Source of the DNA: an uncultured Lachnospiraceae bacterium
GTDB taxonomy: Bacteria > Bacillota > Clostridia > Lachnospirales > Lachnospiraceae
Direction of reading: 5' to 3'
Assembly: GCA_934351925.1 (NCBI GenBank)
Contig: CAKRJT010000002.1
Span: forward strand, 45,039-109,038
DNA: 64,000 nt
In this document: positions 1-64,000 of the stretch, in pieces
How positions within the stretch are numbered: position 1 is the stretch's first letter
How the letters are laid out: the number at the start of each line of letters is the position of its first letter
Notes under the pieces: generated by a model
What the model saw: the letters and a program-made list of their open reading frames with translations, nothing else
Databases searched by the model: none
Told to the model about the DNA's origin: nothing
Made by a program: the position numbers and the translations under genes

Positions 1-940
1 CGCAGCTAAGGCGAATTACCGACAGAGGCCACTTCACAATGCCCGCCTTCACGTCTTCATAACCCTTTACCGTGAACTCTCTCTCAATAGGTGCCTTCGC
101 CATGGCAAACTCATAGTTTCCACCCTGGAAATGGTCGTGTGAGAGAATTGAACCACCCACAATAGGAAGGTCTGCGTTGGAGCCGATAAAATAATGCGGG
201 AACAGCTTTATGAAATCGAACAGCTTCACAAAAGTCGCTCTCTCGACCTTCATCGGAATGTGCTGTCCGTTGAACACTATGCAGTGCTCGTTATAGTACA
301 CATAAGGTGAGTACTGGAAGCCCCACTGACCGCCGTTTATCGTAATCGGGATAATTCTGTGGTTCTCCCTCGCCGGATGATTAGTCCGCCCTGCATAGCC
401 CTCATTCTCACGGCAGAGCTGACACTTAGGATAACCGCTCTGCTTGGCAAGCTTTGCGGCTGCTATCGCCTTCGGATCCTTCTCAGGCTTGGACAGGTTG
501 ATGGTGATGTCAATGTCACCGTACTTCGTCCCGGTAACCCACTTCATATCCCTGCACACGCGATATCTTCTTATGTAGTCCGAGTCCTGACTAAGCTTGT
601 AATAGTAATCTGTCGCCTCCTTAGGTGAGACTGCATACTTCTCGTTAAAGGTCTTTATAACCTGTGAAGGTCTCGGCATAAGGCAGTTCATAAGCCTCGT
701 ATCAAACAAATCCCTATATACAATGCTGTCCTCAATAAGTCCCTTCGTGACAGCATAATCCAGGAGCTCCTTCAAAACAGGCTGAAGCTCAACTCCTTCA
801 TAATTCTCCTGTGGTTCCTCATAGTCATCAAGTTTTAACACATCAAGTATCAGATTGGTGGAGTAAATCTTCTCCTCCTCCGCTATCAAGCCTGTCTCAA
901 TGCCGTATGTAACCAATTTTTTTATTGCATCATATACCAT
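1..940 (-). CDS. galT: Galactose-1-phosphate uridylyltransferase (UDP-glucose--hexose-1-phosphate uridylyltransferase), N-terminal ~313 aa; the C-terminus runs off the left edge
   Basis: I translated the minus strand from the ATG at 940..938 (MVYDAIKKLVTYGIETGLI...). The frame stays open to position 1. It contains PIVGGSILSHDHFQGG, typical of Gram-positive GalT. It is absent from the ORF track because there is no stop in the window. It lies in the same operon orientation as galK. Confidence 0.88.
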   Translation of the reverse strand, partial: MVYDAIKKLVTYGIETGLIAEEEKIYSTNLILDVLKLDDYEEPQENYEGVELQPVLKELLDYAVTKGLIEDSIVYRDLFDTRLMNCLMPRPSQVIKTFNEKYAVSPKEATDYYYKLSQDSDYIRRYRVCRDMKWVTGTKYGDIDITINLSKPEKDPKAIAAAKLAKQSGYPKCQLCRENEGYAGRTNHPARENHRIIPITINGGQWGFQYSPYVYYNEHCIVFNGQHIPMKVERATFVKLFDFIKLFPHYFIGSNADLPIVGGSILSHDHFQGGNYEFAMAKAPIEREFTVKGYEDVKAGIVKWPLSVIRLSC

Positions 941-1007
941 AACACACACCTCCACACCTGCAATTTTATATTACTGTCTTAACCCAGCCTTATAGCTGCG
1001 TCCTTTA

Positions 1008-1907
1008 CTACGCCTTCCCGAAAATCCTCTTTAGCTTTCTGACAACCTTCTTGGCAAAGCTCGGATAATATATATCCTTCTGCACCGCAATATCGTAGTC
1101 GATATCACGCTCCACCTTATCCCTGAACTTAATAGGAAAGTGGTACGCGCCCGCATGCATCTCCTCGCCCGGTCCCTTGGTGTGAGTGGCATCCTCGCGG
1201 TTCATTCCGATATTATTGATAAGGTTCACGTTCGGAACCACGCAGAGACCGTCATTCTCTGCAAGACAGAGCATGAGCTGGTAATCCCAGGTGTCAAGCT
1301 TGCCCTCATAAATCAGGTCAAGTTCCTTCTCCACATAGTCAGCCTTGGCATCCATAAATACCTTGTGCATGAGTCCCTCAGCCCTTCGCTGCGGCCAGTT
1401 TCTGAGAGTCACATCGTACTTCTCCCAGGTGCTTCTCCAGGTTCCCCAGCCCCAGATATAATTATCTGCCGTGAACAGATAATCGTGAGGTGTCTTATAA
1501 TTCTCAAGCTTCTTGTGAGCACCGACCATCATCACCTTAGGGTCATTTCTGTAATGCTCGAGCATCTCCTGACAAAATCTGAAGAACGATACGTCAAGGA
1601 GCACATCGTCCTCGATGATGATTGCCTCCTCCTCATGCTCGAATACCCAGCTTATGCCTGAGGATACACGATTTTTACAGCCCATGTTCTTCTCCGCATA
1701 GTTCTTGTGAACCTCGCAGTCCCAGTCCACATGCGTGTCAAGAAATTCCCTGACCGCAGCCACCTTCTCGGCATCGCCCTCCTTGGCAGGTCTTGCCGCA
1801 TCGCAGATAAGATACAGTCTCGGCGGCTTAATCTCCCTTATTCGCTCAAACACAATCTGTGTCGTATCGAGTCTGTTGTACACAAAGAAGGCAATCGCTG
1901 TCTTCAT
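1008..1907 (-). CDS. GT-A fold glycosyltransferase (GNT-I-like / family-2-like), ~299 aa
   Basis: ORF 1008..1955. The likely start is MKTAIAFFVYNR at 1907. It has an N-terminal Rossmann-like strand, an acidic IIEDDV (DxD-type) motif and YIWGWGTW. The family call is by resemblance only. Confidence 0.55.
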   Translation of the reverse strand: MKTAIAFFVYNRLDTTQIVFERIREIKPPRLYLICDAARPAKEGDAEKVAAVREFLDTHVDWDCEVHKNYAEKNMGCKNRVSSGISWVFEHEEEAIIIEDDVLLDVSFFRFCQEMLEHYRNDPKVMMVGAHKKLENYKTPHDYLFTADNYIWGWGTWRSTWEKYDVTLRNWPQRRAEGLMHKVFMDAKADYVEKELDLIYEGKLDTWDYQLMLCLAENDGLCVVPNVNLINNIGMNREDATHTKGPGEEMHAGAYHFPIKFRDKVERDIDYDIAVQKDIYYPSFAKKVVRKLKRIFGKA

Positions 1908-2103
1908 AACAAAATCACTCACAATTAACTCCATTCCATACCGTGTATCCCACAAGCCGCCGCGTAAGTATCATATATCCCAATTATCAAAGATACATAT
2001 TGCACAGACAAAACATAAATCCATACAACTTATCCCCGGCACCTTTTAAACACACAATATAATATATTTTACTTCAAAAAATTCCTTCTATATTAAATCC
2101 GGA

Positions 2104-3267
2104 TTACAGCACAACCGGGCCGCCGCCTATATCGGCAACATAAAAATCCGCTGCATAGCCTATGGTATCCTTATATTCCCTGCCAACCTTCTCAATAAAG
2201 TTGTCGATGGCATCAGTCTTTACAATACTTACCGTACAGCCGCCGAAACCTGCGCCCGTCATGCGGGAACCGATAACTCCCGGCTGCTTAAGTGCTGCTG
2301 CCACAAGAGTGTCGAGCTCCTTGCCCGTAACCTCGTAGTCCTCTCTCAGTGAGGTATCTGATGCAACCATAAGTCTTCCGAACTCCTCGATATCGCCGTT
2401 TTTCAAGGCCTTAACCGCCTTGATGGTTCTCTGGTTCTCATATACGGCATGCTTAGCGCGCTTCTGGCGAACCTCGCTCTTGATTGCAGACTTATAACGC
2501 TCAAAAGCCTCCTCCGTGAGATCTCCGAGAGTATTGATGTCGATAACCTTCTGAAGCTCCGCCAAAGCCTCCTCGCACTCTGCACGTCTCTCATTGTACT
2601 TCGAATCGCCAAGTCCTCTCTTCTTGTTGCTGCAGGATATGACTATCTTCGCATTGTCGAGCTTCACAGGTGCATACTCATAGGAAAGGTTAGAAGTGTC
2701 AAGGAATATAGCATGTCCCTCCTTACCCATGGCGATGGCAAACTGATCCATTATTCCACAGTTCACCTTGTTGAACTTGTTCTCGGCGAACTGGCTTATA
2801 AGTGCCATCTCAATGAAATCAGTGTCAAAATCAAATGTATCCCTGAGCACGAGCGCCGTGAGCACCTCTATCGATGCCGATGAGGACAGACCTGAACCGT
2901 TAGGAATATTTCCGAAATAATACATATCGAAGCCCTTGTCAAAATGATAGCCCTTCTGACCGTAAGCCCACATAACACCCTTCGGGTAGTTCGTCCAGTC
3001 TGCTGCCTTGTCCCACACAAGGTCATCGAGTGAGCTCTCTATCACACCAAGCTTCTCAAAATTCGCCGAATAAAAACGAAGCTTATTGTCATCCCTGCGC
3101 CTTACAGCGGCATAGGTTCCCATTGTGAGTGCACAAGGGAAAACATGTCCTCCATTATAATCTGTATGCTCTCCGATGAGGTTGACTCTTCCCGGTGCAA
3201 AATACACCTTAACTTCTCCCTCTCCACCATATACCTTCTTAAACTCTTCAAGCATCTTCTCTTTCAT
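2104..3267 (-). CDS. galK: Galactokinase
   Basis: Contains the GRVNLIGEHTDYNGG galactokinase signature and the GHMP kinase motif PNGSGLSSSAS. The start MKEKMLEEF at 3267 is preceded by GGAGG. The upstream part of the tracked ORF is a non-coding leader. Confidence 0.93.
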   Translation of the reverse strand: MKEKMLEEFKKVYGGEGEVKVYFAPGRVNLIGEHTDYNGGHVFPCALTMGTYAAVRRRDDNKLRFYSANFEKLGVIESSLDDLVWDKAADWTNYPKGVMWAYGQKGYHFDKGFDMYYFGNIPNGSGLSSSASIEVLTALVLRDTFDFDTDFIEMALISQFAENKFNKVNCGIMDQFAIAMGKEGHAIFLDTSNLSYEYAPVKLDNAKIVISCSNKKRGLGDSKYNERRAECEEALAELQKVIDINTLGDLTEEAFERYKSAIKSEVRQKRAKHAVYENQRTIKAVKALKNGDIEEFGRLMVASDTSLREDYEVTGKELDTLVAAALKQPGVIGSRMTGAGFGGCTVSIVKTDAIDNFIEKVGREYKDTIGYAADFYVADIGGGPVVL

Positions 3268-3274
3268 GATAACC

Positions 3275-3310
3275 TCCATTCCGCTGCCCTGCGGCGGCAC
3301 AAATAGTAAA
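3275..3310 (-). promoter_or_regulatory. GC-rich hairpin plus SD leader motif, copy 1 (upstream of galK)
   Basis: Minus-strand sequence is CTATTTGTGCCGCCGCAGGGCAGCGGAATGGAGG. The stem is CCGCCGC/GCAGCGG with one mismatch, immediately 5' of the SD. It is near-identical to 51604..51640 and related to 41972..42009. Confidence 0.4.
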
Positions 3311-3465
3311 GTGTAGATATAGCGCTTACTCACATTGTATGCAAAGTAACTTAACAACAATTATATTATAATGTTATATTTTTATCAAGGTTTTTGTGCA
3401 ATGTACAGCAAAAGGAGCCGGGTTTCCCCGACTCCTCCGCCGTGATGTCTGCTATAGTAAATAAC

Positions 3466-3735
3466 CTATATGCCCTCTTCAGCCACTGCCTTCTCGTATG
3501 CCTCTAAAATAGCATTCGATATCATGTCCCTGGTAGCCGAACTGATCGGATGAGCAATGTCTCTGTACTCTCCCTCAGCCGACTTTTTACTCGGCATGGC
3601 AATGAACAACCCCTTCTCTCCTTCTATTACTTTGATGTCGTGCACAACAAACTCATTGTCAAATGTAACTGAAACAACCGCCCTCATCTTGCTGTCCTTA
3701 GACACCATCCTGACCCTCACATCCGTAACCTGCAT
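3466..3735 (-). CDS. spoVG: Septation/regulatory protein SpoVG
   Basis: [11 protein letters not shown]...[21 protein letters not shown] is a typical SpoVG sequence. The start was chosen at MQVTDVR. Confidence 0.9.
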
Positions 3736-3804
3736 AATAGCCTCCATATATTATTCTACACCGCCGTAATATCCACCCATAGTTGTGTTCACAATAGTGT
3801 CATT

Positions 3805-4926
3805 CTACAAGCTGTATCTTTCGTTCTTCTCCACAACGACCTTAACTTTGCCGTCCTCACCTGCATATCTGCAATTAGAACGAATCGTATCCCTGCTCTC
3901 CACAATGCAATTCTCAATAACCGTGTTGTCACCTATATACACATCATTCAGGATGATGGAATTGCGGATTACACAATTATTTCCTACAAATACCTTCTTG
4001 AATAAAACAGAATTCTCAACCGTACCGTTGACAATACAGCCACTTGCAACAAGTGAATTTTTAACCTCGGAACCCGGATTGTACTTAGCAGGAGGAAGGT
4101 CATCAACCTTGGAATAAATATCAGGATACTGGTTAAAGAAGAATTCCCGCACGTCCCTCTTTAAGAAATCCATATTGGTCTTATAGTAAGCATCGACCGT
4201 GGAGATATTGTTCCAATAGCTCTCAAGCTTGTAGCCGTATACTCTCTTGATGTTCTTATATCTTATGAGTATATCCTTTACAAAGTCATATCTGTCCTCT
4301 AAAGCTGCCTTCTCAAGAAGCTCAATAAGCTGACGTCTTCTTATAATATAGATACCTGTTGAAATAATATTTCCCTCTGCCTCAATAGGCTTCTCCTCAA
4401 AATCAGTAATTCTCATATCCTGATTCATTCTTACCACACCAAAACGACCGGCATCTTCACCCGCAGGAAGCTCCTTCACAACCACCGTGATATCTGCCTT
4501 CTTCTCGATATGGTACTCGAGCACCTTGGCAAAATCGAGCTTATACACGCCGTCGCCCGAGGCGATAACTACATACGGTTCATGGCTGTTCTTGAGAAAA
4601 TCTATGTTCTGGTACATACTGTCAGCGGTTCCCCTGTACCACACGCTGTTGTCAGCAGTTATGGTAGGATTAAAAACATACAGACCGCCCTGCTTACGTC
4701 CGAAATCCCACCATTTCGATGAGCTCAGATGATCATTGAGGCTTCTCGCATTATACTGTGTAATAACCGCAACCTTCTGTATATGTGAATTAGACATATT
4801 GCTCAGTGCAAAATCGATGCTCCTGTAACTGCCTGCTATCGGCATGGCAGCCACAGCCCTGCGGCTTGTGAGCTCCTTCATCGCCTTATTATTTCCGCCT
4901 GCTAATACAAGTCCTATCGCTCTCAT
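3805..4926 (-). CDS. glgD: Glucose-1-phosphate adenylyltransferase, regulatory subunit GlgD
   Basis: ADP-glucose pyrophosphorylase fold (GLVLAGGNN...) with a left-handed beta-helix C-terminus. It overlaps the glgC stop by 4 nt, as in Firmicute glgCD pairs. Confidence 0.85.
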
Positions 4927-6197
4927 CTTGCTGCACCTCCCTTAATAATACTTCCTCCGCTCGAAAGCAGACCATTGTCATAGTCTGAAAGTTCTGTCAC
5001 TCCGGAGACAGCAGTATTCTTGCCTATCTGTACTCTTGGCGGAATATATGAATTTTCCCCTATTGTCACAAGTCCAAAAGAATATACCTTGGCATTAAGT
5101 GCATTCGGTGCCTCATCTCCAACGCCTAACACAGCACCCTCACCAATCTCTGTGCCTTCAGCGATAATGGATTTGTCAATCACAGCACCTGCGCCTATCC
5201 GCGTATTCTGCATTATGATGGAGTCCCTTACAATAGCGCCCTCCTCTATGGTTACGCCGGATCCGATTACCGAATTGTATACCTCACCGTACACCTGCGT
5301 TCCCTCTCCTATGATGCTTCTGTATACCTTAGAGCTGTCGGCAAGATACTGAGGCGGAAGAATATCGCTCTTGGTATATATCTTCCAGAATTCCTCGTAT
5401 AGGTTGAACTCAGGAATAATATCGATAAGCTCCATATTGGCCTCCCAGTATGAACCGAGAGTACCTACATCCTTCCAGTATCCGTTAAACTCATATGCAA
5501 AAAGCCGCTGCTTGTTCTCATGGCAATATGGAATAATATGCTTTCCAAAATCACACCCCGGCTCGTCCTTCATCCTGATAAGCGCTTCCCTCAGGACAGG
5601 CCAGCTGAATATGTAAATACCCATCGAAGCAAGATTACTGCTAGGGTTAGCCGGTTTCTCCTCAAATTCGGTGATCTTGTTATGCTCGTCCGTAACAAGA
5701 ATACCAAACCGGCTTGCCTCCTCAATAGGAACCGGCATCGCAGCGATGGTTACATCGGCATTATTGGCCTTATGATAATCGAGCATAAGCTCATAATCCA
5801 TCTTGTAAATATGATCTCCGGAAAGAATCAAGACATAATCCGGGTTATACAGCTCCATATATTGAAGATTCTGGTAAATCGCATTCGCCGTGCCCGAATA
5901 CCACTCGCTGCTTGTACTCTTCTCATACGGAGGAAGTACCGTCACACCGCCACGATTGCGATCAAGATCCCACGGAATACCAATTCCTATATGGGTGTTA
6001 AGACGTAACGGCTGATACTGCGTGAGAACGCCTACAGTATCAATGCCTGAATTAATACAGTTGCTGAGCGGAAAGTCTATTATTCTGTACTTACCGCCAA
6101 ACGCCACTGCCGGCTTAGCCATATTCGATGTCAGTACGCCAAGACGGCTTCCCTGTCCACCTGCCAGCAGCATAGCAATCATCTCTTTTTTAATCAT
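4923..6197 (-). CDS. glgC: Glucose-1-phosphate adenylyltransferase GlgC
   Basis: Contains [39 protein letters not shown]. The start MIKKEM at 6197 lies behind AGAGGTGG. Confidence 0.9.
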
Positions 6198-6530
6198 GCT
6201 ACCACCTCTTGTCAATTTACTAAAGCCAATCATCACATTCTGGTTTTGTAAAATGATTATACCACAAATTGCTAAATAAGTGAAGAAATAATTGAAAACT
6301 TTTTCGAAAAATATCTTTTTTTTGAATAATTATTTAACAATTCTATATCTAAAAGCCGAAAGATATTCTGACCTCTATGATAATCGAATTACTTTCGCAC
6401 TACATGCTCCCACAATTCGCATTATATTCCATTATCCAACTTAACTCTGGTATTTTTATGATTGGTGTTATATTATATTATGTATATATTCATTATATTC
6501 TTAATAAAATAAAACCGAGGAGGAATCATA

Positions 6531-7910
6531 ATGTATCAGCTTGATTTTAATAAACCCGTACATATACATTTTATCGGCATCGGCGGAATCAGCATGAGCG
6601 GACTCGCTGAGCTTCTTTTGTCAGAACATTTCACAATATCCGGCTCAGACAACAAGGAGTCCATGCTCACAAAGCAGCTCGCCGCTGCGGGATGCCATAT
6701 ATTTATAGGGCAGAACGCAGACAATATAAGCTCCGATATCAATGTCGCCGTATATACTGCCGCAATACACCCTGATAACCCCGAATATGCACGCTGTGTG
6801 GAGCTTGGAATACCTTTGCTTTCCCGCGCCGAGCTGCTCGGTCAGGTTATGAAAAACTACAAGACAGCTATAGGTGTATCCGGAACTCACGGCAAGACCA
6901 CGACAACCTCCATGCTCAGTGAGATTCTCATGCTCGCCGGTGCTGACCCTACGATATCGGTCGGAGGTATGCTCCCGTCCATCGGCGGAAATATGAGAAT
7001 CGGACATTCAGATGTATTCCTGACAGAAGCATGTGAGTACACCAACAGCTTTCTCTCATTCCATCCTACCATGAACATTATATTGAATGTCGAGGAGGAT
7101 CATCTTGACTTTTTCAAGGATCTTGATGATATCCGCGCGTCATTCAAGAAGTACACAGAGCTGCTGCCTGACGATGGTTATCTCATAATAAACAGCGCCA
7201 TCGAAAACTATCAATACTTTTTTGAAAACTGCCGCTGCCATGTCATAACCTTCGGTCTTGACGCAGCAGACAGCAATTTCTCCGCAAAGGATTTTCACAT
7301 TGATGACAAGGGCGATTACTGCTACACACTCCTTTATAATAATGAAGAAAAGTGTAAGACAGCGCTCAAGGTTCCGGGGGAGCACAATGTGCTTAACAGC
7401 CTTGCAGCCATCGCGGCCGCGGTTACATTGGGAATTGACTTAGACACTGCCGTAAAGGGTATTGCAGCCTACAGTGGTGTTGACCGCCGTTTTCAGGTGA
7501 AGGGAAAATGCAATGGTTTTACAATCATTGACGACTATGCCCACCATCCTGCAGAGATAACAGCTACTCTGAAGGCTGCCGCGCACTACCCGCATAAAAA
7601 GCTCTGGTGTATATTCCAGCCGCACACCTACACGCGCACAAAGGCATTCCTGCCTGAGTTCGCAGCAGCACTCTCCCTCGCCGACCATGTCGTGCTCGCA
7701 CCCATATATTCCGCGCGCGAGCAGGATATCTATGGTGTAAGCTCCGCTGATATACAGAGGCTCATACTCGAGAGGGGAACACCGTGTGAATACTTTATGA
7801 GCTTCGCCGATATTGAGAATTTCATTAAGGACAACTGCCACGAGGGCGATGTCGTTATCACGATGGGCGCAGGCAATATTCTCGAGGTCGGTGAGCATCT
7901 GCTGGGCTGA
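6531..7910 (+). CDS. murC: UDP-N-acetylmuramate--L-alanine ligase
   Basis: Contains HFIGIGGISMSGLAELL and the GTHGKTTTTSM P-loop. Mur ligase domain order is present and the length is 459 aa. Confidence 0.93.
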   Translation: MYQLDFNKPVHIHFIGIGGISMSGLAELLLSEHFTISGSDNKESMLTKQLAAAGCHIFIGQNADNISSDINVAVYTAAIHPDNPEYARCVELGIPLLSRAELLGQVMKNYKTAIGVSGTHGKTTTTSMLSEILMLAGADPTISVGGMLPSIGGNMRIGHSDVFLTEACEYTNSFLSFHPTMNIILNVEEDHLDFFKDLDDIRASFKKYTELLPDDGYLIINSAIENYQYFFENCRCHVITFGLDAADSNFSAKDFHIDDKGDYCYTLLYNNEEKCKTALKVPGEHNVLNSLAAIAAAVTLGIDLDTAVKGIAAYSGVDRRFQVKGKCNGFTIIDDYAHHPAEITATLKAAAHYPHKKLWCIFQPHTYTRTKAFLPEFAAALSLADHVVLAPIYSAREQDIYGVSSADIQRLILERGTPCEYFMSFADIENFIKDNCHEGDVVITMGAGNILEVGEHLLG

Positions 7911-8077
7911 CAGTCTGAACAGCCGCATGCGGCCGGACATTGCAGCTATTCTGTTATCACAGACCTATTGAAAAAGATTTATATACAGCTCCAAAATCAT
8001 ACTGATGTATGCAGATACACTTATCAATACAGGTAAATTTTGGAGCTGTTTTTGTGTCACAATGTAGTATGCACAAC

Positions 8078-8175
8078 AAATCCACAAGTTATCCACAATC
8101 AAAACCCCTTATAAAATCCGCGTATTACAGTGTTTTCCACATTTTATCCACATTATCCACATTTTTATATCCACA
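8078..8175 (+). promoter_or_regulatory. Cluster of six co-oriented DnaA boxes
   Basis: Perfect TTATCCACA at 8089-8097, 8144-8152 and 8153-8161. One-mismatch boxes are TTTTCCACA at 8133-8141 and ATATCCACA at 8167-8175. AAATCCACA at 8078-8086 has two mismatches. All lie on the + strand, about 100 nt upstream of the DnaD-domain gene. Confidence 0.75.
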
Positions 8176-8272
8176 AATTTCACAACTTTATTTTGTTACC
8201 CCAAAATCTATTCTCAAACCTGCGGTGCTATGCTATACTTAATGTATAAATTTCAAGAAACGAGAGTACACC

Positions 8273-9442
8273 ATGGCACCGATTACACTTACTTCAACCT
8301 ATACACCTAACGAGACCACCATACCGAATATTTTTCTGGATATGTATATGCCTTCCGCAAACGGCGAGTTTGTGAAGGTCTATCTGTGTCTGCTTAGAAT
8401 GTATTCCAATCCGGCAGCGCGCTCCTCAACACTCACCGAGATTGCCGATCTGTTAAACCATACAGAGGGGGATGTAATCCGCGCCATCAAGTACTGGGAG
8501 AAGGCCGGTCTGTTGTCCGTAGGCTACAATGGAGATATTCCGACCAGCATAACCCTGCTTCCGATAAACCGGAAGCCGTACAGTTTTGCTTCTGATACCG
8601 TATCAGACAGCCTGCCGTCAGGAAGAACCAGCACCCTCCCTTGCGACAGTTCGGCTGAGTCGGCTGCCTCGCAGGAGAGCACCAATGCTCTGGGCGAGCA
8701 GACATCTGTACACGCATCCGACACCTCGCTGCCGGGCAAATATAACTATTCACCTGCCGCCATCAAGCGCATGTGCGACAGCGACGACAACCTTCACCAG
8801 CTTATATTTGTTGCAGAAAAACTATTCGGAAAGACATTGACGAACTCAGAGATAAGCACCATCATATATATACATAGTGATCTCCATTTTTCGGACGAGC
8901 TGCTTGAATATCTTTTTGAATACTGTGTCTCCCTCGAAAAGCGGAGCTTCCGCTACCTCGAGATAGTTGCCATCAAGTGGCACGAGGAAGGGCTTGTGAC
9001 CGCCGAACAGGCTAAGCAGCAGCATGAAATCCACAGCAGGAAGATCTACTCGGTTATGAAAGCGTTCGGGCTCAATGACCGCAAGCCGGGCAAGCCTGAG
9101 CTCGATTTTATCACAAAATGGTACGACGACTACGGCTTCGAGACCGAGCTAGTCATAGAGGCCTGCAACCGCACAATCCAGGCTCTTCACAAGCCAAGCT
9201 TCGAATACACGGACGGCATCCTGTCTAACTGGAGAAAGAAGAATGTCCACACCCTGTCAGATGTCGAGGCGGCTGAGGCAGTTCATGCCGGGTCGCGAAA
9301 GAATAGCTGCAATACCGATAAGGCAGCCGTTTCTGCGCCAACGGCACGCACGCCCAAAAACAACAACCGATTTAATAATTTTTCACAGCGTAAATATGAT
9401 TTCAACGCACTTGAAAAGCAGCTTATCAACAAAAAGGATTGA
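8273..9442 (+). CDS. DnaD-domain replication initiation protein (DnaB/DnaD family of Firmicutes)
   Basis: It has an N-terminal winged-helix-like region and a C-terminal DnaD-type motif (FEYTDGILSNWRKKNVHTLSDVEA). It lies immediately upstream of the AAA+ loader gene. Confidence 0.7.
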   Translation: MAPITLTSTYTPNETTIPNIFLDMYMPSANGEFVKVYLCLLRMYSNPAARSSTLTEIADLLNHTEGDVIRAIKYWEKAGLLSVGYNGDIPTSITLLPINRKPYSFASDTVSDSLPSGRTSTLPCDSSAESAASQESTNALGEQTSVHASDTSLPGKYNYSPAAIKRMCDSDDNLHQLIFVAEKLFGKTLTNSEISTIIYIHSDLHFSDELLEYLFEYCVSLEKRSFRYLEIVAIKWHEEGLVTAEQAKQQHEIHSRKIYSVMKAFGLNDRKPGKPELDFITKWYDDYGFETELVIEACNRTIQALHKPSFEYTDGILSNWRKKNVHTLSDVEAAEAVHAGSRKNSCNTDKAAVSAPTARTPKNNNRFNNFSQRKYDFNALEKQLINKKD

Positions 9443-9464
9443 TTATTATAGAGGATTGATATAG

Positions 9465-10442
9465 ATGAAACTGAACAATTCACAGTATGATACAATTATG
9501 AGGATGTACGACACAAAACAGAGCCACGCGCGTGCCGTTCAGAGCGCCCGCTATGAAGAGATAAACGCGCGGCTTCCCGAGTACGATGAGCTCAGAAAGG
9601 AGACAGCCGCTATTTCCGCCGAGGCTGCAAGAGCTGCCCTCAGAGGCGATATGAGCAAACGTGAGAAGCTGTCCGGCAGGCTCGCCTCCATAAACGAGGA
9701 AAAGAGGATACTTCTGTCATCCGCCGGCTATCCGGAAGACTACCTTGACCTTCACTACGAGTGCCCGCTCTGCAACGATACCGGCTTCGTAGGTGGTCAG
9801 AAATGCCGATGTTTTAAACAGGCTGCCATCGACCTTCTCTACAACCAGTCCAACATTAAAAAAATTCTCCTACTTGAAAATTTCCATAACTTCAATTATG
9901 ATTGGTATTCGGAGGATTACATTGACCCGGTTTCGGGTATATCCGCCTTGGAGAACATTGTCAACGTCACTAAGGATGTCAACTCTTTTATAAGTGATTT
10001 TCCTTCCGGTCAGAACCTTCTGTTCTATGGTGATACCGGAGTTGGTAAGACATTTTTAACTCACTGTATTGCCGGTGAATTGCTTGGCATGGGTCATTCC
10101 GTGCTGTATTTATCAGCAATCGATTTATTTGATCTTTTTTCAAAATATGCTTTTGATAATGACAGCGAAGCAGATTACAGGGATGCATTTTCACAGATTC
10201 TTGACTGCGGGCTGCTTATTATAGACGACCTTGGCACGGAGCTCGTGAACAGCTTCACTAATTCACGATTATTTTATTGCATCAATGAAAGAATCCTTGC
10301 AGGTCTGTCAACAATTATATCAACGAATCTGAGTCTTGAGGAGCTTATGAATACCTATTCTGAGCGTATTTTTTCCAGACTCACCATGTCATACAAGATA
10401 TTCAAAATATATGGTGACGACATTCGTTTGAAGAAACTTTAA
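9465..10442 (+). CDS. DnaI/DnaC-type AAA+ helicase loader
   Basis: Contains the Zn-ribbon-like CPLCNDTGFVGGQKCRC, Walker A GDTGVGKTFL and Walker B LLIIDDLG. Confidence 0.8.
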   Translation: MKLNNSQYDTIMRMYDTKQSHARAVQSARYEEINARLPEYDELRKETAAISAEAARAALRGDMSKREKLSGRLASINEEKRILLSSAGYPEDYLDLHYECPLCNDTGFVGGQKCRCFKQAAIDLLYNQSNIKKILLLENFHNFNYDWYSEDYIDPVSGISALENIVNVTKDVNSFISDFPSGQNLLFYGDTGVGKTFLTHCIAGELLGMGHSVLYLSAIDLFDLFSKYAFDNDSEADYRDAFSQILDCGLLIIDDLGTELVNSFTNSRLFYCINERILAGLSTIISTNLSLEELMNTYSERIFSRLTMSYKIFKIYGDDIRLKKL

Positions 10443-10472
10443 TCACAACACACATCTACGGAGGAAAATATC

Positions 10473-11645
10473 ATGCTTCAGGAAGAACGCGACCTTGAAA
10501 CCATACCAGTGGGGGCACTTGGAATCATTCCCCTTAAGGGCTGTGAACAGCTCAGCCAGAAGGTAAATGACTACCTTGTTCAATGGAGAACCGAAAGAGA
10601 AAATGAGCATAAGTCTACAATAGCTTTTGCAGGATACCAGAGAGACCACTACATCTTAAGCGCAAGCGTACCACGCTTCGGCTCAGGAGAGGCTAAAGGA
10701 ATTATCAACGAATCTGTCCGCGGATATGATTTGTACCTTTTAGTCGATGTATGCAACTATAGCCTTACCTACTCTCTGTGCGGTAAGGAGAACCACATGT
10801 CACCTGATGACCATTACCAGGATTTAAAGCGTATCATCGCTGCTGTAGGCGGTAAGGCAAGAAGAATCACCGTCATCATGCCTTTCCTCTATGAGAGCAG
10901 ACAGCACAAGAGAAGCGGACGTGAGTCCTTAGACTGTGCTCTTGCACTTCAGGAGCTCACAGACATGGGTGTTGACAACATCATCACCTTCGATGCCCAC
11001 GACCCACGAGTACAGAACGCTATTCCGTTAAAGGGCTTTGAGACTGTACAGCCTGCTTACCAGTTCATCAAGTATCTCACCAGAAATGTATCTGATATAA
11101 CCTTCGACAGTGACCACATGATGATTATAAGCCCGGATGAGGGAGGAACACATAGAGCCGTATACTTTGCAAATGTGCTCGGTCTTGATGTAGGTATGTT
11201 CTACAAGAGAAGAGATTATACTAAGATTGTAAATGGCCGTAACCCTATCGTCGCACACGAATTCCTCGGAAGCTCTGTTGAAGGCAAGGATGTATTTATC
11301 ATCGACGATATGATTTCCTCAGGCGAGAGCATGCTTGATGTTGCAAAGGAATTAAAGGCACGCAAGGCAAAGAGAGTATTCCTCGCAAGCACCTTCGGTC
11401 TTTTCACCAATGGTCTTGAGAAGTTCGATGAGGCTTATGAGGCCGGTCTTATAGATAAGGTTCTCACAACGAATGTTATCTACCAGACACCTGAGCTTCT
11501 CTCCAAGCCATATTATATCAGTGTAGATATGAGCAAGTACATTGCACTCATCATCGACACGCTCAACCATGATGCTTCCATAAGCAAGCTTCTCGACCCG
11601 GTTGACAGAATCCAGAAGCTTCTCAAGGAGTACAATAAGAAGTAA
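10473..11645 (+). CDS. prs: Ribose-phosphate diphosphokinase (long form, 390 aa)
   Basis: Contains the ITFDAHDPRVQNA and PRPP-binding IIDDMISSGESM motifs. Confidence 0.82.
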   Translation: MLQEERDLETIPVGALGIIPLKGCEQLSQKVNDYLVQWRTERENEHKSTIAFAGYQRDHYILSASVPRFGSGEAKGIINESVRGYDLYLLVDVCNYSLTYSLCGKENHMSPDDHYQDLKRIIAAVGGKARRITVIMPFLYESRQHKRSGRESLDCALALQELTDMGVDNIITFDAHDPRVQNAIPLKGFETVQPAYQFIKYLTRNVSDITFDSDHMMIISPDEGGTHRAVYFANVLGLDVGMFYKRRDYTKIVNGRNPIVAHEFLGSSVEGKDVFIIDDMISSGESMLDVAKELKARKAKRVFLASTFGLFTNGLEKFDEAYEAGLIDKVLTTNVIYQTPELLSKPYYISVDMSKYIALIIDTLNHDASISKLLDPVDRIQKLLKEYNKK

Positions 11646-11668
11646 TTTAGTTAATTACAAACCCGGAC

Positions 11669-11812
11669 GGGTGTTAAAACATGCATTCAGGTATATGAGT
11701 GTATGCACCGTCTGTATATATGCATAGCGGCTCCGTTGTGACCAAAAGTTGCGCTATTCATATATACAGCCGGCACATACACGGCGTAGCTGTCCGGCAT
11801 GTTTTAACACCC
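11669..11812. terminator. About 145-nt imperfect long palindrome in the convergent prs/PBP intergenic region; probable bidirectional terminator
   Basis: The outer perfect 16-bp arms are GGGTGTTAAAACATGC (11669-11684) and GCATGTTTTAACACCC (11797-11812). The inner arms are CTGTATATATGCATAGCG and CGCTATTCATATATACAG (17/18). TGTTTTAT follows on the + strand. Confidence 0.45.
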
Positions 11813-11899
11813 TGTTTTATATATTCCAGACATTTTTGCATATGTATGTCTTTATTGATTGTATTAAAATTCAACCTTCCCATGCTATCTGCTCTCCGG

Positions 11900-14398
11900 C
11901 TACGGCAGCTTCACATCCGTATCTCCTCCCGCCGTATACCCGGCATTGGTATCGCCGCCTGAGAAGGTGCCGGTTCCCGCGCTCACATCTCCTCCGGCTG
12001 TTCCGGCGGAATCCGAATCCCCTCTGCTATTTCCCGGTGCATTGGTATCTCCTCCGACAGTTCCCGCACCCTTATCCCCTCCTGCAGAGCCGTGGGCATT
12101 GCCGTCACCTCCAAGTACCCCTGCATTCTGGTCACCGCTGACAGTACCTGAAGCATTTGTGTCACCTCCGGGATGACCGGACACATTGCCATCACCCGAT
12201 ACCATTCCTGAGGCATTTGTGTCACCTCCGGGATGACCGGACACATTGCTATCACCCGATACCGTTCCTGTGACATTTGTGTCACCTCCTGCCGATGACG
12301 CTGCATTACCGTCACCACCGTCTCCATTATAGCTCTTGTCCCCCAGTACATTCTGTATGTCCTCAATGGCGGCTGTCGATTCCTGCCGGCTGTTATCGCC
12401 ATTAACAATAATGTCATCAGGCAGCGTATCAGTTCCGGCACCGTCATCAGCGTATTCGGTGTATTCGGGAAACTCTTTTATTTCAAGTCCTTCGTGAACA
12501 GCCTGCATGAAGCTCTTCCATATTGTCATAGGATATGTGCCGCCCGTAAGGTCAGCCATCCTCCTTGGAATGTCATACCCAACCCACACCGCAGTTGTGT
12601 AGTATGCGGAATATCCCACGGTCCAGCCATCCTTGTTGTCCGTTGTAGTTCCCGTCTTTACCGCAGCTACCGCGTTATCAAGCTTAGCCCCTGTGGCAAT
12701 TCCGTGTTCCACACCATATTGCAGCATTTTGCTCACCATTCTGGCTGCATTCTTTTCATAAATCTGCGTCCCATTGCCTCCATTATCCACAATAGTCCTG
12801 CCCTTTGAGTCGGTTATCCTCATAACCGCCGTAGGTTCGTGGAAAACTCCGTCACCCGCAAGCGCCGCATAAGCGCCCGCCATCTCAAGTGCGCTCGCTC
12901 CATAGCTCCACCCGCCAAGGCATGCCGCCATATAATGCTCGTCCTCGCCAAGCTTGCCAAAATGCATCTTTTTTACAAAGGACATTCCGTACTCAGGTGT
13001 AATCTGTTCAAAAAGCTTCCATGCCGCCACGTTTGATGACCACGCGAGTGCCTCCTGCAAGGTCTCCTCACCGGGATATCTGTTCTCAAAATTCTCCGGA
13101 CCGCCCTCCATCGGTGAATCATCTATAAGCTCATCCGGGTTATGTCCAAGTCCCAGATACGGTGCATACACCACAAGCGGCTTGATGGCACTTCCCGGCT
13201 GCCTGAAGCTCTGGTACGCACGATTGAGCGTATAGCCGGGAAGCCCCTGATTTCTGCCTCCAACAATCGCCATGACATATCCTGCAACATTGTCTATACA
13301 TACCGCCGAAGCCTGAAGCTTATACACGCCTTCATCGTTAGTCTCCGTATTCCAAGCCAATGCAGCATCCAGCGAATCCATGAGAAGCTGCTGCTTGTCC
13401 ATATCTATCGCCGTGTATATCCTGTATCCTCCTGTAAAAAGAGTTCTCTGATAACGCGAATACCAGTCATCATACAGCTCCTTGTACGCTGCCTCGTCAT
13501 CCTCGTCGATAAATTCATATCTGAAATTAAAGCCCGCCGCTTTCATAAGTGAGCGCGTAGCGCAGTAGTACACATAAGTCTCAACCGAATCATACTTCTC
13601 AGCTTCGGATGGGGTCAGCACAATCTCTTCGTCTATCGCCTTCTGATATTCTTCATCGGATATGCTCCCGTAATCATGCAGCAGTCCAAGTATGTAATCC
13701 CGCCTCTCCACTCCTCTGTCCAAATGCTCAAATGGGTCATACTTGGATGGATTATTAGGTATTGTTGTCAAAAATACAAGCTGTGATATCGACAGCTCAC
13801 CCGCAGCTTTGTTAAAGTACCCCTGCGCCGCCGCCTCAATACCGTACAGACCATTGGCGAAATATATATTATTTATGTAAAATTCAAGTATCTGATCCTT
13901 GGTATAGCGCTTTTCAAGCTCCATCGAAAGAAAAATCTCTGTTATCTTCCTCTCCCATGTGACATCCTGTGAAAGATAGATATTTCTGGCTACCTGCTGG
14001 GTTATGGTACTCGCACCCTGCGCCTTGCTCTTAGTCTTAAAATTAATGCTTCCGGCTCTTATTATAGCGGCAATATCTATGCCTCCATGTCTATAGAACT
14101 TTCTATCCTCAATGAGAACGAATGCATCCTTTACGACCTTCGGTATCTTATAGGACTCAAGATAATACAGCTCCTTCACACCGCTGACTGTTGTTATCTC
14201 TTCCCCATTCACGTCATAAATAATACTTGTCTCCGTACTTCTGAAATCAGAAAGCCTGCTTGCTGCTGCGATCGCCTTCGCATTGCCTATATACTTCCCT
14301 ACTGCAGACAAATAAGGGCTGACGGCGATAAGCCCCAGCCCCACAATCGACAACAATATGATAAAGACAATCAAAAATATCTTCAAGCCCCTCTTCAT
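11900..14398 (-). CDS. Class A penicillin-binding protein (GT51 transglycosylase + transpeptidase) with a repetitive Gly/Asp/Asn-rich C-terminal tail
   Basis: It has an N-terminal TM segment, the GT51 motif EDRKFYRHGGID, SxxK (SAIKP) and KTGT. The start is either GTG at 14404 or, preferred, ATG at 14398 (MKRGLK) behind AGAGG. Confidence 0.9.
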   Translation of the reverse strand: MKRGLKIFLIVFIILLSIVGLGLIAVSPYLSAVGKYIGNAKAIAAASRLSDFRSTETSIIYDVNGEEITTVSGVKELYYLESYKIPKVVKDAFVLIEDRKFYRHGGIDIAAIIRAGSINFKTKSKAQGASTITQQVARNIYLSQDVTWERKITEIFLSMELEKRYTKDQILEFYINNIYFANGLYGIEAAAQGYFNKAAGELSISQLVFLTTIPNNPSKYDPFEHLDRGVERRDYILGLLHDYGSISDEEYQKAIDEEIVLTPSEAEKYDSVETYVYYCATRSLMKAAGFNFRYEFIDEDDEAAYKELYDDWYSRYQRTLFTGGYRIYTAIDMDKQQLLMDSLDAALAWNTETNDEGVYKLQASAVCIDNVAGYVMAIVGGRNQGLPGYTLNRAYQSFRQPGSAIKPLVVYAPYLGLGHNPDELIDDSPMEGGPENFENRYPGEETLQEALAWSSNVAAWKLFEQITPEYGMSFVKKMHFGKLGEDEHYMAACLGGWSYGASALEMAGAYAALAGDGVFHEPTAVMRITDSKGRTIVDNGGNGTQIYEKNAARMVSKMLQYGVEHGIATGAKLDNAVAAVKTGTTTDNKDGWTVGYSAYYTTAVWVGYDIPRRMADLTGGTYPMTIWKSFMQAVHEGLEIKEFPEYTEYADDGAGTDTLPDDIIVNGDNSRQESTAAIEDIQNVLGDKSYNGDGGDGNAASSAGGDTNVTGTVSGDSNVSGHPGGDTNASGMVSGDGNVSGHPGGDTNASGTVSGDQNAGVLGGDGNAHGSAGGDKGAGTVGGDTNAPGNSRGDSDSAGTAGGDVSAGTGTFSGGDTNAGYTAGGDTDVKLP
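12155..12274 (-). repeat. Two near-perfect 60-nt tandem repeats inside the PBP tail-coding region
   Basis: 12155-12214 and 12215-12274 are almost identical by direct reading of the aligned sequence lines. They encode ...SGHPGGDTNASGxVSGD... units, and degenerate units extend over about 11903-12330. Confidence 0.85.
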
Positions 14399-14567
14399 AT
14401 CCACCTCTGAATCTTCGGTATATTAGATAACTTCAAAACCCAAAATCACCAATAAGCAGTTGTGAACAATACATTATATATATCAATCAGCGTACATACT
14501 GCAAGCATTGCCTGCAGTATGCCACCAATAAGCACTCTGAAAATTTTATTTTCAAGCTGCTTATAAA

Positions 14568-15959
14568 TTATAAATCGCAGTTACCTACAGTTCTTGGGAA
14601 CGGAACAACATCACGGATATTGCCCATGCCTGTAAGGTACATTACGCAGCGCTCAAAGCCAAGGCCGAAACCGGCATGTCTTGCTGAACCGTACTTTCTA
14701 AGGTCAAGGTAGAACTGGTAGTCCTCCTTCTTAAGACCAAGCTCATCCATTCTCGCAACGAGCTTATCGTAATCGTCCTCTCTCTGGCTTCCACCTATAA
14801 TCTCACCGATACCCGGAACAAGGCAGTCCATAGCGGCAACTGTCTTTCCATCTTCATTGAGCTTCATGTAGAATGCCTTAATCTCCTTCGGATAATCCGT
14901 AACAAAAAGCGGTCTCTTATAAATCTCTTCGGTGAGGAAACGCTCATGCTCTGTCTGTAAATCGCAGCCCCATGATACCTTGTACTCGAACTTGTCATTG
15001 TGCTGCTCAAGTATCTTGACAGCCTCTGTGTATGTCACATGACCGAACTCTGAGTTAAGCACATGGTTGAGTCTCTCAAGAAGCCCCTTGTCAACGAAGC
15101 TGTTGAAGAAGTTCATCTCCTCAGGAGCGTTCTCAAGCACATATCTTATAACATACTTAATCATGTTCTCAGCAAGTATCATATCATCCTTAAGGTCTGC
15201 AAACGCCATCTCAGGCTCAATCATCCAGAACTCAGCAGCATGCCTTGTTGTGTTGGAGTTCTCTGCACGGAAGGTAGGTCCGAATGTATAAATATTCTTG
15301 AATGCCATCGCATAGGTCTCACCGTTAAGCTGACCGCTTACAGTAAGATTAGTAGGCTTTCCAAAGAAATCCTTGGAATAATCGACCTTGCCGTCCTCTG
15401 TCTTAGGAACATTGTTCAAATCCATGGTTGTTACCTGGAACATCTCGCCTGCGCCCTCGCAGTCACTTCCTGTTATGAGCGGAGTGTGAACATATACAAA
15501 GTTTCTCTCCTGAAAGAACTGATGGATGGCGTAAGCGATAAGTGAACGCACTCTGAACACCGCCTGGAAGGTGTTGGTTCTAGGTCTTAAATGCGTGATT
15601 GTTCTGAGATACTCCATCGAATGTCTCTTCTTCTGAAGCGGATAATCAGGAGTGCTCTCTCCCTCAACCTCTATGCTGTCTGCCTGAATCTCAAACGGCT
15701 GCTTGGCATCCGGTGTAGCGATGAGCGTACCTGTAACAATGATAGCAGCGCCAACATTGAGCTTGCTTATCTGTGCAAAATTCTCCATAGTGTCATGGTA
15801 TACAACCTGTAAAGGCTCAAAAAATGTTCCGTCATTCACAACTATAAATCCGAATGTCTTAGAATCACGGACACTGCGCACCCAGCCTCCGACTGTAACC
15901 TTATTCCCAAGATATTTTTCCTTGTCCCTGAATAAATCTCTGATGTTAATTAGTTCCAT
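14568..15959 (-). CDS. asnS: Asparagine--tRNA ligase
   Basis: 463 aa, with an N-terminal OB-fold ([25 protein letters not shown]) and class IIb core motifs ([33 protein letters not shown]). Confidence 0.92.
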
Positions 15960-16085
15960 ATCAATAATCCTCTCTAATCTGCATGTACCGAAATATTGTG
16001 ATTACCGCCGCAGCAAATTCCTGCTGCCTGCATAATCTGTCACTCTTCATCTTACAATATTATCCGCATATGGTCAATCGTTTTG

Positions 16086-18593
16086 TCAGCCTTTTATGAC
16101 CCCACACACATATATTATATCTCCCGATGCAGCAATCATACTCTCAAGCTCCGACTTAGGCACTGTAAAGCTGCTGCCCTCCTTCATATATGCAACATTA
16201 ATTTTATCGTAAGCATATATGATAACCGGACCATCCTCCGTCACCGCGCTGAGCACATAGCCCTTATGAATAAAATAAAGCGCCTCGTCGAGACTTACTC
16301 CCGATATGTCCAGTGTTTTTTCATAGCTGCTGCTATCCTCAACATGGGTTGTCGCCGTATTTTTCTTATATCTGTCCCAGATAATGCTTCCAGACGGAGC
16401 AACCGCTACGCCTGCCTGCTCATCGGCAGCCGCTACAGCCTCGGCGGGGCTGTCCGTCATCAGCGAGAGCTTTCCCATGCTGTACACCCTATAATAATCA
16501 TTTGCCTTTACAACCTCGCTCATGTAAAGGCGGGCTTCCCCGTTAAAAGTCACACTTTTAGGATACACAACTTTTGTATCGTCCGCCGACGGCACGGAAA
16601 CAGTGAGAATGATGTACAGTTCCTTCTGCCTGACATCGGTTGCCACCTGCTTTGTAGTGAGAACCCCGTCAGGTGTCATGGTCGTACTCAGAAGCTGGTC
16701 GTCCGACGCGTCATTCAGACCTCCGTCCTCGTCCAAGGTACACCTTTTAATTATAATCTTATTGCTGTCGGTCTCCACACCGGTAACTCTCATGCCCGAT
16801 TTCTGATAGTCCTTAATCGTATCAAGGTCACCATTTACTATCTCCAGTCTGTACATAGGATATACCGGCTTTCCGTTCTCGTCCGTACCTGTTTCGCTTT
16901 CATACGCCCTTCCGAATATGAAATTTCCATCGATAAGTCCAATTGTCTTTATATACTCTCCCTTGGACGCATCTACCACGGCGGTCTCGCCCGTGTCAAG
17001 ATAAATTATATTTACCGTGCCGCAATGTTCTGCATCTTCACCCGTCTGGTAGGCAAACAACAAATACTTATCGGAAAACACACAGGATTCCTCAACGACC
17101 TGCGACGATACAACCATGTATTCCTTGGTGTCATAGTAGATGGAATAAATACTTCCGCCCTGATACATAAAAAATCTTCCGTCGCTGTTTAAATACGCCA
17201 AGGTGTCTATATCCTTCTTTATAACATCATATATATCGTTTCTGGGAATGTATAAAATCTCCTCAACTGCATTTTTCTCCGCGTCATAGCGACACACGGA
17301 GACTCCCATCTCCCCCTCATGGCTTCCACGATTCATATAGCCGTACACAACGAAGCTGACATTTCCGCCAGTGTCGACGGAAAGCACCTTAATCCCATGA
17401 TTATCATAGGACTCCCTCGCTGTGTCGTACTTCGAGTCGTCGTCCACAAAGGTAAATATCTGTACAAACTGATTTGTCTTGGAGCTGTAGCTCCACAGCT
17501 CGCCCCTTCTGACAAAGCATGTCACCTTACCGCTGCTGTCGCTTTTCATCTGCAGTGTCTCAAGCCCTGATGTAATTCCCAGATAAATTCTTCCGGAATC
17601 ATTCAAATCCTCGAGTCCGTCAAATATCTGGTCAACATACCTGTCGTAGCCGAGCACATATGTTGTGTCCGCGTCCGCGCGCCTTATCCTGAAAAACTCC
17701 TTCACGTCGTACACATCTATGCCCCTTGCCGCCGGAGTGCTGACCTGATAGTCAAGCCGTATATCAGCGGTATTCCCCTGTATCTCAACAACCTGCGGCC
17801 ATATTTTTCCGTAATATTCCGGTTCAAGCGCTCCCCAGCCAACCTGTGAGAGCTTAGAATGGATATTCACATGTCCAAGGTTCGTATTATCGCCGGATGA
17901 ATTCGGCTCAAGCTTGGGAATAATCTCCTTTATAGCCTCGGAATCGTATGTTACCCCGGAAAAATGCAGCACATACGCGAGCTTATCATCGAGATACAAG
18001 CCGTCCCCGAGAATAATCCTCGTATAGTACGATGCCGTCAGCTTCTCCGTTTTTACATTAATCTTCATCATATACTCGGTATCAGCCTCGAGCAGATTTT
18101 TGATATTAAGCACAGCCTCAACGCGCCCGCCCATGCTGCCAGTGATGCCCGCCTCGTCTGAATCTCCGCTCTCGCCGGCGGAAACTAACTGATAGTCCGT
18201 CACCTGTGTATTCTCTATGTACTCCGAGCCGTCAAGGCTTCTTATCTCATACGATACCCCTGTTATATTCTGCCCGTAGGTTCCGATGCCTATCTTTAGC
18301 TTTCTTCCCTCGGGAAGCGGTGTAATGCACTCGTGCAGCATGCTCTCATCGATATTCGAGACATAGCCATGCAGCAGATTAAACTCCTGCCCCTCCTCAC
18401 TTATCATATACACTGCCGGAAGCGTTGCCGTACCCATTGCCTCCTTACCTGAATGTACGTCCTCGGTAGCCCTCGTGAGCACGATCGTGACCACCGCAAC
18501 GGCGACAAAGACCAGAATGGATATGATTACCTTATATTTAAAATTCTTCAATGTGGGGTCCTTTCTATAAGCATTGAGGCAAAACATTAACAT
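16086..18593 (-). CDS. Large membrane-anchored protein of unknown function (835 aa)
   Basis: It is a long uninterrupted ORF with one N-terminal TM helix (VIISILVFVAVAVVTIVLT) and a large, presumably extracytoplasmic, beta-rich body. I recognise no family. There is no clear SD before the ATG. Confidence 0.6.
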   Translation of the reverse strand: MLMFCLNAYRKDPTLKNFKYKVIISILVFVAVAVVTIVLTRATEDVHSGKEAMGTATLPAVYMISEEGQEFNLLHGYVSNIDESMLHECITPLPEGRKLKIGIGTYGQNITGVSYEIRSLDGSEYIENTQVTDYQLVSAGESGDSDEAGITGSMGGRVEAVLNIKNLLEADTEYMMKINVKTEKLTASYYTRIILGDGLYLDDKLAYVLHFSGVTYDSEAIKEIIPKLEPNSSGDNTNLGHVNIHSKLSQVGWGALEPEYYGKIWPQVVEIQGNTADIRLDYQVSTPAARGIDVYDVKEFFRIRRADADTTYVLGYDRYVDQIFDGLEDLNDSGRIYLGITSGLETLQMKSDSSGKVTCFVRRGELWSYSSKTNQFVQIFTFVDDDSKYDTARESYDNHGIKVLSVDTGGNVSFVVYGYMNRGSHEGEMGVSVCRYDAEKNAVEEILYIPRNDIYDVIKKDIDTLAYLNSDGRFFMYQGGSIYSIYYDTKEYMVVSSQVVEESCVFSDKYLLFAYQTGEDAEHCGTVNIIYLDTGETAVVDASKGEYIKTIGLIDGNFIFGRAYESETGTDENGKPVYPMYRLEIVNGDLDTIKDYQKSGMRVTGVETDSNKIIIKRCTLDEDGGLNDASDDQLLSTTMTPDGVLTTKQVATDVRQKELYIILTVSVPSADDTKVVYPKSVTFNGEARLYMSEVVKANDYYRVYSMGKLSLMTDSPAEAVAAADEQAGVAVAPSGSIIWDRYKKNTATTHVEDSSSYEKTLDISGVSLDEALYFIHKGYVLSAVTEDGPVIIYAYDKINVAYMKEGSSFTVPKSELESMIAASGDIIYVCGVIKG

Positions 18594-18874
18594 ATAATGT
18601 GTGAATGTATAACGTGTTATACATATTCAGTTCTATAGCATGTTTTGACCTTCCAATTCGCTTTACTTATAAATAATATAACTTCAAATTTATTGCGTAA
18701 TTGAATATTATGATGTTTAGAATGAAGGTTGTTTTATTATGCAAACACAGCCACCTTATCGCCCTAAACACAATACCCGCTTACTCCATGTGCATACCGT
18801 ATAATCTTATCACAAACATCTTAAAAATAGTATTAATATTTTGTTAATTCATATTTCTTACGATAATGTCTTAC

Positions 18875-18967
18875 GGGCAAATAGGCTCAAAACACTTTGC
18901 TATGTATAATGGGGTATGATTTATGCATACCCCATTATACATTCAAGCCCACCCAGCCTATTTGCCC
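18875..18967. repeat. Nested palindromic (REP/MITE-like) element, complete copy
   Basis: The outer 13-bp arms are GGGCAAATAGGCT (18875-18887) and AGCCTATTTGCCC (18955-18967). The inner perfect 16-bp arms are TGTATAATGGGGTATG (18903-18918) and CATACCCCATTATACA (18926-18941). The left half recurs at 57821-57868. Confidence 0.6.
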
Positions 18968-19001
18968 CTCAACATCTTCAAATTTTAACATTGGCATTTC
19001 C

Positions 19002-19814
19002 TCAGTAATCGAGGCTGTTCACCGGCGACGCGAGATACACCTTGGTCGCGTCCTGCTCCTCGTCGTATCCAATCGCGATATTCATGTTTATTTTGCTGCC
19101 GCCGATGGTGATGTAGGAACCCGCGCCCTTGGCGTAGGCGTAGATTGTGAACATTTCGTTATCCCTGTTTTCTGCCACCACCTCAGCGTCGAGCTTTTTC
19201 AGCAGGCTGTCTGCAAGCTCGTTTTTCTCGTCGCTGTTTAATGCGCCCTCGAGAGTCCCCACAAGATTCATGTTCACGTTTCCCTGTATTCCCATCGCGT
19301 CAAACATTCCCTCAACAAGCTGTCTGTATGAGTTGGCGCAGTCGATATTGTTGTTTACCTTTATGCTCACATACACATACTGCTCCGCATTGATTGCCGA
19401 GGTGCCTGTTCCGGCTTCGTCCTGACGCTCCTGCGTGATTGATTTTATGGTGACACTTCCGTTCACGCTGTCCTTGGTCAGGATAACTGTGTTTATGTCC
19501 ACCGCGTCGCTGCCCACTTCACCGTCCCACACACCGCGTCTCTCCTGCTCCGTTGTTATCGTGCACGGCGAGGTTATTCCAAGCGCTGCCGCCACATTTT
19601 TCACAAGACGTTCCTTTTCCTCATCGCTCAGGTAACACACACCGAATTTTCCGTAGCCCTCCACGCAGGTGTCGAGCCCGCACCACTCCCGCCCCGGGAT
19701 ACTGTCAGTAAACGCCGAGCTCATTGATACCATCTGCGTCTTTCCCACATTTGCCATGTATATTCCTGTCATCGCACCCCACAGTACAACAATTACATAT
19801 AATGCTCTTTTCAT
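19002..19814 (-). CDS. YwmB-family (DUF1779) protein with signal/anchor sequence
   Basis: The start MKRALYVIVVLW at 19814 lies behind AAGGAG. The C-terminal block ...MFTIYAYAKG...KINMNIAIGYDE...KVYLASPVNSLDY resembles the B. subtilis YwmB C-terminus. Confidence 0.5.
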   Translation of the reverse strand: MKRALYVIVVLWGAMTGIYMANVGKTQMVSMSSAFTDSIPGREWCGLDTCVEGYGKFGVCYLSDEEKERLVKNVAAALGITSPCTITTEQERRGVWDGEVGSDAVDINTVILTKDSVNGSVTIKSITQERQDEAGTGTSAINAEQYVYVSIKVNNNIDCANSYRQLVEGMFDAMGIQGNVNMNLVGTLEGALNSDEKNELADSLLKKLDAEVVAENRDNEMFTIYAYAKGAGSYITIGGSKINMNIAIGYDEEQDATKVYLASPVNSLDY

Positions 19815-19942
19815 CTGACACCACTCCTTATATAATAATACACCTTTCAAAACAATTTGACACTCGCCGTCAAAAATCATGTTCGGGGCTTCCCGCCCGA
19901 TAAATAACATATAAATTATGATGCCTAATTTGGTTTTTTATT

Positions 19943-19989
19943 CAAAAAAAACGGAGAACCGCGCTCTCAATCCCGCGCAATTCTCCGTT
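19943..19989 (-). terminator. Rho-independent terminator downstream of the lipoprotein gene
   Basis: On the minus strand, the stem ACGGAGAA...TTCTCCGT is followed by a T8 run. Confidence 0.7.
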
Positions 19990-20024
19990 CAATCTAATAT
20001 ATCAGAGTCCTTAGAACATTCTCT

Positions 20025-21008
20025 CTATTCTGTCCTCACATCTCCCACGACAAGCTGATTTTTGTCCTTATCATACCTGTAATAAGTTCTTACAACCGCC
20101 TTTCTGTCAACTGCGTCAAAGGACTGCGGCCTCGCTCCCTTTGCCCCCAGCACATATATCTCATGGTAGAAAATATATTCTTCATCGGAAGTTTCATCTG
20201 AACTCTCGATAAATTTATACTGGTTAGAAAAATTATCCGACAAATAGTATCCATATCCTTCAACGTAACCATTGTTGTCCAAATCTGCCTGAGTCTGCTT
20301 TTTCAGCTCTGCCAGAAAATACCCATCGTCCGTCTCCATCTCAATGCTCTGCATATTTTCAATGTCAATCACCCAGGTATATGACAGATATCCTATACCC
20401 GTCCCGGTCTCATAAGGCTGATTATCCTCCACAACAAGCTGTTTTGCACCATTCCCCACAATATCGGCAAAATACAGATTAAGTGCCACAATGTCGCTGC
20501 CAAGCTTATTGCTCTCCAGTTTTATACCCTTTCCATCTTTCCACACTATGAATCCGTTTCCCGACGAGATAATATACAGCCCGTCCTCATCGCGCAGTGC
20601 ACACTCCTTTGCTGCTCCGTCAATGACCTCGACAGGCACAAACTGGTGGTCAGCCGCCCAGCCGCCCTCCCCATACTTGCGCTTTATACTGTCCAGTTTG
20701 CCGGGTGTCAGATTCCAGACGCTGAAACTATTCTCATCAGCAACCACTCCCTGTGCATAGTCTCTGTCAAGCACCGGCTCCGTTTTGGGAGCGACATTGT
20801 ACACTGATGTCTGCAGCGCCTCCATCACCTGATTTGCCGCATCACTCTTTTTATTTTCAGCGGTATTTTCCGTAACATTTTCTTGGCTTTCCAAAGTAGT
20901 TGTCACAGTATTCTCATGATTCTTAGAAGCTCCCTCCGTCTTGCAGCCTGACAGCGCCACGGCTGTTATCAGTAACATGCCTGCCATATACGCTGACTTC
21001 ATTTTCAT
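20025..21008 (-). CDS. Lipoprotein of unknown function
   Basis: The signal peptide ends in the lipobox LSGC (MKMKSAYMAGMLLITAVALSGC). Confidence 0.65.
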   Translation of the reverse strand: MKMKSAYMAGMLLITAVALSGCKTEGASKNHENTVTTTLESQENVTENTAENKKSDAANQVMEALQTSVYNVAPKTEPVLDRDYAQGVVADENSFSVWNLTPGKLDSIKRKYGEGGWAADHQFVPVEVIDGAAKECALRDEDGLYIISSGNGFIVWKDGKGIKLESNKLGSDIVALNLYFADIVGNGAKQLVVEDNQPYETGTGIGYLSYTWVIDIENMQSIEMETDDGYFLAELKKQTQADLDNNGYVEGYGYYLSDNFSNQYKFIESSDETSDEEYIFYHEIYVLGAKGARPQSFDAVDRKAVVRTYYRYDKDKNQLVVGDVRTE

Positions 21009-21061
21009 TTAACATTCCCCTTTCTTTATCAATATTATGATTGTATAATTATGCCCTTTTT

Positions 21062-21514
21062 TTATAAAGGCACATAGTTATTCGTAGTATACTCCCAGAC
21101 ACCATATTTATTGCACATGTCATGTATTGCACCAAGCCACTCATCTGTCTGTAGCCTCACATTATTTCCAGAGTACAAGCTTATGTATTGTTCAATAAAG
21201 CTTGCAGCTTGACTTATATTTTTGGTCTCAATAGCGTATATTATCTCCCACCTTTTTTGCCATTCCTCATAATCATCGTAAAATATATATGCCCCCTGTT
21301 CCTCATATGCCATACCCAGACGGTCAGTGATCCTCTTTATTGTCGAGGCATCTGTCTCCCTTTTTCCACTCTCAATGCGGCAAAGATTTCCCTCCGACAT
21401 AAGACCTGCACATAATTCCGTAAGCTTCACCTTTTGTCTTATTCGTTCGTCTTTAATTAAATTTCCCACTGTTTCATTGAGACATACATTGTTATGTTTC
21501 ATGCTATTTACCAA
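21062..21514 (-). CDS. XRE-family helix-turn-helix regulator, short (about 146-150 aa)
   Basis: Contains the HTH_3-like segment GNLIKDERIRQKVKLTELCAGLMSEGNLCRIESGKRETDASTIKRITDRLG. It resembles the N-terminal part of Rgg/PlcR-like regulators. Confidence 0.7.
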   Translation of the reverse strand: MVNSMKHNNVCLNETVGNLIKDERIRQKVKLTELCAGLMSEGNLCRIESGKRETDASTIKRITDRLGMAYEEQGAYIFYDDYEEWQKRWEIIYAIETKNISQAASFIEQYISLYSGNNVRLQTDEWLGAIHDMCNKYGVWEYTTNNYVPL

Positions 21515-21571
21515 ACGGCTGTACCCTTCTACAAGCTTTTAATAATAAATAATGTAAATTACTCCGTCATT

Positions 21572-23131
21572 TTAATTCATCTCGTAGACCCTGTCACAGT
21601 TTACAAGAAGCTCCTTGTCATGTGTTATCATAATGATGATTTTGTCCTTGTATAGCTGCTTCACAAGCTTCATGGCTTCAAGCTGGTTCACGTCATCAAG
21701 CGCGCTGGAAAACTCATCAAGAATAATCACATCCGCATTTTTTAGCATTTCTCTAAGAATCACTATCCTCTGCTTCTCCCCTCCCGACAAGCCGTTGGAT
21801 GTCATTCTGCCAAGTATCTCTCCGCTTATATTGATACGCTCCGCGATATCTCCTATATCCGACGTGTCATCCTTCATTGCGTACCTCACATTGTCCATTA
21901 TCGAACGGTCAAAAAGGCTCGTTCCCTGGTCGACATACGCAATTCTTGACCTGTACCATGACTTATCGATATCTCTGAGTTCAGCGCCGTTGACATATAT
22001 GGCGCCCTTATAATTCTCATACATGGATGTGAGCACGGAGATAAGCGTTGATTTGCCTGCACCGCTGTGACCAACTATTCCGATACATTCCCCGCCCTTG
22101 ATTGAGATATCGGCATATCCTATCTCCTTTCCATTGGCATACGAATAGGACAGCTTCTTCCAGTCCAGTCTTTCAATTCTCTCAAAAGCAATGTTCCCAT
22201 CAACCTTCTCCTTCTCAAGCTGCGTAACCTCATTAATACGCTCTGTGGCTGCCTTCACATACTTGAGCAGCGGGGCAACATTGAGTATCGGAACGGCAGC
22301 ACTTCGCATTTTCTCATAGTACAGCAGCATCATGGTGATTGTACCTATCGAATAGCGTCCCCTTGTGACTGCTACCACGCCAACACTTATAATCAGCAGT
22401 ACACCTATGTCATTTATAAATGTACTCTTAACCTTGCGGTAGCCGTTAAGAAGCTGCTTCCTCCTGTCCGCCTCTGCAAACTCAGCCACCTTAGCGCCTA
22501 TCCGCTCCGCCTCACATTGCTCTGCCGTGTGCATTTTCACAACCCTTCTGTTGGCATACACATCCGACAGCACTGCCCGAAGCCCAGCTAAGCTCTTGTT
22601 TCTATTCTTATAGGCATCCTTTAACGGAAATACATACTCCAAGATACCATTAAGGGCTATCATAGCCACGATAAATACCGCCATAGGAATATTTAACACG
22701 CACAGTCTTATAAAGACAACCACAAATAATATGGCAGACATCAACGTCTCAATGACATCATTCGCATATACTCCGTCCAAAACCATGCCGTCATCAAGCT
22801 GTCTTGACACAACATCGACTGTATCCAGCTCCCTGAACACGTCCTCTTTAATACCAAATACAATCTCCGTGATTCTTCTCTGCCTTAATCTCGTCACCTC
22901 TGCCTTATAATTGTTCACCGTTATATTCTGTGCAACCTGCAGTACGCGCTTCAAGATAAAAAGCACTACCCATATAAGGATAAGCCTTCCAACCACCTCA
23001 AGATTTCCAACACTGTCTATCAATCTTTGCGATATTACCGGCTCAAAATAATCTGCAAAATACAAAAACAGATATAAAAAAAAGAAGCTAATGCAATACT
23101 TAATCGGATATAATATTTTTCGTGTATTCAT
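21572..23131 (-). CDS. ABC exporter, fused permease/ATPase
   Basis: It has an N-terminal 6-TM-type domain, Walker A GHSGAGKST, the signature LSGGEKQR and Walker B IILDEFSSALD. The start MNTRK at 23131 lies behind AGGGAGG. Confidence 0.85.
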   Translation of the reverse strand: MNTRKILYPIKYCISFFFLYLFLYFADYFEPVISQRLIDSVGNLEVVGRLILIWVVLFILKRVLQVAQNITVNNYKAEVTRLRQRRITEIVFGIKEDVFRELDTVDVVSRQLDDGMVLDGVYANDVIETLMSAILFVVVFIRLCVLNIPMAVFIVAMIALNGILEYVFPLKDAYKNRNKSLAGLRAVLSDVYANRRVVKMHTAEQCEAERIGAKVAEFAEADRRKQLLNGYRKVKSTFINDIGVLLIISVGVVAVTRGRYSIGTITMMLLYYEKMRSAAVPILNVAPLLKYVKAATERINEVTQLEKEKVDGNIAFERIERLDWKKLSYSYANGKEIGYADISIKGGECIGIVGHSGAGKSTLISVLTSMYENYKGAIYVNGAELRDIDKSWYRSRIAYVDQGTSLFDRSIMDNVRYAMKDDTSDIGDIAERINISGEILGRMTSNGLSGGEKQRIVILREMLKNADVIILDEFSSALDDVNQLEAMKLVKQLYKDKIIIMITHDKELLVNCDRVYEMN

Positions 23132-23546
23132 ATAATTCCTCCCTAAGCCATGCTTGAAACCGCACCTGAAATGAACCATTGTACCATGTACAAAGTGGTA
23201 AAGCAGTCCGGTTCATGTCGAACATATGTTTATCCATTGAGTACAATATATCAAATACACCAACTTTTGTCAACTACCATAAGCTGGCAAATTAATTTAT
23301 AAAATTAATGAACCACTTTAAAGCATAATGCAGCAAGTCCACAACTAATATGTCTAAGCGGCATACCCTGTCTCCGCATTTGTTTTCTAAATACTTAATA
23401 CATTTTATATCCCTTTTCCTTCAACCACTCTATAACCTCCTCATATAAAATGGTAGTGTCATAAAGCTGCCACGAATATTAATCTGCACAAACTATCTCT
23501 ATCTAATTATATTACTATATTATTTAGTTGACATCTACCCATAGTA

Positions 23547-23596
23547 GGCAAAAATGGGACAGGAGAAAAAGGGAACATGAGTCAAGCTCCTGTCCC
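23547..23596 (-). terminator. Terminator of the GGDEF-RHH gene
   Basis: The 10-bp stem GGGACAGGAG (23556-23565) / CTCCTGTCCC (23587-23596) is followed on the minus strand by ATTTTTG. Confidence 0.6.
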
Positions 23597-23626
23597 TTTT
23601 GACCCCTGTCCCATCCAGCCGGTTAA

Positions 23627-24280
23627 TCAGACGTCATACTTTTTGAGCAGCATATCCATAGCTTCCCTCAAAAGTATCGCCTCTCCTATGCCCTCCCTTT
23701 TAGAAAGAAGGTTGAGCCTCTTTAGCTGGTCCTGCGTGTAATGTGATGTCTTTGGAACCATTTTCTCTTCCTTCGCAAGAGCGACTTTGTTTCTACCGTT
23801 GTATTTTGCCCTGAACATGGCGCTGTCCGCCATTCTGACAAGCTCCTGATAGCGCGATGCATTCTCAAATGCCGTCGCGATGCCTATTGAAATGGTCATC
23901 GCCGTTCCATCGGGAAGCTTCACATCATAATTCTTCCTCATGTCCTCCATCAGCAGAAAAATGTCCTCTTTCTCCATCTGCCCCTTAAAAATAAAGCCAA
24001 ATTCATCTCCACCCACTCGATAAAGTGTTCCGTTTTCACCAAGATAATTCTTGAGATGATTTCCCGTCTCGATTATAACCCTGTCTCCCTCATCACGGTT
24101 AAAATCACTATTAACCCTTGCGAAATTGTCCAAATCGACCAACGCAATGATGATATTGTCGCCTTCCTCGGCATTCTCCGCCGTCAAAAGCGCCTGTAAG
24201 TCCTCCTCAAAGCCCTTGCCTTCCCTCAAGTTTAATGCTTCGTCAACCTTTTTGTGATGTTCTAATTTTATGGTTGCCAT
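23627..24280 (-). CDS. Minimal GGDEF diguanylate cyclase fused to a C-terminal ribbon-helix-helix (CopG/ParD-like) domain
   Basis: The active-site region RVGGDEFGFIF is intact, and there is no RxxD I-site 5 aa upstream. The last ~42 aa (KTSHYTQDQLKRLNLLSKREGIGEAILLREAMDMLLKKYDV) fit the RHH strand-helix-helix pattern. Confidence 0.8.
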   Translation of the reverse strand: MATIKLEHHKKVDEALNLREGKGFEEDLQALLTAENAEEGDNIIIALVDLDNFARVNSDFNRDEGDRVIIETGNHLKNYLGENGTLYRVGGDEFGFIFKGQMEKEDIFLLMEDMRKNYDVKLPDGTAMTISIGIATAFENASRYQELVRMADSAMFRAKYNGRNKVALAKEEKMVPKTSHYTQDQLKRLNLLSKREGIGEAILLREAMDMLLKKYDV

Positions 24281-24335
24281 AGTGTATCCTCCCTTTCAAA
24301 ATATAATTGTCGTTACTTTGCAAATTGTATTTTGC

Positions 24336-24358
24336 AATATTATTTTTGAAATAATATT
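24336..24358. promoter_or_regulatory. Palindromic operator candidate O1
   Basis: AATATTATTT-TTG-AAATAATATT has perfect 10-bp inverted arms and lies 56 nt upstream of the GGDEF-RHH start. Confidence 0.45.
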
Positions 24359-24400
24359 TACAATAACATATTATATTATTTAGCATTATTTGTCAAGCAA

Positions 24401-24423
24401 TATATTATTTTCCAAATAATATA
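24401..24423. promoter_or_regulatory. Palindromic operator candidate O2
   Basis: TATATTATTT-TCC-AAATAATATA has perfect 10-bp inverted arms. Its centre is 65 bp from the O1 centre. Confidence 0.45.
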
Positions 24424-24450
24424 AGTACATATTATTGCAAATTGACATAC

Positions 24451-24493
24451 AAAAAGACCGCCAACCACACCATCATGCGGTTCGCGGTCTTTT
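24451..24493. terminator. Bidirectional rho-independent terminator after atpC (operon 1)
   Basis: The structure is A5-GACCGCCAACC...GGTTCGCGGTC-T4. Confidence 0.7.
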
Positions 24494-24515
24494 ACACCCA
24501 TATAGCTTAGGGTTA

Positions 24516-24920
24516 CTAGCCCTTGAGTTCTATTCTGGTAAGCGCTCTCTTCAGCGCGTACTCGGCTCTCGCCATATCTATCTCGCCCTCGTGGGAGGAT
24601 AATCTGCGCTCGGCTCTGATTTTCGCCTCGTTGGCACGGTTAATGTCTATCTCGTCCGGCCACTCGGCTATCTCAGCGAGCACCATAACGCTCTTCTTTC
24701 CTATCTCAATGAATCCGGAATGAAGGGCTGCCGCCTTCACATTGCCTTCAGCGTCGTGGATATGTGCCACGCCCGGTGAGAGTATCATGGCTGTAGGGGC
24801 GTGGTCAGCGTATATACCGACCTGTCCCTCCGTCGTGTTCAGCTCAACCATGCTGCTGTCCCCGGCATAGAAGGTTCTGTCAGGCGTTATTATTTTAAGT
24901 TCAAATAATTTGTCTGCCAT
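24516..24920 (-). CDS. atpC: F1 ATP synthase epsilon subunit (operon 1)
   Basis: 134 aa with typical epsilon sequence; last gene of the canonical operon order. Confidence 0.9.
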   Translation of the reverse strand: MADKLFELKIITPDRTFYAGDSSMVELNTTEGQVGIYADHAPTAMILSPGVAHIHDAEGNVKAAALHSGFIEIGKKSVMVLAEIAEWPDEIDINRANEAKIRAERRLSSHEGEIDMARAEYALKRALTRIELKG

Positions 24921-24939
24921 CTAATCAACTCCCGTCAGG

Positions 24940-26358
<1,419 letters not shown>

Positions 26359-26419
26359 TTAAGCAAGCGGTTATTCACAATCCGCTACGCAATAGTTCAG
26401 CTATGCTAAACTAATTATT

Positions 26420-27292
26420 TTAACTTATCGCATTCGCTCCCGCTATAATCTCGGTAAGCTCCTGTGTGATAGAGCCCTGTCGTGCTCTGTTATACATGAG
26501 GGATAAGTCGTCAATCATCTCATCAGCATTGCTTGTCGCATTGTCCATGGCTGTCATACGCGCGCCGTTCTCGCTCGCAACGGACTCCACAAGCGCACCG
26601 TATATAAGGCTGCTGACATACTTAGGAATGATGATATCGAGCGCCTCCTGCTCCTCAGGCTCGTACTCCATGACCGAACCGTCGGCAAGCTCCTCCTTCT
26701 CACTGTCCTTTAACTGTATGTCATCAGCACTGATAGGAAGCAGCTTTATAAATACGGGAACCTGACTCACCGTGTTCATAAAGCAGGTGTAGGCAAGGTA
26801 GATTTCGCTGACCTCGCCGCTTGTGTACGCGTCAAGCACAGCCTGCGCTATATCCATGGCATCTCTGTACATCGGCTCGTTAATTACATCTGAATAATCA
26901 GCCTTGATGTCATAGCCTCTTCTTGCAAGATAATCCTTGCCCTTACGGCCTATGGTGTATACAAGCATATCTTCCTTTGCAATGCCGCAGGAAGTAACCT
27001 GCTTGATTACATTGGTGTTGTAACCGCCTGCAAGACCTCTGTTGGAGGTGATTAAGATGACAGCTTTCTTTCCTTCGCCGGAATTGTTAAGAAATCTGTG
27101 GTTAATCGAACCGCTTCTTGCAATCATGGTCGTAACGGCCTTATACATAGCATCAAAATACGGTTTGGAATTCTCCGCTCTGCTTCTCGCCTTCTGGAGC
27201 TTAACCGTAGCGACAAGCTTCATAGCCTTGGTAATCTGACCTGTGCTCTGAATGCTCTCCTTACGCCTCTTTATATCTCTCATTGATGCCAT
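26420..27292 (-). CDS. atpG: F1 ATP synthase gamma subunit (operon 1)
   Basis: The N-terminus is MASMRDIKRRKESIQSTGQITKAMKLVA and the C-terminus is ITQELTEIIAGANAIS. Confidence 0.93.
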   Translation of the reverse strand: MASMRDIKRRKESIQSTGQITKAMKLVATVKLQKARSRAENSKPYFDAMYKAVTTMIARSGSINHRFLNNSGEGKKAVILITSNRGLAGGYNTNVIKQVTSCGIAKEDMLVYTIGRKGKDYLARRGYDIKADYSDVINEPMYRDAMDIAQAVLDAYTSGEVSEIYLAYTCFMNTVSQVPVFIKLLPISADDIQLKDSEKEELADGSVMEYEPEEQEALDIIIPKYVSSLIYGALVESVASENGARMTAMDNATSNADEMIDDLSLMYNRARQGSITQELTEIIAGANAIS

Positions 27293-27309
27293 ACCGATAA
27301 CCTCCTATC

Positions 27310-28836
<1,527 letters not shown>

Positions 28837-28862
28837 TTATAATCTTCGTACTGCCTGCCATA

Positions 28863-29411
28863 CTACGAGAGCTGAATGTTATTGAGCTTCTTCGTAAGCT
28901 GTGCAAGCTTTGTCTTAATACTGGTATCCACAACTCTGTCCCCAATGCGGATGACCATGCCTCCAATGAGGCTCTTGTCTACGGAATAGTCCATCTCAAG
29001 CTTCTTAAAGCCTGTGGTGTCAAGGATTCTCTTCTCAACCGCCGCCTTCTGCCCGTCCGACAGCTCCATCGGAGCCGCCACATTCACTATGCCTATTTTG
29101 AGGTAGTCCTTTACGGCTGCGATAAAGTACTCGAGTATTCCCTGAATATCGTTCTGCCTGTCTTTCTCGACCGCAAGAACGATAAGCCCCGTGATATCCT
29201 TTCTCACGCGTGGCTCAAAGATGTTTTCCATAGTCTTTACCTTGTCGGTTTTACTTATTTTCGGGTTGTTCAGGAAATCCGCAAGTTCTCCGTTCTCCTT
29301 AAACGCCTCCAAAACAATCTGTACCTCATCAAGATATCCGGCAGCACTGCCGCTCTCGATGGCGAGCTCATAAAGAGCCTGTCCGTACGCTGATGCTGCT
29401 AATTTTGCCAT
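28863..29411 (-). CDS. atpH: F1 ATP synthase delta (OSCP) subunit (operon 1)
   Basis: 182 aa, OSCP-like (..LIGGMVIRIGDRVVDTSIKTKL..). It overlaps the atpF stop. Confidence 0.9.
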   Translation of the reverse strand: MAKLAASAYGQALYELAIESGSAAGYLDEVQIVLEAFKENGELADFLNNPKISKTDKVKTMENIFEPRVRKDITGLIVLAVEKDRQNDIQGILEYFIAAVKDYLKIGIVNVAAPMELSDGQKAAVEKRILDTTGFKKLEMDYSVDKSLIGGMVIRIGDRVVDTSIKTKLAQLTKKLNNIQLS

Positions 29412-29914
29412 GTATCATCACCCATTTCACGAAGCGTCTCGTCAACCAATGACGCCTGAATGTCTGTGTCAATTGAAGCAGATACCACCTTGCCGGCAAG
29501 AGCCGATGCAAGAGCTACCATTTCCTTCTTCATATCATCGGCTGCACCCTTCTTCTCTAAGAGAACCTCGTTGTGTGCTCTCTCGATAATATGGGCAGCC
29601 TCGGTCTTAGCCTCTTCTATAATCTGTTCCTCTCTCGCAAGTGCACGCTTTCTCGCATCTGCAAGAATAGCCTCCACTTCCTTATCCACCTCTTTCAGCT
29701 TAGCCTCATACTCAGCCTTCATAGCCTCCGCGTCAGCCGCGTCAGCCTTAGCCTTCTCGATATCGCCGGCGATGCCTTCCTTACGCTTGTTAAGGAAATT
29801 TCTCACCGGATTGAACATCAGATATGAGCCTGCCAGAAAGAGAATAAAGATGTTAACTGCCGTTATAACCACATCCTGGATAAGCTGGGGATCTAGGTTG
29901 AACATTCTTTCCAA
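29399..29914 (-). CDS. atpF: Fo ATP synthase b subunit (operon 1)
   Basis: It has an N-terminal TM helix followed by a long charged coiled coil. Confidence 0.88.
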   Translation of the reverse strand: MERMFNLDPQLIQDVVITAVNIFILFLAGSYLMFNPVRNFLNKRKEGIAGDIEKAKADAADAEAMKAEYEAKLKEVDKEVEAILADARKRALAREEQIIEEAKTEAAHIIERAHNEVLLEKKGAADDMKKEMVALASALAGKVVSASIDTDIQASLVDETLREMGDDTWQN

Positions 29915-29964
29915 GGTCTTGCCTCCCTTCGCCTATTATTCTCGTTAGCTTAACCCTTTAAAAA

Positions 29965-30249
<285 letters not shown>

Positions 30250-30272
30250 TTATATTGTTTTTTAGATTCAAC

Positions 30273-30992
30273 TTATTCATCTGCGATCTTATCGTTGATA
30301 TATACCATCGTAAGCATACAGAATACATACGTCTGAATTGCGCCCGAGAACACATCAAAATAAACATGAAGTGCAGCCGGAAGTCCCAGCTTAAGGAATA
30401 TCGGCAGCAATCCGTAAATCAGTCCCATCATAACAGTACCTGACATAATGTTACCAAAAAGACGGAGAGATAATGAAAGCGGGACTGCAAACTCTCCTAT
30501 CAGGTTAATAGGGAAAAGAAGCGGAACCGGCTGGAAAAGGTTCGTAAAATGCTTTCCCTTATTCTTGGCAATACCACACCCCTGCACAAGTGCAAAGGTA
30601 ATAAGGCCCAGTGGTAATGTAACACCGTAATCTGCCGTCGGCGGTCTAAGACCTAAAAGACCCGACAAATTGCAGAACAGTATAAACATGAATATCGCAC
30701 AGATGTAATTCACAAAGCGTCTCGCGTTCCTGCCCATAATAGACGCAACCATATTGTCTATGGTCTGAACATACATCTCTATGATATTCTGGAATGTACC
30801 CGGAATCTGTTTTGCGTGTTTCATCGTATGATGAGCGCATATCATGATAATAAGTATAATTATCGTCACGATAAACATTGCCACATGGGTTGTCGTAATA
30901 TACAACTCCTGCCCAAACAGCGTGTATCTAAACACACCATGAATCATGAAATCAGCGTCCGCCAATATCATACCCGGGAATTGTCCTGACAC
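30273..30992 (-). CDS. atpB: Fo ATP synthase a subunit (operon 1)
   Basis: Contains LSLRLFGNIMSG (the conserved Arg helix). A GTG start lies behind AAGGAGG. Confidence 0.93.
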   Translation of the reverse strand: MSGQFPGMILADADFMIHGVFRYTLFGQELYITTTHVAMFIVTIIILIIMICAHHTMKHAKQIPGTFQNIIEMYVQTIDNMVASIMGRNARRFVNYICAIFMFILFCNLSGLLGLRPPTADYGVTLPLGLITFALVQGCGIAKNKGKHFTNLFQPVPLLFPINLIGEFAVPLSLSLRLFGNIMSGTVMMGLIYGLLPIFLKLGLPAALHVYFDVFSGAIQTYVFCMLTMVYINDKIADE

Positions 30993-30996
30993 GTTA

Positions 30997-31398
30997 TCAA
31001 CCTCCTTGCTTTTTTTTAGTTGCTTTTTCCATAAGCCTGTGAGTCAAAGGCTGGGCATAGGCCGCAAGCTTCAAGCCGAAAAAACCTGCAAACGTGGTTA
31101 TAAGGTTCAGCCAGCCAAAATATCCCACTGCTCCCAAAAGAACCACAGCCGCCAACATCCTCCCCACTGAGGAAAATGCAAGAAACGCCGAATGTCCCTT
31201 CTGCATGTGCATAGCCTTATATATGGTATGCTTCATTGAAAACAGCATGAGCACTCCGGCTGCGCCTCCAAGCAGCAATCCTCCCTCGCCCTTGAGCTTG
31301 TCTTTGGTAAAAATAAGAACGAATACTGATGCTATGACAAGATATGCCGCCATACCAATCAATACCTCACTAATGGTCTTTTTCGTTGTGTCTGTCAT
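30997..31398 (-). CDS. atpI: ATP synthase protein I (AtpI family membrane protein)
   Basis: A 133-aa protein with four hydrophobic helices, immediately upstream of atpB. Confidence 0.7.
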   Translation of the reverse strand: MTDTTKKTISEVLIGMAAYLVIASVFVLIFTKDKLKGEGGLLLGGAAGVLMLFSMKHTIYKAMHMQKGHSAFLAFSSVGRMLAAVVLLGAVGYFGWLNLITTFAGFFGLKLAAYAQPLTHRLMEKATKKKQGG

Positions 31399-31657
31399 CT
31401 TCGTTGCTCCCTGTCACGGCATCCGACGGGTGTCTGCGCGGCTGCGTATCCCCCGATGCCTTCTTTGCCATGAGATAGCAGTTTCTCATTCCTGCTGCCA
31501 TTCCTAAAAAAAGCAGTGGAATAACCACCCATGTTCCTATGAATTTTCCAATCCATATACCAATAAACAAGCATAAAAATGTCGGAACCATGACATTAAT
31601 CCCAAGCTGGGAAATAAGAGCAAGATTTTTATATGCATTATGCTTCTTATCCGCCAT
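31370..31657 (-). CDS. atpZ: AtpZ/AtpI-family small membrane protein (putative F0F1-associated)
   Basis: The start is MADKKHNAYKNLALISQLGINVMVP. It has two TM helices, is the first gene of the operon, and overlaps the atpI start. Confidence 0.65.
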   Translation of the reverse strand: MADKKHNAYKNLALISQLGINVMVPTFLCLFIGIWIGKFIGTWVVIPLLFLGMAAGMRNCYLMAKKASGDTQPRRHPSDAVTGSNEDDRHNEKDH

Positions 31658-31693
31658 TGTTCTCCTCCATCTTTGCAAAGCTTACTGATACAA

Positions 31694-31722
31694 ATTATAC
31701 TATTTTTTTGTATGAAAGTCCA
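31694..31722 (-). promoter_or_regulatory. Candidate sigma-A promoter of atp operon 1
   Basis: On the minus strand: TGGACT (31722-31717), a 17-nt spacer, then TATAAT (31699-31694). It lies about 37 nt upstream of the atpZ start. Confidence 0.4.
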
Positions 31723-31864
31723 TTAAATATTAATAAATAGTGAGTGTCGGACACAAATTCGAAAAATGCTGACGTATGGCACAATTAATTTCTGTAAATT
31801 ATTGAATTAATTGTATAATTTTGGTATATTTGTTGTAACAGAACCCACCTATGGAGGTATTCCC

Positions 31865-32347
31865 ATGAAGAGACCCATTATTTTCCGAAAGAGATTCATT
31901 CCTTCCGAGCTGGTAGAGCTCAAGGACGACGTTCTTTTATACCGAGATGACTCCATGCTCATCACGCGCTGGACCACATTAAAGCCGCGCCATGACATAG
32001 CCGGCGGCATATCGCTCTACCTTATCAACAAGGGCTGTAAGATTTCCCGTATTCACGATGCCTTTGGAAGATTTCTGCACTACTACTGCGATATTATCCA
32101 CACAGATTATTCTGCCGAGAACGATACTTATATATTCACCGATCTGCTGGCGGATATCATTGTCCACCGTGATAACAGATATTCCGTCGTCGATCTCGAC
32201 GAGCTCGCCGAAGCTCTCAGGAGCTCCCTCATCGACACAGACACGATATGCGAAGCTCTCTGTTCCACAGACAGGCTGATACGCTGCATCGACAATGGTG
32301 AATTTCATGGTTATACCAATATGATAGAGCGCTATGTGTCACTCTGA
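31865..32347 (+). CDS. DUF402-domain protein (nucleoside di/triphosphatase-like)
   Basis: The start MKRPIIFRKRFIP lies behind GGAGG. The DUF402-like core is ...YYCDIIHTDY...FTDLLADIIV. The family call is by resemblance. Confidence 0.6.
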   Translation: MKRPIIFRKRFIPSELVELKDDVLLYRDDSMLITRWTTLKPRHDIAGGISLYLINKGCKISRIHDAFGRFLHYYCDIIHTDYSAENDTYIFTDLLADIIVHRDNRYSVVDLDELAEALRSSLIDTDTICEALCSTDRLIRCIDNGEFHGYTNMIERYVSL

Positions 32348-32476
32348 AATAATCGGAGTGGCATATAGCGCTCTTTCTTTTTTTCACATACGTTTCCATA
32401 ATGCCTGATTCGTAACATGCTGATTTAATGTATGGGTGTATAACGTACCATATCCTTACCGGGGCATCTGTGAAAT

Positions 32477-33106
32477 CTATTTAGTTCCGAATATTCTGTC
32501 GCCTGCATCCCCAAGTCCCGGAATAATATAGCCATGCTCGTTGAGCTTCTCATCGCAGGTTCCGATATACATATCTACGTCCGGATGCTCTTTCTTCATT
32601 CTCTCAATTCCCTCAGGTGCCGCTATAATGCACATAAAACGGATATTTTTGATGCCTTTCTGCTTGAGCATTGTAATGGCTGCCGACGACGAACCTCCCG
32701 TTGCGAGCATAGGGTCAACGACAAATACCTCTCTCTCCGCACAGTCCTGCGGAAGCTTGCAATAATACTCAACAGGCTCTAAGGTCTCCTCATTTCTGTA
32801 AAGGCCGATATGTCCTACCTTGGCTGCCGGTATCATGGCCAACATTCCGTCAACCATTCCCAGTCCTGCCCTTAAAATAGGAACAACAGCAAGCTTCTTT
32901 CCCGCAAGCTCCTTCACCGTCGTCCTGCATATCGGCGTCTCAATCTCCACATCCTTGAGCTTTAAATCCCTCGTGGCCTCATAGCACATGAGCATCGCTA
33001 TCTCGCTTATAAGAGTACGAAAATCCTTAGAACCCGTCTCCTTTCTTCTGAGAATCCCAATCTTGTGCTGAATCAACGGATGATCCATAATCACTACCTT
33101 GCCCAT
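32477..33106 (-). CDS. upp: Uracil phosphoribosyltransferase
   Basis: Contains [20 protein letters not shown]... and the PRPP loop [11 protein letters not shown]. Confidence 0.93.
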
Positions 33107-33189
33107 AAAATGTCCTCCCATTTCTTATTATTAGAAGATAATTGTACAATTACCGGTATCATAACACTCAGCTCTGCAATTACCCGCCA

Positions 33190-33618
33190 TTAATTTTCCA
33201 GCATATTGATACGCCTTATGTGTCTTTCCTCATTGGAAAATTCCGTGGTTAAAAATGTCTCTGTAATCTTAACCGCAAGTCCCGGTCCAATTACTCTTCC
33301 GCCAAGTGCGAGCACATTGGCATCATTATGCTGTCTTGTAGCCTCTGCCATAAAGCAGTCCGTGCAGAGTGCAGCGCGTATTCCCTTTATCTTGTTTGCA
33401 GCTATTGATATTCCTATTCCTGTTCCGCAGATGAGAATTCCTCTGTCGCAGCTTCCCTCATTTATTGCCGCACATACCTTCTTTGCATATTCAGGATAGT
33501 CGACGCTCGCCTCACTGTAGCTTCCAAAATCCTTGTATTCATATCCTTTCTTGTCAAGGTATGCCATAATCTCCTGCTTTAGTGCAAATCCGCCCTGGTC
33601 ACAACCGATTGCTATCAT
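33190..33618 (-). CDS. rpiB: Ribose-5-phosphate isomerase B
   Basis: Contains MIAIGCDQGGFALK...GILICGTGIGISIAANK...RQHNDANVL. Confidence 0.9.
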   Translation of the reverse strand: MIAIGCDQGGFALKQEIMAYLDKKGYEYKDFGSYSEASVDYPEYAKKVCAAINEGSCDRGILICGTGIGISIAANKIKGIRAALCTDCFMAEATRQHNDANVLALGGRVIGPGLAVKITETFLTTEFSNEERHIRRINMLEN

Positions 33619-33697
33619 CTTTTTCCTCTTTTCCTAAGCATGTCAGTATTTTTTTATCATGCTTATATTTTTTTCTGTCATAACTTAATAAACAATA

Positions 33698-34168
33698 TTA
33701 TTGTTCCTGCAATTCCTCATTTTCAAGCATGGTAAGCTTATTATCTACTTTATTGAGCCATTCTATCAGTGAATTACAGCACTCTATATATGCGTCCATC
33801 TCTTTTCCGTAAGGGTCAGGTATCTCTCCCGCCTCTCCGGCAAACTCCGATACGGTGAACAGATCATCCGGAGCATAGGTCTCTATGACCATCTCCTTTT
33901 CCTTATTGCCGATGGCAAGTATAAGTGTCCCCTCCGGTATGTCCTCCTCAGTAAGGGGTACAGCGGTTCTGTTATCGAGAATAATCCCCTTCTGTCTCAT
34001 AACCGCAATAGCCTTGGGATTGACCGGCTCGGGAAAGAGCACTATAAGCCCTCTCGAAATAATCTCGATATCCTTATGAACCGTAATGCGCTTCATCAGA
34101 AGCTCAGCCATAGGTCCCATACAGGTATTATTCATGCTGACAAAAACAATTCGATTATATTTTTTCAT
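33698..34168 (-). CDS. YwlE-like low-molecular-weight phosphatase homolog with a degenerate active site
   Basis: It has the LMW-PTP fold and the position expected from ywlC-ywlE-rpiB synteny. The P-loop reads VSMNNTCMGPMAE instead of VCTGNTCRSPMAE, so the Cys nucleophile and the Arg are lost. The DP acid loop (IPDPYG) is retained. Confidence 0.8.
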   Translation of the reverse strand: MKKYNRIVFVSMNNTCMGPMAELLMKRITVHKDIEIISRGLIVLFPEPVNPKAIAVMRQKGIILDNRTAVPLTEEDIPEGTLILAIGNKEKEMVIETYAPDDLFTVSEFAGEAGEIPDPYGKEMDAYIECCNSLIEWLNKVDNKLTMLENEELQEQ

Positions 34169-34204
34169 GCAAAAAGTGAACCATGATGTCCACTGCTCCT
34201 TATT

Positions 34205-35257
34205 TTATTCCACGTTTTCAATATGGTGCCCTGCCGCCTTTATAAGCCTGTTCATAACTGCCTGTCCGAAGCTGTTCTCCGCAAAACCCTCCGACAATAT
34301 TATATCCACATCTATATGGTCAAAATGTCTGAGTACGTCAAAAAGATGAGCTGCCACCTCATGTTCATCGGCACGGCTTCCAACTACGACAACCTCACCC
34401 GAAGTGTATCTGTGCTCATTCTCGGTGCTGGCAAGTATTCCCACCTTGAGACCCTTCTGTGCGTTCTCCCGTGCGAGCCCGTTTATCCTGTCGACAACCT
34501 TATCATTGTCCCCCTCAAAAATCGTCAGTTCGGCTTTGGGAGCGTAATGTCTGTACTTCATGCCCGGTGCTTTAGGTCTGCCCTGAACCGTGGAGTGTGC
34601 AAGCACTGTCGGGTCAAAGCATACATCTCCGAGAGCCCCTTTTATCATGTCGGCAGTCACATAGCCGGGTCTTAGTATCATCGGTACCTCGGAGGTCATA
34701 TCCACGATAGTCGACTCTATTCCTATCTCTATGGCTCCGCCGTCAATTATCATGTCAATCCTTCCGTCCATGTCTTCAATGACATGCTCCGCCCTCGTCG
34801 GACTCGGGCGCCCTGAGAGATTCGCGCTCGGCGCGGCTATATACACGCCGGAATCCCTTATGAGCTTCGCCGCAACCGGGTGGCTCGGCATTCTTACCGC
34901 GACGGTGTCAAGCCCTCCTGTTGTGCCATAAGGAACAATATCCTTCTTCTTAAAAATCATCGTGAGCGGTCCCGGCCAGAATGCGTCAGCCAGCTTATAC
35001 GCGCTGTCAGGTATATCGCAGGCAAGCTCATCAAGCGCGCCTATATCCGCAATGTGTACAATCAGCGGATTGTCACTCGGGCGTCCCTTGGCGCTGTATA
35101 TCTTACGCGCCGCGTCCTCCTTGAGTGCATCACCGCCAAGTCCGTACACCGTCTCCGTCGGGAATGCCACGAGACCGCCGTTTTTTAGAATCTTCCCGGC
35201 TTCCTCTATAACTTCATTTTCATTGTACTTATCTATTTTTAAAATTCTTGTCTCCAT
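34205..35257 (-). CDS. tsaC: L-threonylcarbamoyladenylate synthase (Sua5/YwlC type, with C-terminal Sua5 domain)
   Basis: Contains GGLVAFPTETVYGLGGDAL and KGRPSDNPLIVH. The start is ambiguous: ATG at 35257 or TTG at 35284. Confidence 0.88.
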   Translation of the reverse strand: METRILKIDKYNENEVIEEAGKILKNGGLVAFPTETVYGLGGDALKEDAARKIYSAKGRPSDNPLIVHIADIGALDELACDIPDSAYKLADAFWPGPLTMIFKKKDIVPYGTTGGLDTVAVRMPSHPVAAKLIRDSGVYIAAPSANLSGRPSPTRAEHVIEDMDGRIDMIIDGGAIEIGIESTIVDMTSEVPMILRPGYVTADMIKGALGDVCFDPTVLAHSTVQGRPKAPGMKYRHYAPKAELTIFEGDNDKVVDRINGLARENAQKGLKVGILASTENEHRYTSGEVVVVGSRADEHEVAAHLFDVLRHFDHIDVDIILSEGFAENSFGQAVMNRLIKAAGHHIENVE

Positions 35258-35333
35258 AAGTTCCAGCCCTGATTTTAATTCCAAACATACAGCCTGCCAA
35301 TCGGCTGTTTATTGCGCTTTTTATTCCGTATTG

Positions 35334-36212
35334 TCATCTTCTCTCCGCCGCCTGCTTCGCGTCCGCGGCATGGAGCATATCTAACCTCGCCTGCGCCGAA
35401 ACCACATCTATAACATTCTTTAAAAGCCTGTCCATATCTGAACCTTCGGTGTAGTCCGCGGCTGCATAATACCTTATTCTGTTATCATGTATCATCTTAT
35501 ATACTTTATTTTTATCCTGCGTTACCGGGTTGTACACTCCGATGGAGTAGCCCCCGTTGGAATTGACAAGCTTCATACACGGAACGTCCGTGTCGCTGTC
35601 GCCTATATATACCATATTTTTAAATGGTATTCTGATATCCTCTGGTGCAAAATAGTCATTCACCGCCGGGTCATTGATATCGAGAACTCCCTTGGATATT
35701 CTGAAAAGGTACTGCGTCTTGTTGGTGTAGTTGACCACCTGTGCCGGCCACTTCACAATTCCGTTCCCATCAAAATAGAAGCTGCTGGCATATATGCGCT
35801 CGAATGCGCCCTCCTTGGCAATCTTCGTGCCCTCTATCATCTCCTTAAGCCCTGAGGAGATAATATAATGCTCCACCTTGACACCATGCTCAAGACCATA
35901 TTGCCTCAATCTCTCAAACCAGCCGTCAACACCGTCAAACAGCTTCACCTTCGAACCATACTCCTCAAGCGCGGCATGGCTGAAATCAAGATTTCCCTCC
36001 GCCTCCTGCACCATCTTATACATGTACGCAAGATTGGAATCCATATCATTCTCTCTGGCAAGCCTTCCCGTCTCTTCCCAGAACTTCGCAACATCATAGC
36101 CCACCGACTGTATAAAACCCTGCGCCTGCATATCATCAGGCGAAAGCGTCTTATCGAAGTCATAACATATGGCAACTATCGGAAGTGTCTCCTGCTTACC
36201 TTTAATCGGCAT
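35334..36212 (-). CDS. HAD-superfamily hydrolase
   Basis: Motif I is AICYDFDKTL and motif IV is YIGDSDTDVPCM. The start is ATG at 36212 (MPIKGK) or TTG at 36233. Confidence 0.7.
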   Translation of the reverse strand: MPIKGKQETLPIVAICYDFDKTLSPDDMQAQGFIQSVGYDVAKFWEETGRLARENDMDSNLAYMYKMVQEAEGNLDFSHAALEEYGSKVKLFDGVDGWFERLRQYGLEHGVKVEHYIISSGLKEMIEGTKIAKEGAFERIYASSFYFDGNGIVKWPAQVVNYTNKTQYLFRISKGVLDINDPAVNDYFAPEDIRIPFKNMVYIGDSDTDVPCMKLVNSNGGYSIGVYNPVTQDKNKVYKMIHDNRIRYYAAADYTEGSDMDRLLKNVIDVVSAQARLDMLHAADAKQAAERR

Positions 36213-36283
36213 ATATTTAAGTCCTCTTTTCAATATAAGAATTTACTCCTGCGGCTCTAAGCCGCCTCAAAAATGCTACAAAC

Positions 36284-36312
36284 ATGATACCCTTTACGGA
36301 GTACTTTGTCAA
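36284..36312 (-). promoter_or_regulatory. Sigma-A promoter for the HAD-tsaC-ywlE-rpiB transcription unit
   Basis: On the minus strand: TTGACA (36312-36307), a 17-nt spacer, then TATCAT (36289-36284). The hairpin GCGGCT-TAG-AGCCGC follows in the leader. Confidence 0.55.
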
Positions 36313-36373
36313 GAAGGCGGTGTTTTACCGCGCCATTACCTGATTTCAACTCACTCTGCACAAGCGCACCCAA

Positions 36374-36417
36374 TAAAAAGCTGCCGGACAAAGAGTCTCA
36401 CCCTCTGTACGGCAGCA
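36374..36417 (-). terminator. Rho-independent terminator after atpC of operon 2
   Basis: On the minus strand, GCTGCCG...CGGCAGC is followed by TTTTTATT. Confidence 0.7.
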
Positions 36418-36440
36418 ATTTATATATTTATTATGTTGTA

Positions 36441-36857
36441 TTAGTTTATCTCATGCTTCCCCACCTTGCGGTAGCGGTACACCGCTCTTGCAAGTGAAGC
36501 CTGCGATACATGGTACTCCTGAATGCTCTGCTTCTGGCGGAGCTGTTCCTGTGCACGCTCCATTGCGGCTTTAGCACGAACCTCATCGATGTCCTCAGGA
36601 CGCTCGGCAGTATCGACAATCATGGTCACACGATTGTTGGCTATGTATACGAAGCCAATGCCTACGACAGCATCTATATACTCGTCACTTCCCTCAGGCT
36701 TGAAACGGACGTCGCCGATAGTGGTGGCAATCGCCATATTCTGGTGATGTGCCATGATTGCTATCTCGCCGTCTAAGCCCGGAACTACAAGAATGTCTGC
36801 CTTACCGGAAAAGAACACCTTGTTGGAGGCTAATATTTTAAGATAAAATGAGCTCAT
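36441..36857 (-). CDS. atpC: F1 ATP synthase epsilon subunit (operon 2)
   Basis: 138 aa, with an epsilon beta-sandwich and a helical tail; last gene of operon 2. Confidence 0.88.
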   Translation of the reverse strand: MSSFYLKILASNKVFFSGKADILVVPGLDGEIAIMAHHQNMAIATTIGDVRFKPEGSDEYIDAVVGIGFVYIANNRVTMIVDTAERPEDIDEVRAKAAMERAQEQLRQKQSIQEYHVSQASLARAVYRYRKVGKHEIN

Positions 36858-36872
36858 CTTACCCCGCCTCCT

Positions 36873-38285
<1,413 letters not shown>

Positions 38286-38288
38286 TTA

Positions 38289-39203
38289 TTACATGACCTC
38301 CTTTCTGGCCTTTTTCTTCTTTTTCTGAGCCTTGGCACCGGCGATTACCTCTGTTATCTCCTGGGTAATCATCGACTGTCTGGCTCTGTTATACTCTATG
38401 GACAGATTACGAATCATCTCCGCTGCACTGTCATTAGCTACCTGCATGGCACTCATTCTGGCATTCTGCTCACTGCAGAAGGACTCCATAAGTGCTCCGT
38501 ATATATAGCCCATGATTACATCCGGTACAATATTGTTAAGAAGAGCATTCGGGGATGGCTGAAGCTCTATCTCCTCGTTGAATACTCCCTGTCTCTCCAT
38601 CTCATGCTGCATAGCCATGTCTCTCGTTATAGGCAGAAGATTAATCATATCAACCTCAGTCGTTATGCTTGATTTCATGTATGTATAGATAACATATACC
38701 TCATCAAGCTCTCCTTCCTTGAACTGCTCTACAACCTCCTCACAGATAATTCTGGCTCTGTGAAGTGAAGGATTCTGTGCGGTATAATGGAACTGCTCCG
38801 CAACCGGAATATTTTTCTTCTTAAAATACTGTCTTCCCAACTCACCAACCACGAAGAGCTTGTAGTTCTTGCACTGCTCAATCTCTTCCATCGCCTTTTT
38901 AAGAACATTGTGGTTGTATGCTCCCGCAAGACCTTTATCAGCCGTAACGACGATGAAGCCCTTTACACGGTCTTCCGGTGCTTTATTCGGTCTGACATCC
39001 ATATACTGGTTCTCGACATCAGGCAGATGCCTTACAACACGGGATACCATGTTACGCAGAGCGTTAAAGTAAGGCTCCGTCTCTTCAAGACTCTTCTTTG
39101 CCTTGCGAAGCTTCGTGGAGGATATCATGTACATAGCGTTAGTGATTTTCATGGTGTCCTGAATACTTTTCATTCGGCTTTGAATTTCACGAGCATTTGC
39201 CAT
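38289..39203 (-). CDS. atpG: F1 ATP synthase gamma subunit (operon 2) with a Lys-rich C-terminal extension
   Basis: The N-terminus is MANAREIQSRMKSIQDTMKITNAMYMIS. The C-terminus is ...ITQEITEVIAGAKAQKKKKKARKEVM. Confidence 0.92.
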   Translation of the reverse strand: MANAREIQSRMKSIQDTMKITNAMYMISSTKLRKAKKSLEETEPYFNALRNMVSRVVRHLPDVENQYMDVRPNKAPEDRVKGFIVVTADKGLAGAYNHNVLKKAMEEIEQCKNYKLFVVGELGRQYFKKKNIPVAEQFHYTAQNPSLHRARIICEEVVEQFKEGELDEVYVIYTYMKSSITTEVDMINLLPITRDMAMQHEMERQGVFNEEIELQPSPNALLNNIVPDVIMGYIYGALMESFCSEQNARMSAMQVANDSAAEMIRNLSIEYNRARQSMITQEITEVIAGAKAQKKKKKARKEVM

Positions 39204-39206
39204 GAC

Positions 39207-41234
39207 TTATCCCTCCTTAGCCATATATTCGTCCCTGAAGCTCTTAGCAGCCTCAACGATAGCCTTGTTGAGCTCATCGTCAAGCTTACCGCCGTTTTCT
39301 ATCTGAGTGATAATCTCCGGGCGGTCTGTCCTGATGTGCTCAAGAAGCTTCATCTGAAAATCCTTTACATTTTTAAGCGGAAGAGGAAGCATAACCTTGC
39401 CGTTGGCAGCGCAGAGTGTGATTACCTGCTCCGCTGTGCTGAGCGGTCTGCAAAGAGGCTGCTTTAACAGCTCCATGAGCGCATGTCCGTGCTGTAACTG
39501 CTCCTTAGTCGCGTTATCAAGGTCAGAAGCGAACTGTGTGAATACCTCCATCTCCCTGAACTGTGCGAGGTCGATACGGATACTTCCCGCTGCCTTCTTC
39601 ATCGCCTTAGTCTGGGCTGCACCACCAACTCGGGATACTGAAAGACCTACGTTAACCGCCGGTCTCATACCTGAGAAGAAGAGGTCACTCTCAAGGAATA
39701 TCTGTCCATCGGTGATGGAAATAACATTCGTAGGAATGTATGCAGATACATCGCCCGCCTGAGTCTCAATGATAGGAAGTGCAGTGATTGAACCGCCGCC
39801 CTGCTCATCGGAGAGTCTTGCCGAACGCTCAAGAAGTCTTGAGTGTAAGTAGAATACATCACCCGGATAAGCCTCACGTCCCGGTGAACGCTCAAGCAAA
39901 AGTGACAGTGCTCTGTAAGCTACCGCATGCTTGCTGAGGTCATCATATACGATAAGAACGTCCTTACCCTCATGCATGAAATACTCTGCCATAGCTGTTC
40001 CCGAATAAGGTGCTATGTACTGAAGAGGTGCCGGGTCGGATGCCGTAGCGGATACGATAATGGTGTAATCCATGGCATCATGCTGCTTTAAGGTATTTAC
40101 CAGCTTGGCGATTGTCGATGCCTTCTGTCCGATAGCGACATATACGCACACAACATCCTTGCCCTTCTGGTTTAAGATGGTATCGATGGCGATAGATGTC
40201 TTACCTGTCTGACGGTCGCCGATGATAAGCTCTCTCTGTCCACGTCCTATAGGGAACATGGAATCGATTGCAAGAATACCTGTCTCCATAGGTACCGAAA
40301 CCGACTTACGGTCTACAATAGATGGTGCAGGCTGCTCTATAGGACGGTATCCGTTTTCCTTAACAGGGCCGGCTCCGTCTATAGGTGCTCCGAGTGCATC
40401 GATAATTCTGCCAAGGAAGCCCTCGCCAACCGGTATACCGGCTCTCTTGCCTGTACGCGCAACTCTTGAGCCTTCCTTAATCTCTGTATCACGTCCGAAG
40501 AGGATACAGCCTATCTCGTCTTTTCTTACATCCTGAACCATACCCTTAACGCCACAGTCAAATATAACTATCTCACCGTAGGCCGCATGGTCAATTCCGT
40601 TGATATTGGCAATTCCGTCACCGACATAGCTTACCACACCGACTTCCTTGTCCTGAGCCTCGAGCTCGAAATTGTCAATCTCGCTCTTCAATATAGAAAT
40701 AATATTCTCTGTGCTGGCTGTCGCTCCGATATCCGCCTTGGCAAGCTGCTCCCTGAACTGCTTCATTCTGCCGTTGGTGCTCCAATCGAATACGTCGTTG
40801 CCCGCCTGAATGACAAAGCCGCCGCCGAGGGTCTTATCCTCCTCGAGCTCAAATGTAAACTCTGTTGTGTTATACTGCTTTGCCACGAAGTCCTTGATAC
40901 CCTGAAGCTGCTCATCAGTAGGTGCTGTCACATACTTGAGAGTAACCACGAACTCTCCCTTGCGCTCAGGAGCTGCCTCCCTGTACGCCTTAACTATGTC
41001 CTTCCACAGACCTGTGTCAGAATTGTCACACAGAAGCTTTAAAAAGTCTCTTATCTGTAGCGGAAAGACCTTCTCAATCACATTGTGCTTGGATGCAAGC
41101 GATATTGAAGGATTGGCAAATTCCTCTGCAATCTGCGGTACAGCAGTAAAGATGTCATCTGCCTGTCCCACTATGTTCGCTGCAATATTCAGTTCGCGCA
41201 ATGTCTTAGCATAATCTTTTGCTGTACTAATCAC
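39207..41234 (-). CDS. Fused F1 delta (OSCP) - alpha subunit, 675 aa
   Basis: A single ORF with a GTG start overlapping the atpF2 stop (GTGA). Residues ~1-170 are OSCP-like (..[29 protein letters not shown]). After the linker [11 protein letters not shown] comes a full alpha subunit ([14 protein letters not shown]...[18 protein letters not shown]...). Confidence 0.9.
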
Positions 41235-41716
41235 TTGTTCTCACCCGTCTTTGTCAAAAATTGGTTATAGAGTTCCCTGTCAGCAGCCTCGCCCTGTCCT
41301 GAAGCCACAACTTTAGCTGTAGCTGCAACGACAAGCTCCTCAATCTGATCCTTAGCCTGCTTGATGGTCTTCTCCTGTTCCTTAACTGCTTCTTTTCTCG
41401 CATCGTCCATAAGCTTATCTGCTGCTGTCTTTGCATCCGCAACGATTCTGTCGTACTCTGCTCCCGCCTTGACTCTCGCATCGCTTATAACTGCTGCCTT
41501 CTCTTCCTGTGCTCCGCTCAATGCCTGCTCATACTGTGCCTTAAGTGCAGCTGCATTGTCCTGAGTCGCCTTTGCATCCTCGTACTGCTTATTTATCTCA
41601 GCCTCGCGCTGTGCGATAATCTTCTTGACAGGCTTAAATAAAAGCTTACGAATGATTACATAGATGATAATCAGGTTGATAACGGTAAATAACAGATTAA
41701 TATCTATTCTTAACAT
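41231..41716 (-). CDS. atpF: Fo ATP synthase b subunit (operon 2)
   Basis: It has an N-terminal TM helix and a charged coiled coil; 161 aa. Confidence 0.88.
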
Positions 41717-41752
41717 GCTATCCTCTCCTTATCTTATATTTTTCTAACCTGA

Positions 41753-41971
41753 TTAACCAAGTAAGATGATGATAAGGATAGCTACAACGAAACCGTAAAT
41801 AGCAGTTGCCTCTGCAAGCGCACCACCTAAAAGTAAAAGCTTTGTTATCTTGCTCTCTGCCTCAGGCTGTCTAGCTACTGCCTCTGTTGCCTTACCTGCT
41901 GCGATACCGATACCGATACCGGCTCCTATACATGCTAATGCTGCAATTCCTGCTCCTAATGCAATTCCCAT
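41753..41971 (-). CDS. atpE: Fo ATP synthase c subunit, H+-type signature (operon 2)
   Basis: The start MGIALGAG at 41971 lies behind GGAGG. In [11 protein letters not shown], Ile replaces the Na+-site Gln. ALAEATAIY has E54 followed by Ala instead of Ser/Thr. Confidence 0.9.
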
Positions 41972-42009
41972 ATTTTCCTCCGTTCTGCCGTCTGGCGGCA
42001 TGTCAATAG
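41972..42009 (-). promoter_or_regulatory. GC-rich hairpin plus SD leader motif, copy 3 (atpB2-atpE2 intergenic)
   Basis: The minus strand reads CTATTGACATGCCGCCAGACGGCAGAACGGAGGAAAAT-ATG. The stem is TGCCG/CGGCA. Confidence 0.35.
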
Positions 42010-42062
42010 ATTATTAGATTTTGTCCTGCCTGCCGCAGTGACAGGCTTACATGTGCAGCCGC

Positions 42063-42755
42063 TTACTCTTCGACTGCTTCCTTAATATAAAGTGATGTCA
42101 AAAATACAAATACATATGCCTGGATTAAACCGTCAAAAATATCAAAGTAAAAACTGAATGGTACCGGCAGTACAACCGGAATTAACGACTTAAGCAGCTC
42201 CATAATAACAAACGCACCTAATACGTTACCAAAAAGTCGCATACAAAGTGACAACGGCTTGATGAATAACTCAAGAATGTTAATCGGCGTTACAATAGCC
42301 ATCGGCTGCGTAAAGCTCTTAAGCCAGCCCTTAAAGCCCTTCCTGTGTATTCCCGCGTACTGGACGAGCACAATACTCATAACGGCAAGCGCTGCTGTTA
42401 CATTGAGATCCTTCGTCGGCGGCTTAACTCCGCACAGACCAATCAGGTTGGCAAAGCCTATGTACAGAAGCACTGAACACAGATATGGCACGAAGGCTTT
42501 TCCTTCTTCCCCGGTCATTCCGATGACAAACTTCTCAAGCCAGCCTACAATGGATTCGGCAACAAGCTGTCTCTTGCTCACATTCTTAACCTTCAGCCCT
42601 CTTGTGAGGAAAATACACAGTACCAAAAGAATAGCCATGATAACCCATGTAATCACCGTCGACTCGGCAATCGGAATATTAAAGCTTCCGATATGAATGG
42701 TAAAGACTGTCTCACAGTTGAGCTCTTCCATTATCTTTTCCTTCAAATCTCCCAT
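42063..42755 (-). CDS. atpB: Fo ATP synthase a subunit (operon 2)
   Basis: Contains LSLCMRLFGNVLGA (the conserved Arg helix). The start lies behind AAGGAG. Confidence 0.92.
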   Translation of the reverse strand: MGDLKEKIMEELNCETVFTIHIGSFNIPIAESTVITWVIMAILLVLCIFLTRGLKVKNVSKRQLVAESIVGWLEKFVIGMTGEEGKAFVPYLCSVLLYIGFANLIGLCGVKPPTKDLNVTAALAVMSIVLVQYAGIHRKGFKGWLKSFTQPMAIVTPINILELFIKPLSLCMRLFGNVLGAFVIMELLKSLIPVVLPVPFSFYFDIFDGLIQAYVFVFLTSLYIKEAVEE

Positions 42756-42830
42756 GAACTCACTCCTTTCTCTATATTTAGTTTTTATGTAATACGTGGG
42801 TGCTTTCTGCGCTCACTGATACATTCACAT

Positions 42831-42858
42831 ATTTTACTCACAAAATTCAAAAATGCAA
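42831..42858 (-). promoter_or_regulatory. Candidate sigma-A promoter of atp operon 2
   Basis: On the minus strand: TTGCAT (42858-42853), a 16-nt spacer, then TAAAAT (42836-42831). Confidence 0.4.
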
Positions 42859-43033
42859 GTCCCCAAAATAATTTATTTAGTACTTTTTATCCATTTACAT
42901 AGTACACTTCACAGAATGAAAATATAAGAAAATGTAAATTTAATAAAAATTTTAGAAACTGACTACTGGTCATTTATATAATATGTGCTATCATAAAGGA
43001 CGTTGACCGCAAACACATTGTTACAATATCACA

Positions 43034-43061
43034 TTGACTGTAAACACATAAACTATATAAT
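43034..43061 (+). promoter_or_regulatory. Candidate sigma-A promoter of the yhgE/pip operon
   Basis: TTGACT (43034-43039), a 16-nt spacer, then TATAAT (43056-43061). Confidence 0.5.
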
Positions 43062-43193
43062 AAATTACAGTAATCCACATTATCAGTACCATATAATGAG
43101 AGTCAAAAGATATTTTGCTCCGCTGTAAAACAGCTCCCGCAATTCTATCATATATAATAAGGAAGTTATCAGGAAATAGGAAAGGAAATAATC

Positions 43194-45347
43194 ATGAAAA
43201 ACACATTGACCATCTTCATACGGGACTTAAAAAGACTCGTGAGAAGCCCGTTCGCACTTGCCATTGCACTTGGTCTGTGCATCCTGCCATCGCTGTACGC
43301 GTGGTTTAACATCTATTCTAACCACGACCCTTACGGCAGCACCTCCAACATCAAGATTGCCATAGCGTCTGAGGACGCAGGCTACACGCTTGAGGACGGC
43401 ACCTACAAGAACATGGGTGCAGATGTTTTGGAAGAGCTGAAAACAAATGAGAGCATCGACTGGGTTGCCTGTGCCACAGCGGACGACGTCATTGCGGGAG
43501 TTGAAGCGGGCGACTACTACGCCGGAGTCACAATCGGATCGGATTTTACCGAGAGCATGTATACTGTATTTGACACCGACTTCACGAATCCTGTCATCAC
43601 CTATTATGAAAATGAGAAGAAGAATGCCATAGCTACCAAGATTACGGACACCGCTGTCGGCTCACTCCAGCAGACGATCAACACCAAGTTCATTGAGGTC
43701 GTGGTCAGCACCATATTCACGGAGACGAACACAATCTCCTCAGATATTGAGGAGGGTGAGCGCACAGCCACTCTCACTGACAAGCTGACACGTCTCCGTG
43801 ACAATCTTTCTTCCTATAATAATACACTTACACTGCTCGTAAACGGCAACACAAGACTTACTGACAATCTCGCCGACACTAACGCCCAGATTAGCAGTCT
43901 GTCCGCAGGAATAACCAGTGCAGCCGGAAGCCTGAATAACGCACAGGCTGCTTTTTCAAGAAGCCGCACAGCTCTTGGAAACTTCAGCGAACAGTTAAAG
44001 ACAACCTTAAACGATATGTCCAATTCCCTTTCAAACATATCAACAATGTTAGACAACGCCACCCTTGCCAAGGACTCACAGGAGCTTGCCAACAGTCTTA
44101 CACAGCTTAACGCTGATGCAGCTCAGCTCAGTACCCAGATGAAAACGCTCAAGCTTCTTATAGCTGAGTATTATATCGGTCAGTTCGACTCCGCAAATGT
44201 TCCTGAGCTTGGAGTTCTCGACACAATTGTCACGCAGATTATAAATACCATAGGTTCGCTCACATCGCAGGCTGCCGGAAACGGTGTTCTTACACAGGCT
44301 GCCGTCGACAGCATGGTATCGGGCATAAAGTCATCACTTGACTCCTGCAAGAAGCAGCTTGATGACCTATACACAAACTACGTCAACAGCGTGGAACCAC
44401 AGCTTAACAGCTTAAATGACTCCATTTCGCAGACACTCGCCAGCGTAAACAGCATTATGACGAACCTCTCAAGCGCGCTTAATGATGCCGGAGAAATCCT
44501 CGACGGCGTGGGAACAACAGTTGACAAGTCAAACGAGAGCCTCTCGCAGATACAGGAGGTAATCGAAAACGTCATAACCGAACTTGACAGCGTAATCGAC
44601 TGGATAAACAACACCTCCGAGAGCGACAAGATTGACATGGTAACACAGTTCCTCGGCGGTGACTCCGAACTCTACGGAGAATTCTTTGCAGAGCCTGTTA
44701 ATATGGTAACAGAAGAGATTTATCCTGTTGAGAATTATGGTTCGGGAATGACACCGTTCTACACGATTCTTGCACTCTGGGTAGGCGGAACCCTTCTCGT
44801 ATCGCTCGTCAAGGTTCACGCTGATCCGACCGGACTCGAGAATGTGAAGCCACGCCACCTTTTCTTCGGGCGTTACCTCACCTTCTTCCTGCTCGGACAG
44901 ATTCAGGCGGTAATCGTCGTGCTCGGAGATATCCATCTGCTGCACAGTCAGGTATTAGAGCCCGGACTCTTCTATCTGGTCGCCGTGCTCGCAAGCTTTA
45001 CTTTTACACTGCTTATATACTCCCTCGCAATCTCCTTCGGCGACCTCGGCAAAGCCCTTGCCGTCGTTGTCATGGTACTTCAGATTGCGGGGTCAAGCGG
45101 AACCTTCCCTATTGAGATGCTTCCGCAGGTGTACCAGAACATATACATATTCTTCCCATTCCCTTACGCGATCAATGCGATGCGAGAGACCGTGGCAGGA
45201 ATGTACGGTTCAGCCTACGTCACCAATCTCGCCCGGCTTATGATATTCGCTGTCGCAGCCCTCATAATCGGACTCGTGATAAGAATACCGTTTATGAAGA
45301 TTAACCACTTCGTTGAGGAGCGAATGGAAGACACGGGAATGATGTAA
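43194..45347 (+). CDS. YhgE/Pip-domain membrane protein, paralog 1
   Basis: The N-terminal block is FIRDLKRLVRSPFALAIALGLCILPSLYAWFNIYSNHDPYG. It has a long coiled-coil-like ectodomain and a C-terminal ABC-2-like multi-TM bundle. Confidence 0.85.
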   Translation: MKNTLTIFIRDLKRLVRSPFALAIALGLCILPSLYAWFNIYSNHDPYGSTSNIKIAIASEDAGYTLEDGTYKNMGADVLEELKTNESIDWVACATADDVIAGVEAGDYYAGVTIGSDFTESMYTVFDTDFTNPVITYYENEKKNAIATKITDTAVGSLQQTINTKFIEVVVSTIFTETNTISSDIEEGERTATLTDKLTRLRDNLSSYNNTLTLLVNGNTRLTDNLADTNAQISSLSAGITSAAGSLNNAQAAFSRSRTALGNFSEQLKTTLNDMSNSLSNISTMLDNATLAKDSQELANSLTQLNADAAQLSTQMKTLKLLIAEYYIGQFDSANVPELGVLDTIVTQIINTIGSLTSQAAGNGVLTQAAVDSMVSGIKSSLDSCKKQLDDLYTNYVNSVEPQLNSLNDSISQTLASVNSIMTNLSSALNDAGEILDGVGTTVDKSNESLSQIQEVIENVITELDSVIDWINNTSESDKIDMVTQFLGGDSELYGEFFAEPVNMVTEEIYPVENYGSGMTPFYTILALWVGGTLLVSLVKVHADPTGLENVKPRHLFFGRYLTFFLLGQIQAVIVVLGDIHLLHSQVLEPGLFYLVAVLASFTFTLLIYSLAISFGDLGKALAVVVMVLQIAGSSGTFPIEMLPQVYQNIYIFFPFPYAINAMRETVAGMYGSAYVTNLARLMIFAVAALIIGLVIRIPFMKINHFVEERMEDTGMM

Positions 45348-45370
45348 ATAATTCAAGAAGGAGATTGCAT

Positions 45371-46078
45371 ATGTCTAAAAAAAAGATAAAAGATAACAAC
45401 CCTGATATATACGGCGAGCTTGTGGATTTTCAGGACAGGCTTCATGCACAGAATTTGAAGCGCATCCATATCGGACTCTTATGCGTGCTTATCATTCCAA
45501 TGATATTTCTCGCGCTGATGTTTATAACGGACAGCAACAAGGTCATATGGCTTATTCTGTGGATTGTATCACTTTTTGCCATATCCGCTTACCTGATTGT
45601 AGTCGAGTACGGTGATTACAATTTGCAGCACCGCATCAACTCGATTACGGGCAGCGAGGCTGAGCCTGTTCCTCTCCTCGAGTCGGGAATCAATGACATG
45701 AGCGGTAAGCTCGCCTCCGTCAAAGCGGAAGCACGCGACATAATAGCCTCAGCCAAAGCATCTGTCAATATTGACGATGAGGAAAACGAATACTCCGAGG
45801 ATTATGCCGCAGATATCGACACCGAGCTTATAAAGGAAAGCCTCTCCGAGGATACAGACAGTCCGGACGAGTCTGCCGCAGCCCTCAGCGCTTCCAGGAA
45901 GGATAAGAAATCCGGCAAAAAGAAGGATAAGAAGCAGGACAAGAAGAAAAACAAGAAAAAAGATAAATCCAAGGATAAAAAGAAAAAGAAGAAAAGCGGC
46001 AGGAAGAAGTCCGATAAAAAGGGCAGCTCCAAGAAGGATAAAAAAGACAAGGTAAAGGAGGACGTATTCGATGAATAA
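45371..46078 (+). CDS. Small two-TM membrane protein with an extreme Lys/Asp-rich C-terminal tail
   Basis: The ATG at 45371 lies behind GGAG. It has two hydrophobic helices, then a tail of ...KDKKSGKKKDKKQDKKKNKKKDKSKDKKKKKKSGRKKSDKKGSSKKDKKDK. Its stop overlaps the next start by 8 nt. Confidence 0.6.
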   Translation: MSKKKIKDNNPDIYGELVDFQDRLHAQNLKRIHIGLLCVLIIPMIFLALMFITDSNKVIWLILWIVSLFAISAYLIVVEYGDYNLQHRINSITGSEAEPVPLLESGINDMSGKLASVKAEARDIIASAKASVNIDDEENEYSEDYAADIDTELIKESLSEDTDSPDESAAALSASRKDKKSGKKKDKKQDKKKNKKKDKSKDKKKKKKSGRKKSDKKGSSKKDKKDKVKEDVFDE

Positions 46079-48218
46079 GATACTGAAGGTATTCACAAAC
46101 GACATGAAGAAGATTTCAACCAATGTGATAGCCGTGGTTATTATTCTTGGTCTGTCCATTCTCCCTTCCCTGTATGCGTGGTTCAATATTTTTTCAAACT
46201 GGGACCCGTACGGTCCAAGCTCCACGGGAAATATCAAGGTTGCCGTAGTCTCCGACGATAAGGGTGCGGAGATTTCCGGGCTTGAGATAAACATTGGAAA
46301 TACTGTTGTCGAAGCATTACAGTCCAACAACACCATCGGCTGGGTATTCACTGACAGCTCCGAGGACACCATCGAGGGCGTCAAGGCCGGAGATTACTAT
46401 GCAGCTCTCGTAATTCCGGAGACATTCTCCGAGGATATGGTGAGCTTCCTTGGCGGTGATCTCGAGCACCCTCAGATTATCTATTATGAAAACGGCAAGA
46501 AGAATGCCATCGCCCCTAAGATAACACAGAAGGCACAGAAGACGGTACGCCAGCAGGTCAACGCCACATTTATAAGCACTCTCGCCGAGTCAGCAATGAA
46601 AGCAGGAAATGTCATCTCCTCAACCGACTCCGACGGCGTGAGCATAGCTGACACCATGACTGAAAAGCTCACGGCTCTCTCCGAGGATATGGACACCTAC
46701 ATAAATATTCTGTCCTCATTCAAGGGAATCATGGACTCCGCGCAGAGCATCATAGCCACAACCAAGATAATGCTTCCAAGTCTTAACACTGTGCTTGAAA
46801 GCAGCAAGACCTCTCTCTCCGGCATGCAGACGATGGTAAACAACTCTACCAACACCATCAACACGATATCTGATATGATGCTGTCGAGTCTGGACATGAT
46901 TGACGGAACACTCACAATGATATCCAATGTTGTAAGCAGCGACCTCGCCTCAGCACAGGCTCTCTCGAAGGTCGTTTTAAACGGAATAGGCACGGTCAGC
47001 AACATGATTCCATATGCAAAGGAAATATTCAACAGCTCCGTGTCAGGACTTGAGTCCAAGGGCGACGAGAAGGTCAACGCACAGATAAATGTCATCAGAA
47101 GCCAGTTTGATATCATCAAGACTGACACCGACCGTGTTGGCACTGCAGCCGCAGTTGCCGTCTACAACTCATCGGATCTTATAGACAATATACAGGCAGA
47201 GCTTGACAACTGCTCGAAGGATATCGACAGCCTTAGAAGCATATACACCAGCTCGGTCAAGCCGCAGCTCAGCTCAACTATCACAAACGCGCAGGCTGCG
47301 CTCAACACGACCGTGAACGCATTATCGGGCTTCAATCTGAATCTTAGCAGCACTGACAATGTTCTCAGCGACTATTCGGACACTCTTGCCGACGGGAACA
47401 CGAACCTGGACACAACTCTCGAGCTTGCAAACGAACTCTCCGAATATATCAGGACACTGACTGAGAATATAAATGAACTCTCCGACAACGAGAACTACAA
47501 TAAGCTGGTTGAGATAATGGACTCGAACCCTGAGAAGCTTGGGGAATTCGCAGCATCCCCTGTCTCCCTCGACACGGTGCGCGTATATCCTATCGAGAAT
47601 TATGGTTCAGCCATGGCTCCGTTCTACACCGTGCTCGCCCTGTGGGTCGGTGCACTTATACTCGTAGCCATAATCCATGTCAAGGTTCACCCTATACCTG
47701 GTGTTGACGGCATCTGCCCGCGCCACGCATATTTCGGAAGATACATGCTGTTCTTCCTTGTAGGACAGCTACAGACACTCATCACCGTGCTCGGCGATTT
47801 ACATTTTATAGGAATACAGTGTGAGCACCCGGTAATGTTCTGGTTCGCAGGCGCAATGTGCAGCTTCGTGTTCACGCTCTTCATATATTCGCTGACCGTA
47901 GCCCTCGGCAACATCGGCGAAGCGCTTGCCGTAATCGTCATGGTTGTCCAGGTTGCAGGCGCAGGCTGTACCTTCCCTATAGAGACACTCCCGAAGGTGT
48001 TCCACTCGCTGTACAACTACCTTCCGTTTCAGTTCGGCATGAATGCCATGAAGGAAGCCATCGCGGGACTCTACGGGGACAACTACTGGAAATACATCGC
48101 CAAGCTGGCTGTATACCTTCTTGTGTCACTCTTTATCGGACTTGTCGGCGCAATACCGTTCCGCAAGATGAATAAGATTATTGATAAGAATAAGGAAAAG
48201 TCGGGAATTATGATATAA
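46071..48218 (+). CDS. YhgE/Pip-domain membrane protein, paralog 2
   Basis: Same architecture as paralog 1 (VIILGLSILPSLYAWFNIFSNWDPYG...). Confidence 0.85.
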   Translation: MNKILKVFTNDMKKISTNVIAVVIILGLSILPSLYAWFNIFSNWDPYGPSSTGNIKVAVVSDDKGAEISGLEINIGNTVVEALQSNNTIGWVFTDSSEDTIEGVKAGDYYAALVIPETFSEDMVSFLGGDLEHPQIIYYENGKKNAIAPKITQKAQKTVRQQVNATFISTLAESAMKAGNVISSTDSDGVSIADTMTEKLTALSEDMDTYINILSSFKGIMDSAQSIIATTKIMLPSLNTVLESSKTSLSGMQTMVNNSTNTINTISDMMLSSLDMIDGTLTMISNVVSSDLASAQALSKVVLNGIGTVSNMIPYAKEIFNSSVSGLESKGDEKVNAQINVIRSQFDIIKTDTDRVGTAAAVAVYNSSDLIDNIQAELDNCSKDIDSLRSIYTSSVKPQLSSTITNAQAALNTTVNALSGFNLNLSSTDNVLSDYSDTLADGNTNLDTTLELANELSEYIRTLTENINELSDNENYNKLVEIMDSNPEKLGEFAASPVSLDTVRVYPIENYGSAMAPFYTVLALWVGALILVAIIHVKVHPIPGVDGICPRHAYFGRYMLFFLVGQLQTLITVLGDLHFIGIQCEHPVMFWFAGAMCSFVFTLFIYSLTVALGNIGEALAVIVMVVQVAGAGCTFPIETLPKVFHSLYNYLPFQFGMNAMKEAIAGLYGDNYWKYIAKLAVYLLVSLFIGLVGAIPFRKMNKIIDKNKEKSGIMI

Positions 48219-48260
48219 AACAGGTTCTGACACTTAAAAATACAAGTTTTTTTGTCATCT

Positions 48261-48290
48261 AAAACAATGAGTATAATTGCTCATTGTTTT
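48261..48290 (+). terminator. Rho-independent terminator after yhgE paralog 2
   Basis: AAAACAATGAG-tataattg-CTCATTGTTTT. Confidence 0.65.
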
Positions 48291-48344
48291 CGATGGCATT
48301 TTCATTTATAATATTGCGTAAATAACAAAACATGGAGGAAAACT

Positions 48345-49475
48345 ATGGATTATAGTGTAATAGACAGGTACATAGAGGAGCTCTTGACAAAGAGCACACC
48401 TGACAGACCTATCTGGAATATAGAAAAGATTTTGCAGGGACTCAAATCCACATGGAACTATATCGACGGATGTATGATTAAAGCACTTCTTGAGATGTAC
48501 TCCATCACAAAGAAACAGGAATATTTTGATTTTGCCGATGCATTCATCGACTACCGCGTTCACGACGACGGAACGATTGACGGCTACGATGTATCCGAAC
48601 TCAACATCGACAATGTGAATGCAGGAAAGACTCTCTTCGAGCTGTACGACCTCACAGGCAAGGAGAAGTACCGCAAAGCGATAGACCTCATCTACAGCCA
48701 GATTAAGCTCATGCCGCGCACGGCCGAGGGAAGCTTCTGGCACAAGAACATCTACCCTAATCAGGTATGGCTCGACGGTCTGTATATGTGCCAGCCGTTC
48801 TATATGGAATATGAGACACGTTTTAACGATAAGAAGAACTACGATGACATTTTTCTCCAGTTCAGAAACGTGGTAAAGAATATGAAGGACCCTGTGACCG
48901 GTCTTTACAAGCATGCGTATGACCACTCACGCGAGATGTTCTGGTGCGACCCTGTCACAGGTCTGTCTCAGAACTTCTGGCTTCGCGCACTTGGCTGGTA
49001 TTCGATGGCACTTCTTGACACCATCGACAAGGCTGACCCTGACTGTGCCGACACCGAATTTTTAAAGAGCACCTTCACAGACCTCATGGACGCCATGTTA
49101 AAGTACCAGGACGAGAGCGGCATGTGGTATCAGGTTGTAAACTACGGCAAGCTCGCTCCTAACTATCTCGAGACAAGCGGAAGCTCCATCATGGCTTACG
49201 CGCTTCTTAAGGGTGTACGCCTCGGCTACCTTCCTGAAAGCTGCCGTGAGTACGGCGTGAAGGCATTCAACGGCGTGTGCGGCAAGTACCTCTCCTCCGA
49301 CGATAACGGCGAGATGCACCTTGGCGGTATCTGCCTCGTGGCAGGACTTGGAGGCAAGCAGATGCGCTCCGGAACCTTCGACTACTACATGTCGGAGCCG
49401 ATTGTAAAGGATGACGCTAAGGGAGTGGGACCATTCCTTCTCGCCTATACAGAGATGTTAAGACTAAATAAGTAA
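48345..49475 (+). CDS. Unsaturated rhamnogalacturonyl/glucuronyl hydrolase (GH105/GH88 family)
   Basis: Contains ...WNYIDGCMIKALLEMY...FWHKNIYPNQVWLDGLYMCQPFY.., typical of YteR/YesR-like (alpha/alpha)6 hydrolases. Confidence 0.82.
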   Translation: MDYSVIDRYIEELLTKSTPDRPIWNIEKILQGLKSTWNYIDGCMIKALLEMYSITKKQEYFDFADAFIDYRVHDDGTIDGYDVSELNIDNVNAGKTLFELYDLTGKEKYRKAIDLIYSQIKLMPRTAEGSFWHKNIYPNQVWLDGLYMCQPFYMEYETRFNDKKNYDDIFLQFRNVVKNMKDPVTGLYKHAYDHSREMFWCDPVTGLSQNFWLRALGWYSMALLDTIDKADPDCADTEFLKSTFTDLMDAMLKYQDESGMWYQVVNYGKLAPNYLETSGSSIMAYALLKGVRLGYLPESCREYGVKAFNGVCGKYLSSDDNGEMHLGGICLVAGLGGKQMRSGTFDYYMSEPIVKDDAKGVGPFLLAYTEMLRLNK

Positions 49476-49599
49476 TTATGTAAACTCATCAGTGTAACTG
49501 CACATTATATGTGGATAATTACATTGATGGGTTTTATTATATGAACAATATTCTACCTTTTATATGGACAATATCTTATTTCGGAAAAATTTTCCCTAA

Positions 49600-50880
49600 T
49601 CACATAACCACCGTTATCCTAAGCGACTTCCCATCCTGCGTGTGCGCGCTTATCTTTCCCCTGTGCGCCTCCACAACCGCCTTAGCCACGGAAAGCCCTA
49701 TTCCATAGCCGCCTGTCTGCGAATTGTGCGACTGCTCCGCCCTGTAAAAGCGGTCAAAAAGATGCTTCACGCTCTCAGCCTCGATATGTTCGCAGGTGTT
49801 GTAGACCTCCAGCTTCACAGAGCGCGATGTACCGGACGACTTAGCTGTGGCTGCCTGTTTGGATGTATCCATCCGCTTTGTGCCTGCTCCGGTTAAACTT
49901 ACTTTAATATTTCCTTCACCGTCAGCGTATTTCACCGCATTGTCCACGAGTATCGATACGAGCTGTCTTACCGCCTTCTCATCGCCACAGTAGGAAATCC
50001 CGGGCTGTATATTTATCTCAAGGCTCTTTCCCTCATTGATGGCGCGCGCCCTGAACGAATCCGCAGTCTCTTCAACAATATCCGACAACGGGAACTCTAT
50101 TTTGACCGTATTTTTCTGTCCCTCCTCCATTTTGGCAAGATAGATGAGGTCATTGGTGAGAGCCGTCAGTCTCTTAGTCTGCTTCTTTATGTCCTCAAGC
50201 CACTCGCTCTCGCCGCAGTCTAATTCCACAAGCTGTGCGTCGGCATCAATTATGGTCAGCGGTGTCTTAATCTCATGCCCGGCATCGGTTATAAAGCGCT
50301 TCTGCTTCTCATAACTCTCACTGACCGGCTTCACAATCCTTCCCGAAAAAAATACAAGCAGAAGGAATACCGCCAACATTCCGGCAAGCGATATCCCGGC
50401 GCTTATCAACAGCACCGAGCGGAAATTGGAGATTTCTCTTCCGCAGTACAGAAAGATTATGAGTTTCCCATTATCCTTGTCCTTGACCGCAAACCGGTAC
50501 TGCCCCATAAAGCCTGCCGACCTGCCGCTTTCTAGGGCTCTCGCAGCATACTCCGCCGCCTCATCCGTGTCCGTCCCGGCAATCTTTCCTGTGTCTATGG
50601 TGCTTACATTACCATTTGCATCCATTAACACGAAAAAATATCTGCTCTCATACGGTGCCTCAGGTGACATTCCCTTGAACATATCCTTGTTATGTCCCGG
50701 CGACATGTCCGGTTTCGGAAAGCTTCCGTCATTCTCCTTCAATATGTTGATAGTCCGCTGTGCGTCATCAACCATTCTCGTATAGTTTAAAATATTTACC
50801 GTTCCTATTATAATAAGAAGTACAATAAACAGCGACAGCATAGCCACCGCAACAAGCTTTCTGCGAAGTTTTTTAATCAT
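49600..50880 (-). CDS. Sensor histidine kinase (two TM segments, HisKA + HATPase)
   Basis: The H-box is AGHEIKTPLT and the G2 box is GGYGIGLSVAKAVVEAHRG. The start MIKKLRRK at 50880 lies behind GAGGAG. Confidence 0.88.
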   Translation of the reverse strand: MIKKLRRKLVAVAMLSLFIVLLIIIGTVNILNYTRMVDDAQRTINILKENDGSFPKPDMSPGHNKDMFKGMSPEAPYESRYFFVLMDANGNVSTIDTGKIAGTDTDEAAEYAARALESGRSAGFMGQYRFAVKDKDNGKLIIFLYCGREISNFRSVLLISAGISLAGMLAVFLLLVFFSGRIVKPVSESYEKQKRFITDAGHEIKTPLTIIDADAQLVELDCGESEWLEDIKKQTKRLTALTNDLIYLAKMEEGQKNTVKIEFPLSDIVEETADSFRARAINEGKSLEINIQPGISYCGDEKAVRQLVSILVDNAVKYADGEGNIKVSLTGAGTKRMDTSKQAATAKSSGTSRSVKLEVYNTCEHIEAESVKHLFDRFYRAEQSHNSQTGGYGIGLSVAKAVVEAHRGKISAHTQDGKSLRITVVM

Positions 50881-50902
50881 GGCAGCTCCTCTTTTATATC
50901 CG

Positions 50903-51598
50903 TTACTTTCCTTTGCGTTCTCCCTTTTCCTCAAGCGAATACCCGGCATTGCGCGTCGCCTTTATCTGAATATCCGCGTCGAGCGCATCAAGTTTCTTCC
51001 TTAAATAAGAGATGTACACCCACACCACATTAATCTCAGCCTCGCTGTCGTAGCCCCATATCTTCTCCATGAAACGTTCCGTGGAAATGAGCTGCTTTGG
51101 GTTTGTCATCATCATCTCCATCATCTGGTACTCCTTGTTCGCGAGCTTGTAGGAGCCCGATGGCGATGATAGCTCATAGCTTGCCGTGTCGAGCGTTATA
51201 TTGCCGACATGCATTGATGAGTCGGCGTGCATGCCCGCGCCGGCATTCCTGGTCATCGCCCTTATGCGCGCTAAGAGCTCCTTCGTGTCGAACGGCTTGG
51301 TCAGATAATCGTTGGCTCCGCTGTCAAGCCCCTCCACCTTGTCGTCAATCTCCGATTTTGCCGTGAGCACAAGCACCGGAACCATATTTCCCGCGGCGCG
51401 CAGCTTCTTTAACGCCGTTATCCCGTCCATGCGCGGCATCATCACATCCATTATCACACCGTCGTAGTTCCCCGTCCCGAGATACTCAAGCGCCTCCACG
51501 CCGTCATACACTGCATCCACGGAAAAATTATTCTTTTCAAGTATCGCCTTAACTGCCCTCGAGAGCGATTTCTCGTCCTCTGCAAGAAGAAGTCTCAT
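50903..51598 (-). CDS. OmpR/PhoB-family response regulator
   Basis: The receiver domain is MRLLLAEDE...VIMDVMMPRMDG...TAKS. The winged-helix C-terminus contains ...VWVYISYLRKKL. Confidence 0.9.
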   Translation of the reverse strand: MRLLLAEDEKSLSRAVKAILEKNNFSVDAVYDGVEALEYLGTGNYDGVIMDVMMPRMDGITALKKLRAAGNMVPVLVLTAKSEIDDKVEGLDSGANDYLTKPFDTKELLARIRAMTRNAGAGMHADSSMHVGNITLDTASYELSSPSGSYKLANKEYQMMEMMMTNPKQLISTERFMEKIWGYDSEAEINVVWVYISYLRKKLDALDADIQIKATRNAGYSLEEKGERKGK

Positions 51599-51603
51599 AT
51601 AAA

Positions 51604-51640
51604 TCTCCATTCCGCCGCCAAGCGGCGGCACAAATAGTAA
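51604..51640 (-). promoter_or_regulatory. GC-rich hairpin plus SD leader motif, copy 2 (upstream of the response regulator)
   Basis: The minus strand reads TTACTATTTGTGCCGCCGCTTGGCGGCGGAATGGAGA. The stem CCGCCGC/GCGGCGG is perfect. It shares an identical 20-mer (TTACTATTTGTGCCGCCGC) with the galK leader. Confidence 0.4.
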
Positions 51641-51641
51641 T

Positions 51642-51664
51642 GAAAAACGCGCTTTGCGTTTTTC
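51642..51664. terminator. Terminator-like A-tract/GC-stem/T-tract hairpin in the response-regulator upstream region
   Basis: GAAAAACGC-gcttt-GCGTTTTTC has a 9-bp perfect stem and is symmetric, so it could act in either direction. Confidence 0.4.
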
Positions 51665-51909
51665 CTGTGTGAAATCGTAATACATCTTAGGCTGTGTCTT
51701 TTACTGCCTTAGATGTATTTTTCACACTATACCTCTTTTCTGAGCGAAAGCATTTTAACACTATGCTCCCGTTCTTTTATGATAATATAATAAATGATAT
51801 CATGGTCAAAAGGTCAGAAGTCCGATGCAAGCTTGCCTGCGTGAGGATTTTTGACATTATTACCTCAACATCATAATAAATTCAACCTGTTCATATTTCA
51901 AGCACGATT

Positions 51910-51945
51910 TGCAATGTACTTCTGTGCAATGCACTCCTGTATAAA
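51910..51945 (+). promoter_or_regulatory. Tandem 15-nt direct repeat abutting a -10-like hexamer upstream of the VTC operon
   Basis: TGCAATGTACTTCTG (51910-51924) and TGCAATGCACTCCTG (51925-51939) are followed by TATAAA (51940-51945). There is no good -35, consistent with activator dependence. Confidence 0.35.
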
Positions 51946-52064
51946 TTTTTCTGCATTTTACAAAAACTTTAAATGATTTTTAAGTTCATTTAGGGTTCAG
52001 GCATTAAACTCATCTCATACAAAGAACAAAGCACATACATAACAAAATAAAAGAGGTGGTTTAT

Positions 52065-52787
52065 ATGGCAGTTCAGACCGTGTTTAAAAGATATGAGCTG
52101 AAGTACCTTATGACCAGGGAGCAGAGAGATTTGCTGCTGAAGGTTATGAAGGGACATATGGAGCTCGACAAGTATGGACACACGACAATAAGAAATATCT
52201 ACTTTGATACAGACAATTACAGACTGGCAAGGCACTCCATCGAGGGTCCTCCTTACAAGGAAAAATTAAGGGTGAGAAGCTACAGTCATGTATCCGGCAG
52301 CGACAACGTATTCTTAGAACTGAAGAAAAAATACAAATCGGTAGTTTATAAAAGAAGGCTCGTTCTTCCGCTTGACGCGACGATGGACGCCATTGCAGCG
52401 CACCACCCACTTCCGGTCAAATCACAGATTGCCGACGAAATCAATTATTTTTGCAGCTATTACAAGACCTTGAGACCGGCAGTATTCCTAAGCTACGAGC
52501 GCGAAGCATTCTACTCTACGGACGGAAGCGACTTCCGCGTCACCTTCGATGAGAACATTCTCTACCGCGACGACGACGTATCACTCACCGGCGCAGTATA
52601 CGGAGCACCGCTGATTGCCAAAAATCAGGTACTCATGGAAATCAAGACTCCCGGCGGCATACCGATGTGGATGACGGATTTCCTCACAAAACAGAAAATA
52701 TACAAAACCTCATTTTCCAAGTACGGCGCTGCCTACAAGGATATGAAACACTATAATAAGAATTTAGGAGAGATTAATTATGCTTAA
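52065..52787 (+). CDS. VTC-domain (polyphosphate-polymerase-like / CYTH tunnel) protein
   Basis: Contains FKRYELKYLMT...IRNIYFDTDNY...KLRVRSY...FLELKKKYKSVVYKRR. The ATG at 52065 lies behind AGAGGTGG. Confidence 0.78.
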   Translation: MAVQTVFKRYELKYLMTREQRDLLLKVMKGHMELDKYGHTTIRNIYFDTDNYRLARHSIEGPPYKEKLRVRSYSHVSGSDNVFLELKKKYKSVVYKRRLVLPLDATMDAIAAHHPLPVKSQIADEINYFCSYYKTLRPAVFLSYEREAFYSTDGSDFRVTFDENILYRDDDVSLTGAVYGAPLIAKNQVLMEIKTPGGIPMWMTDFLTKQKIYKTSFSKYGAAYKDMKHYNKNLGEINYA

Positions 52788-53475
52788 CAATATATTTAAA
52801 GGAATTTTCGACTCAGATCTGACTAATGTAATATCCATCACAGACTTTTTCCTGTGCATTGGAACAGCGCTTTTAATCGGCTTGATTTTTGCCGGAATGT
52901 ACATTTACCGTACAAGAAGCTCCAAGAGCTTCGTCGTTACACTCGCACTTCTTCCTGCCACCGTGTGCATGGTCATAATGATGGTAAACGGAAATGTCGG
53001 CGCAGGTGTAGCGGTAGCCGGAGCCTTCTCGCTCGTCCGCTTCCGTTCCGCTCCGGGCTCTGCCAAGGAAATCGGTGCAATCTTCCTCGCGATGGCTGCC
53101 GGACTCATCACAGGAATGGGCTACCTCGCATATGCGATACTTTTCTCGGTAATTATGGCGGTTATCTTCATAATCTACACCGAGATTGAGAGAAAGAGCA
53201 AGGACAGAGGCTCCCTCTACAAGACACTTCACATCACTATCCCTGAGGATCTCGACTATGACGAGGTTTTCGAGGAGATATTCAAGGACTATACATCGGA
53301 ATTTGAACTTGTTCAGGTCAAGACAACCAACATGGGAAGCATGTTCAGGCTTACCTACAACATCACCCTTCTTGGAAACACGTCGGTAAAAGAGATGATA
53401 AACAAGCTTCGCTGCAGAAACGGCAATCTCGAGATCACGGTATCCAAGCAGGATAACCAGGCTATAATGTTATAG
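52780..53475 (+). CDS. DUF4956-family membrane protein
   Basis: It has four hydrophobic helices, the characteristic FSLVRFRSA motif and a soluble C-terminal domain. It overlaps the VTC stop by 8 nt. Confidence 0.72.
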   Translation: MLNNIFKGIFDSDLTNVISITDFFLCIGTALLIGLIFAGMYIYRTRSSKSFVVTLALLPATVCMVIMMVNGNVGAGVAVAGAFSLVRFRSAPGSAKEIGAIFLAMAAGLITGMGYLAYAILFSVIMAVIFIIYTEIERKSKDRGSLYKTLHITIPEDLDYDEVFEEIFKDYTSEFELVQVKTTNMGSMFRLTYNITLLGNTSVKEMINKLRCRNGNLEITVSKQDNQAIML

Positions 53476-53490
53476 GAAGGAGTTTTCACT

Positions 53491-55536
53491 ATGGTTAAAT
53501 ACAGCAAAATTTTATCTATTGCCCTGATATCAGCCATGCTGGTCACAGGGTGCAGTGCCAACAATTCAAGCACAGCCACGGACAGCAGCTCCACTGAGCT
53601 TTCCACAACAGTAAGCTCAGGCAGCTCAATGACAAATTCAGGCAGCACTGACAATTCAGACGGAGCAATAACTTCGACTACGATATCCTCCGTCGCCTCC
53701 GTCGACACATCGGATATGTTCACCAACCGCGACAGGGAAATCGGCTACGACGAGAGCACAAGTGTAAAGCTCGTCCTCGGCGGAGACACCATAAGCAGCA
53801 GCTCCGAGTCCGTCACTATTTCGGGCTCCACGGCAGCCATAACGGAGGAAGGAACCTACATTATATCCGGCACATTAAATGACGGCATGATTATAATTAA
53901 TGCCGATGACAGCGCGAAGATCCAGCTCGTGCTCGACAACGCCAACATAAACAGCAGCACCTCGGCAGCCATCTATGTCTGCAATGCCGATAAAGTATTC
54001 ATCACGCTTGCCGCCGGCTCCGAGAACACACTGTCAAACGGCGGTGAGTACATCACAACAGACGATAACAATATCGACGCCGTCATTTTCTCCAAGGACG
54101 ATCTGACGCTCAACGGAAGCGGCAGCCTCACAATAAACGCTGCGGCAGGCCACGGAATTGTCTCAAAGGACGACCTTGTTATCACAAGCGGCACCTACAA
54201 TATCACAGCCGCAAGCCATGGTCTCTCAGCCAAGGACAGCGTGCGGATAGCGGACGGCAGCTTCACAATCGTATCCGGCAAGGATGGAATACATGCAGAA
54301 AATACTAATGATGACACAAAGGGATTTGTCTACATCGCAGACGGAACCTTTGATATAACTGCAGCAGGCGACGGCATTGATGCCGGTTACTACCTGCTTA
54401 TCGAAAACGGCGGCTTTGACATCACAACCGAGGGCGCTGACAGCGGCACCAGCACCAAGGGACTCAAGGCTGACGGCGACCTTACCGTAAATAACGGAAC
54501 CTTCGTAATCAATACCACCGATGACGCACTCCACAGCAACTCCAATGTGACCGTAAACGGCGGCAGCTTCTCAATAGACACGGGCGATGACGGCATACAT
54601 GCAGACAATGCTCTTGTGATAAACAGTGGCTATATCGATATAGCTGACTGCTACGAGGGTCTTGAGGGTCTCACCGTCACGGTAAACGACGGCACAATAA
54701 GCATCAACGCCTCCGACGACGGTATAAACGCCGCAGGCGGAACAGACTCAAGCGGCTTTGGCGGCTTCGGTCCCGATGCCTTCGCAGCCAACTCTGATGC
54801 GAATATCTATATCAACGGCGGAACAATCTACATTGATGCGGACGGCGACGGAATAGACTCCAACGGAAATCTCTATGTATCCGGCGGCGGGATATATGTA
54901 TCCGGTCCTGAGTCAAGTGCTGACGGAGCCCTCGACTACGACGGCGAAAGCTCCATCACAGGCGGAACCCTGATTGCCACAGGCGCATCCGGAATGGCTG
55001 AGAACTTCGGCTCCTCCTCAACCCAGGGAAGTATTCTTGTGACCTTCACGACACAGGCTGCCGGAACGACAATAAGCCTCCTCGACGAGTCGGGAAACGA
55101 GCTTCTCTCCCGGCAGTCTGACAAGACCTACAGCAGCGTTGTCATAAGCTCACCTGACATCGTAACCGGAAACACATACACCATCAAGGCAGGCACCTAC
55201 GAGACCACAGTGACCATGGACAGCACCATCTACGGAAGCGGCATGGGAATGGGCGGCGGCTTCCCGGGCGGAAATGGCGGCGGAATGGGTGGTCAGAGAC
55301 CCGACGGCGACAGCAACAGTGGTTTCCCGGGTGGTCAGAGACCTGATGGCGACAGCAACGGCATGGGCGGTCAGAGACCTGACGACAGCAACGGGGGCTT
55401 CCCAGGCGGAAATGGTGACATGACCCCGCCTGACGGAAGTTCTGACATGACTCCTCCTAGCGGTGACGGCAGCATGACTCCCCCTAGTGGCGGTGGAAAT
55501 AGCGGAAACGGAAATGCGGGTGGTCAGGAGACTTAA
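53491..55536 (+). CDS. Large lipoprotein with parallel beta-helix-like repeats (carbohydrate-binding-domain/DUF4353-like) and a Gly-rich repeat tail
   Basis: The lipobox is LVTGC. Repeated ..DDGIHA../..GDGID.. motifs are present, and the C-terminus has GGQRPDGDSN repeats and MTPP repeats. Confidence 0.7.
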   Translation: MVKYSKILSIALISAMLVTGCSANNSSTATDSSSTELSTTVSSGSSMTNSGSTDNSDGAITSTTISSVASVDTSDMFTNRDREIGYDESTSVKLVLGGDTISSSSESVTISGSTAAITEEGTYIISGTLNDGMIIINADDSAKIQLVLDNANINSSTSAAIYVCNADKVFITLAAGSENTLSNGGEYITTDDNNIDAVIFSKDDLTLNGSGSLTINAAAGHGIVSKDDLVITSGTYNITAASHGLSAKDSVRIADGSFTIVSGKDGIHAENTNDDTKGFVYIADGTFDITAAGDGIDAGYYLLIENGGFDITTEGADSGTSTKGLKADGDLTVNNGTFVINTTDDALHSNSNVTVNGGSFSIDTGDDGIHADNALVINSGYIDIADCYEGLEGLTVTVNDGTISINASDDGINAAGGTDSSGFGGFGPDAFAANSDANIYINGGTIYIDADGDGIDSNGNLYVSGGGIYVSGPESSADGALDYDGESSITGGTLIATGASGMAENFGSSSTQGSILVTFTTQAAGTTISLLDESGNELLSRQSDKTYSSVVISSPDIVTGNTYTIKAGTYETTVTMDSTIYGSGMGMGGGFPGGNGGGMGGQRPDGDSNSGFPGGQRPDGDSNGMGGQRPDDSNGGFPGGNGDMTPPDGSSDMTPPSGDGSMTPPSGGGNSGNGNAGGQET

Positions 55537-55574
55537 AGAGCGATTATATAGAAATATGTTTTATGGGATAAAGG

Positions 55575-55615
55575 AAAAAGGGAGACGATTTAATATTGTC
55601 TCCCTTCTTCCTTTA
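55575..55615 (+). terminator. Rho-independent terminator after the lipoprotein gene
   Basis: GGGAGAC (55580-55586) ... GTCTCCC (55598-55604) is followed by TTCTTCCTTT. Confidence 0.7.
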
Positions 55616-55774
55616 AATTTTCACAATGGCGTTGTTAAAAAATGAATTACCGCCTGATAATATGTATTAAACCTTTAAGCGGTAATCATTAAGCAAAGCC
55701 TAATGTTAGCGGACAGTGTCACATTGCATTTTGCAGTTTCACGGCAGTCACATACTCCCAAAAAGGTATTAAAC

Positions 55775-56308
55775 TCAAGTTATCGACCGTTTTAGCTCCC
55801 CGATGCGGTCCAGAACCAGCATGATATTGCTGGAATTTGCGCGGAAATTATTTGCTGAGAGCTGTTTTTGACTGACCTTTAATATCATCTTTCTTTCCTT
55901 GAATTTTGCCGCTGTTTTCTTCTTCCGGTCATCAACCACCTTATCTCCTAAATACACCTGTTCAACATCTTTGCAGAACCAGACAAATTCATATTCTTTT
56001 TCATCACAATATCTTTTTGCCTCCTTCAAGAAATCGGCATCACCCTGATTGATGTCATAATCATCACAATCAAAACAGAATATTACCTTTGACTGATTAC
56101 TTTTCGAGGCCGCCCTGTATTGTGAAATCAGATTGTTGATTTCCTTCTCTTTTTTATTGTACTTCCACTTTCCTTCCATATATACCACACTGAACTTAAC
56201 CTGCGTGCGTTCATACGAATAAAAATGCTCTATCGTATCCTTTATATATATCCAGTCTGAGTTGCATTTTCTGGTCGTCTCAACGACAAAAATTATCTGA
56301 AGTCCCAT
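55775..56308 (-). CDS. 177-aa TOPRIM/RloB-like small protein, partner of the upstream ATPase
   Basis: Its ATG overlaps the ATPase stop (TAATG). The acidic pattern is E10 (IIFVVETT), D80-C-D82-D83 (VIFCFDCDDYD), then FVWFCKDVEQVYLG. It resembles RloB/DUF4435/DUF4276-type nuclease cores. This is inference only. Confidence 0.55.
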   Translation of the reverse strand: MGLQIIFVVETTRKCNSDWIYIKDTIEHFYSYERTQVKFSVVYMEGKWKYNKKEKEINNLISQYRAASKSNQSKVIFCFDCDDYDINQGDADFLKEAKRYCDEKEYEFVWFCKDVEQVYLGDKVVDDRKKKTAAKFKERKMILKVSQKQLSANNFRANSSNIMLVLDRIGELKRSIT

Positions 56309-57684
56309 TATTCGTCCTCCGCACCAGCCCCGAATATGCTGATAAAATCTGTTGCGTCGACGTTAAACGGCGACCCCTCTATCATTCCGTTTCTGTAGAG
56401 CTTGGAAGGAGAGTAGTTGCCGTTGGTCGTCCACGGGTAAATTTTATGATTTTCAGACAGAAAATCGATGGACTTCTTATGCTGCTTTAAAACGTCCATA
56501 GGTCCCACATTGTGCGTTGTAAAGCAGAGCTGCCCCTGTCCGTACTCCATCAGATACTCAAGCAGGGCGCACAAATATACATCATGGAGATTTGAGTCTA
56601 ACTCATCGATGAAAACTATCCCGCCACGCACCATTTCATTTATATATGCGAATAATTTTATGAGCTTTTTTATACCCGTGCTCTCATATTCCGTGTGTAT
56701 TTTATATCCATCATACACCATGACCAAATCGCAGACCCAAAAGTCTTTATTCTCTTTTTTGTCAATTTCAATTCCCCTCAGGTCCGATTTGAAAATGTGT
56801 AAAAATTCGTATAGCTTAGAAATTGTCTCCTCATATTGCCCATATAAACCCTTAAATACACGGTTTCCCCTTATTGTCAACACATTCAGGTAATCATTGT
56901 CCATATCCCGTAAATTGTTTATCAATGAGTCAAATTGGTCATCGTAATTTTCAGTATCAAGATATGATTTCAAGGAATTGAAGGTAATGTACGGCTTATG
57001 ATCATCGGACTGGTCAAGATAGACATGCAGCCTTCTGCCAAACGCAAAAAGACCAAATATGCCTATCCACAAAACACTTTTTGTTTTTGGAGGTATATTT
57101 GATTTTGTGTCCAGAAACTTTTTATTGAAAATGGAACTGACCGAGGCTGTAGACAACAGGTTCATGGTCTTATTTAATAATTCCACATAAAACTCGTCCT
57201 GCCCGTCATCTGTGTAGGCCGACACAAGCTCTCCGTCAGCCACATCAAAAAGAACCGCCATTGACTCACTTTTTGATAATGCTCTTCTAAACGATAACTG
57301 CTCCCTGGAGATAACATATCTGCCGGTATTATCCTTTGACAGTGTCACCATATATTTAAAAAGCACCGGGTCGTTCGCGCCTTTTATCATATAATCTGCC
57401 TGTATATACAGCTCTCCAAGCTTCTTATTAATGATTGCCTCAAGATTTTTCTGGACAATCGGATTATTCAAATATGCAGCATCGACAATAATATTCCGCA
57501 AAATATCCACAGACGATATGATTGCCGATTTGCCCGAACCGTTCATTCCGTAAATTCCCTTAATATTATAGTCCTGCGTGTCAGGATTTCTTGTGATGGT
57601 TTTCTTGTAAAATGACAACGATACAAGCTCATCAAGCGTTTTTATCCCCTTAACGGAATAATTCACAAGATATATATTTTTCAT
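56308..57684 (-). CDS. ABC-type (AAA_21/OLD-N-terminal-like) ATPase, 458 aa
   Basis: It has Walker A GMNGSGKS, the signature-like ESTGIKKLIKLF, Walker B GGIVFIDELDSNLH and the H-loop CFTTHN. The start MKNIYL at 57684 lies behind GGAGGG. Confidence 0.85.
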   Translation of the reverse strand: MKNIYLVNYSVKGIKTLDELVSLSFYKKTITRNPDTQDYNIKGIYGMNGSGKSAIISSVDILRNIIVDAAYLNNPIVQKNLEAIINKKLGELYIQADYMIKGANDPVLFKYMVTLSKDNTGRYVISREQLSFRRALSKSESMAVLFDVADGELVSAYTDDGQDEFYVELLNKTMNLLSTASVSSIFNKKFLDTKSNIPPKTKSVLWIGIFGLFAFGRRLHVYLDQSDDHKPYITFNSLKSYLDTENYDDQFDSLINNLRDMDNDYLNVLTIRGNRVFKGLYGQYEETISKLYEFLHIFKSDLRGIEIDKKENKDFWVCDLVMVYDGYKIHTEYESTGIKKLIKLFAYINEMVRGGIVFIDELDSNLHDVYLCALLEYLMEYGQGQLCFTTHNVGPMDVLKQHKKSIDFLSENHKIYPWTTNGNYSPSKLYRNGMIEGSPFNVDATDFISIFGAGAEDE

Positions 57685-57727
57685 CTTCACCAACCCTCCG
57701 TTTATATCCCCAATATAGCACAAGCCC

Positions 57728-57762
57728 GGATAAAAATAAATACAAAATGTATATTTTTATCC
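57728..57762. repeat. 11-bp perfect inverted repeat just upstream of the ATPase gene
   Basis: GGATAAAAATA (57728-57738) and TATTTTTATCC (57752-57762) are separated by a 13-nt spacer. Confidence 0.5.
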
Positions 57763-57820
57763 AAGCTTGTATTTTTACTGTTTATTATTTCCATAAATTA
57801 AATTTTTATGATGTTGAGGT

Positions 57821-57868
57821 CAAATAGGAAAAAATTTGCTATGTATAACGGAATATGTTTATGCATAT
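57821..57868. repeat. Partial, decayed copy of the 18875-18967 palindromic element
   Basis: It shares the blocks CAAATAGG, TTTGCTATGTATAA, TATG and TTTATGCATA in the same order. It lies at the junction between the AT-rich islet and the LacI pseudogene. Confidence 0.45.
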
Positions 57869-57879
57869 CGCGACTTTTG

Positions 57880-58478
57880 TGAGAAGTTTAGATGTTCTTA
57901 GAACTCTGCCATGTGACCGGCCAGCCCATCGCGGTGCGTGGAAAGCCCGGCTCCCTGTCAACGAACTCCGGCTCCCCGTCCTTTCCCGCAATGTATTTTT
58001 CGGGGGTCTATGCTCCCGTGCTCCCTCTCCCTGTCCTCGATTATCCAGTCCTGCCTGACCTCGCAGCCGTGCTCCATCATCGCGCGCAGATACCCCATAT
58101 ATCTGTCCGTGATTGAACCTGTCGCAAGCACTGTTCCAATATAACCTATCTTCGTGTGTCCCATCTCAAAAAGATAGTTTGTCAGTCTGTACGCTCCGTA
58201 GTAGCTGTCAGATATGACCGCATCAGCTTCCTTCTTATTGTCGCAGAAGTCAAGGTATATCATCGGCAGGCTGCTGTTTTCACCCAGAAACTCGAGGTAG
58301 CCCCAGCTAAGCCGCCCCATGACAATTATTCCATCCACCCTGTTGTCAGTAACAAGCCTCGGAAGCTCATGTTTTTTCTCAGCCTCTATGCTGACAGGCT
58401 CCATGACCGCAAAACACTCCCGCGCGATGGCACGCCCATCCTTGCACCTATGTCCGCAAGACGCACTGTTTTTTTCAC
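57880..58478 (-). pseudogene. Decayed LacI-family regulator
   Basis: A GTG at 58478 overlaps the GH36 stop (GTGA) and encodes only VKKTVRLADIGARMGVP..., the first HTH helix, before the frame breaks. ORF 57958..58404 carries the mid sugar-binding domain (VDGIIVMG...GHTKIGYIG...DRYMGY). The C-terminal third is missing or frameshifted. Confidence 0.7.
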
Positions 58479-60742
58479 CTGAGTACCTCCTTCAAATGCA
58501 CCAGCGTGCTCTTAAAGTCCCCCCACATATTAGGAATTTTAAGCCCCGCGCTCATAAGCGTGTCACCGTGAAGCACCGTAGCCTGATTTTCACCATTATT
58601 GTCTCCGTTACCGCCATCAGTGCCAGCCCCTTCATACAGTATCTCATATTCCTTATCAGGTGCGAGTCCATCAAGCTTGATTATTCTGCTCTTGAAATTC
58701 GGTCTGTTAAGCACCTGAACGTAGGTCAGAAGCGCCTCCGATTTGTCCTTTGCCACCACCATGCAGCAGTCGTAGAGATTATTTTCCTGATACGAGGCAA
58801 TTCTGTAGTAGTCGCCGTTTCTTACAAGGTCGTTATACCTGTGGTAGGCTGCAATCTGCCCCGGAATGGCGGCTCTGTCCTCCTGCGGTATCCTTGTGAT
58901 GTCAAGTTCGTAGCCGAAGGTTCCGCAAAGAGCCACATCTCCCCTTGTCTTGAACGGTGTCACCCTGCCGACAGTGTGGTTCGGACAGTCGGACACATGC
59001 GCGCCCATCGCGGAGAGCGGATACATGAGGGCTGTTCCCTCCTGTATAGCGAGCCTCTCGATGGCATCCGTGTCGTCCGAGCACCATATCTGCGGGCTGT
59101 AATACAACATTCCCGCGTCAAATCTCGCTCCGCCGCCTGAGCAGTTCTCAAGCAGAAGATCCGGAAATTCCTTCGTGAGCCTTTCCTGAAGCTCATACAC
59201 CGCGAGCATGTATCTGTGCTCAAGCTCCCCCTGCCTGTCGTCAGGAAGGTAATTGCTGTGAAGGTCGGTGTGCTCACGGTTCATGTCCCATTTCACATAC
59301 TCGATATTAGCACTGCGGAGTATTCCGGCAACCGCCTCATAGCAGTAGTCCACAACCTCCGGTCTGGATAAATCGAGCACATACTGATTTCTCGAGCGGC
59401 ACGCCTCGCGCCCCGGAATGGCGATAGCCCAGTCAGGGTGCTCCTCGTAAAGCTTCGACTCAGGGGAAATCATCTCGGGCTCGAACCATATTCCGAACTT
59501 CAGACCGATTTTGTTCACCTCGTCGACAAGGTATTTGAGACCGCCTTGCAGCTTTTCCTCGTTCACGAACCAGTCGCCAAGACTCGTGCTGTCATCATTT
59601 CTGTGACCAAACCACCCGTCGTCCATGACAAGCATCTCTATTCCGCTCTTTTTTGCCTCGCGAGCAATGGCAAGAAGCTTTTCCGTATCAAAATTAAAAT
59701 ATGTAGCCTCCCAGTTATTTATGAGTACCGGGCGCTTTTTGTCCTTATACGGGCTTCTTATAAGGTGCTCCCTGTAAAGGTCATGCAGATTTCTCGTCAT
59801 CGCACCAAGTCCCGAGGCTGAATACGTCATAACCACCTCCGGTGCGAAAAACTCCTCCCCGGGTTCAAGTTTCCACTCAAAATTCTCCGGGTGGATACCC
59901 ATGAGAACCCTCAGGCTGTCAAACTGATTTTTCTCGACCTGTGCAAGAAAATTTCCCGAATACACGAAATTAAAGCCATAGACATGACCGCTCTTCTGCG
60001 AAGCCCCATTATCAACCAGCGCGATAAACGGGTGCTCCTGATGTGAGGATTTACCCTTGATGGAGCCCACACTCTGCTTGCCATAGCCGATTTTTCTAAA
60101 TTCCATCTTGCGCTCTCTCGCCCATGAGCCGTGAAGTGAGAGCAGCTCGTAGCCATCGTCAGGCAGGTCAAGCGCCGCGGACATAACCTTTGTGATGAAA
60201 ATATTCTTGTCCGAGTTATTTTTTAGCTTAACACTCCTTGTTATCACGTCCTGCTCAGGAAAAACGCTGTAGAAAAGTGTCGCCCCCAGTCCGATGTACG
60301 GGTCAAGCGCGTCGATTTCGAGCGTATACACCTTATTATCATTATCCGCACCGCTATGCTTATCTCCTGCAAATGTCGCCGGGAGTCCTTTTAACCCGGG
60401 CTTGCCCTCATATATCCTGTGCCCCGCATAAACAAGGCTCACCGCACGGCTGTTGTCCTCACAGCGCACCGATATGGCGCCCTCTCTGTAATCACCCACG
60501 TTGTTTCCCGGATACTCCGACAAAAAAGCATCGAAAAACGAGCCCCTCTCCCTGTTATTCTTCGACGGCACGAACGGGTTCTCGTCCGTTCTAAGAAGAT
60601 AATTCACGTCCGCGTCACTTATCCTGTCCCCATAGTATGCGTGACCGATGAAACCCTCGTCATCGACCACCGAAATTACATAGCTGCTGTTTTTCGTATC
60701 AAGCTTAAAGGAGCGCGACTCCTCATCAAAAAAAATACCCAT
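58475..60742 (-). CDS. Alpha-galactosidase (GH36)
   Basis: About 755 aa. It contains ...KRPVLINNWEATYFNF..., GIEMLVMDDGWFG, KFGIWFEPEM and YVKWDMNR, which are typical GH36 blocks. The start is MGIFFDEES. Confidence 0.9.
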   Translation of the reverse strand: MGIFFDEESRSFKLDTKNSSYVISVVDDEGFIGHAYYGDRISDADVNYLLRTDENPFVPSKNNRERGSFFDAFLSEYPGNNVGDYREGAISVRCEDNSRAVSLVYAGHRIYEGKPGLKGLPATFAGDKHSGADNDNKVYTLEIDALDPYIGLGATLFYSVFPEQDVITRSVKLKNNSDKNIFITKVMSAALDLPDDGYELLSLHGSWARERKMEFRKIGYGKQSVGSIKGKSSHQEHPFIALVDNGASQKSGHVYGFNFVYSGNFLAQVEKNQFDSLRVLMGIHPENFEWKLEPGEEFFAPEVVMTYSASGLGAMTRNLHDLYREHLIRSPYKDKKRPVLINNWEATYFNFDTEKLLAIAREAKKSGIEMLVMDDGWFGHRNDDSTSLGDWFVNEEKLQGGLKYLVDEVNKIGLKFGIWFEPEMISPESKLYEEHPDWAIAIPGREACRSRNQYVLDLSRPEVVDYCYEAVAGILRSANIEYVKWDMNREHTDLHSNYLPDDRQGELEHRYMLAVYELQERLTKEFPDLLLENCSGGGARFDAGMLYYSPQIWCSDDTDAIERLAIQEGTALMYPLSAMGAHVSDCPNHTVGRVTPFKTRGDVALCGTFGYELDITRIPQEDRAAIPGQIAAYHRYNDLVRNGDYYRIASYQENNLYDCCMVVAKDKSEALLTYVQVLNRPNFKSRIIKLDGLAPDKEYEILYEGAGTDGGNGDNNGENQATVLHGDTLMSAGLKIPNMWGDFKSTLVHLKEVLR

Positions 60743-60844
60743 AACAACCTCCTCCAAAATAACTGTTGTTATGGGTATTATATTATATTTAAGTTAATGG
60801 GTAAATTAAATTTAGCTTATTTAGCTTAATTACTCGTGGTGGTG

Positions 60845-61153
60845 TTATCCCACAGCTACACTTACATTCTGCGCTGTATACGAATAACTATCTGCATACA
60901 TAGTTTCCGGTGCGATATCAATCTCACCGTTAAGCCATGTCATTACGCCATGAAAAATTGTGAACTCAGATAGAATTTTTTCGTCCTTTAAAGGTTCAAA
61001 TGCGGAACCCGTTAATAATGTTGTATCAAACAATCTCTGCTCTCCCGTAGAGAATGTGAGCAAAAGCATGCCACCTCTTAAAACTGTAGCCGTTTTCACC
61101 TTAATGTCCGGTGTCGCTTCTCCCGCATAGCAAACATCATCAATAATATACAT
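60845..61153 (-). CDS. DUF2442-domain protein
   Basis: 102 aa. The segment ...LLLTFSTGEQRLFD...FHGVMTWLNGEIDIAPETMY is a DUF2442-like pattern. Confidence 0.7.
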   Translation of the reverse strand: MYIIDDVCYAGEATPDIKVKTATVLRGGMLLLTFSTGEQRLFDTTLLTGSAFEPLKDEKILSEFTIFHGVMTWLNGEIDIAPETMYADSYSYTAQNVSVAVG

Positions 61154-61166
61154 CTATAACACCTCC

Positions 61167-61430
61167 TTACATAGGGGCAATTTTATCAAAATGTTCTCCT
61201 CTGACAGCTAAATTCCATGCCTTATATGCTTCCTCTTCATGAAATGCCAACCAGCCGACTACCATTTTAAATTGCTTTTTTGGAAGGGAACCCGCCAATA
61301 ATTCTCCATCTATTCCAACGGCGGCTTCGTAATCACCATAGTACACATGTACATGTGGCTTATTATGTTGTTTCGTATCCATAAATAACATATAAATAAC
61401 CATTCCACCAAATCTGCTAAGTTCCGGCAT
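61167..61430 (-). CDS. DUF4160-domain protein
   Basis: The start MPELSRFGGMVIYMLFMDTKQHNKPHVHVYYGDYEA lies behind AGGAGGG. It shows the characteristic H-x-PH(V/F)H motif. Confidence 0.72.
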   Translation of the reverse strand: MPELSRFGGMVIYMLFMDTKQHNKPHVHVYYGDYEAAVGIDGELLAGSLPKKQFKMVVGWLAFHEEEAYKAWNLAVRGEHFDKIAPM

Positions 61431-61582
61431 TATATCCCTCCTTCTACACATTTCTATATTTATTATATCACACCACCCACCATTTCAAAAGACCAATGAT
61501 TTGAAATTTAGCATATTTCCCTTTTTCATATTTTCCCATGCAACCCGTTTTCTTTTCCGTCCTACATTGTCCCTTCCCACAA

Positions 61583-63325
61583 CTAATTACTCAACATAAA
61601 CAACCCATAAAACTTCTCTTTCCTCTCCATGAGCTCGTCAAACGTGCCGTACTCCGCAATACGCCCCTTATGCATCACAATTATTCCATCGTACTGCCTG
61701 AGTATGTTCTCCACAAGCTTATGCGTGATAACTATTGCTGTCATGTCTTTCTGGTTGAGAACCGTGTTCTCAATTTTTGCCGCCACCTCATTGTCAAGGC
61801 TCGAGGTAGCCTCGTCTAAGATGAGCACATCGGATTTTCTTAGCAGGGCTCTTGCAATCGCAATCCGCTGCTGTTCACCGCCTGACAGATTTTTGCCGTT
61901 CTCACCGACATTCTGTTCAAGTCCAAGAGAGTTATTTCTTACAACCTCCTCCAAGCCCGCATTTTTGACAGCCTGCGAAATCTCTGCCTCACCGTAATTT
62001 TTGTACATGGTGATATTATTTTTTAGTGTATCATCAAACATGAACACCTTCTGATGTATTATCGCCATTCTGCCGTACAGGACTTCCCTCGGAATATTTT
62101 TTATATCTGTAATATCCTTATTTTTTATATCTGTAATTTCTTTATCTTGGCAGAATATTGTTCCGCAATAATTGTCATAATACTGCATCAAAAGCTTTAT
62201 GAATGTGGATTTGCCCGAGCCGCTCCCTCCGACAATAGCGTATTTTCTGCCGCGCTCAAATGTAAAATTGATATCATGCAGTACATTTTTTCCTTCACTA
62301 TATGCGAATGAGACATTTTTTACGCTTATATCCCCGAGTGCCTCAATATGACAATCAGAATTTTCGGGCTCATCTGCACCACTTAAAAGTGCCTCTATTC
62401 TTCCCCGGATTTTCCTTGTACCTTTAAGTGACAGCAACGCGCTTGTCGCCTCACGCGCCTGATTATTTACGGTATGTCCAAGGTCGAGCGCTCCCATGGC
62501 AAGCGCGAGGGTTATTTTCCCCTTGGTTATAAGATACGCCGCGACAATATACTGTATTATGATAATCAGATATGTAATCAGTATCACAAAGCAGGAAAAC
62601 ATGTCATTTACCGAGCGGTATTTATACTTTTTCTGTTCCATGGACGACAGTGTGTCATCATACACTTCTTTAATTATTTTCTCTGCGCCAAAGCTTTTTA
62701 TAACCTCGTAACCGGCAAAAATATCCTTAATTCTGACATTGTATGCGGACATTCCCTGCATGTATGAGTCCGTCGCGTCAGATGTATATTTTCCCAATAA
62801 TGCAGGCACCGCGATTGTTGTAAAAGCGGTCACAATTATTACCAGTGCCATGTCGACCGAATAGAAAAAAAGTCCCGCCGCCGATATTACCGTCAAAATA
62901 ATTGTCTCCAAAAGATACGGCATCATTGACAGATAATTTCTCTCAGCCTTTTCAAGCTCATTGTTCATAACCGAGATGTATTCCGCCGTATTTTTCTCGC
63001 CGAAATCCCTGAAATCCTTCGACATAATTCCTGAAAAAACATCAGCTCTTATCTGCGTGTCCGTCTTTTTCAGAAAAGCTCTCAGCGCATACTTTTGGAG
63101 GCACTGTGTTCCAAAGAAAAATGCCAGCGTGACCACCCCCAGCGGAATAAGCCTTATAATGCTGTCCATGCTGACCTCTCCGACAGCCGCAAACACGCGC
63201 GATATGAAATATGATATTGCCACGACCGCCAGCGCCTGAATTACATCAGCCAGAATAAGCAATGTAAACCACAGCTTATTTTGATAAAAATATGAGTTTA
63301 TTGTCCTGTTTTTTGATTTGTCCAT
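61583..63325 (-). CDS. ABC exporter, fused permease/ATPase
   Basis: It has Walker A GGSGSGKST, the signature LSGGEQQR and Walker B LILDEATSSLD. The start MDKSKNRT at 63325 lies behind GAAGGGA; an alternative start is at 63364. Confidence 0.85.
   Translation of the reverse strand: MDKSKNRTINSYFYQNKLWFTLLILADVIQALAVVAISYFISRVFAAVGEVSMDSIIRLIPLGVVTLAFFFGTQCLQKYALRAFLKKTDTQIRADVFSGIMSKDFRDFGEKNTAEYISVMNNELEKAERNYLSMMPYLLETIILTVISAAGLFFYSVDMALVIIVTAFTTIAVPALLGKYTSDATDSYMQGMSAYNVRIKDIFAGYEVIKSFGAEKIIKEVYDDTLSSMEQKKYKYRSVNDMFSCFVILITYLIIIIQYIVAAYLITKGKITLALAMGALDLGHTVNNQAREATSALLSLKGTRKIRGRIEALLSGADEPENSDCHIEALGDISVKNVSFAYSEGKNVLHDINFTFERGRKYAIVGGSGSGKSTFIKLLMQYYDNYCGTIFCQDKEITDIKNKDITDIKNIPREVLYGRMAIIHQKVFMFDDTLKNNITMYKNYGEAEISQAVKNAGLEEVVRNNSLGLEQNVGENGKNLSGGEQQRIAIARALLRKSDVLILDEATSSLDNEVAAKIENTVLNQKDMTAIVITHKLVENILRQYDGIIVMHKGRIAEYGTFDELMERKEKFYGLFMLSN
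62097..62144 (-). repeat. In-frame 24-nt tandem duplication inside the ABC ATPase domain
   Basis: tatatctgtaat recurs with period 24 (62102-62113 and 62126-62137). It encodes KEITDIKN-KDITDIKN. Confidence 0.8.
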
Positions 63326-63445
63326 GAAAATTGTCCCTTCGTTTTTATTCAAGCGCTTTGACATTCATAACCTTATCACGCCCTCGTAAAACAGACCATG
63401 GCAAATCCGGAAAAATGTTTTTTGATTAACATTTTAGTTTTTATT

Positions 63446-63991
63446 TTAAATGCAAAAGTCCGGAACCTTCAAATCATACCTGCTGCACAAAGCTCTAATC
63501 GCATCAATTCTCCTTCTGTCACCGTAAACGCATGCAAGCGCATATGAATACTCCAACAGCTCAACACATTCCTCCGCTTTAAATGCGCTGCTATCGCCAT
63601 TTCTCTCGAGAATATTCTGTGCATATAAAAAAAAGAGCCGCGAAAGCCACTCAAATTCGTCAACCTTTACCGCCAGCTTAATCGCCCCGGCGAACTTTTG
63701 GCCTGCCGCCTCAATATTTCCAAGCTCTCTTAACAGCTCTCCCTCCTCCATGTTTTTCAGCACGCCCGCTATCTCACACTCATACGGCATCGGGTCAATA
63801 TAAGCCGGCTTGAACACCGAACCGTACAGCTCTATCCTGCTTTGTCCTCCCGCACTGCCGCAGTAAAATACCAAATCATCAATAATTCCCCACTCATTCT
63901 CAAACACCAGTATTCCATCACTGCTTTCGCCAAGCGCCGACACCTGCCTCAATGCCTCAGAAACCGCTTTATCCCCGGTCATGTCAGGCAT
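63446..63991 (-). CDS. Hypothetical cytoplasmic protein (181 aa)
   Basis: An uninterrupted ORF with plausible codon usage. I recognise no family. Confidence 0.45.
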   Translation of the reverse strand: MPDMTGDKAVSEALRQVSALGESSDGILVFENEWGIIDDLVFYCGSAGGQSRIELYGSVFKPAYIDPMPYECEIAGVLKNMEEGELLRELGNIEAAGQKFAGAIKLAVKVDEFEWLSRLFFLYAQNILERNGDSSAFKAEECVELLEYSYALACVYGDRRRIDAIRALCSRYDLKVPDFCI

Positions 63992-64000
63992 TTTTGTGAG

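Follow-up and report, generated by a model that had tools for sequence, protein, structure and literature searches.

Bifunctional proteins that act both as enzymes and as repressors of their own gene or operon include PutA, in which a ribbon-helix-helix (RHH) domain is joined to a proline-catabolic enzyme, and BirA, which combines an HTH domain with biotin ligase; the DNA binding of either protein is gated by its substrate or product state. The RHH repressors of the Arc/MetJ/CopG type are small stand-alone proteins or are gated by a small ligand domain. In c-di-GMP networks, which comprise dozens of cyclases per cell, how the contribution of each cyclase is set is a central open question. Control of the known cyclases rests with sensor domains and allosteric product inhibition; PleD, WspR and DgcZ dimerise via N-terminal REC, CZB or stalk domains and, for the most part, possess an RxxD I-site.

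Two described systems connect c-di-GMP with a DNA-binding domain in a manner that bears on the locus analysed here. CdbA of Myxococcus xanthus is a nucleoid-associated RHH protein with global binding that binds c-di-GMP via the RHH domain itself (PMC7156744). The closest concept is PdeL (YahA) of E. coli, a 'trigger phosphodiesterase' with a LuxR-type HTH and an EAL domain, which recognises a palindrome within its own promoter, so that transcriptional feedback couples enzyme and c-di-GMP levels; gating by c-di-GMP has been shown for this protein (PMC5052742; bioRxiv 10.1101/2021.10.01.462762). PdeL was the only published protein found in our literature search that is both a c-di-GMP enzyme and a transcription factor.

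In the window, a DNA stretch of 64,000 nucleotides, there is a gene for a 217-aa protein whose proposed control logic mirrors that of PdeL, with a GGDEF domain followed by an RHH tail. Its parts are as follows.

23627..24280, minus strand: GGDEF-RHH gene, 217 codons, ATG start, TGA stop at 23627-23629 (ORF list and translation)
23786..24229, minus strand: GGDEF (diguanylate cyclase) domain, residues 18-165 (Pfam PF00990, E=8.7e-24, 84.5 bits)
23753..23785, minus strand: conserved linker VALAKEEKMVP, residues 166-176 (pLDDT ~64; E172, K173, M174 and P176 invariant in close relatives)
23630..23752, minus strand: ribbon-helix-helix domain, residues 177-217 (strand KTSHYT, helix 183-196, helix 200-216)

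The protein is a 100% match to a database cluster with PF00990 and PF12651. The Pfam search that the first-pass annotation had proposed yields just these two domains, with RHH_3 (PF12651) at residues 181-215 scoring 30.7 bits against a gathering cut-off of 21.6; it detects no third domain, in agreement with the description of the protein as a bare GGDEF domain without an input domain, followed by an RHH-like tail. The NCBIfam matches are to diguanylate-cyclase models only, all below the equivalog cut-offs; TIGR00254 matches at 83.6 bits, above the 37.4 cut-off. The AlphaFold2 model of the full-length protein has a pLDDT of 90.5.

The suggested survey of this architecture revealed more than 1000 matching database clusters. 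Nearly all of the 120 matches listed carry both Pfam domains, so the GGDEF-RHH architecture is not a chance juxtaposition; it recurs in at least 51 of the top 150 clusters at 50% identity. A strict pattern search recovered 146 species genomes. The family spans at least two bacterial classes and is dominated by Lachnospiraceae of the rumen and gut; among its hosts is the cultured Butyrivibrio sp. MC2013. A degenerate GKDEF-RHH member is encoded on a conjugative plasmid of Bacillus toyonensis; besides this one, the search for a phage or plasmid origin returned only distant GGDEF matches, and such an origin was discarded. The literature search found no description of a GGDEF-RHH fusion in titles and abstracts, with most subscription journals outside its scope, and this widespread protein type appears to be unstudied.

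The GGDEF domain matches active cyclases in PDB profile searches (3ign, 2.5e-41; PleD, 1.3e-35) and GGDEF structures in Foldseek searches (E~1e-13, TM(target) up to 0.88). The key residues D49, D51, N57, D66, R88, GGDEF 90-94, K159 and R163 are all present, and the RVGGDEF motif, previously described as intact, is read at residues 88-94. Among 121 relatives, D49, D51, N57, D66, D92 and K159 are invariant (121/121); R88 and E93 are each conserved in 120, G91 and F94 in 119, and R163 in 109, and the first G of GGDEF varies (G/A/S/Q). By motif position, we take N57 and D66 to correspond to the guanine-binding N335 and D344 of PleD, D49 to its metal-binding Asp D327, and K159 and R163 to its phosphate-binding K442 and R446. 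This motif-based mapping agrees with the profile alignment to the PDB cyclases. With the catalytic and guanine-binding residues present and essentially invariant in the 121 relatives, the protein probably has diguanylate cyclase activity. Degeneracy of the N-terminal DxLTGLxNRR motif (DEALNLREGKGF) had suggested a loss of the guanine-binding residues; this was rejected because N57 and D66, the presumed counterparts of PleD N335 and D344, are invariant. Some distant family members with degenerate active sites (GGDAH, AADEF, SGDQF, GKDEF) keep the RHH domain, so not every member of the family requires catalysis.

The RxxD I-site is indeed missing, as the first-pass annotation stated: the position reads GENG, and RxxD is not among the commonest I-site strings of the 121 relatives, with R occurring once and D twice at the two positions. 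Like PleD, WspR and DgcZ, the protein has a GGDEF catalytic domain with all active-site residues but, unlike these cyclases, it has no N-terminal sensor and no I-site, and its predicted dimeriser is a C-terminal DNA-binding domain. The GGDEF-RHH family has neither of the two known modes of cyclase control.

In the AlphaFold2 model, the tail is extended at residues 177-182 (KTSHYT) and forms helices at 183-196 and 200-216 (pLDDT 84-91), that is, exactly the strand and two helices that had been named from the sequence. The full-length model thus contains the beta-alpha-alpha topology of an RHH domain, and a tail-only model gives the same two helices. This RHH_3 match is the sole one in the whole genome. 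Antitox_RHH is a further but weak Pfam hit of the protein (E=0.017), stronger in some relatives; relatives match RHH_1 as well as Antitox_RHH. Among PDB entries, the tail profile matches the CopG-family regulator 7by2 best (E=0.011), and the closest stand-alone relatives of the tail are antitoxin-like RHH proteins of 86-103 aa. Foldseek returned no match with E<3 for the model of the isolated 52-aa tail monomer; this result is uninformative rather than negative because a two-helix monomer is too small and lacks the paired ribbon. The RHH domain is the most conserved part of the protein, with 88% median identity across 120 relatives versus 60% for the GGDEF core, and K177, T178, H180 and T182 of the beta-strand are invariant. 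The beta-strand of CdbA exposes K, S and Y, comparable to the K-T-S-H-Y-T strand here (PMC7156744); unlike the GGDEF-RHH protein, CdbA has no GGDEF domain, and no sequence relationship between the two was detected.

The region around the gene includes a predicted promoter, three predicted operators and two terminators.

24288..24293, minus strand: ribosome-binding site GGGAGG, 7 nt before the ATG (read from the sequence)
24336..24358, no strand: predicted operator O2, perfect palindrome AATATTATTT-N3-AAATAATATT, 10/10 complementary (repeat search)
24368..24396, minus strand: sigma-70-type promoter, TTGACA at 24396-24391, 17 nt spacer, TAATAT at 24373-24368 (promoter scan, 10/12 matches)
24385..24403, no strand: predicted operator O3, third, degenerate copy centred on the -35 hexamer (repeat search)
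24401..24423, no strand: predicted operator O1, perfect palindrome TATATTATTT-N3-AAATAATATA, immediately 5' of the -35 box (repeat search)
24451..24494, minus strand: terminator of atpC, the gene upstream (RNA fold -34.2 kcal/mol, z=-6.4)
23545..23620, minus strand: intrinsic terminator of the GGDEF-RHH gene, 14-bp G+C-rich outer stem, then a U run (RNA fold -44 kcal/mol, z=-6.4)

The gene is predicted to be monocistronic, lying between two strong terminators. Its promoter appears to be insulated because the terminator of atpC (ORF 24516-24920) lies upstream of it. In this genus, the GGDEF-RHH gene adjoins the atp operon.

Two perfect 21-bp palindromes, ATATTATTT-N3-AAATAATAT, lie on either side of the promoter and are the sole perfect copies in the 3.07-Mb genome (palindrome scan). 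O2, positioned downstream of the -10 box and over the predicted transcription start, has the top PWM score in the genome (35.0 bits), and O1 the second (28.1 bits); the next-best site scores 19.4 bits, and the weaker sites are mostly inside ORFs. A pattern search of the palindrome gives 0 mismatches at O1 and O2, with 0 expected in shuffles of the window. The distance from the O3 centre to the O2 centre is 47 bp, a geometry shared by several relatives, and O3 is found in an orthologue as the variant ATATTACTTGACAAATAATAT. The AATAATAT octamers, six within 93 bp, form the sole such cluster in the genome. Scans of the whole genome for a wider regulon, with exact and mismatched palindromes and with the PWM, produced nothing convincing beyond the protein's own promoter; with a palindrome unique in the genome, binding by a global regulator is improbable. 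An RNA element formed by the palindromes in the 5' region was considered and rejected: no Rfam element matches anywhere in the window, and the weak folding of the 5' UTR (-11 kcal/mol, z=-2.3) indicates that they do not form RNA structures.

The palindrome also accompanies the gene elsewhere. ATTATT-N5-AATAAT (at most one mismatch) is present upstream of 77 of the 79 orthologues in other species, at 5.05 sites per kb versus 0.009 per kb in 560 kb of flanks, a ~565-fold difference. No conserved neighbour or operon partner was found in these loci, the best neighbour cluster being present in 10/79. In the 36 loci with a clear promoter, where positions rest on consensus promoter prediction only, the operator centres cluster at -50 to -31 and +10 to +19, and 33 of these loci have an operator overlapping with the -35 box or start site. 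The palindrome is absent upstream of one distant member (L087). In a GC-rich clade, [KR]S[CN]YY replaces the KTSHYT beta-strand and paired TATATA-type motifs replace the palindrome (13 per kb upstream versus 0.057 per kb elsewhere). The first-pass annotation had proposed a c-di-GMP-producing or c-di-GMP-sensing transcription factor. DNA binding by the tail is strongly, albeit indirectly, supported by the operator in 77/79 loci and by the different operator that accompanies a different beta-strand. What emerges is a narrower role than that of a general transcription factor of this kind: the high-scoring sites are found only at the protein's own promoter and there is no conserved neighbour, so the RHH domain appears to serve autoregulation of the cyclase gene.

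Given that palindromes flank the promoter and that nearly all relatives in other gut bacteria have them upstream as well, the protein most likely switches off its own gene; the overlap of the operators with the -35 box and the start site implies repression. We propose, with a probability of about 0.6, that this is a sensor-less cyclase whose RHH tail binds the operators in its own promoter and represses the gene, the output being a self-limited supply of c-di-GMP. The RHH domain would make the protein an obligate dimer in which two GGDEF domains are held together, and this pairing may suffice for basal c-di-GMP synthesis; RHH-mediated dimerisation is a plausible cyclase-activating principle. 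As in the Arc/MetJ/CopG-type repressors, which share the beta-alpha-alpha fold and own-promoter regulation (predicted here), the operator is ~21 bp long with two half-sites, a layout suited to a dimer of dimers; the difference is that here the ribbon is preceded by 170 enzyme residues. Two dimers would occupy each operator as a dimer of dimers, each taking one 8-bp half-site; the half-site centres are 13 bp apart. Occupation of O1/O3 at the -35 box and of O2 over the transcription start would block RNA polymerase, such that the protein level, and hence the share of this enzyme in the c-di-GMP pool, would be self-limited. Transcriptional feedback would then stand in for the missing allosteric I-site.

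The same observations can be read in other ways. The protein could primarily be a nucleotide-sensing transcription factor, in which the GGDEF domain is a sensor of GTP or c-di-GMP rather than a significant source of c-di-GMP and the RHH domain controls target genes. The stronger conservation of RHH compared to the GGDEF domain fits this reading, as does the loss of GGDEF motif residues, with RHH kept, in distant members; RHH proteins with extra domains are typically ligand-gated (PMC7156744, and general knowledge). However, the (near-)invariance of the catalytic residues in 121 relatives of this clade is unusual for a pure sensor, and there is neither a convincing operator outside the protein's own promoter nor a conserved neighbour; if only its own gene is regulated, a sensor factor has no output unless the enzyme is that output. 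We consider a primarily nucleotide-sensing factor unlikely. A role of the RHH domain solely as a dimerisation module that activates the cyclase, the palindromes being bound by another regulator or representing incidental AT-rich promoter sequence, is less probable still. GGDEF domains depend on dimerisation, RHH domains dimerise obligately, and the isolated tail has no significant structural match, but the palindrome is unique in the genome and accompanies the gene in 77/79 loci despite differing neighbours. Furthermore, K177, T178, H180 and T182 are invariant and change together with the operator in the other clade; conservation within the strand that faces the DNA in RHH proteins suggests more than a dimerisation module, which would not need it.

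We assign the lowest probability, amounting to an outside chance, to a toxin-antitoxin-like or anti-phage module in which an antitoxin-type RHH domain restrains a nucleotide-producing effector domain. The weak Antitox_RHH match, the antitoxin-like closest relatives of the tail, the patchy distribution and the degenerate member on the Bacillus plasmid are compatible with such a module; against it stand the lack of any PADLOC match and of a conserved partner or effector gene, the bona fide GGDEF domain with guanine-specific residues, and the location next to the atp operon in this genus.

The self-repressing cyclase invites a more speculative extension, which we consider rather doubtful although less so than any of the above rivals, namely, a 'trigger diguanylate cyclase' that would be the counterpart of PdeL among synthases. 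The operator affinity of the RHH domain would depend on the nucleotide state of the GGDEF domains, GTP-loaded or product-bridged between neighbouring dimers, so that c-di-GMP would be made and read at the same promoter. If so, c-di-GMP that promotes binding would yield a homeostat, whereas c-di-GMP that releases the protein would yield a bistable ON switch. The architecture and the own-promoter operators fit the PdeL-type trigger enzymes, although the published class consists of phosphodiesterases only. Both proteins combine a c-di-GMP enzyme with a DNA-binding domain and have a palindrome in their own promoter (here, the predicted operators). However, PdeL degrades c-di-GMP through its EAL domain, carries its HTH at the N-terminus and acts from a far-upstream site as an activator of its own gene, whereas the GGDEF-RHH protein is a predicted synthase with a C-terminal RHH and operators that overlap the -35 box and the start site. 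PutA has an RHH domain as well, but at the N-terminus, and the catalytic domains of PutA and BirA are unrelated to GGDEF; gating by substrate or product, established for these two, is hypothetical for the GGDEF-RHH protein. Conceivably, the 90-bp operator array could assemble as many as six dimers and thereby scaffold GGDEF-GGDEF encounters, with DNA acting as an activator of catalysis.

If correct, the self-repressing cyclase would represent a new control logic for a second-messenger synthase, in which the enzyme is wired to its own promoter by a fused DNA-binding domain. With a protein of 217 aa, a sharply defined predicted operator and a cultured host, the hypothesis is directly testable, and the protein-operator pair could serve as a compact orthogonal repressor part. 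The matches to c-di-GMP proteins in this genome include 23 GGDEF, 8 EAL and 5 PilZ, so that readers exist for the c-di-GMP that the GGDEF-RHH protein would make.

The GGDEF-RHH gene, in which a GGGAGG ribosome-binding site is followed seven bases on by the ATG, encodes a GGDEF domain (residues 18-165; PF00990, E=8.7e-24) and a C-terminal ribbon-helix-helix (RHH) tail (residues 181-215; RHH_3, PF12651, 30.7 bits, against a gathering cut-off of 21.6 bits). Pfam detected no PAS, GAF, REC or membrane segment in the 217-aa protein, which bears out the sensor-less GGDEF proposed in the first-pass annotation; all NCBIfam matches are to diguanylate-cyclase models, none reaching an equivalog cut-off. 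The AlphaFold2 model, computed from 47 family members (mean pLDDT 90.5, pTM 0.83), contains a GGDEF fold, a less confident linker (residues 171-180, pLDDT ~64), an extended KTSHYT segment (177-182) and two tail helices (183-196 and 200-216, pLDDT 84-91), so that the strand and two helices previously read in the tail are recovered. The Foldseek neighbours of the model are solved, active GGDEF domains (E ~1e-13), and the family profile matches PDB entries 3ign (2.5e-41) and PleD (1.3e-35), in the GGDEF part only.

Computation establishes that the active site is intact. Among 121 cluster representatives (identity at least ~57%), the metal-binding D49 and D51, the guanine-binding pair N57 and D66 (PleD N335 and D344), the motif aspartate D92 and the phosphate-binding lysine K159 are invariant, and R88, G91, E93 and F94 are each kept in 119-120; the first glycine of the motif varies (G, A, S, Q). 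The RxxD I-site, the allosteric product-inhibition motif that the first-pass annotation had reported missing, is absent; RxxD is not among the most frequent strings at that position in the alignment. Loss of base recognition, suspected from the degenerate N-terminal DxLTGLxNRR turn, is not supported, N57 and D66 being invariant.

The gene and the elements of its promoter are as follows.

23627-24280, minus strand: GGDEF-RHH gene, 217 residues, ATG start
24396-24391 (TTGACA), 17-nt spacer, TAATAT ending at 24368, minus strand: sigma-70-type promoter, 10 of 12 positions matching
24336-24358: O2, perfect palindrome spanning the predicted transcription start, 3' of the -10 box
24385-24403: O3, degenerate third copy, with the -35 hexamer in its centre
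24401-24423: O1, perfect palindrome, directly upstream of the -35 box

The promoter is located between two terminators, that of atpC immediately ahead of the promoter region (-34.2 kcal/mol, z=-6.4) and a strong hairpin with a U run 3' of the GGDEF-RHH stop codon (-44 kcal/mol, z=-6.4), and the gene is therefore monocistronic; it adjoins the atp operon throughout this genus. Repeated GGGACAGG units lie in the GGDEF-RHH terminator region (23557-23613), and the sister species has a comparable GGGACAGGGGTCAGACCCCTGTCCC hairpin 5' of its orthologue (locus L002); the octamer of these units occurs 140 times in the genome against ~94 expected, a mild enrichment.

This promoter carries a private operator array that, as computation establishes, is conserved along with the gene. 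The sequence AATAATAT occurs six times in the 190 bp upstream of the gene, the sole cluster of at least four copies within 150 bp in the 3.07-Mb genome (45% G+C), and its copies make up O1 and O2, which are genome-wide the only perfect palindromes of the 8-N5-8 type. Shuffles of the window gave no match to ATATTATTT-N3-AAATAATAT with up to two mismatches. With a weight matrix derived from orthologous sites, O2 and O1 score 35.0 and 28.1 bits, and the next-ranked genomic sites, mostly within ORFs, score 19.4, 18.0 and 17.9 bits. Because the 5' UTR folds weakly (z=-2.3) and Rfam has no match in the window, the palindromes are predicted to be protein-binding sites rather than RNA structures. The entire array is bracketed by a 10-bp exact direct repeat, TTGCAAATTG (24318-24327 and 24435-24444, spacing 117 bp), which contains the palindromic hexamer TTGCAA and could be the site of another factor or due to chance.

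In a one-genome-per-species pattern scan, 80 of the 146 loci with a relative were kept, mostly from rumen and gut Lachnospiraceae MAGs, along with Acetatifactor, the cultured Butyrivibrio sp. MC2013 and two Treponema MAGs. The pattern ATTATT-N5-AATAAT (at most one mismatch of 12) is present within 300 nt of the start in 77 of the 79 loci with enough upstream sequence, at a density of 5.05/kb (130 sites) compared to 0.009/kb in flanking DNA (5 sites in 560 kb); the operator consensus of the orthologues is GATATTATTTCnGAAATAATATC. The gene neighbourhood is not conserved (the most frequent neighbour cluster is found in 10 of the 79 loci), so the palindrome travels with the gene and not with the locus. 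Where promoter prediction is clear (36 loci), operator centres form two groups, at -50 to -31 (29 sites) and at +10 to +19 (20 sites), and 33 of these loci have an operator that overlaps the start region or the -35 box, a placement typical of repression. Several relatives have the -35 hexamer within the palindrome spacer (ATATTACTTGACAAATAATAT) and a second site ~47 bp downstream, which is also the centre spacing of O3 and O2.

Several individual loci deserve mention. One MAG contig (CAMEEX010000050.1) contains two GGDEF-RHH copies ~6 kb apart, each with operators and 99% and 94% identical to the query (L006 and L011), which reflects either a genuine duplication or an artefact of assembling mixed strains. 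The copies in the Treponema or Treponemataceae MAGs (L050 and L083; 58-61% identical to the query) have the Lachnospiraceae-type operator, pointing to horizontal acquisition within the gut or rumen, or to misbinning. A distant member (L087, G683:C2:45088-48243) has an SGDQF motif, in which the catalytic Glu is replaced, and retains the KTSHYT strand; the palindrome is absent upstream, where another ORF closely precedes, and the gene may represent a variant that lies within an operon and has no catalytic function.

Conservation of the protein is highest in the RHH tail, with a median identity of 88% (GGDEF core, 60%; N-terminus, 36%), and K177, T178, H180 and T182 are invariant among close relatives. 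A tail-profile search identified GGDEF-RHH genes in 15 of 210 genomes of a GC-rich class of the same phylum, in which the strand is [KR]-S-[CN]-Y-Y instead of K-T-S-H-Y-T and the upstream motif consists of paired TATATA-type elements, such as GTATATATG...CGATATATAAGGAGG. ATATAT/TATATA hexamers are present upstream in 12 of 13 loci of this class, at 13/kb compared to 0.057/kb in the remainder of the loci. The predicted DNA-reading residues and the repeat sequence thus appear to change together, as expected if the RHH domain reads the repeats, in a small sample and with AT-rich promoters in GC-rich genomes as a partial confound.

Judging from these sequence patterns, the protein very probably binds its own promoter, and repression and catalysis each appear likely. 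The tail would form an intertwined dimer, as RHH proteins generally do, with one dimer per nearly symmetric 8-bp half-site (ATA-T/A-TAT), and the 21-bp operator would, like that of Arc, accommodate a dimer of dimers. RNA polymerase would be excluded once O1/O3 and O2 are occupied. Given that a self-only regulator needs another output and that the catalytic residues are strongly constrained, this output would most simply be c-di-GMP, made at a self-limited rate, with transcriptional autoregulation standing in for the missing I-site and the RHH domain for the usual N-terminal dimerising sensor. To this composite reading, a cyclase that represses its own promoter, we assign a probability of about 0.6; nucleotide gating of the predicted DNA binding is a tentative addition. 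The domain reading behind the first-pass interpretation of the fusion stands, and the interpretation itself, which encompassed c-di-GMP-producing or -sensing transcription factors and an RHH-dimerised cyclase, is narrowed to a self-regulating cyclase with a defined, conserved operator. This interpretation is directly testable.

A transcription factor that senses nucleotides and whose GGDEF domain is non-productive would account for the RHH domain being better conserved than the GGDEF domain and for the degenerate motifs of distant members (GGDAH, AADEF, SGDQF, and GKDEF on a Bacillus toyonensis conjugative plasmid); however, the active site is invariant in the relatives of this protein and other targets are absent, which makes this reading unlikely. 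Still less probable is that the RHH domain serves dimerisation only and the palindromes belong to another factor, which would leave unexplained both the gene-linked, genome-unique operator and the way it varies together with the beta-strand. A defence module or one resembling toxin-antitoxin systems, for which the weak similarity of the RHH domain to antitoxins is the sole argument, seems very improbable, given that there is neither a PADLOC match nor a partner gene. The nearest stand-alone relatives of the tail (L089-L095) are type II antitoxin-like open frames of 86-103 aa (MVRKQTYI...LIREALD...HDRYLYG), from which the fused domain may derive.

Enzymes that double as repressors have general precedents in PutA and BirA. 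Among published systems, E. coli PdeL comes closest in concept: this active EAL phosphodiesterase carries a LuxR-type HTH, binds to a palindrome within its own promoter and stimulates transcription of its own gene except at high c-di-GMP, yielding a binary switch (PMC5052742; bioRxiv 10.1101/2021.10.01.462762). The GGDEF-RHH family would be its counterpart on the synthesis side; the DNA-binding fold differs, and the operator layout implies regulation of the opposite sign. An RHH protein can be tied to c-di-GMP, as in CdbA, which, in contrast, lacks a GGDEF domain and binds DNA globally (PMC7156744). No paper describing a GGDEF-RHH fusion in its title or abstract was found in a search that covered few subscription journals, and database names for these proteins are 'diguanylate cyclase' only; as far as could be found, this putative combination of enzyme and repressor in c-di-GMP metabolism is unstudied.

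The genome contains 23 GGDEF, 8 EAL and 5 PilZ matches, so that any c-di-GMP made by the GGDEF-RHH protein can be both read and degraded. No other GGDEF frame is nearly as short as this gene, which also holds the sole RHH_3 match of the genome. One of the PilZ matches (G000:C27:10946-11167, outside the window) has an in-frame TGA, which may mark a pseudogene or reflect an error in sequencing.

At 90% identity, the protein has more than 1000 matching clusters, with both Pfam domains in nearly all of the 120 listed. Its occurrence is patchy: it was detected in 4 of 300 other Lachnospiraceae genera, and a GGDEF-RHH gene in 2 other genomes of a 400-genome sample of the phylum. The GGDEF-RHH spacing is found in at least 51 of the top 150 clusters at 50% identity, 40 of them of the minimal form. 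Other architectures, seen in relatives such as P0131, P0137, P0142, P0144, P0153, P0163 and P0246, include REC-GGDEF-RHH and GGDEF-GGDEF-RHH, as well as GGDEF-RHH followed by REC, FtsK-gamma (a winged-helix DNA binder), FliG_C, an FlhA (FHIPEP) fragment or Clp_N; the C-terminal 'fusions' may be real or may reflect gene calls that run on into adjacent genes, several of them for motility. A cultured strain of the Bacillus cereus group also has a family member, a 189-aa 'diguanylate cyclase' with a degenerate GKDEF motif and a KSNYY-class RHH tail, encoded on the conjugative plasmid pDC11_2 of Bacillus toyonensis (NZ_CP103779.1; L110:2423-2992).

Follow-up and report, generated by a model that had tools for sequence, protein, structure and literature searches.

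The minus strand of a 64,000-nucleotide stretch of DNA from an uncultured Lachnospiraceae bacterium (the window) carries, at 39207-41234, a single open reading frame of 675 codons in which the delta (OSCP) and alpha subunits of an F-type ATPase are joined in frame. The fusion is genuine and selectively maintained, and the gene is likely to be translated as one chain of ~74 kDa, which would form a head of composition (delta-alpha)3 beta3 gamma epsilon with a tethered stalk anchor. Natural delta-alpha fusions are already in print, only in passing, and the window provides a further, full-length example from the Lachnospiraceae.

The number of stator stalks and a subunits sets the ion-to-ATP ratio of these enzymes and is basic to cellular energetics. 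[quoted passage not shown] To our knowledge, every F-type enzyme was thought before 2025 to have one stalk and one a subunit. An engineered fusion of the delta C-domain to alpha has since broken the one-stalk rule, and one natural two-stalk enzyme, that of Chloroflexus, is now known. [quoted passage not shown]

Gene organization and domain structure

The fused gene belongs to operon 2, one of two atp operons in the window (Table 1). It was originally predicted as a single 675-residue reading frame that joins a complete delta to a full alpha, a description that omitted the minus strand but is borne out by the Pfam and TIGR00962 matches given below. A plus-strand reading of the same interval was dropped, as its translation is riddled with stops. 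The gene order is a-c-b-[delta~alpha]-gamma-beta-epsilon, and the GTG start of the fusion overlaps the TGA stop of atpF (GTGA). As had also been predicted, there is no separate atpH among the genes of this operon (36441-42755); operon 1, at a distance of ~10 kb and in the same orientation, has one. The plain alpha of operon 1 and the fused alpha are 57% identical.

The atpE product of operon 2 reads GIGIG and AEATAIY and is without the Gln and Ser/Thr of the Na+ site; the operon 2 ATPase is probably H+-coupled. An Ech-driven proton circuit was considered as a partner for operon 2 and rejected: the 99.9%-complete genome has no match to Complex1_49kDa, and only RnfD was found.

Table 1. Coordinates of the fusion gene, its parts and the genes of both atp operons within the window.
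Feature	Position	Strand	Remarks
atpH~atpA fusion ORF	39207-41234	-	675 aa, ~74 kDa; GTG start over atpF stop
Delta N-terminal domain, residues 1-88	40971-41234	-	Pfam OSCP; six-helix bundle predicted by AF2; dN/dS
Delta C-terminal domain, residues 94-166	40737-40955	-	Pfam; alignment to 9JC1 and 6N2Y; AF2
Linker, residues 167-174, KADIGATA	40713-40736	-	Between last delta helix and alpha N-terminal helix
Complete alpha, residues 175-675 and stop	39207-40712	-	N-terminal helix and P-loop GDRQTGKT present
atpF (b, 161 aa)	41231-41716	-	Separate gene, translationally coupled to fusion
atpE (c, 82 aa)	41753-42001	-	Sequence read directly
atpB (a, 230 aa)	42063-42755	-	Operon 2
atpG (gamma, 304 aa)	38289-39203	-	Lys-rich C-terminal tail of 15 residues
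atpD (beta, 470 aa)	36873-38285	-	Operon 2
atpC (epsilon, 138 aa)	36441-36857	-	Operon 2
Operon 1 (canonical)	27310-29411	-	Separate atpH and atpA; comparator, outside fusion
Operon 1 atpH (free delta, 182 aa)	28863-29411	-	Comparator
Operon 1 atpA (plain alpha, 501 aa)	27310-28815	-	Comparator

Both domains of delta are covered by the Pfam OSCP profile (PF00213), which matches residues 9-164 over profile positions 13-172 of 172 with a score of 83.4 bits (cut-off 22.3). In the alpha part, Pfam recognizes ATP-synt_ab_N (residues 197-262), ATP-synt_ab (319-534) and ATP-synt_ab_C (541-666), and the NCBIfam atpA profile TIGR00962 matches residues 175-671 over positions 4-502 of 503 (766 bits, cut-off 484.45). 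The alpha assignment is supported by this full-length match, by the P-loop GDRQTGKT and by the slot of the gene between the stalk genes and atpG. The delta part does not have the form of a stand-alone, one-per-complex subunit, in that neither a stop nor a conserved start lies between it and alpha. Alignment to the delta and alpha of operon 1 places the end of delta at about ...AKADIG and the first residue of alpha at the A of ATAST, so that two full-length proteins abut with ~8 residues, predicted to be unstructured, between them.

The whole single chain was modeled with AF2 from a 46-sequence alignment; at a mean pLDDT of 51 the alpha part could not be used, and only the delta part and linker were read. 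The delta part (block pLDDT 63-87) is predicted to have the two-domain OSCP fold, with a helical N-domain and a beta/alpha C-domain. Six helices are predicted in the N-domain (residues 2-14, 19-31, 33-40, 46-56, 59-70 and 74-86; pLDDT 73-87) and four strands and two helices in the C-domain (residues 96-166), and the linker is predicted to be unstructured. The C-domain carries a conserved FDWS...GR motif. Linker sequence varies between genera; the distance from the DWS motif to alpha residue 1 is 21 residues, the same as the median in the full-length, C-domain-only and b-fused classes. The C-domain Pro is preceded by 105 residues in the fusion, compared with 116 in a type-1 delta and 110 in an unfused type-2 delta, and six helices are still predicted. 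A fusion-specific shortening of the N-domain was considered and dropped, as a shortening of ~10 residues is common to unfused type-2 deltas.

Distribution and selection

A search with the N-terminal 260 residues, which comprise delta and the start of alpha, gave more than 100 protein clusters of 667-679 aa, at identities down to 69%, with the same four Pfam domains. Comparison with 41 relatives showed an unbroken reading frame in congeners and four further genera, and the cultured Waltera acetigignens, W. intestinalis and W. hominis also have it intact. The fusion gene is very common in gut Lachnospiraceae, where the cultured carriers are Waltera species. Full-length delta-alpha fusions were found in ~30 of 400 Lachnospiraceae genera sampled and fusions with the delta C-domain only in ~46 further genera; the sequence-checked subset consists of 28 full-length and 22 C-domain-only genes. 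The orthologs to which the original prediction had looked for a check thus have the same architecture in isolates as well as in independent assemblies.

Purifying selection on the delta part is strong (dN/dS 0.02-0.09). In two clades, dN/dS was 0.02-0.07 for the N-domain, 0.045-0.086 for the C-domain and ~0.03 for alpha. At matched alpha divergence, N-domain identity is 36% in fused and 31% in free deltas, and the two are equally conserved. In five genomes from five genera, all 99-100% complete (G425, G307, G250, G309 and G311), the fused reading frame is the sole alpha (E<=1e-40) and the sole OSCP match.

In a tree rooted on type-1 alpha, the unfused type-2 genes form one nested clade, and one clade of 11 genera is made up of full-length fusions throughout. 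Changes between the full-length and C-domain-only forms number 13 on the best tree, of which well-supported branches require a minimum of 4-5. Loss of the delta N-domain has occurred repeatedly and, in the genes examined, never from a free delta; all 14 free type-2 deltas keep it. The confinement of N-domain losses to fused genes suggests that the covalent tether matters.

Relation to other fusions and multi-stalk enzymes

When the N-terminal 225 residues are compared with solved chains, the highest score (E 1.4e-16) goes to a chain of 9JC1, the engineered Bacillus PS3 FoF1 in which delta(105-178) is joined through a linker to alpha (Ueno et al., Nat Commun 2025, PMC12229609). Both have an in-frame join between the delta C-domain and the alpha N-terminus and both keep the alpha N-terminal helix; fusion residues 103-225 align with chain I of 9JC1 with a lone one-residue gap, at the junction, and the spacing from DWS to alpha residue 1 differs between the two by no more than one residue. 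The engineered head has three delta C-domains, the number proposed for the window enzyme. All three bind b2 canonically, and b2 stalks and a subunits number up to three each in the enzyme, which has an H+/ATP of 5.8 (Ueno et al., PMC12229609). The engineered enzyme has been measured, whereas that of the window is known here from its genes. The two also differ in the N-domain, which is missing from the 9JC1 construct (residues 2-104 deleted) but is retained in the window fusion as a domain of ~88 residues, predicted to have six helices and under purifying selection. Deletion of the N-domain was, according to its authors, the step that permitted more than one stalk (Ueno et al., PMC12229609).

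Natural delta-alpha fusions that lack the N-domain, namely Acidaminococcus fermentans D2RLW6 and UniProt entries G4Q3K6 and A0A1I2C5T3, are named in the discussion and Supplementary Figure 9 of the same paper (PMC12229609). Like the window gene, they are in-frame delta-alpha fusions in an atp operon without a separate atpH. They are found in Negativicutes, whereas the window fusion is full-length and belongs to the Lachnospiraceae. Natural delta-alpha fusions are also the subject of one survey sentence, the wording of which takes in the full-length kind (Mulkidjanian, Kuchevskiy and Dibrova, bioRxiv 10.64898/2026.10.01.756066). Neither Ueno et al. (2025) nor the preprint of Mulkidjanian et al. 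(2026) offers an analysis of full-length fusions, of how frequent they are, of their internal starts or of selection on them.

More than one delta per head is found naturally in the F1Fo of Chloroflexus aurantiacus, which is delta2 b4 a2 (PNAS 2025, PMC12002316). Its delta N-domains are shortened (85 aa, four helices) and sit together, as a dimer, on top of F1 (PMC12002316), and N-domains therefore need not limit an enzyme to one stalk. Delta is a free subunit in Chloroflexus, whereas in the window it is fused, with an N-domain of six predicted helices that is only ~10 residues below the canonical length. In Mycobacterium, the b-delta fusion (atpH; PDB 7JG5 family) resembles the window fusion in that a component of the stalk is covalently joined to the subunit encoded beside it in the operon. 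There, however, delta is carried on a b-like arm in a 1:1 ratio and no copy-number question arises. The window gene is not a fusion of that type: b is a separate protein whose gene ends at the start of the fusion, and delta is attached to a subunit present in three copies.

Alternative explanations

The alpha gene of unfused relatives begins 0-15 codons from the delta stop, often without a change of frame (e.g., ...LIRR*DEM GAISS), so that a single base change could create a fusion. The chance that the window gene is a product of assembly or sequencing error, or of a recent pseudogenizing loss of the atpH stop without function, is nonetheless negligible. An assembly frameshift, which the original prediction had wished to see excluded, is ruled out by identical architecture in many independent assemblies and isolate genomes, and the occurrence of the fusion in ~30 genera, its fixity in the 11-genus clade and the low dN/dS over the delta part also argue against error or decay. 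A head with only one delta might otherwise be reached by mixed assembly, in which one fused delta-alpha joins two plain alphas made by operon 1, or operon 2 draws on the free delta that operon 1 encodes. The plain alpha and free delta needed for this are encoded nearby on the same strand. Yet operon 2 itself encodes every other subunit (a, c, b, gamma, beta and epsilon), and the c subunits of the two operons differ in predicted coupling ion. Since the fused reading frame is the sole alpha and OSCP in the five genomes cited above, mixing is not a general solution, and it is very improbable as an explanation here.

Stoichiometry could also be restored after transcription, by internal initiation (e.g., at Met157) or by site-specific proteolysis of the linker, so that most alpha is plain, each complex has about one delta or delta-alpha and the result is a canonical alpha3 beta3 delta1 enzyme with a single stalk; this we consider unlikely, although less so than mixed assembly. 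The original prediction saw no convincing internal Shine-Dalgarno (SD) sequence and start at the junction, and this holds: the only in-frame ATG, GTG or TTG codons near the window junction are those of Met157 and of Leu182, the latter a TTG that a congener with 96% identity replaces by TTA. Met157 (GRMKQF) has a weak GGAG 13 nt upstream, formed by the D-W-S codons, with a dG of -5.6 in the window gene and of -5.6 to -5.9 across its genus and Waltera. An ATG of this type with GGAG is present in a few other genera as well, but the residue is I, L or V in most. Of 54 fused genes, 17 have no in-frame ATG, GTG or TTG between codons -15 and +12 relative to alpha residue 1. Among the remaining fused genes the best SD energies at the junction are at background, with values of <=-6 kcal/mol in 11%, far below the 78% seen for true atpG starts. 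Neither a start nor an SD is conserved at the junction across the 54 genes, and in a small sample of 19 fused and 6 unfused genes there was no fused-specific enrichment of GGAG or of start-capable codons at DWS/GR[M]. The predicted lack of structure in the linker would be compatible with cleavage, but linkers are diverse and those compared share no cleavage motif. In the C-domain-only relatives, moreover, a released delta fragment would be useless, as it has no N-domain for binding to the head. In the window organism itself, internal initiation at Met157 or proteolysis may take place, and small amounts of an internal product, an alpha preceded by a leader of 14 residues, may be made from Met157 in the window genus and Waltera.

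Proposed enzyme and implications

Three ways of reconciling the fusion with the makeup of F1 were originally envisaged: three delta domains per complex, proteolytic processing and internal initiation. Three deltas per complex are favored over the other two by the absence of a conserved start or SD and of a cleavage motif, by the existence of C-domain-only relatives and by the sole-source genomes. In such a (delta-alpha)3 head, a tether of ~8 residues would attach one delta to the N-terminal helix of each alpha, and this covalent link would reinforce or replace the usual non-covalent attachment of delta to the N-terminus of alpha. The b2 stalk encoded directly upstream of the fusion would be docked by one or more of the delta C-domains. 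In the C-domain-only relatives, which are without the N-domain, attachment of the stalk would be possible only through the covalent link. The other two copies of delta may be idle, or may recruit further b2-a stator units like those of the engineered Bacillus PS3 enzyme. The enzyme would accordingly have one to three stalks; the delta N-domain, thought to restrict the number to one, is retained here.

Besides the Met157 codon, other points count against (delta-alpha)3. Operon 1 supplies plain alpha and free delta in the same genome, and the delta N-domain has been argued to occupy the three-fold axis (Ueno et al., PMC12229609). The question of stoichiometry raised in the original prediction is real, but the difficulty that it foresaw for assembly of the peripheral stalk is not seen in the engineered enzyme, which assembles well with three delta C-domains (PMC12229609).

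More tentatively, the full-length, C-domain-only and b-fused Lachnospiraceae enzymes might all be natural multi-stalk F-type ATPases, in which two or three delta C-domains each recruit b2-a and the N-domains pack or splay on top. We regard this as conceivable but doubtful. If it were true, H+/ATP would rise two- to three-fold, and the enzyme would work at a very low proton-motive force or, in a fermenter, pump a larger number of protons for each ATP. The one-stalk rule attributed to the delta N-domain would be overturned, a dominant gut family would have enzymes of this kind in about one-fifth of its genera, and the energy yields estimated for many fermenters of the gut and rumen would have to be revised. 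If the enzyme instead has a single stalk and two idle deltas, it would show the tolerance of F1 assembly, with covalent tethering preceding the loss of a domain.

The fused gene and its operon

The reading frame predicted to join delta (OSCP) to alpha in the second ATP synthase operon (operon 2) has the extent and length originally proposed, and translation places it on the minus strand; on the plus strand the same interval contains stops throughout. Its GTG start codon shares bases with the TGA of the upstream atpF (GTGA), which by sequence is a typical coupled junction. Pfam identifies a complete OSCP/delta domain at residues 9-164 and three alpha/beta-family domains at residues 197-666, and positions 4-502 of the NCBIfam atpA profile TIGR00962 match residues 175-671 (766 bits, cut-off 484). 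The junction was placed by alignment to the separate delta (182 aa) and alpha (501 aa) of the canonical operon 1 in the same window. Delta ends at about ...AKADIG and alpha residue 1 is the first A of ATAST; thus two near-full-length proteins abut with almost no sequence between them. These searches and the alignment confirm a complete delta and a full-length alpha in one frame, and operon 2 has no atpH of its own, as the original prediction had it. AF2 modeling, usable for the delta part only (block pLDDT 63-87), predicts six helices in the delta N-part (residues 2-86), four strands and two helices in the C-domain (96-166), and an alpha N-terminal helix at 175-187; the expected short linker is represented by eight residues (167-174) without secondary structure.

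Coordinates of features in the window
Feature	Position	Strand	Remarks
delta~alpha fused ORF	39207-41234	minus	675 residues
Operon 2	36441-42755	minus	a, c, b, [delta~alpha], gamma, beta, epsilon
c subunit, operon 2	41753-42001
c subunit, operon 1	29965-30225
Conserved D-W-S codons and Met157 ATG	40764-40790		D-W-S is GAT TGG AGC
5' region of low synonymous divergence	40971-41234
gamma tail	38289-38333		after ITQEITEVIxG

Distribution and classes of delta-alpha fusions

Orthologues, proposed with the original prediction as a check against an assembly error, carry the frame intact. A search with residues 1-260 returned more than 100 clusters of proteins 667-679 aa long that share the four Pfam domains, the lowest identity across the 260-residue query being 69%; many independent assemblies are represented, and the annotation reads just 'subunit alpha'. 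Among 41 related genomes the frame is unbroken in five congeners and four other genera. The genus to which the window belongs is made up of uncultured Lachnospiraceae MAGs; a scan of species-representative genomes found the fusion in Acetatifactor-labelled MAGs and in the cultured Waltera acetigignens, W. intestinalis WCA3-601-WT-6H and W. hominis CLA-AA-H183. Judged by these sequences, the fusion is not an artefact.

A family survey of one genome per genus in 400 genera, with a junction-spanning query, found full-length delta-alpha in about 30 genera (open frames of 669-711 aa, one of 758), alpha fused to the delta C-domain alone in about 46 (579-650 aa), a b-delta(C)-alpha triple fusion in one, and ordinary separate genes in about 60; 28 full-length and 22 C-domain-only genes were sequence-verified. 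In about eight others delta and alpha lie in the same frame, split merely by stop codons (e.g., ...LIRR*DEM-GAISS, ...KLTWR*T*V-SSINS), and there a single base change would suffice to fuse them. The same three fusion classes appear among 50%-identity cluster representatives.

Oscillospiraceae-type MAGs are rich in the b'-delta(C)-alpha form, whose operons are arranged a-c-b-[b'-delta(C)-alpha]-gamma-beta-epsilon. Examples are L019 7001-9262 (753 aa) and L020 7001-9235 (744 aa), with adjoining separate b genes of 157 and 142 aa, respectively; such triple fusions make up more than 100 protein clusters, annotated as alpha only. One Lachnospiraceae genus (loci L088, G117:C33:101100-105200, and L109) has a (245 aa)-c (86 aa)-[b-delta(C-domain)-alpha, 778 aa]-gamma and no separate b gene, the sole b arm being part of the alpha fusion. 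In genome G356 a full-length gene (673-aa frame) coexists with a C-domain-only one (608-aa frame), at C46:10620-11177 and C175:2645-3193. At L101 (G103:C40:34800-38100) the linker of a delta(C-domain)-alpha fusion extends to about 33 residues, which is unusually long, and a Met falls exactly on the alpha start; the fusion shares the frame of the upstream b gene and lies past the b stop codon.

The source genome has a plain alpha and a free delta, both in operon 1. In five genomes from five genera, 99-100% complete, no alpha homologue (E<=1e-40) and no OSCP match was found besides the full-length fused frame, so that all alpha and delta there must come from the fused gene.

Possible internal starts and processing at the junction

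Fused genes from different genera (54) were scanned from -15 to +12 codons around alpha residue 1. In 17 there is no in-frame ATG, GTG or TTG in this span; in the remainder, the best Shine-Dalgarno energies equal the background of in-frame start-like codons within alpha, reaching -6 kcal/mol or lower in 11% and -8 in none. True atpG starts at the same loci reach -6 in 78% and -8 in 50%. The original finding of no convincing internal ribosome-binding site and start therefore stands. Two candidates occur in the window gene. Met157, in GRMKQF, has a GGAG 13 nt upstream (dG -5.6), a weak SD-like context by sequence; this GGAG comes from the conserved D-W-S codons. The combination is common to Waltera and a few other genera and absent from most, I, L or V takes the place of Met157 in the majority of genera, and a small test showed no fused-specific enrichment of GGAG or start-capable codons at this site. 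The second is a TTG at Leu182, where a 96%-identical congener has TTA. Linkers compared among the fused genes vary in sequence and have no common motif able to mark a cleavage site.

Selection and probable loss of the N-domain

Two clades had enough close pairs for dN/dS estimates: alpha came out at about 0.03, the N-domain at 0.02-0.07 and the C-domain at 0.045-0.086. When compared at matched divergence of alpha (70-80% identity), N-domains were 36% identical in fused lineages and 31% identical in unfused operon-2-like (type-2) ones, indicating that the fused N-domain is not relaxed. In two separate clades (the window gene and orthologues at L001-L006 and L022-L045) the 5' third of the gene, which encodes the N-domain, has a synonymous divergence of 0.19-0.21 compared to 0.34-0.62 elsewhere; mRNA structure or coupling with atpF may be the constraint behind this.

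Maximum likelihood analysis of 77 alpha domains (IQ-TREE, LG+C20+F+G4) pairs the window protein with its congener (100/99), Waltera being next, and one 11-genus clade is full-length throughout. Full-length and C-domain-only forms are interleaved, with 13 changes in the best tree and at least 4-5 forced by well-supported branches. The N-domain is present in every one of the 14 free type-2 deltas examined. Re-acquisition is unlikely, and the simplest reading of these sequences would be repeated N-domain loss after covalent attachment of delta, as expected if the tether makes the main job of the N-domain, holding delta on the alpha N-termini, redundant. Three fused genes have N-extensions of intermediate size, L061 (G410, 140 aa), L085 (G043, 130 aa) and L089 (G203, 114 aa), whose N-terminal parts are Arg/Gly-rich and unlike delta; these may be out-of-frame remnants of N-domain coding, snapshots of its loss.

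Stoichiometry and the number of stalks

By sequence search, the best PDB match to the N-terminal 225 residues is 9JC1 chain I (580 aa, three copies), in which Bacillus PS3 delta 105-178 is joined through a short Gly/Ser linker (...GGSGGS...) to alpha (PMC12229609); its junction is one residue shorter than that of the window protein. In this engineered enzyme as many as three b2 stalks and three a-subunits assemble, H+/ATP is 5.8 compared to 3.0, and half the pmf suffices for ATP synthesis (Ueno et al., Nat Commun 2025, PMC12229609). Its authors concluded that the delta N-domain on the pseudo-three-fold axis restricts stalks to one, and pointed to Acidaminococcus fermentans and two other UniProt entries as natural cases of a delta-alpha fusion lacking the N-domain (PMC12229609). 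The natural enzyme of Chloroflexus has two stalks, two a-subunits and a dimer of shortened delta N-domains (PMC12002316). Delta-alpha fusion is thus a kind already in print, of which the window gene is a new full-length member; the natural members are uncharacterised and the full-length form is without prior analysis.

The puzzle raised by the original prediction, three alphas but one delta per F1, is real. In full-length, C-domain-only and b-fused classes alike, a median of 21 residues separates the delta DWS motif from alpha residue 1, within one residue of the 9JC1 design, where each delta C-domain binds one b2 dimer canonically (PMC12229609). This match suggests that the C-domains probably sit on each alpha exactly as in 9JC1. 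It is quite likely that the head would be (delta-alpha)3 beta3 gamma epsilon with a covalently tethered stalk anchor. Of the three solutions first offered, three deltas per head is the most likely; processing and internal initiation are less favoured, given no conserved start or cleavage motif.

The two extra deltas may either sit idle or bring in further b2-a stators. Recruitment is suggested by the geometry shared with the engineered enzyme, which assembled extra stalks readily without expression re-tuning (PMC12229609), and by the frequent swapping of full-length and N-less forms in otherwise similar operons. Against it, the enzyme still has a predicted six-helix N-domain under strong constraint, just about 10 residues below canonical length, a shortening common to unfused type-2 deltas, and packing of three N-domains has no demonstrated example. 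On balance we think a multi-stalk form of this enzyme rather improbable. The gene is of interest chiefly because carriers that can be cultured offer a natural test of how stalk number is determined in F-type ATP synthases.

Coupling ion and the gamma subunit

The operon-1 c subunit has the Na+-type signature Q...ETTGLY, which is absent from the operon-2 c sequence. The source genome (99.9% complete) encodes RnfD (C34:8302-9195) and has no Complex1_49kDa/Ech-type hydrogenase match, so a partner building the proton gradient for operon 2 is not evident; taken with the c subunit, this suggests that the operon-2 enzyme may run chiefly as a proton-pumping ATPase.

The Lys/Arg-rich gamma tail, where gamma meets the top of the head beneath delta, differs by class (the window and loci L110-L129): in this small sample of related lineages it has 5 residues in canonical operon-1-like (type-1) genes, 7-10 in unfused type-2, 13-21 in fused delta-alpha and 6-11 in triple-fusion operons.

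Follow-up and report, generated by a model that had tools for sequence, protein, structure and literature searches.

Two overlapping genes in the 64-kb stretch of DNA analysed here (the window) encode an ATPase and a protein of 177 amino acids. The original prediction regarded them as a compact candidate anti-phage module, in which the ATPase senses infection and the small protein acts as a Toprim-type nuclease. The question was whether the two genes form one inherited unit, and whether the small protein is related to known Toprim effectors. The reading favored here, which we consider reasonably likely, is that the genes for the ABC ATPase and the small Toprim protein, together with a promoter that carries a palindrome, make up an autonomous cassette that belongs functionally with the AbiL, RloAB, PARIS and HEC-01 conflict systems. 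Within the anti-phage toxin/sensor systems, the pair is probably an uncatalogued variant of the AbiL/RloAB type.

Organization of the locus

Both ORFs were confirmed on the minus strand at the predicted place, and the TAA of the ATPase gene (56310-56308) shared one base with the ATG of the small gene (56308-56306) in the sequence TAATG. An internal GGAGG (56320-56316) was located 7 nt upstream of the small-gene ATG. The ATPase ORF as listed spanned 56308..57723 and encoded 471 aa from a TTG; however, the ATG given in Table 1 was favored as the start because most homologues were 454-462 aa long. A GGAGG upstream of the ATPase start codon was kept at the other loci.

The pair was located in AT-richer DNA, as predicted, with a GC content of 0.38-0.40 over 55500-58000 versus 0.50-0.59 on either side. 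The flanks had been described as long and non-coding, but the upstream one measured only 273 nt and the downstream one 238 nt, and neither was empty. The upstream flank held a conserved palindrome, an extended -10 element and remnants of deleted genes, and the downstream flank held a bidirectional terminator hairpin. The hairpin, with 21-nt arms of 90% complementarity, was called on the plus strand by the terminator scan, and on the minus strand TTTTCCTTTAT followed the stem. No credible Rfam match was found in 55000-58600. We infer from the sequence that the extended -10 element acts as the promoter of the cassette. The motif TGnTATAnT kept a constant spacing to the palindrome and the ribosome-binding site in nearly all aligned upstream regions, and it escaped a simple sigma-70 scan, since it is not accompanied by a good -35 hexamer.

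Table 1. Features of the cassette and its flanks (positions in the window)
Feature	Position	Strand	Basis
Bidirectional terminator hairpin between the small gene and the convergent 681-aa Cthe_2159 gene	55569..55615	both	inverted repeat I1
Small-protein ORF, 177 aa	55775..56308	minus	ORF list
ABC ATPase gene, 458 aa from ATG 57684	56308..57684	minus	sequence, homologue lengths
ATPase ribosome-binding site GGAGGG	57694..57699	minus	9 nt before ATG 57684
Candidate extended -10 promoter element TGCTATATT	57712..57720	minus	read from sequence
Operator-like inverted repeat, 19-nt arms 57720-57738 and 57752-57770	57720..57770		inverted repeat I2

A palindrome upstream of the cassette

The core of the operator-like repeat was a 13-nt palindrome, ATACA-N3-TGTAT (57740-57752), which lies 68 nt before the ATG of the ATPase gene. 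Of 46 loci drawn from different species, 44 carried the palindrome, at 57-81 nt before the start codon; the shuffled controls carried it at 0.9 loci on average and at 7 loci at most. It occurred once in the window, where 0.06 occurrences were expected, and within 625 kb of the species loci 40 of the 43 occurrences were the site upstream of the ATPase. By analogy with toxin-antitoxin operons, the palindrome at the promoter probably allows autoregulation.

The ATPase

The ATPase is a member of the ABC (Rad50/SMC-type) superfamily, with its motifs in order on an ABC fold. All of the predicted motifs were present, namely Walker A (G46MNGSGKS53), a signature-like sequence (E334STGIKKL341), Walker B (I356VFIDE361) and the H-loop (T389THN392), together with a D-loop at D363, and all five were invariant across 39 homologues. 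The protein matched Pfam AAA_21 (2.2e-10, 41.5 bits versus a cutoff of 27) and, over nearly its full length, the PADLOC AbiLi model PDLC02335 (E=3.2e-30, 103 bits, aa 4-440). The match to AriA was partial (aa 225-392, 7.5e-12), and those to PtuA and HEC-01A were weaker (HEC-01A partial, 1e-7). The AF2 model had a pLDDT of 75.5, and its best Foldseek matches in the PDB were Rad50 and the retron/Septu PtuA (E about 1e-12, probability 1.0). These results agreed with the predicted placement among the defence-class ABC ATPases. The C-terminal 40 aa were nearly invariant yet had low pLDDT in the model, and therefore may bind a partner.

The small protein and its relation to RloB

The small protein belongs to a family of 742 clusters at 50% identity, with lengths of about 165-185 aa. 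Among 94 diverse members, D80 and D82 were invariant and E10 and E116 were at least 90% conserved. Thus, most of the predicted acidic pattern stood, except D83, which was not conserved; D18, Y21 and N161, which the original prediction had not named, were also invariant. The AF2 model (pLDDT 89.9) showed the order β-α-β-α-β-α-β-α, with β1 at residues 3-9 and β3 at residues 72-81. E10 followed β1, the DxD motif followed β3, and E116 followed β4. Toprim domains are defined by a conserved Glu at the end of β1 and a DxD after β3 (PMC12065111), and conservation and the model placed both of these in the small protein on the expected strand order. A Toprim fold is also a three-layer α/β arrangement with the sheet order β2-β1-β3-β4, of which the model gave the succession of strands and helices along the chain. 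The small protein is proposed to be a metal-dependent nuclease effector, i.e., a toxin.

Searches with the small protein itself gave no match in Pfam or to the PADLOC AbiLii model at E<=1, no match in NCBIfam, only noise in PHROGs, and a value of 0.0084 against PADLOC HEC-01B. Signals appeared among its relatives. RloB (PF13707) was the only Pfam family matched repeatedly across the 94 members, and all 16 matching members, the best at E 8e-4, remained below threshold. A Fusobacterium member scored 18.5 bits against the PF13707 gathering threshold of 31.5 bits, whereas a canonical RloB neighbouring the pair in another genome (locus L020, 3962-4834) scored 100.3 bits. The same Fusobacterium member reached 22.6 bits on PF20469 (OLD-like_TOPRIM), versus a cutoff of 23.2; this score just short of the cutoff came from a clear homologue (30% identity, E=2e-12). 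In PADLOC, RT-Toprim was matched by some family members and HEC-01B by 4 of 94 (best 1.5e-3). No member matched DUF4276 or DUF4435, and none matched AbiLii at E<=0.1. Among the Pfam families that had been suggested for the pair, AAA_21 was thus found in the ATPase and RloB below threshold in relatives, and DUF4435 and DUF4276 were not found.

The 94 family members were also compared with 45 genuine RloB proteins using hhalign. The score was 24.7 (E=0.005, probability 7%), compared with 13.0±2.1 (maximum 18.4) for column shuffles and 15.1±2.6 (maximum 23.6) for block shuffles. In this alignment, E10 was paired with the Glu of CEG, D18 and Y21 with TE..Y, D80xD82 with DrD, and E116 with the Glu of FE. 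In the Foldseek structure searches, the best match of the model in BFVD was a "RloB-like protein" (E=1.1e-3, probability 0.99, TM 0.39). The 50 best matches in the PDB included no solved Toprim, and all of them had E>1e-3. The PDB entries that did appear (Rab GTPases, an RNA kinase and lumazine synthase; TM<=0.35) were regarded as generic α/β likeness rather than homology because the small-protein family has no P-loop. Searches of PDB sequences with two profiles gave chance matches only (a ribosomal protein, Apaf-1 and Rab1A). The Toprim/RloB assignment is weaker than predicted: the motifs were in register and the score exceeded those of the shuffled controls, but all of the signals were remote. 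A relationship of the small protein to RloB and the OLD-type Toprim is suggested by these comparisons as remote but consistent.

The absence of a significant match to any solved Toprim in the PDB searches, and the generic α/β folds that came closest there, could also mean that the small protein is something other than a nuclease. It might then be a catalytically unrelated adaptor or a DNA-binding regulator, for example a binder of ATACA-N3-TGTAT, with the real activity residing in the ATPase. This would provide a reader for a conserved palindrome in a module without an obvious HTH protein, and several lineages had kept an intact ATPase in the absence of the small gene. However, D80 and D82, which are invariant, and E10 and E116, which are nearly so, occupy positions expected of metal ligands and are hard to square with a pure adaptor, and the remote-homology signals all pointed toward RloB or the OLD Toprim, which makes a non-nuclease distinctly improbable.

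Co-inheritance of the pair and decay of the small gene

The predicted co-conservation of the two genes was confirmed. The ATPase gene was directly upstream of the small gene in 43 of 45 species, nearly always with the stop/start overlap, and the pairwise identities of the two proteins co-varied (Mantel r=0.79, reached by none of 2000 permutations). At all 35 loci compared, the pair was richer in AT than its flanks, and it moves together between genomes as AT-rich foreign DNA; between sister species it was vertically stable. One ATPase cluster alone contained about 2,000 sequences.

The two genes decayed unequally. In 10 of 42 species the small gene carried an internal deletion or a frameshift, and one strain group had lost it outright, whereas the ATPase, although 2.6 times longer, was full-length with intact motifs where the small gene had decayed, and was never the sole decayed gene of the pair. 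This asymmetry fits a toxic effector. It would also be expected of an addiction cassette, a selfish toxin-antitoxin unit without a dedicated role against phages, in which a Toprim toxin, an ATPase antitoxin and a palindrome operator persist by post-segregational effects or drift. AAA-neutralized Toprim toxins have been validated as toxin-antitoxin pairs. A conserved operator-like palindrome travels with the module, and many loci have no defence neighbours. Nevertheless, we consider pure addiction unlikely. As an antitoxin, an ATPase of 458 aa whose catalytic site is fully conserved would be costly unless it were also a sensor, and at some sites the pair lies within R-M or Wadjet loci. Toxin-antitoxin behaviour and defence are, moreover, compatible, and PARIS is both.

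Genomic context and distribution

The cassette is common in gut Firmicutes, both human and animal. As predicted, the pair had no functional link to its neighbours, which differed completely between species; the immediate neighbours in 45 species were mostly metabolic or housekeeping genes. The expected association with defence genes was seen at some loci and absent at many, this window included. The Fusobacterium member lay inside a type I R-M operon, between hsdS and hsdR; at one locus the pair directly followed Wadjet JetC/JetD, and at another, in a region that varied between strains, a canonical AAA_15+RloB pair was 4 kb away. A comparison of near and distal neighbours gave no clean enrichment statistic, as defence genes were also present in the distal control set. 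Only one module locus was found in 2.9 million viral contigs. Plasmids contained no match to the small protein, and with the ATPase the plasmid and phage searches returned only distantly related AAA ATPases that lacked an RloB partner (Cetobacterium, Oenococcus phage).

In Erysipelotrichaceae, the pair was directly upstream of Ku and the LigD ligase. RecF is an ABC ATPase and RecR carries a Toprim domain, the same domain logic as here, and Rad50 was among the structural neighbours of the ATPase; all three points would fit an accessory pair for DNA repair or recombination, like RecF with RecR or SbcCD-like processing, instead of a conflict system. We regard this as very improbable. The Ku/LigD adjacency was seen in one lineage only and the contexts elsewhere differed, the one match to NCBIfam recF was trivial (E=0.012, on the P-loop), and the patchy, strain-variable distribution, the AT-rich foreign DNA at every locus compared and the frequent decay of the small gene all speak against a repair function.

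Comparison with known systems

AbiL of Lactococcus lactis and RloA/RloB of Campylobacter are likewise two-gene operons, in which the ABC ATPase gene precedes the gene for a separate small Toprim-type protein. In the PADLOC definition of AbiL, AbiLi was matched by our ATPase but the AbiLii/RloB partner was not. RloA/RloB were originally described as "restriction-linked ORFs" in type I R-M loci, and the Fusobacterium member has a similar setting. Although the small protein aligned with RloB motif for motif, it remained below the PF13707 cutoff, and the sequences CEGEKTE..Y and SNPCFELW of RloB were replaced by (V)ET...SD..Y and FCKD(I/V)E. A canonical RloB-associated ATPase was only 21% identical to the ATPase here. 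The format of the small protein had been called unusually small; since the genuine RloB proteins retrieved were mostly about 200-215 aa (290 aa in the canonical neighbour), a length of 177 aa, or 165-185 aa in the family, is only a modest reduction.

PARIS also combines a sensor ATPase with a separate Toprim effector, but the match to AriA was partial and DUF4435/AriB was unmatched by the small protein and its relatives. AriB is about 35 kDa with a dimerization domain, compared with about 20 kDa for the small protein, and PARIS is often borne by phages or satellites, whereas the present module was almost absent from viral contigs. HEC-01, a PADLOC candidate within the Hma systems, was the closest candidate there with a shared two-gene ABC ATPase and Toprim architecture; the matches were far below family level, the HEC-01B profile is 213 positions long, and HEC-01 gave no protection in E. 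coli. The OLD-family nucleases of classes 1 and 2 (P2 Old, Gabija GajA) share the ABC ATPase of the AAA_15/21 group and the Toprim logic, with a Glu after β1 and a DxD after β3, but in one polypeptide instead of the two separate, overlapping ORFs of this locus and of 43 further species. PtuA of Septu and retrons was, with Rad50, the closest solved structure to the ATPase, but its partner is an HNH nuclease and not a Toprim protein. With AbiLii, AriB and DUF4435 all unmatched, the pair was neither canonical AbiL nor canonical PARIS.

Proposed mechanism and significance

In the favored reading as a conflict system, the ATPase is proposed to be the sensor and regulator and to behave like an antitoxin. 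It would keep the small nuclease inactive, probably through its invariant unstructured C-terminal tail. A phage-derived trigger would cause an ATP-dependent conformational change, by which the nuclease would be released or activated. The nuclease would then cut nucleic acid by a two-metal mechanism, with either DNA or, as with AriB and P2 OLD, tRNA as the possible target, and the infected cell would stop growing (abortive infection). The proposal follows PARIS, in which AriA sequesters the toxic effector AriB, which is then released (PMC11464382); a second precedent is that AAA ATPases neutralize RloB-like Toprim toxins in toxicity assays (PMC10440598). Points against this reading are the failure of HEC-01 to protect E. 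coli, the lack of a solved Toprim among the PDB matches, the low hhalign probability, the mostly metabolic or housekeeping neighbours, the near absence from viral contigs and the vertical stability between sister species.

If this reading is true, a common cassette of gut Firmicutes would be a branch of the ABC-ATPase/Toprim immune systems that has gone unrecognised. The effector is not recognised by Pfam, NCBIfam or PADLOC, and censuses of gut defence systems would therefore log no more than an orphan ATPase of the AbiLi kind. With a mass of about 20 kDa, the effector would be among the smallest stand-alone Toprim candidates, and its small size would make it a convenient minimal model for the restraint of a Toprim nuclease by an ABC ATPase. 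The travelling palindrome and the repeated loss of the effector with the ATPase kept offer testable handles on regulation and toxicity. A further-reaching proposal, which we put forward as tentative and rather unlikely, is that the 165-185-aa proteins are a distinct, uncatalogued family of minimal Toprim toxins and form, with the AbiLi-type ATPase and the module-borne operator, a self-regulating three-part abortive-infection cassette missed by defence finders. The ATPase-Toprim complex itself would bind the palindrome, and the toxicity of the effector would drive the recurrent loss of its gene, seen in about one species in four. To our knowledge, binding of a palindrome by an ATPase-Toprim complex is undescribed for AbiL, PARIS or OLD systems.

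Surroundings of the pair in the window

The TA-like pair (DUF4160/DUF2442) that the original prediction placed next to the module was 4.5 kb away, past an α-galactosidase gene. The decayed regulator was unrelated to the module and was the scar of a 6.1-kb deletion of a sugar operon. Disruption of this LacI-type regulator by insertion of the module was ruled out, since a sister species kept the LacI...GH1 operon intact beside the pair at the same site; the deletion is therefore on the side of the window. Flanking repeats were also considered as the ends of a family-wide mobile unit and rejected: a 239-nt MITE-like element bracketed the pair at one locus (L028), and the element was restricted to this lineage.

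Architecture of the cassette and its ATPase

The module was an AbiL/RloAB-like ATPase-Toprim cassette whose proposed effector came from an unannotated, compact and divergent family. The pair named in the original prediction was real, and its interpretation as ATPase plus Toprim was correct in kind. Every motif listed there, for either protein, was found in the sequence. Sequence inspection showed GGAGGG at 57699-57694, 9 nt before an ATG at 57684, from which the ATPase has the 458 aa originally proposed; homologue lengths of mostly 454-462 aa support this ATG as the start. The TTG at 57723 falls within the likely promoter. The predicted stop/start overlap was borne out, since the ATPase TAA (56310-56308) and the ATG of the small ORF (56308-56306) had one base, 56308, in common, and a second GGAGG lay 7 nt upstream of the latter. 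The DNA was AT-richer, as described, with a GC of 0.38-0.40 over 55500-58000 versus 0.50-0.59 on either side.

Across 39 ATPase homologues, none of five motifs (Walker A, signature, Walker B, D-loop, H-loop) varied. In Pfam, AAA_21 matched the ATPase above the cutoff (2.2e-10). The best PADLOC model was AbiLi (3.2e-30, aa 4-440), followed by AriA (7.5e-12) and then an ATPase-Toprim model, HEC-01A and PtuA. PDB structures matching the AF2 model (pLDDT 75.5, pTM 0.79) included Rad50 and retron/Septu PtuA (E ~1e-12, probability 1.0). The C-terminal 40 residues were nearly invariant yet modelled with low confidence, from which we infer that this tail becomes ordered upon partner binding.

The small protein, a probable remote Toprim relative

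HMM searches of Pfam and NCBIfam gave no match to the 177-aa protein, and its sole PADLOC match, HEC-01B, was marginal (0.0084). It nevertheless belongs to a real, large family: 471 close relatives in a 90% collection were all 173-186 aa long, none with a Pfam annotation, and a profile search collected 742 clusters at 50% identity (528 with E<=1e-10), with nearly all full-length members of 165-185 aa. Residues D18, Y21, D80, D82 and N161 were invariant in 94 diverse aligned members, and E10, K47, F111, E116, V118, K129, F136 and S160 were at least 90% conserved. The AF2 model was confident (pLDDT 89.9, pTM 0.87) and showed the order b1(3-9)-a-b2(37-43)-a-b3(72-81)-a-b4(107-112)-a, then C-terminal helices, with E116 just past b4. 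A Toprim domain is defined by a Glu that follows b1 and a DxD that follows b3 (PMC12065111); because E10 closes b1 and D80xD82 closes b3 in the model, the arrangement of acidic residues fits this definition.

For comparison with genuine RloB (PF13707), proteins were fetched with a bait sequence modelled on the RloB consensus; all 120 carried a precomputed PF13707 annotation, and many were named "RloB family protein". Profile-profile alignment of the 94 members with 45 of these covered 100 columns; E10 fell opposite the CEG Glu, S17-D18..Y21 opposite T-E..Y, D80xD82 opposite DrD, and E116 opposite the SNPcFE Glu. The statistics were weak (score 24.7, E=0.005, probability 7%), yet the score was above those of all controls, which were 13.0±2.1 (60 column shuffles, maximum 18.4), 15.1±2.6 (60 block shuffles, maximum 23.6) and 13.5 (reversed profile). 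HMM-versus-sequence comparisons in either direction gave weak matches, always in the identical register. When the 94 members were scanned one by one, RloB was matched by 16 (best 8e-4) and any other Pfam family by at most 3; in PADLOC a few matched RT-Toprim (7e-5), HEC-01B and mad4. A Fusobacterium member, clearly homologous to the 177-aa protein (30% identity, E=2e-12), reached 22.6 bits for OLD-like_TOPRIM, whose cutoff is 23.2, and 18.5 bits for RloB. Foldseek with the predicted structure returned an "RloB-like protein" as the top BFVD match (E=1.1e-3, probability 0.99, TM 0.39) but no Toprim structure from the PDB, where all matches had E>1e-3 and generic alpha/beta folds; sequence searches of the PDB found nothing. 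The 177-aa protein is therefore probably related, at a distance, to RloB/OLD-type Toprim domains, with motifs in register, but lies outside PF13707. On the effector side the pair qualified neither as AbiL or RloB nor as PARIS, and its agreement with HEC-01 was no more than marginal.

Co-conservation and loss of the small gene

In a survey of one genome per GTDB species, the small gene was found in 45 species. Lachnospiraceae made up most of these, and Oscillospiraceae, Erysipelotrichaceae and Peptostreptococcaceae some. The co-occurrence anticipated for the pair was evident: the ATPase gene lay directly upstream in 43 of the 45, the two others being a contig end and a fragment, and the pairwise identities of the two proteins co-varied (Mantel r=0.79, 0/2000 permutations). 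Overlap of the ATPase stop with the small-gene start was usual across species. The GC of the pair was below that of its flanks in 35/35 loci (mean difference 11.8 points), and the module was nearly absent from IMG/VR (1 locus).

The small gene was damaged by internal deletion, N-terminal loss or frameshift in 10 of 42 informative species loci (L061, L062, L064-L067 and L069-L072). The ATPase ORF was full-length in L061, L062, L064-L067 and L069, and the strict patterns of all four catalytic motifs matched in six of these seven, that of Walker A failing in L061 alone. Within one Erysipelotrichaceae lineage, loci L024-L027 had the intact pair and L020-L023 the ATPase alone, without any remnant of its small partner gene. 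Decay restricted to the ATPase was seen at no locus, though its gene offers mutation a target 2.6 times as large. Repeated loss of the small gene with the ATPase kept suggests either effector toxicity or an independent role of the ATPase. The pattern is as expected if a toxic small effector is restrained by the ATPase; it agrees with AAA ATPase/RloB-like Toprim toxin pairs, in which the ATPase neutralises its partner in toxicity-neutralisation assays (PMC10440598), and with the PARIS mechanism (PMC11464382; review PMC13064643). A Toprim toxin would then be held by the ATPase and released upon infection. The ATPase-Toprim architecture is already familiar to specialists; what makes this one worth an experiment is that the small-protein family is abundant among gut Firmicutes but invisible to current annotation, that the module bears its own palindrome, and that the proposed effector is lost repeatedly.

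A module-specific palindrome

The palindrome core ATACA-N3-TGTAT, absent from the original prediction, was present in 44/46 loci of different species, at 57-81 nt before the ATPase start (shuffled controls: mean 0.9 loci, maximum 7), followed by a conserved TGnTATAnT (extended -10) and GGAGG. It occurred once in the whole window. Species loci totalling 625 kb contained it 43 times, 40 of them exactly at this upstream site; the palindrome is module-specific. Together these elements point to a predicted promoter and an operator-like site belonging to the cassette itself. No recognisable HTH protein was encoded by the module.

Genomic setting

Neighbours in the window were a histidine kinase and response regulator, VTC, DUF4956 and Cthe_2159 genes, a LacI fragment, a GH36 alpha-galactosidase, a DUF2442/DUF4160 pair and an ABC exporter; four metagenome contigs had the same context. 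The sister species (L016; ATPase 88% identical) carried the pair at the identical site, beside an intact operon (LacI, GlcNAc 2-epimerase, GH130, CE2, GDSL, GH1) that apparently serves mannoside or GlcNAc-epimerase sugar use. Alignment showed that junction 57989/57990 joins mid-LacI to GH1, a 6.1-kb deletion in the window. Because this junction is a sugar-operon deletion, the "decayed regulator" originally included in the setting is a scar unrelated to the module. The LacI N-terminus (~220 nt) was missing too, at 58431-58437.

Elsewhere the pair lay in a polysaccharide biosynthesis cluster, among housekeeping genes, between hsdS and hsdR (Fusobacterium), directly after Wadjet JetC/JetD, or, in a strain-variable stretch next to Ku/LigD, at 4 kb from a canonical AAA_15+RloB pair. 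In L020 the orphan ATPase had that canonical pair 4 kb upstream, near Ku and the LigD ligase; L026 had a Tn916-type integrase and Xis at this spot. The 124 nearest-neighbour genes were in the majority metabolic, with a defence minority (AbiE, Abi_alpha, PbeA, Jet, ResIII); defence genes also occurred in the distal "control" set.

Coordinates of features in the window and at related loci
Feature	Location	Strand	Remarks
ATPase ORF	56308..57723	minus	471 aa counted from TTG
Small ORF	55775..56308	minus	177 aa
Inverted repeat	57720-57770		palindrome core at 57740-57752
Deletion scar	57913-58437		LacI-family fragment 57990-58437; 77-nt GH1 remnant 57913-57989
MITE-like element	57841-57911		71-nt end only
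MITE-like element, other copies	L028 8230-8468, 10573-10785; L016 9988-10200; L012 1265-1334
DUF2442, DUF4160	60845-61153, 61167-61451	minus	102 aa, 94 aa; adjacent
Tandem 27-nt repeats (three)	55402-55482		3' end of 681-aa Cthe_2159 gene
Canonical AAA_15/AAA_21 ATPase + RloB	L020 2590-4834		459 aa + 290 aa (PF13707, 100 bits); absent in L023

The DUF2442/DUF4160 pair corresponds to the "TA-like pair" of the original prediction and may be another small conflict module, since DUF4160 is listed among the effector domains of Menshen NsnC-like proteins (2025 paper, PMC12065111). The MITE-like element (239 nt, ~30-nt terminal inverted repeats, ATGTATAACGGAATATATTTATGTATATCG) was lineage-specific, being absent at loci of other species; two direct copies bracketed the pair in L028. 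The Cthe_2159 repeats encoded a repetitive C-terminal tail rich in Gly, Pro, Asp and Ser (…GGQRPDGDSN… / …DMTPP…). The Fusobacterium vincentii record (L010, NZ_CP084075.1, PLSDB "plasmid" pSB055A) was 2.1 Mb long with a single annotated feature; its plasmid label in PLSDB is almost certainly an error for a chromosome.
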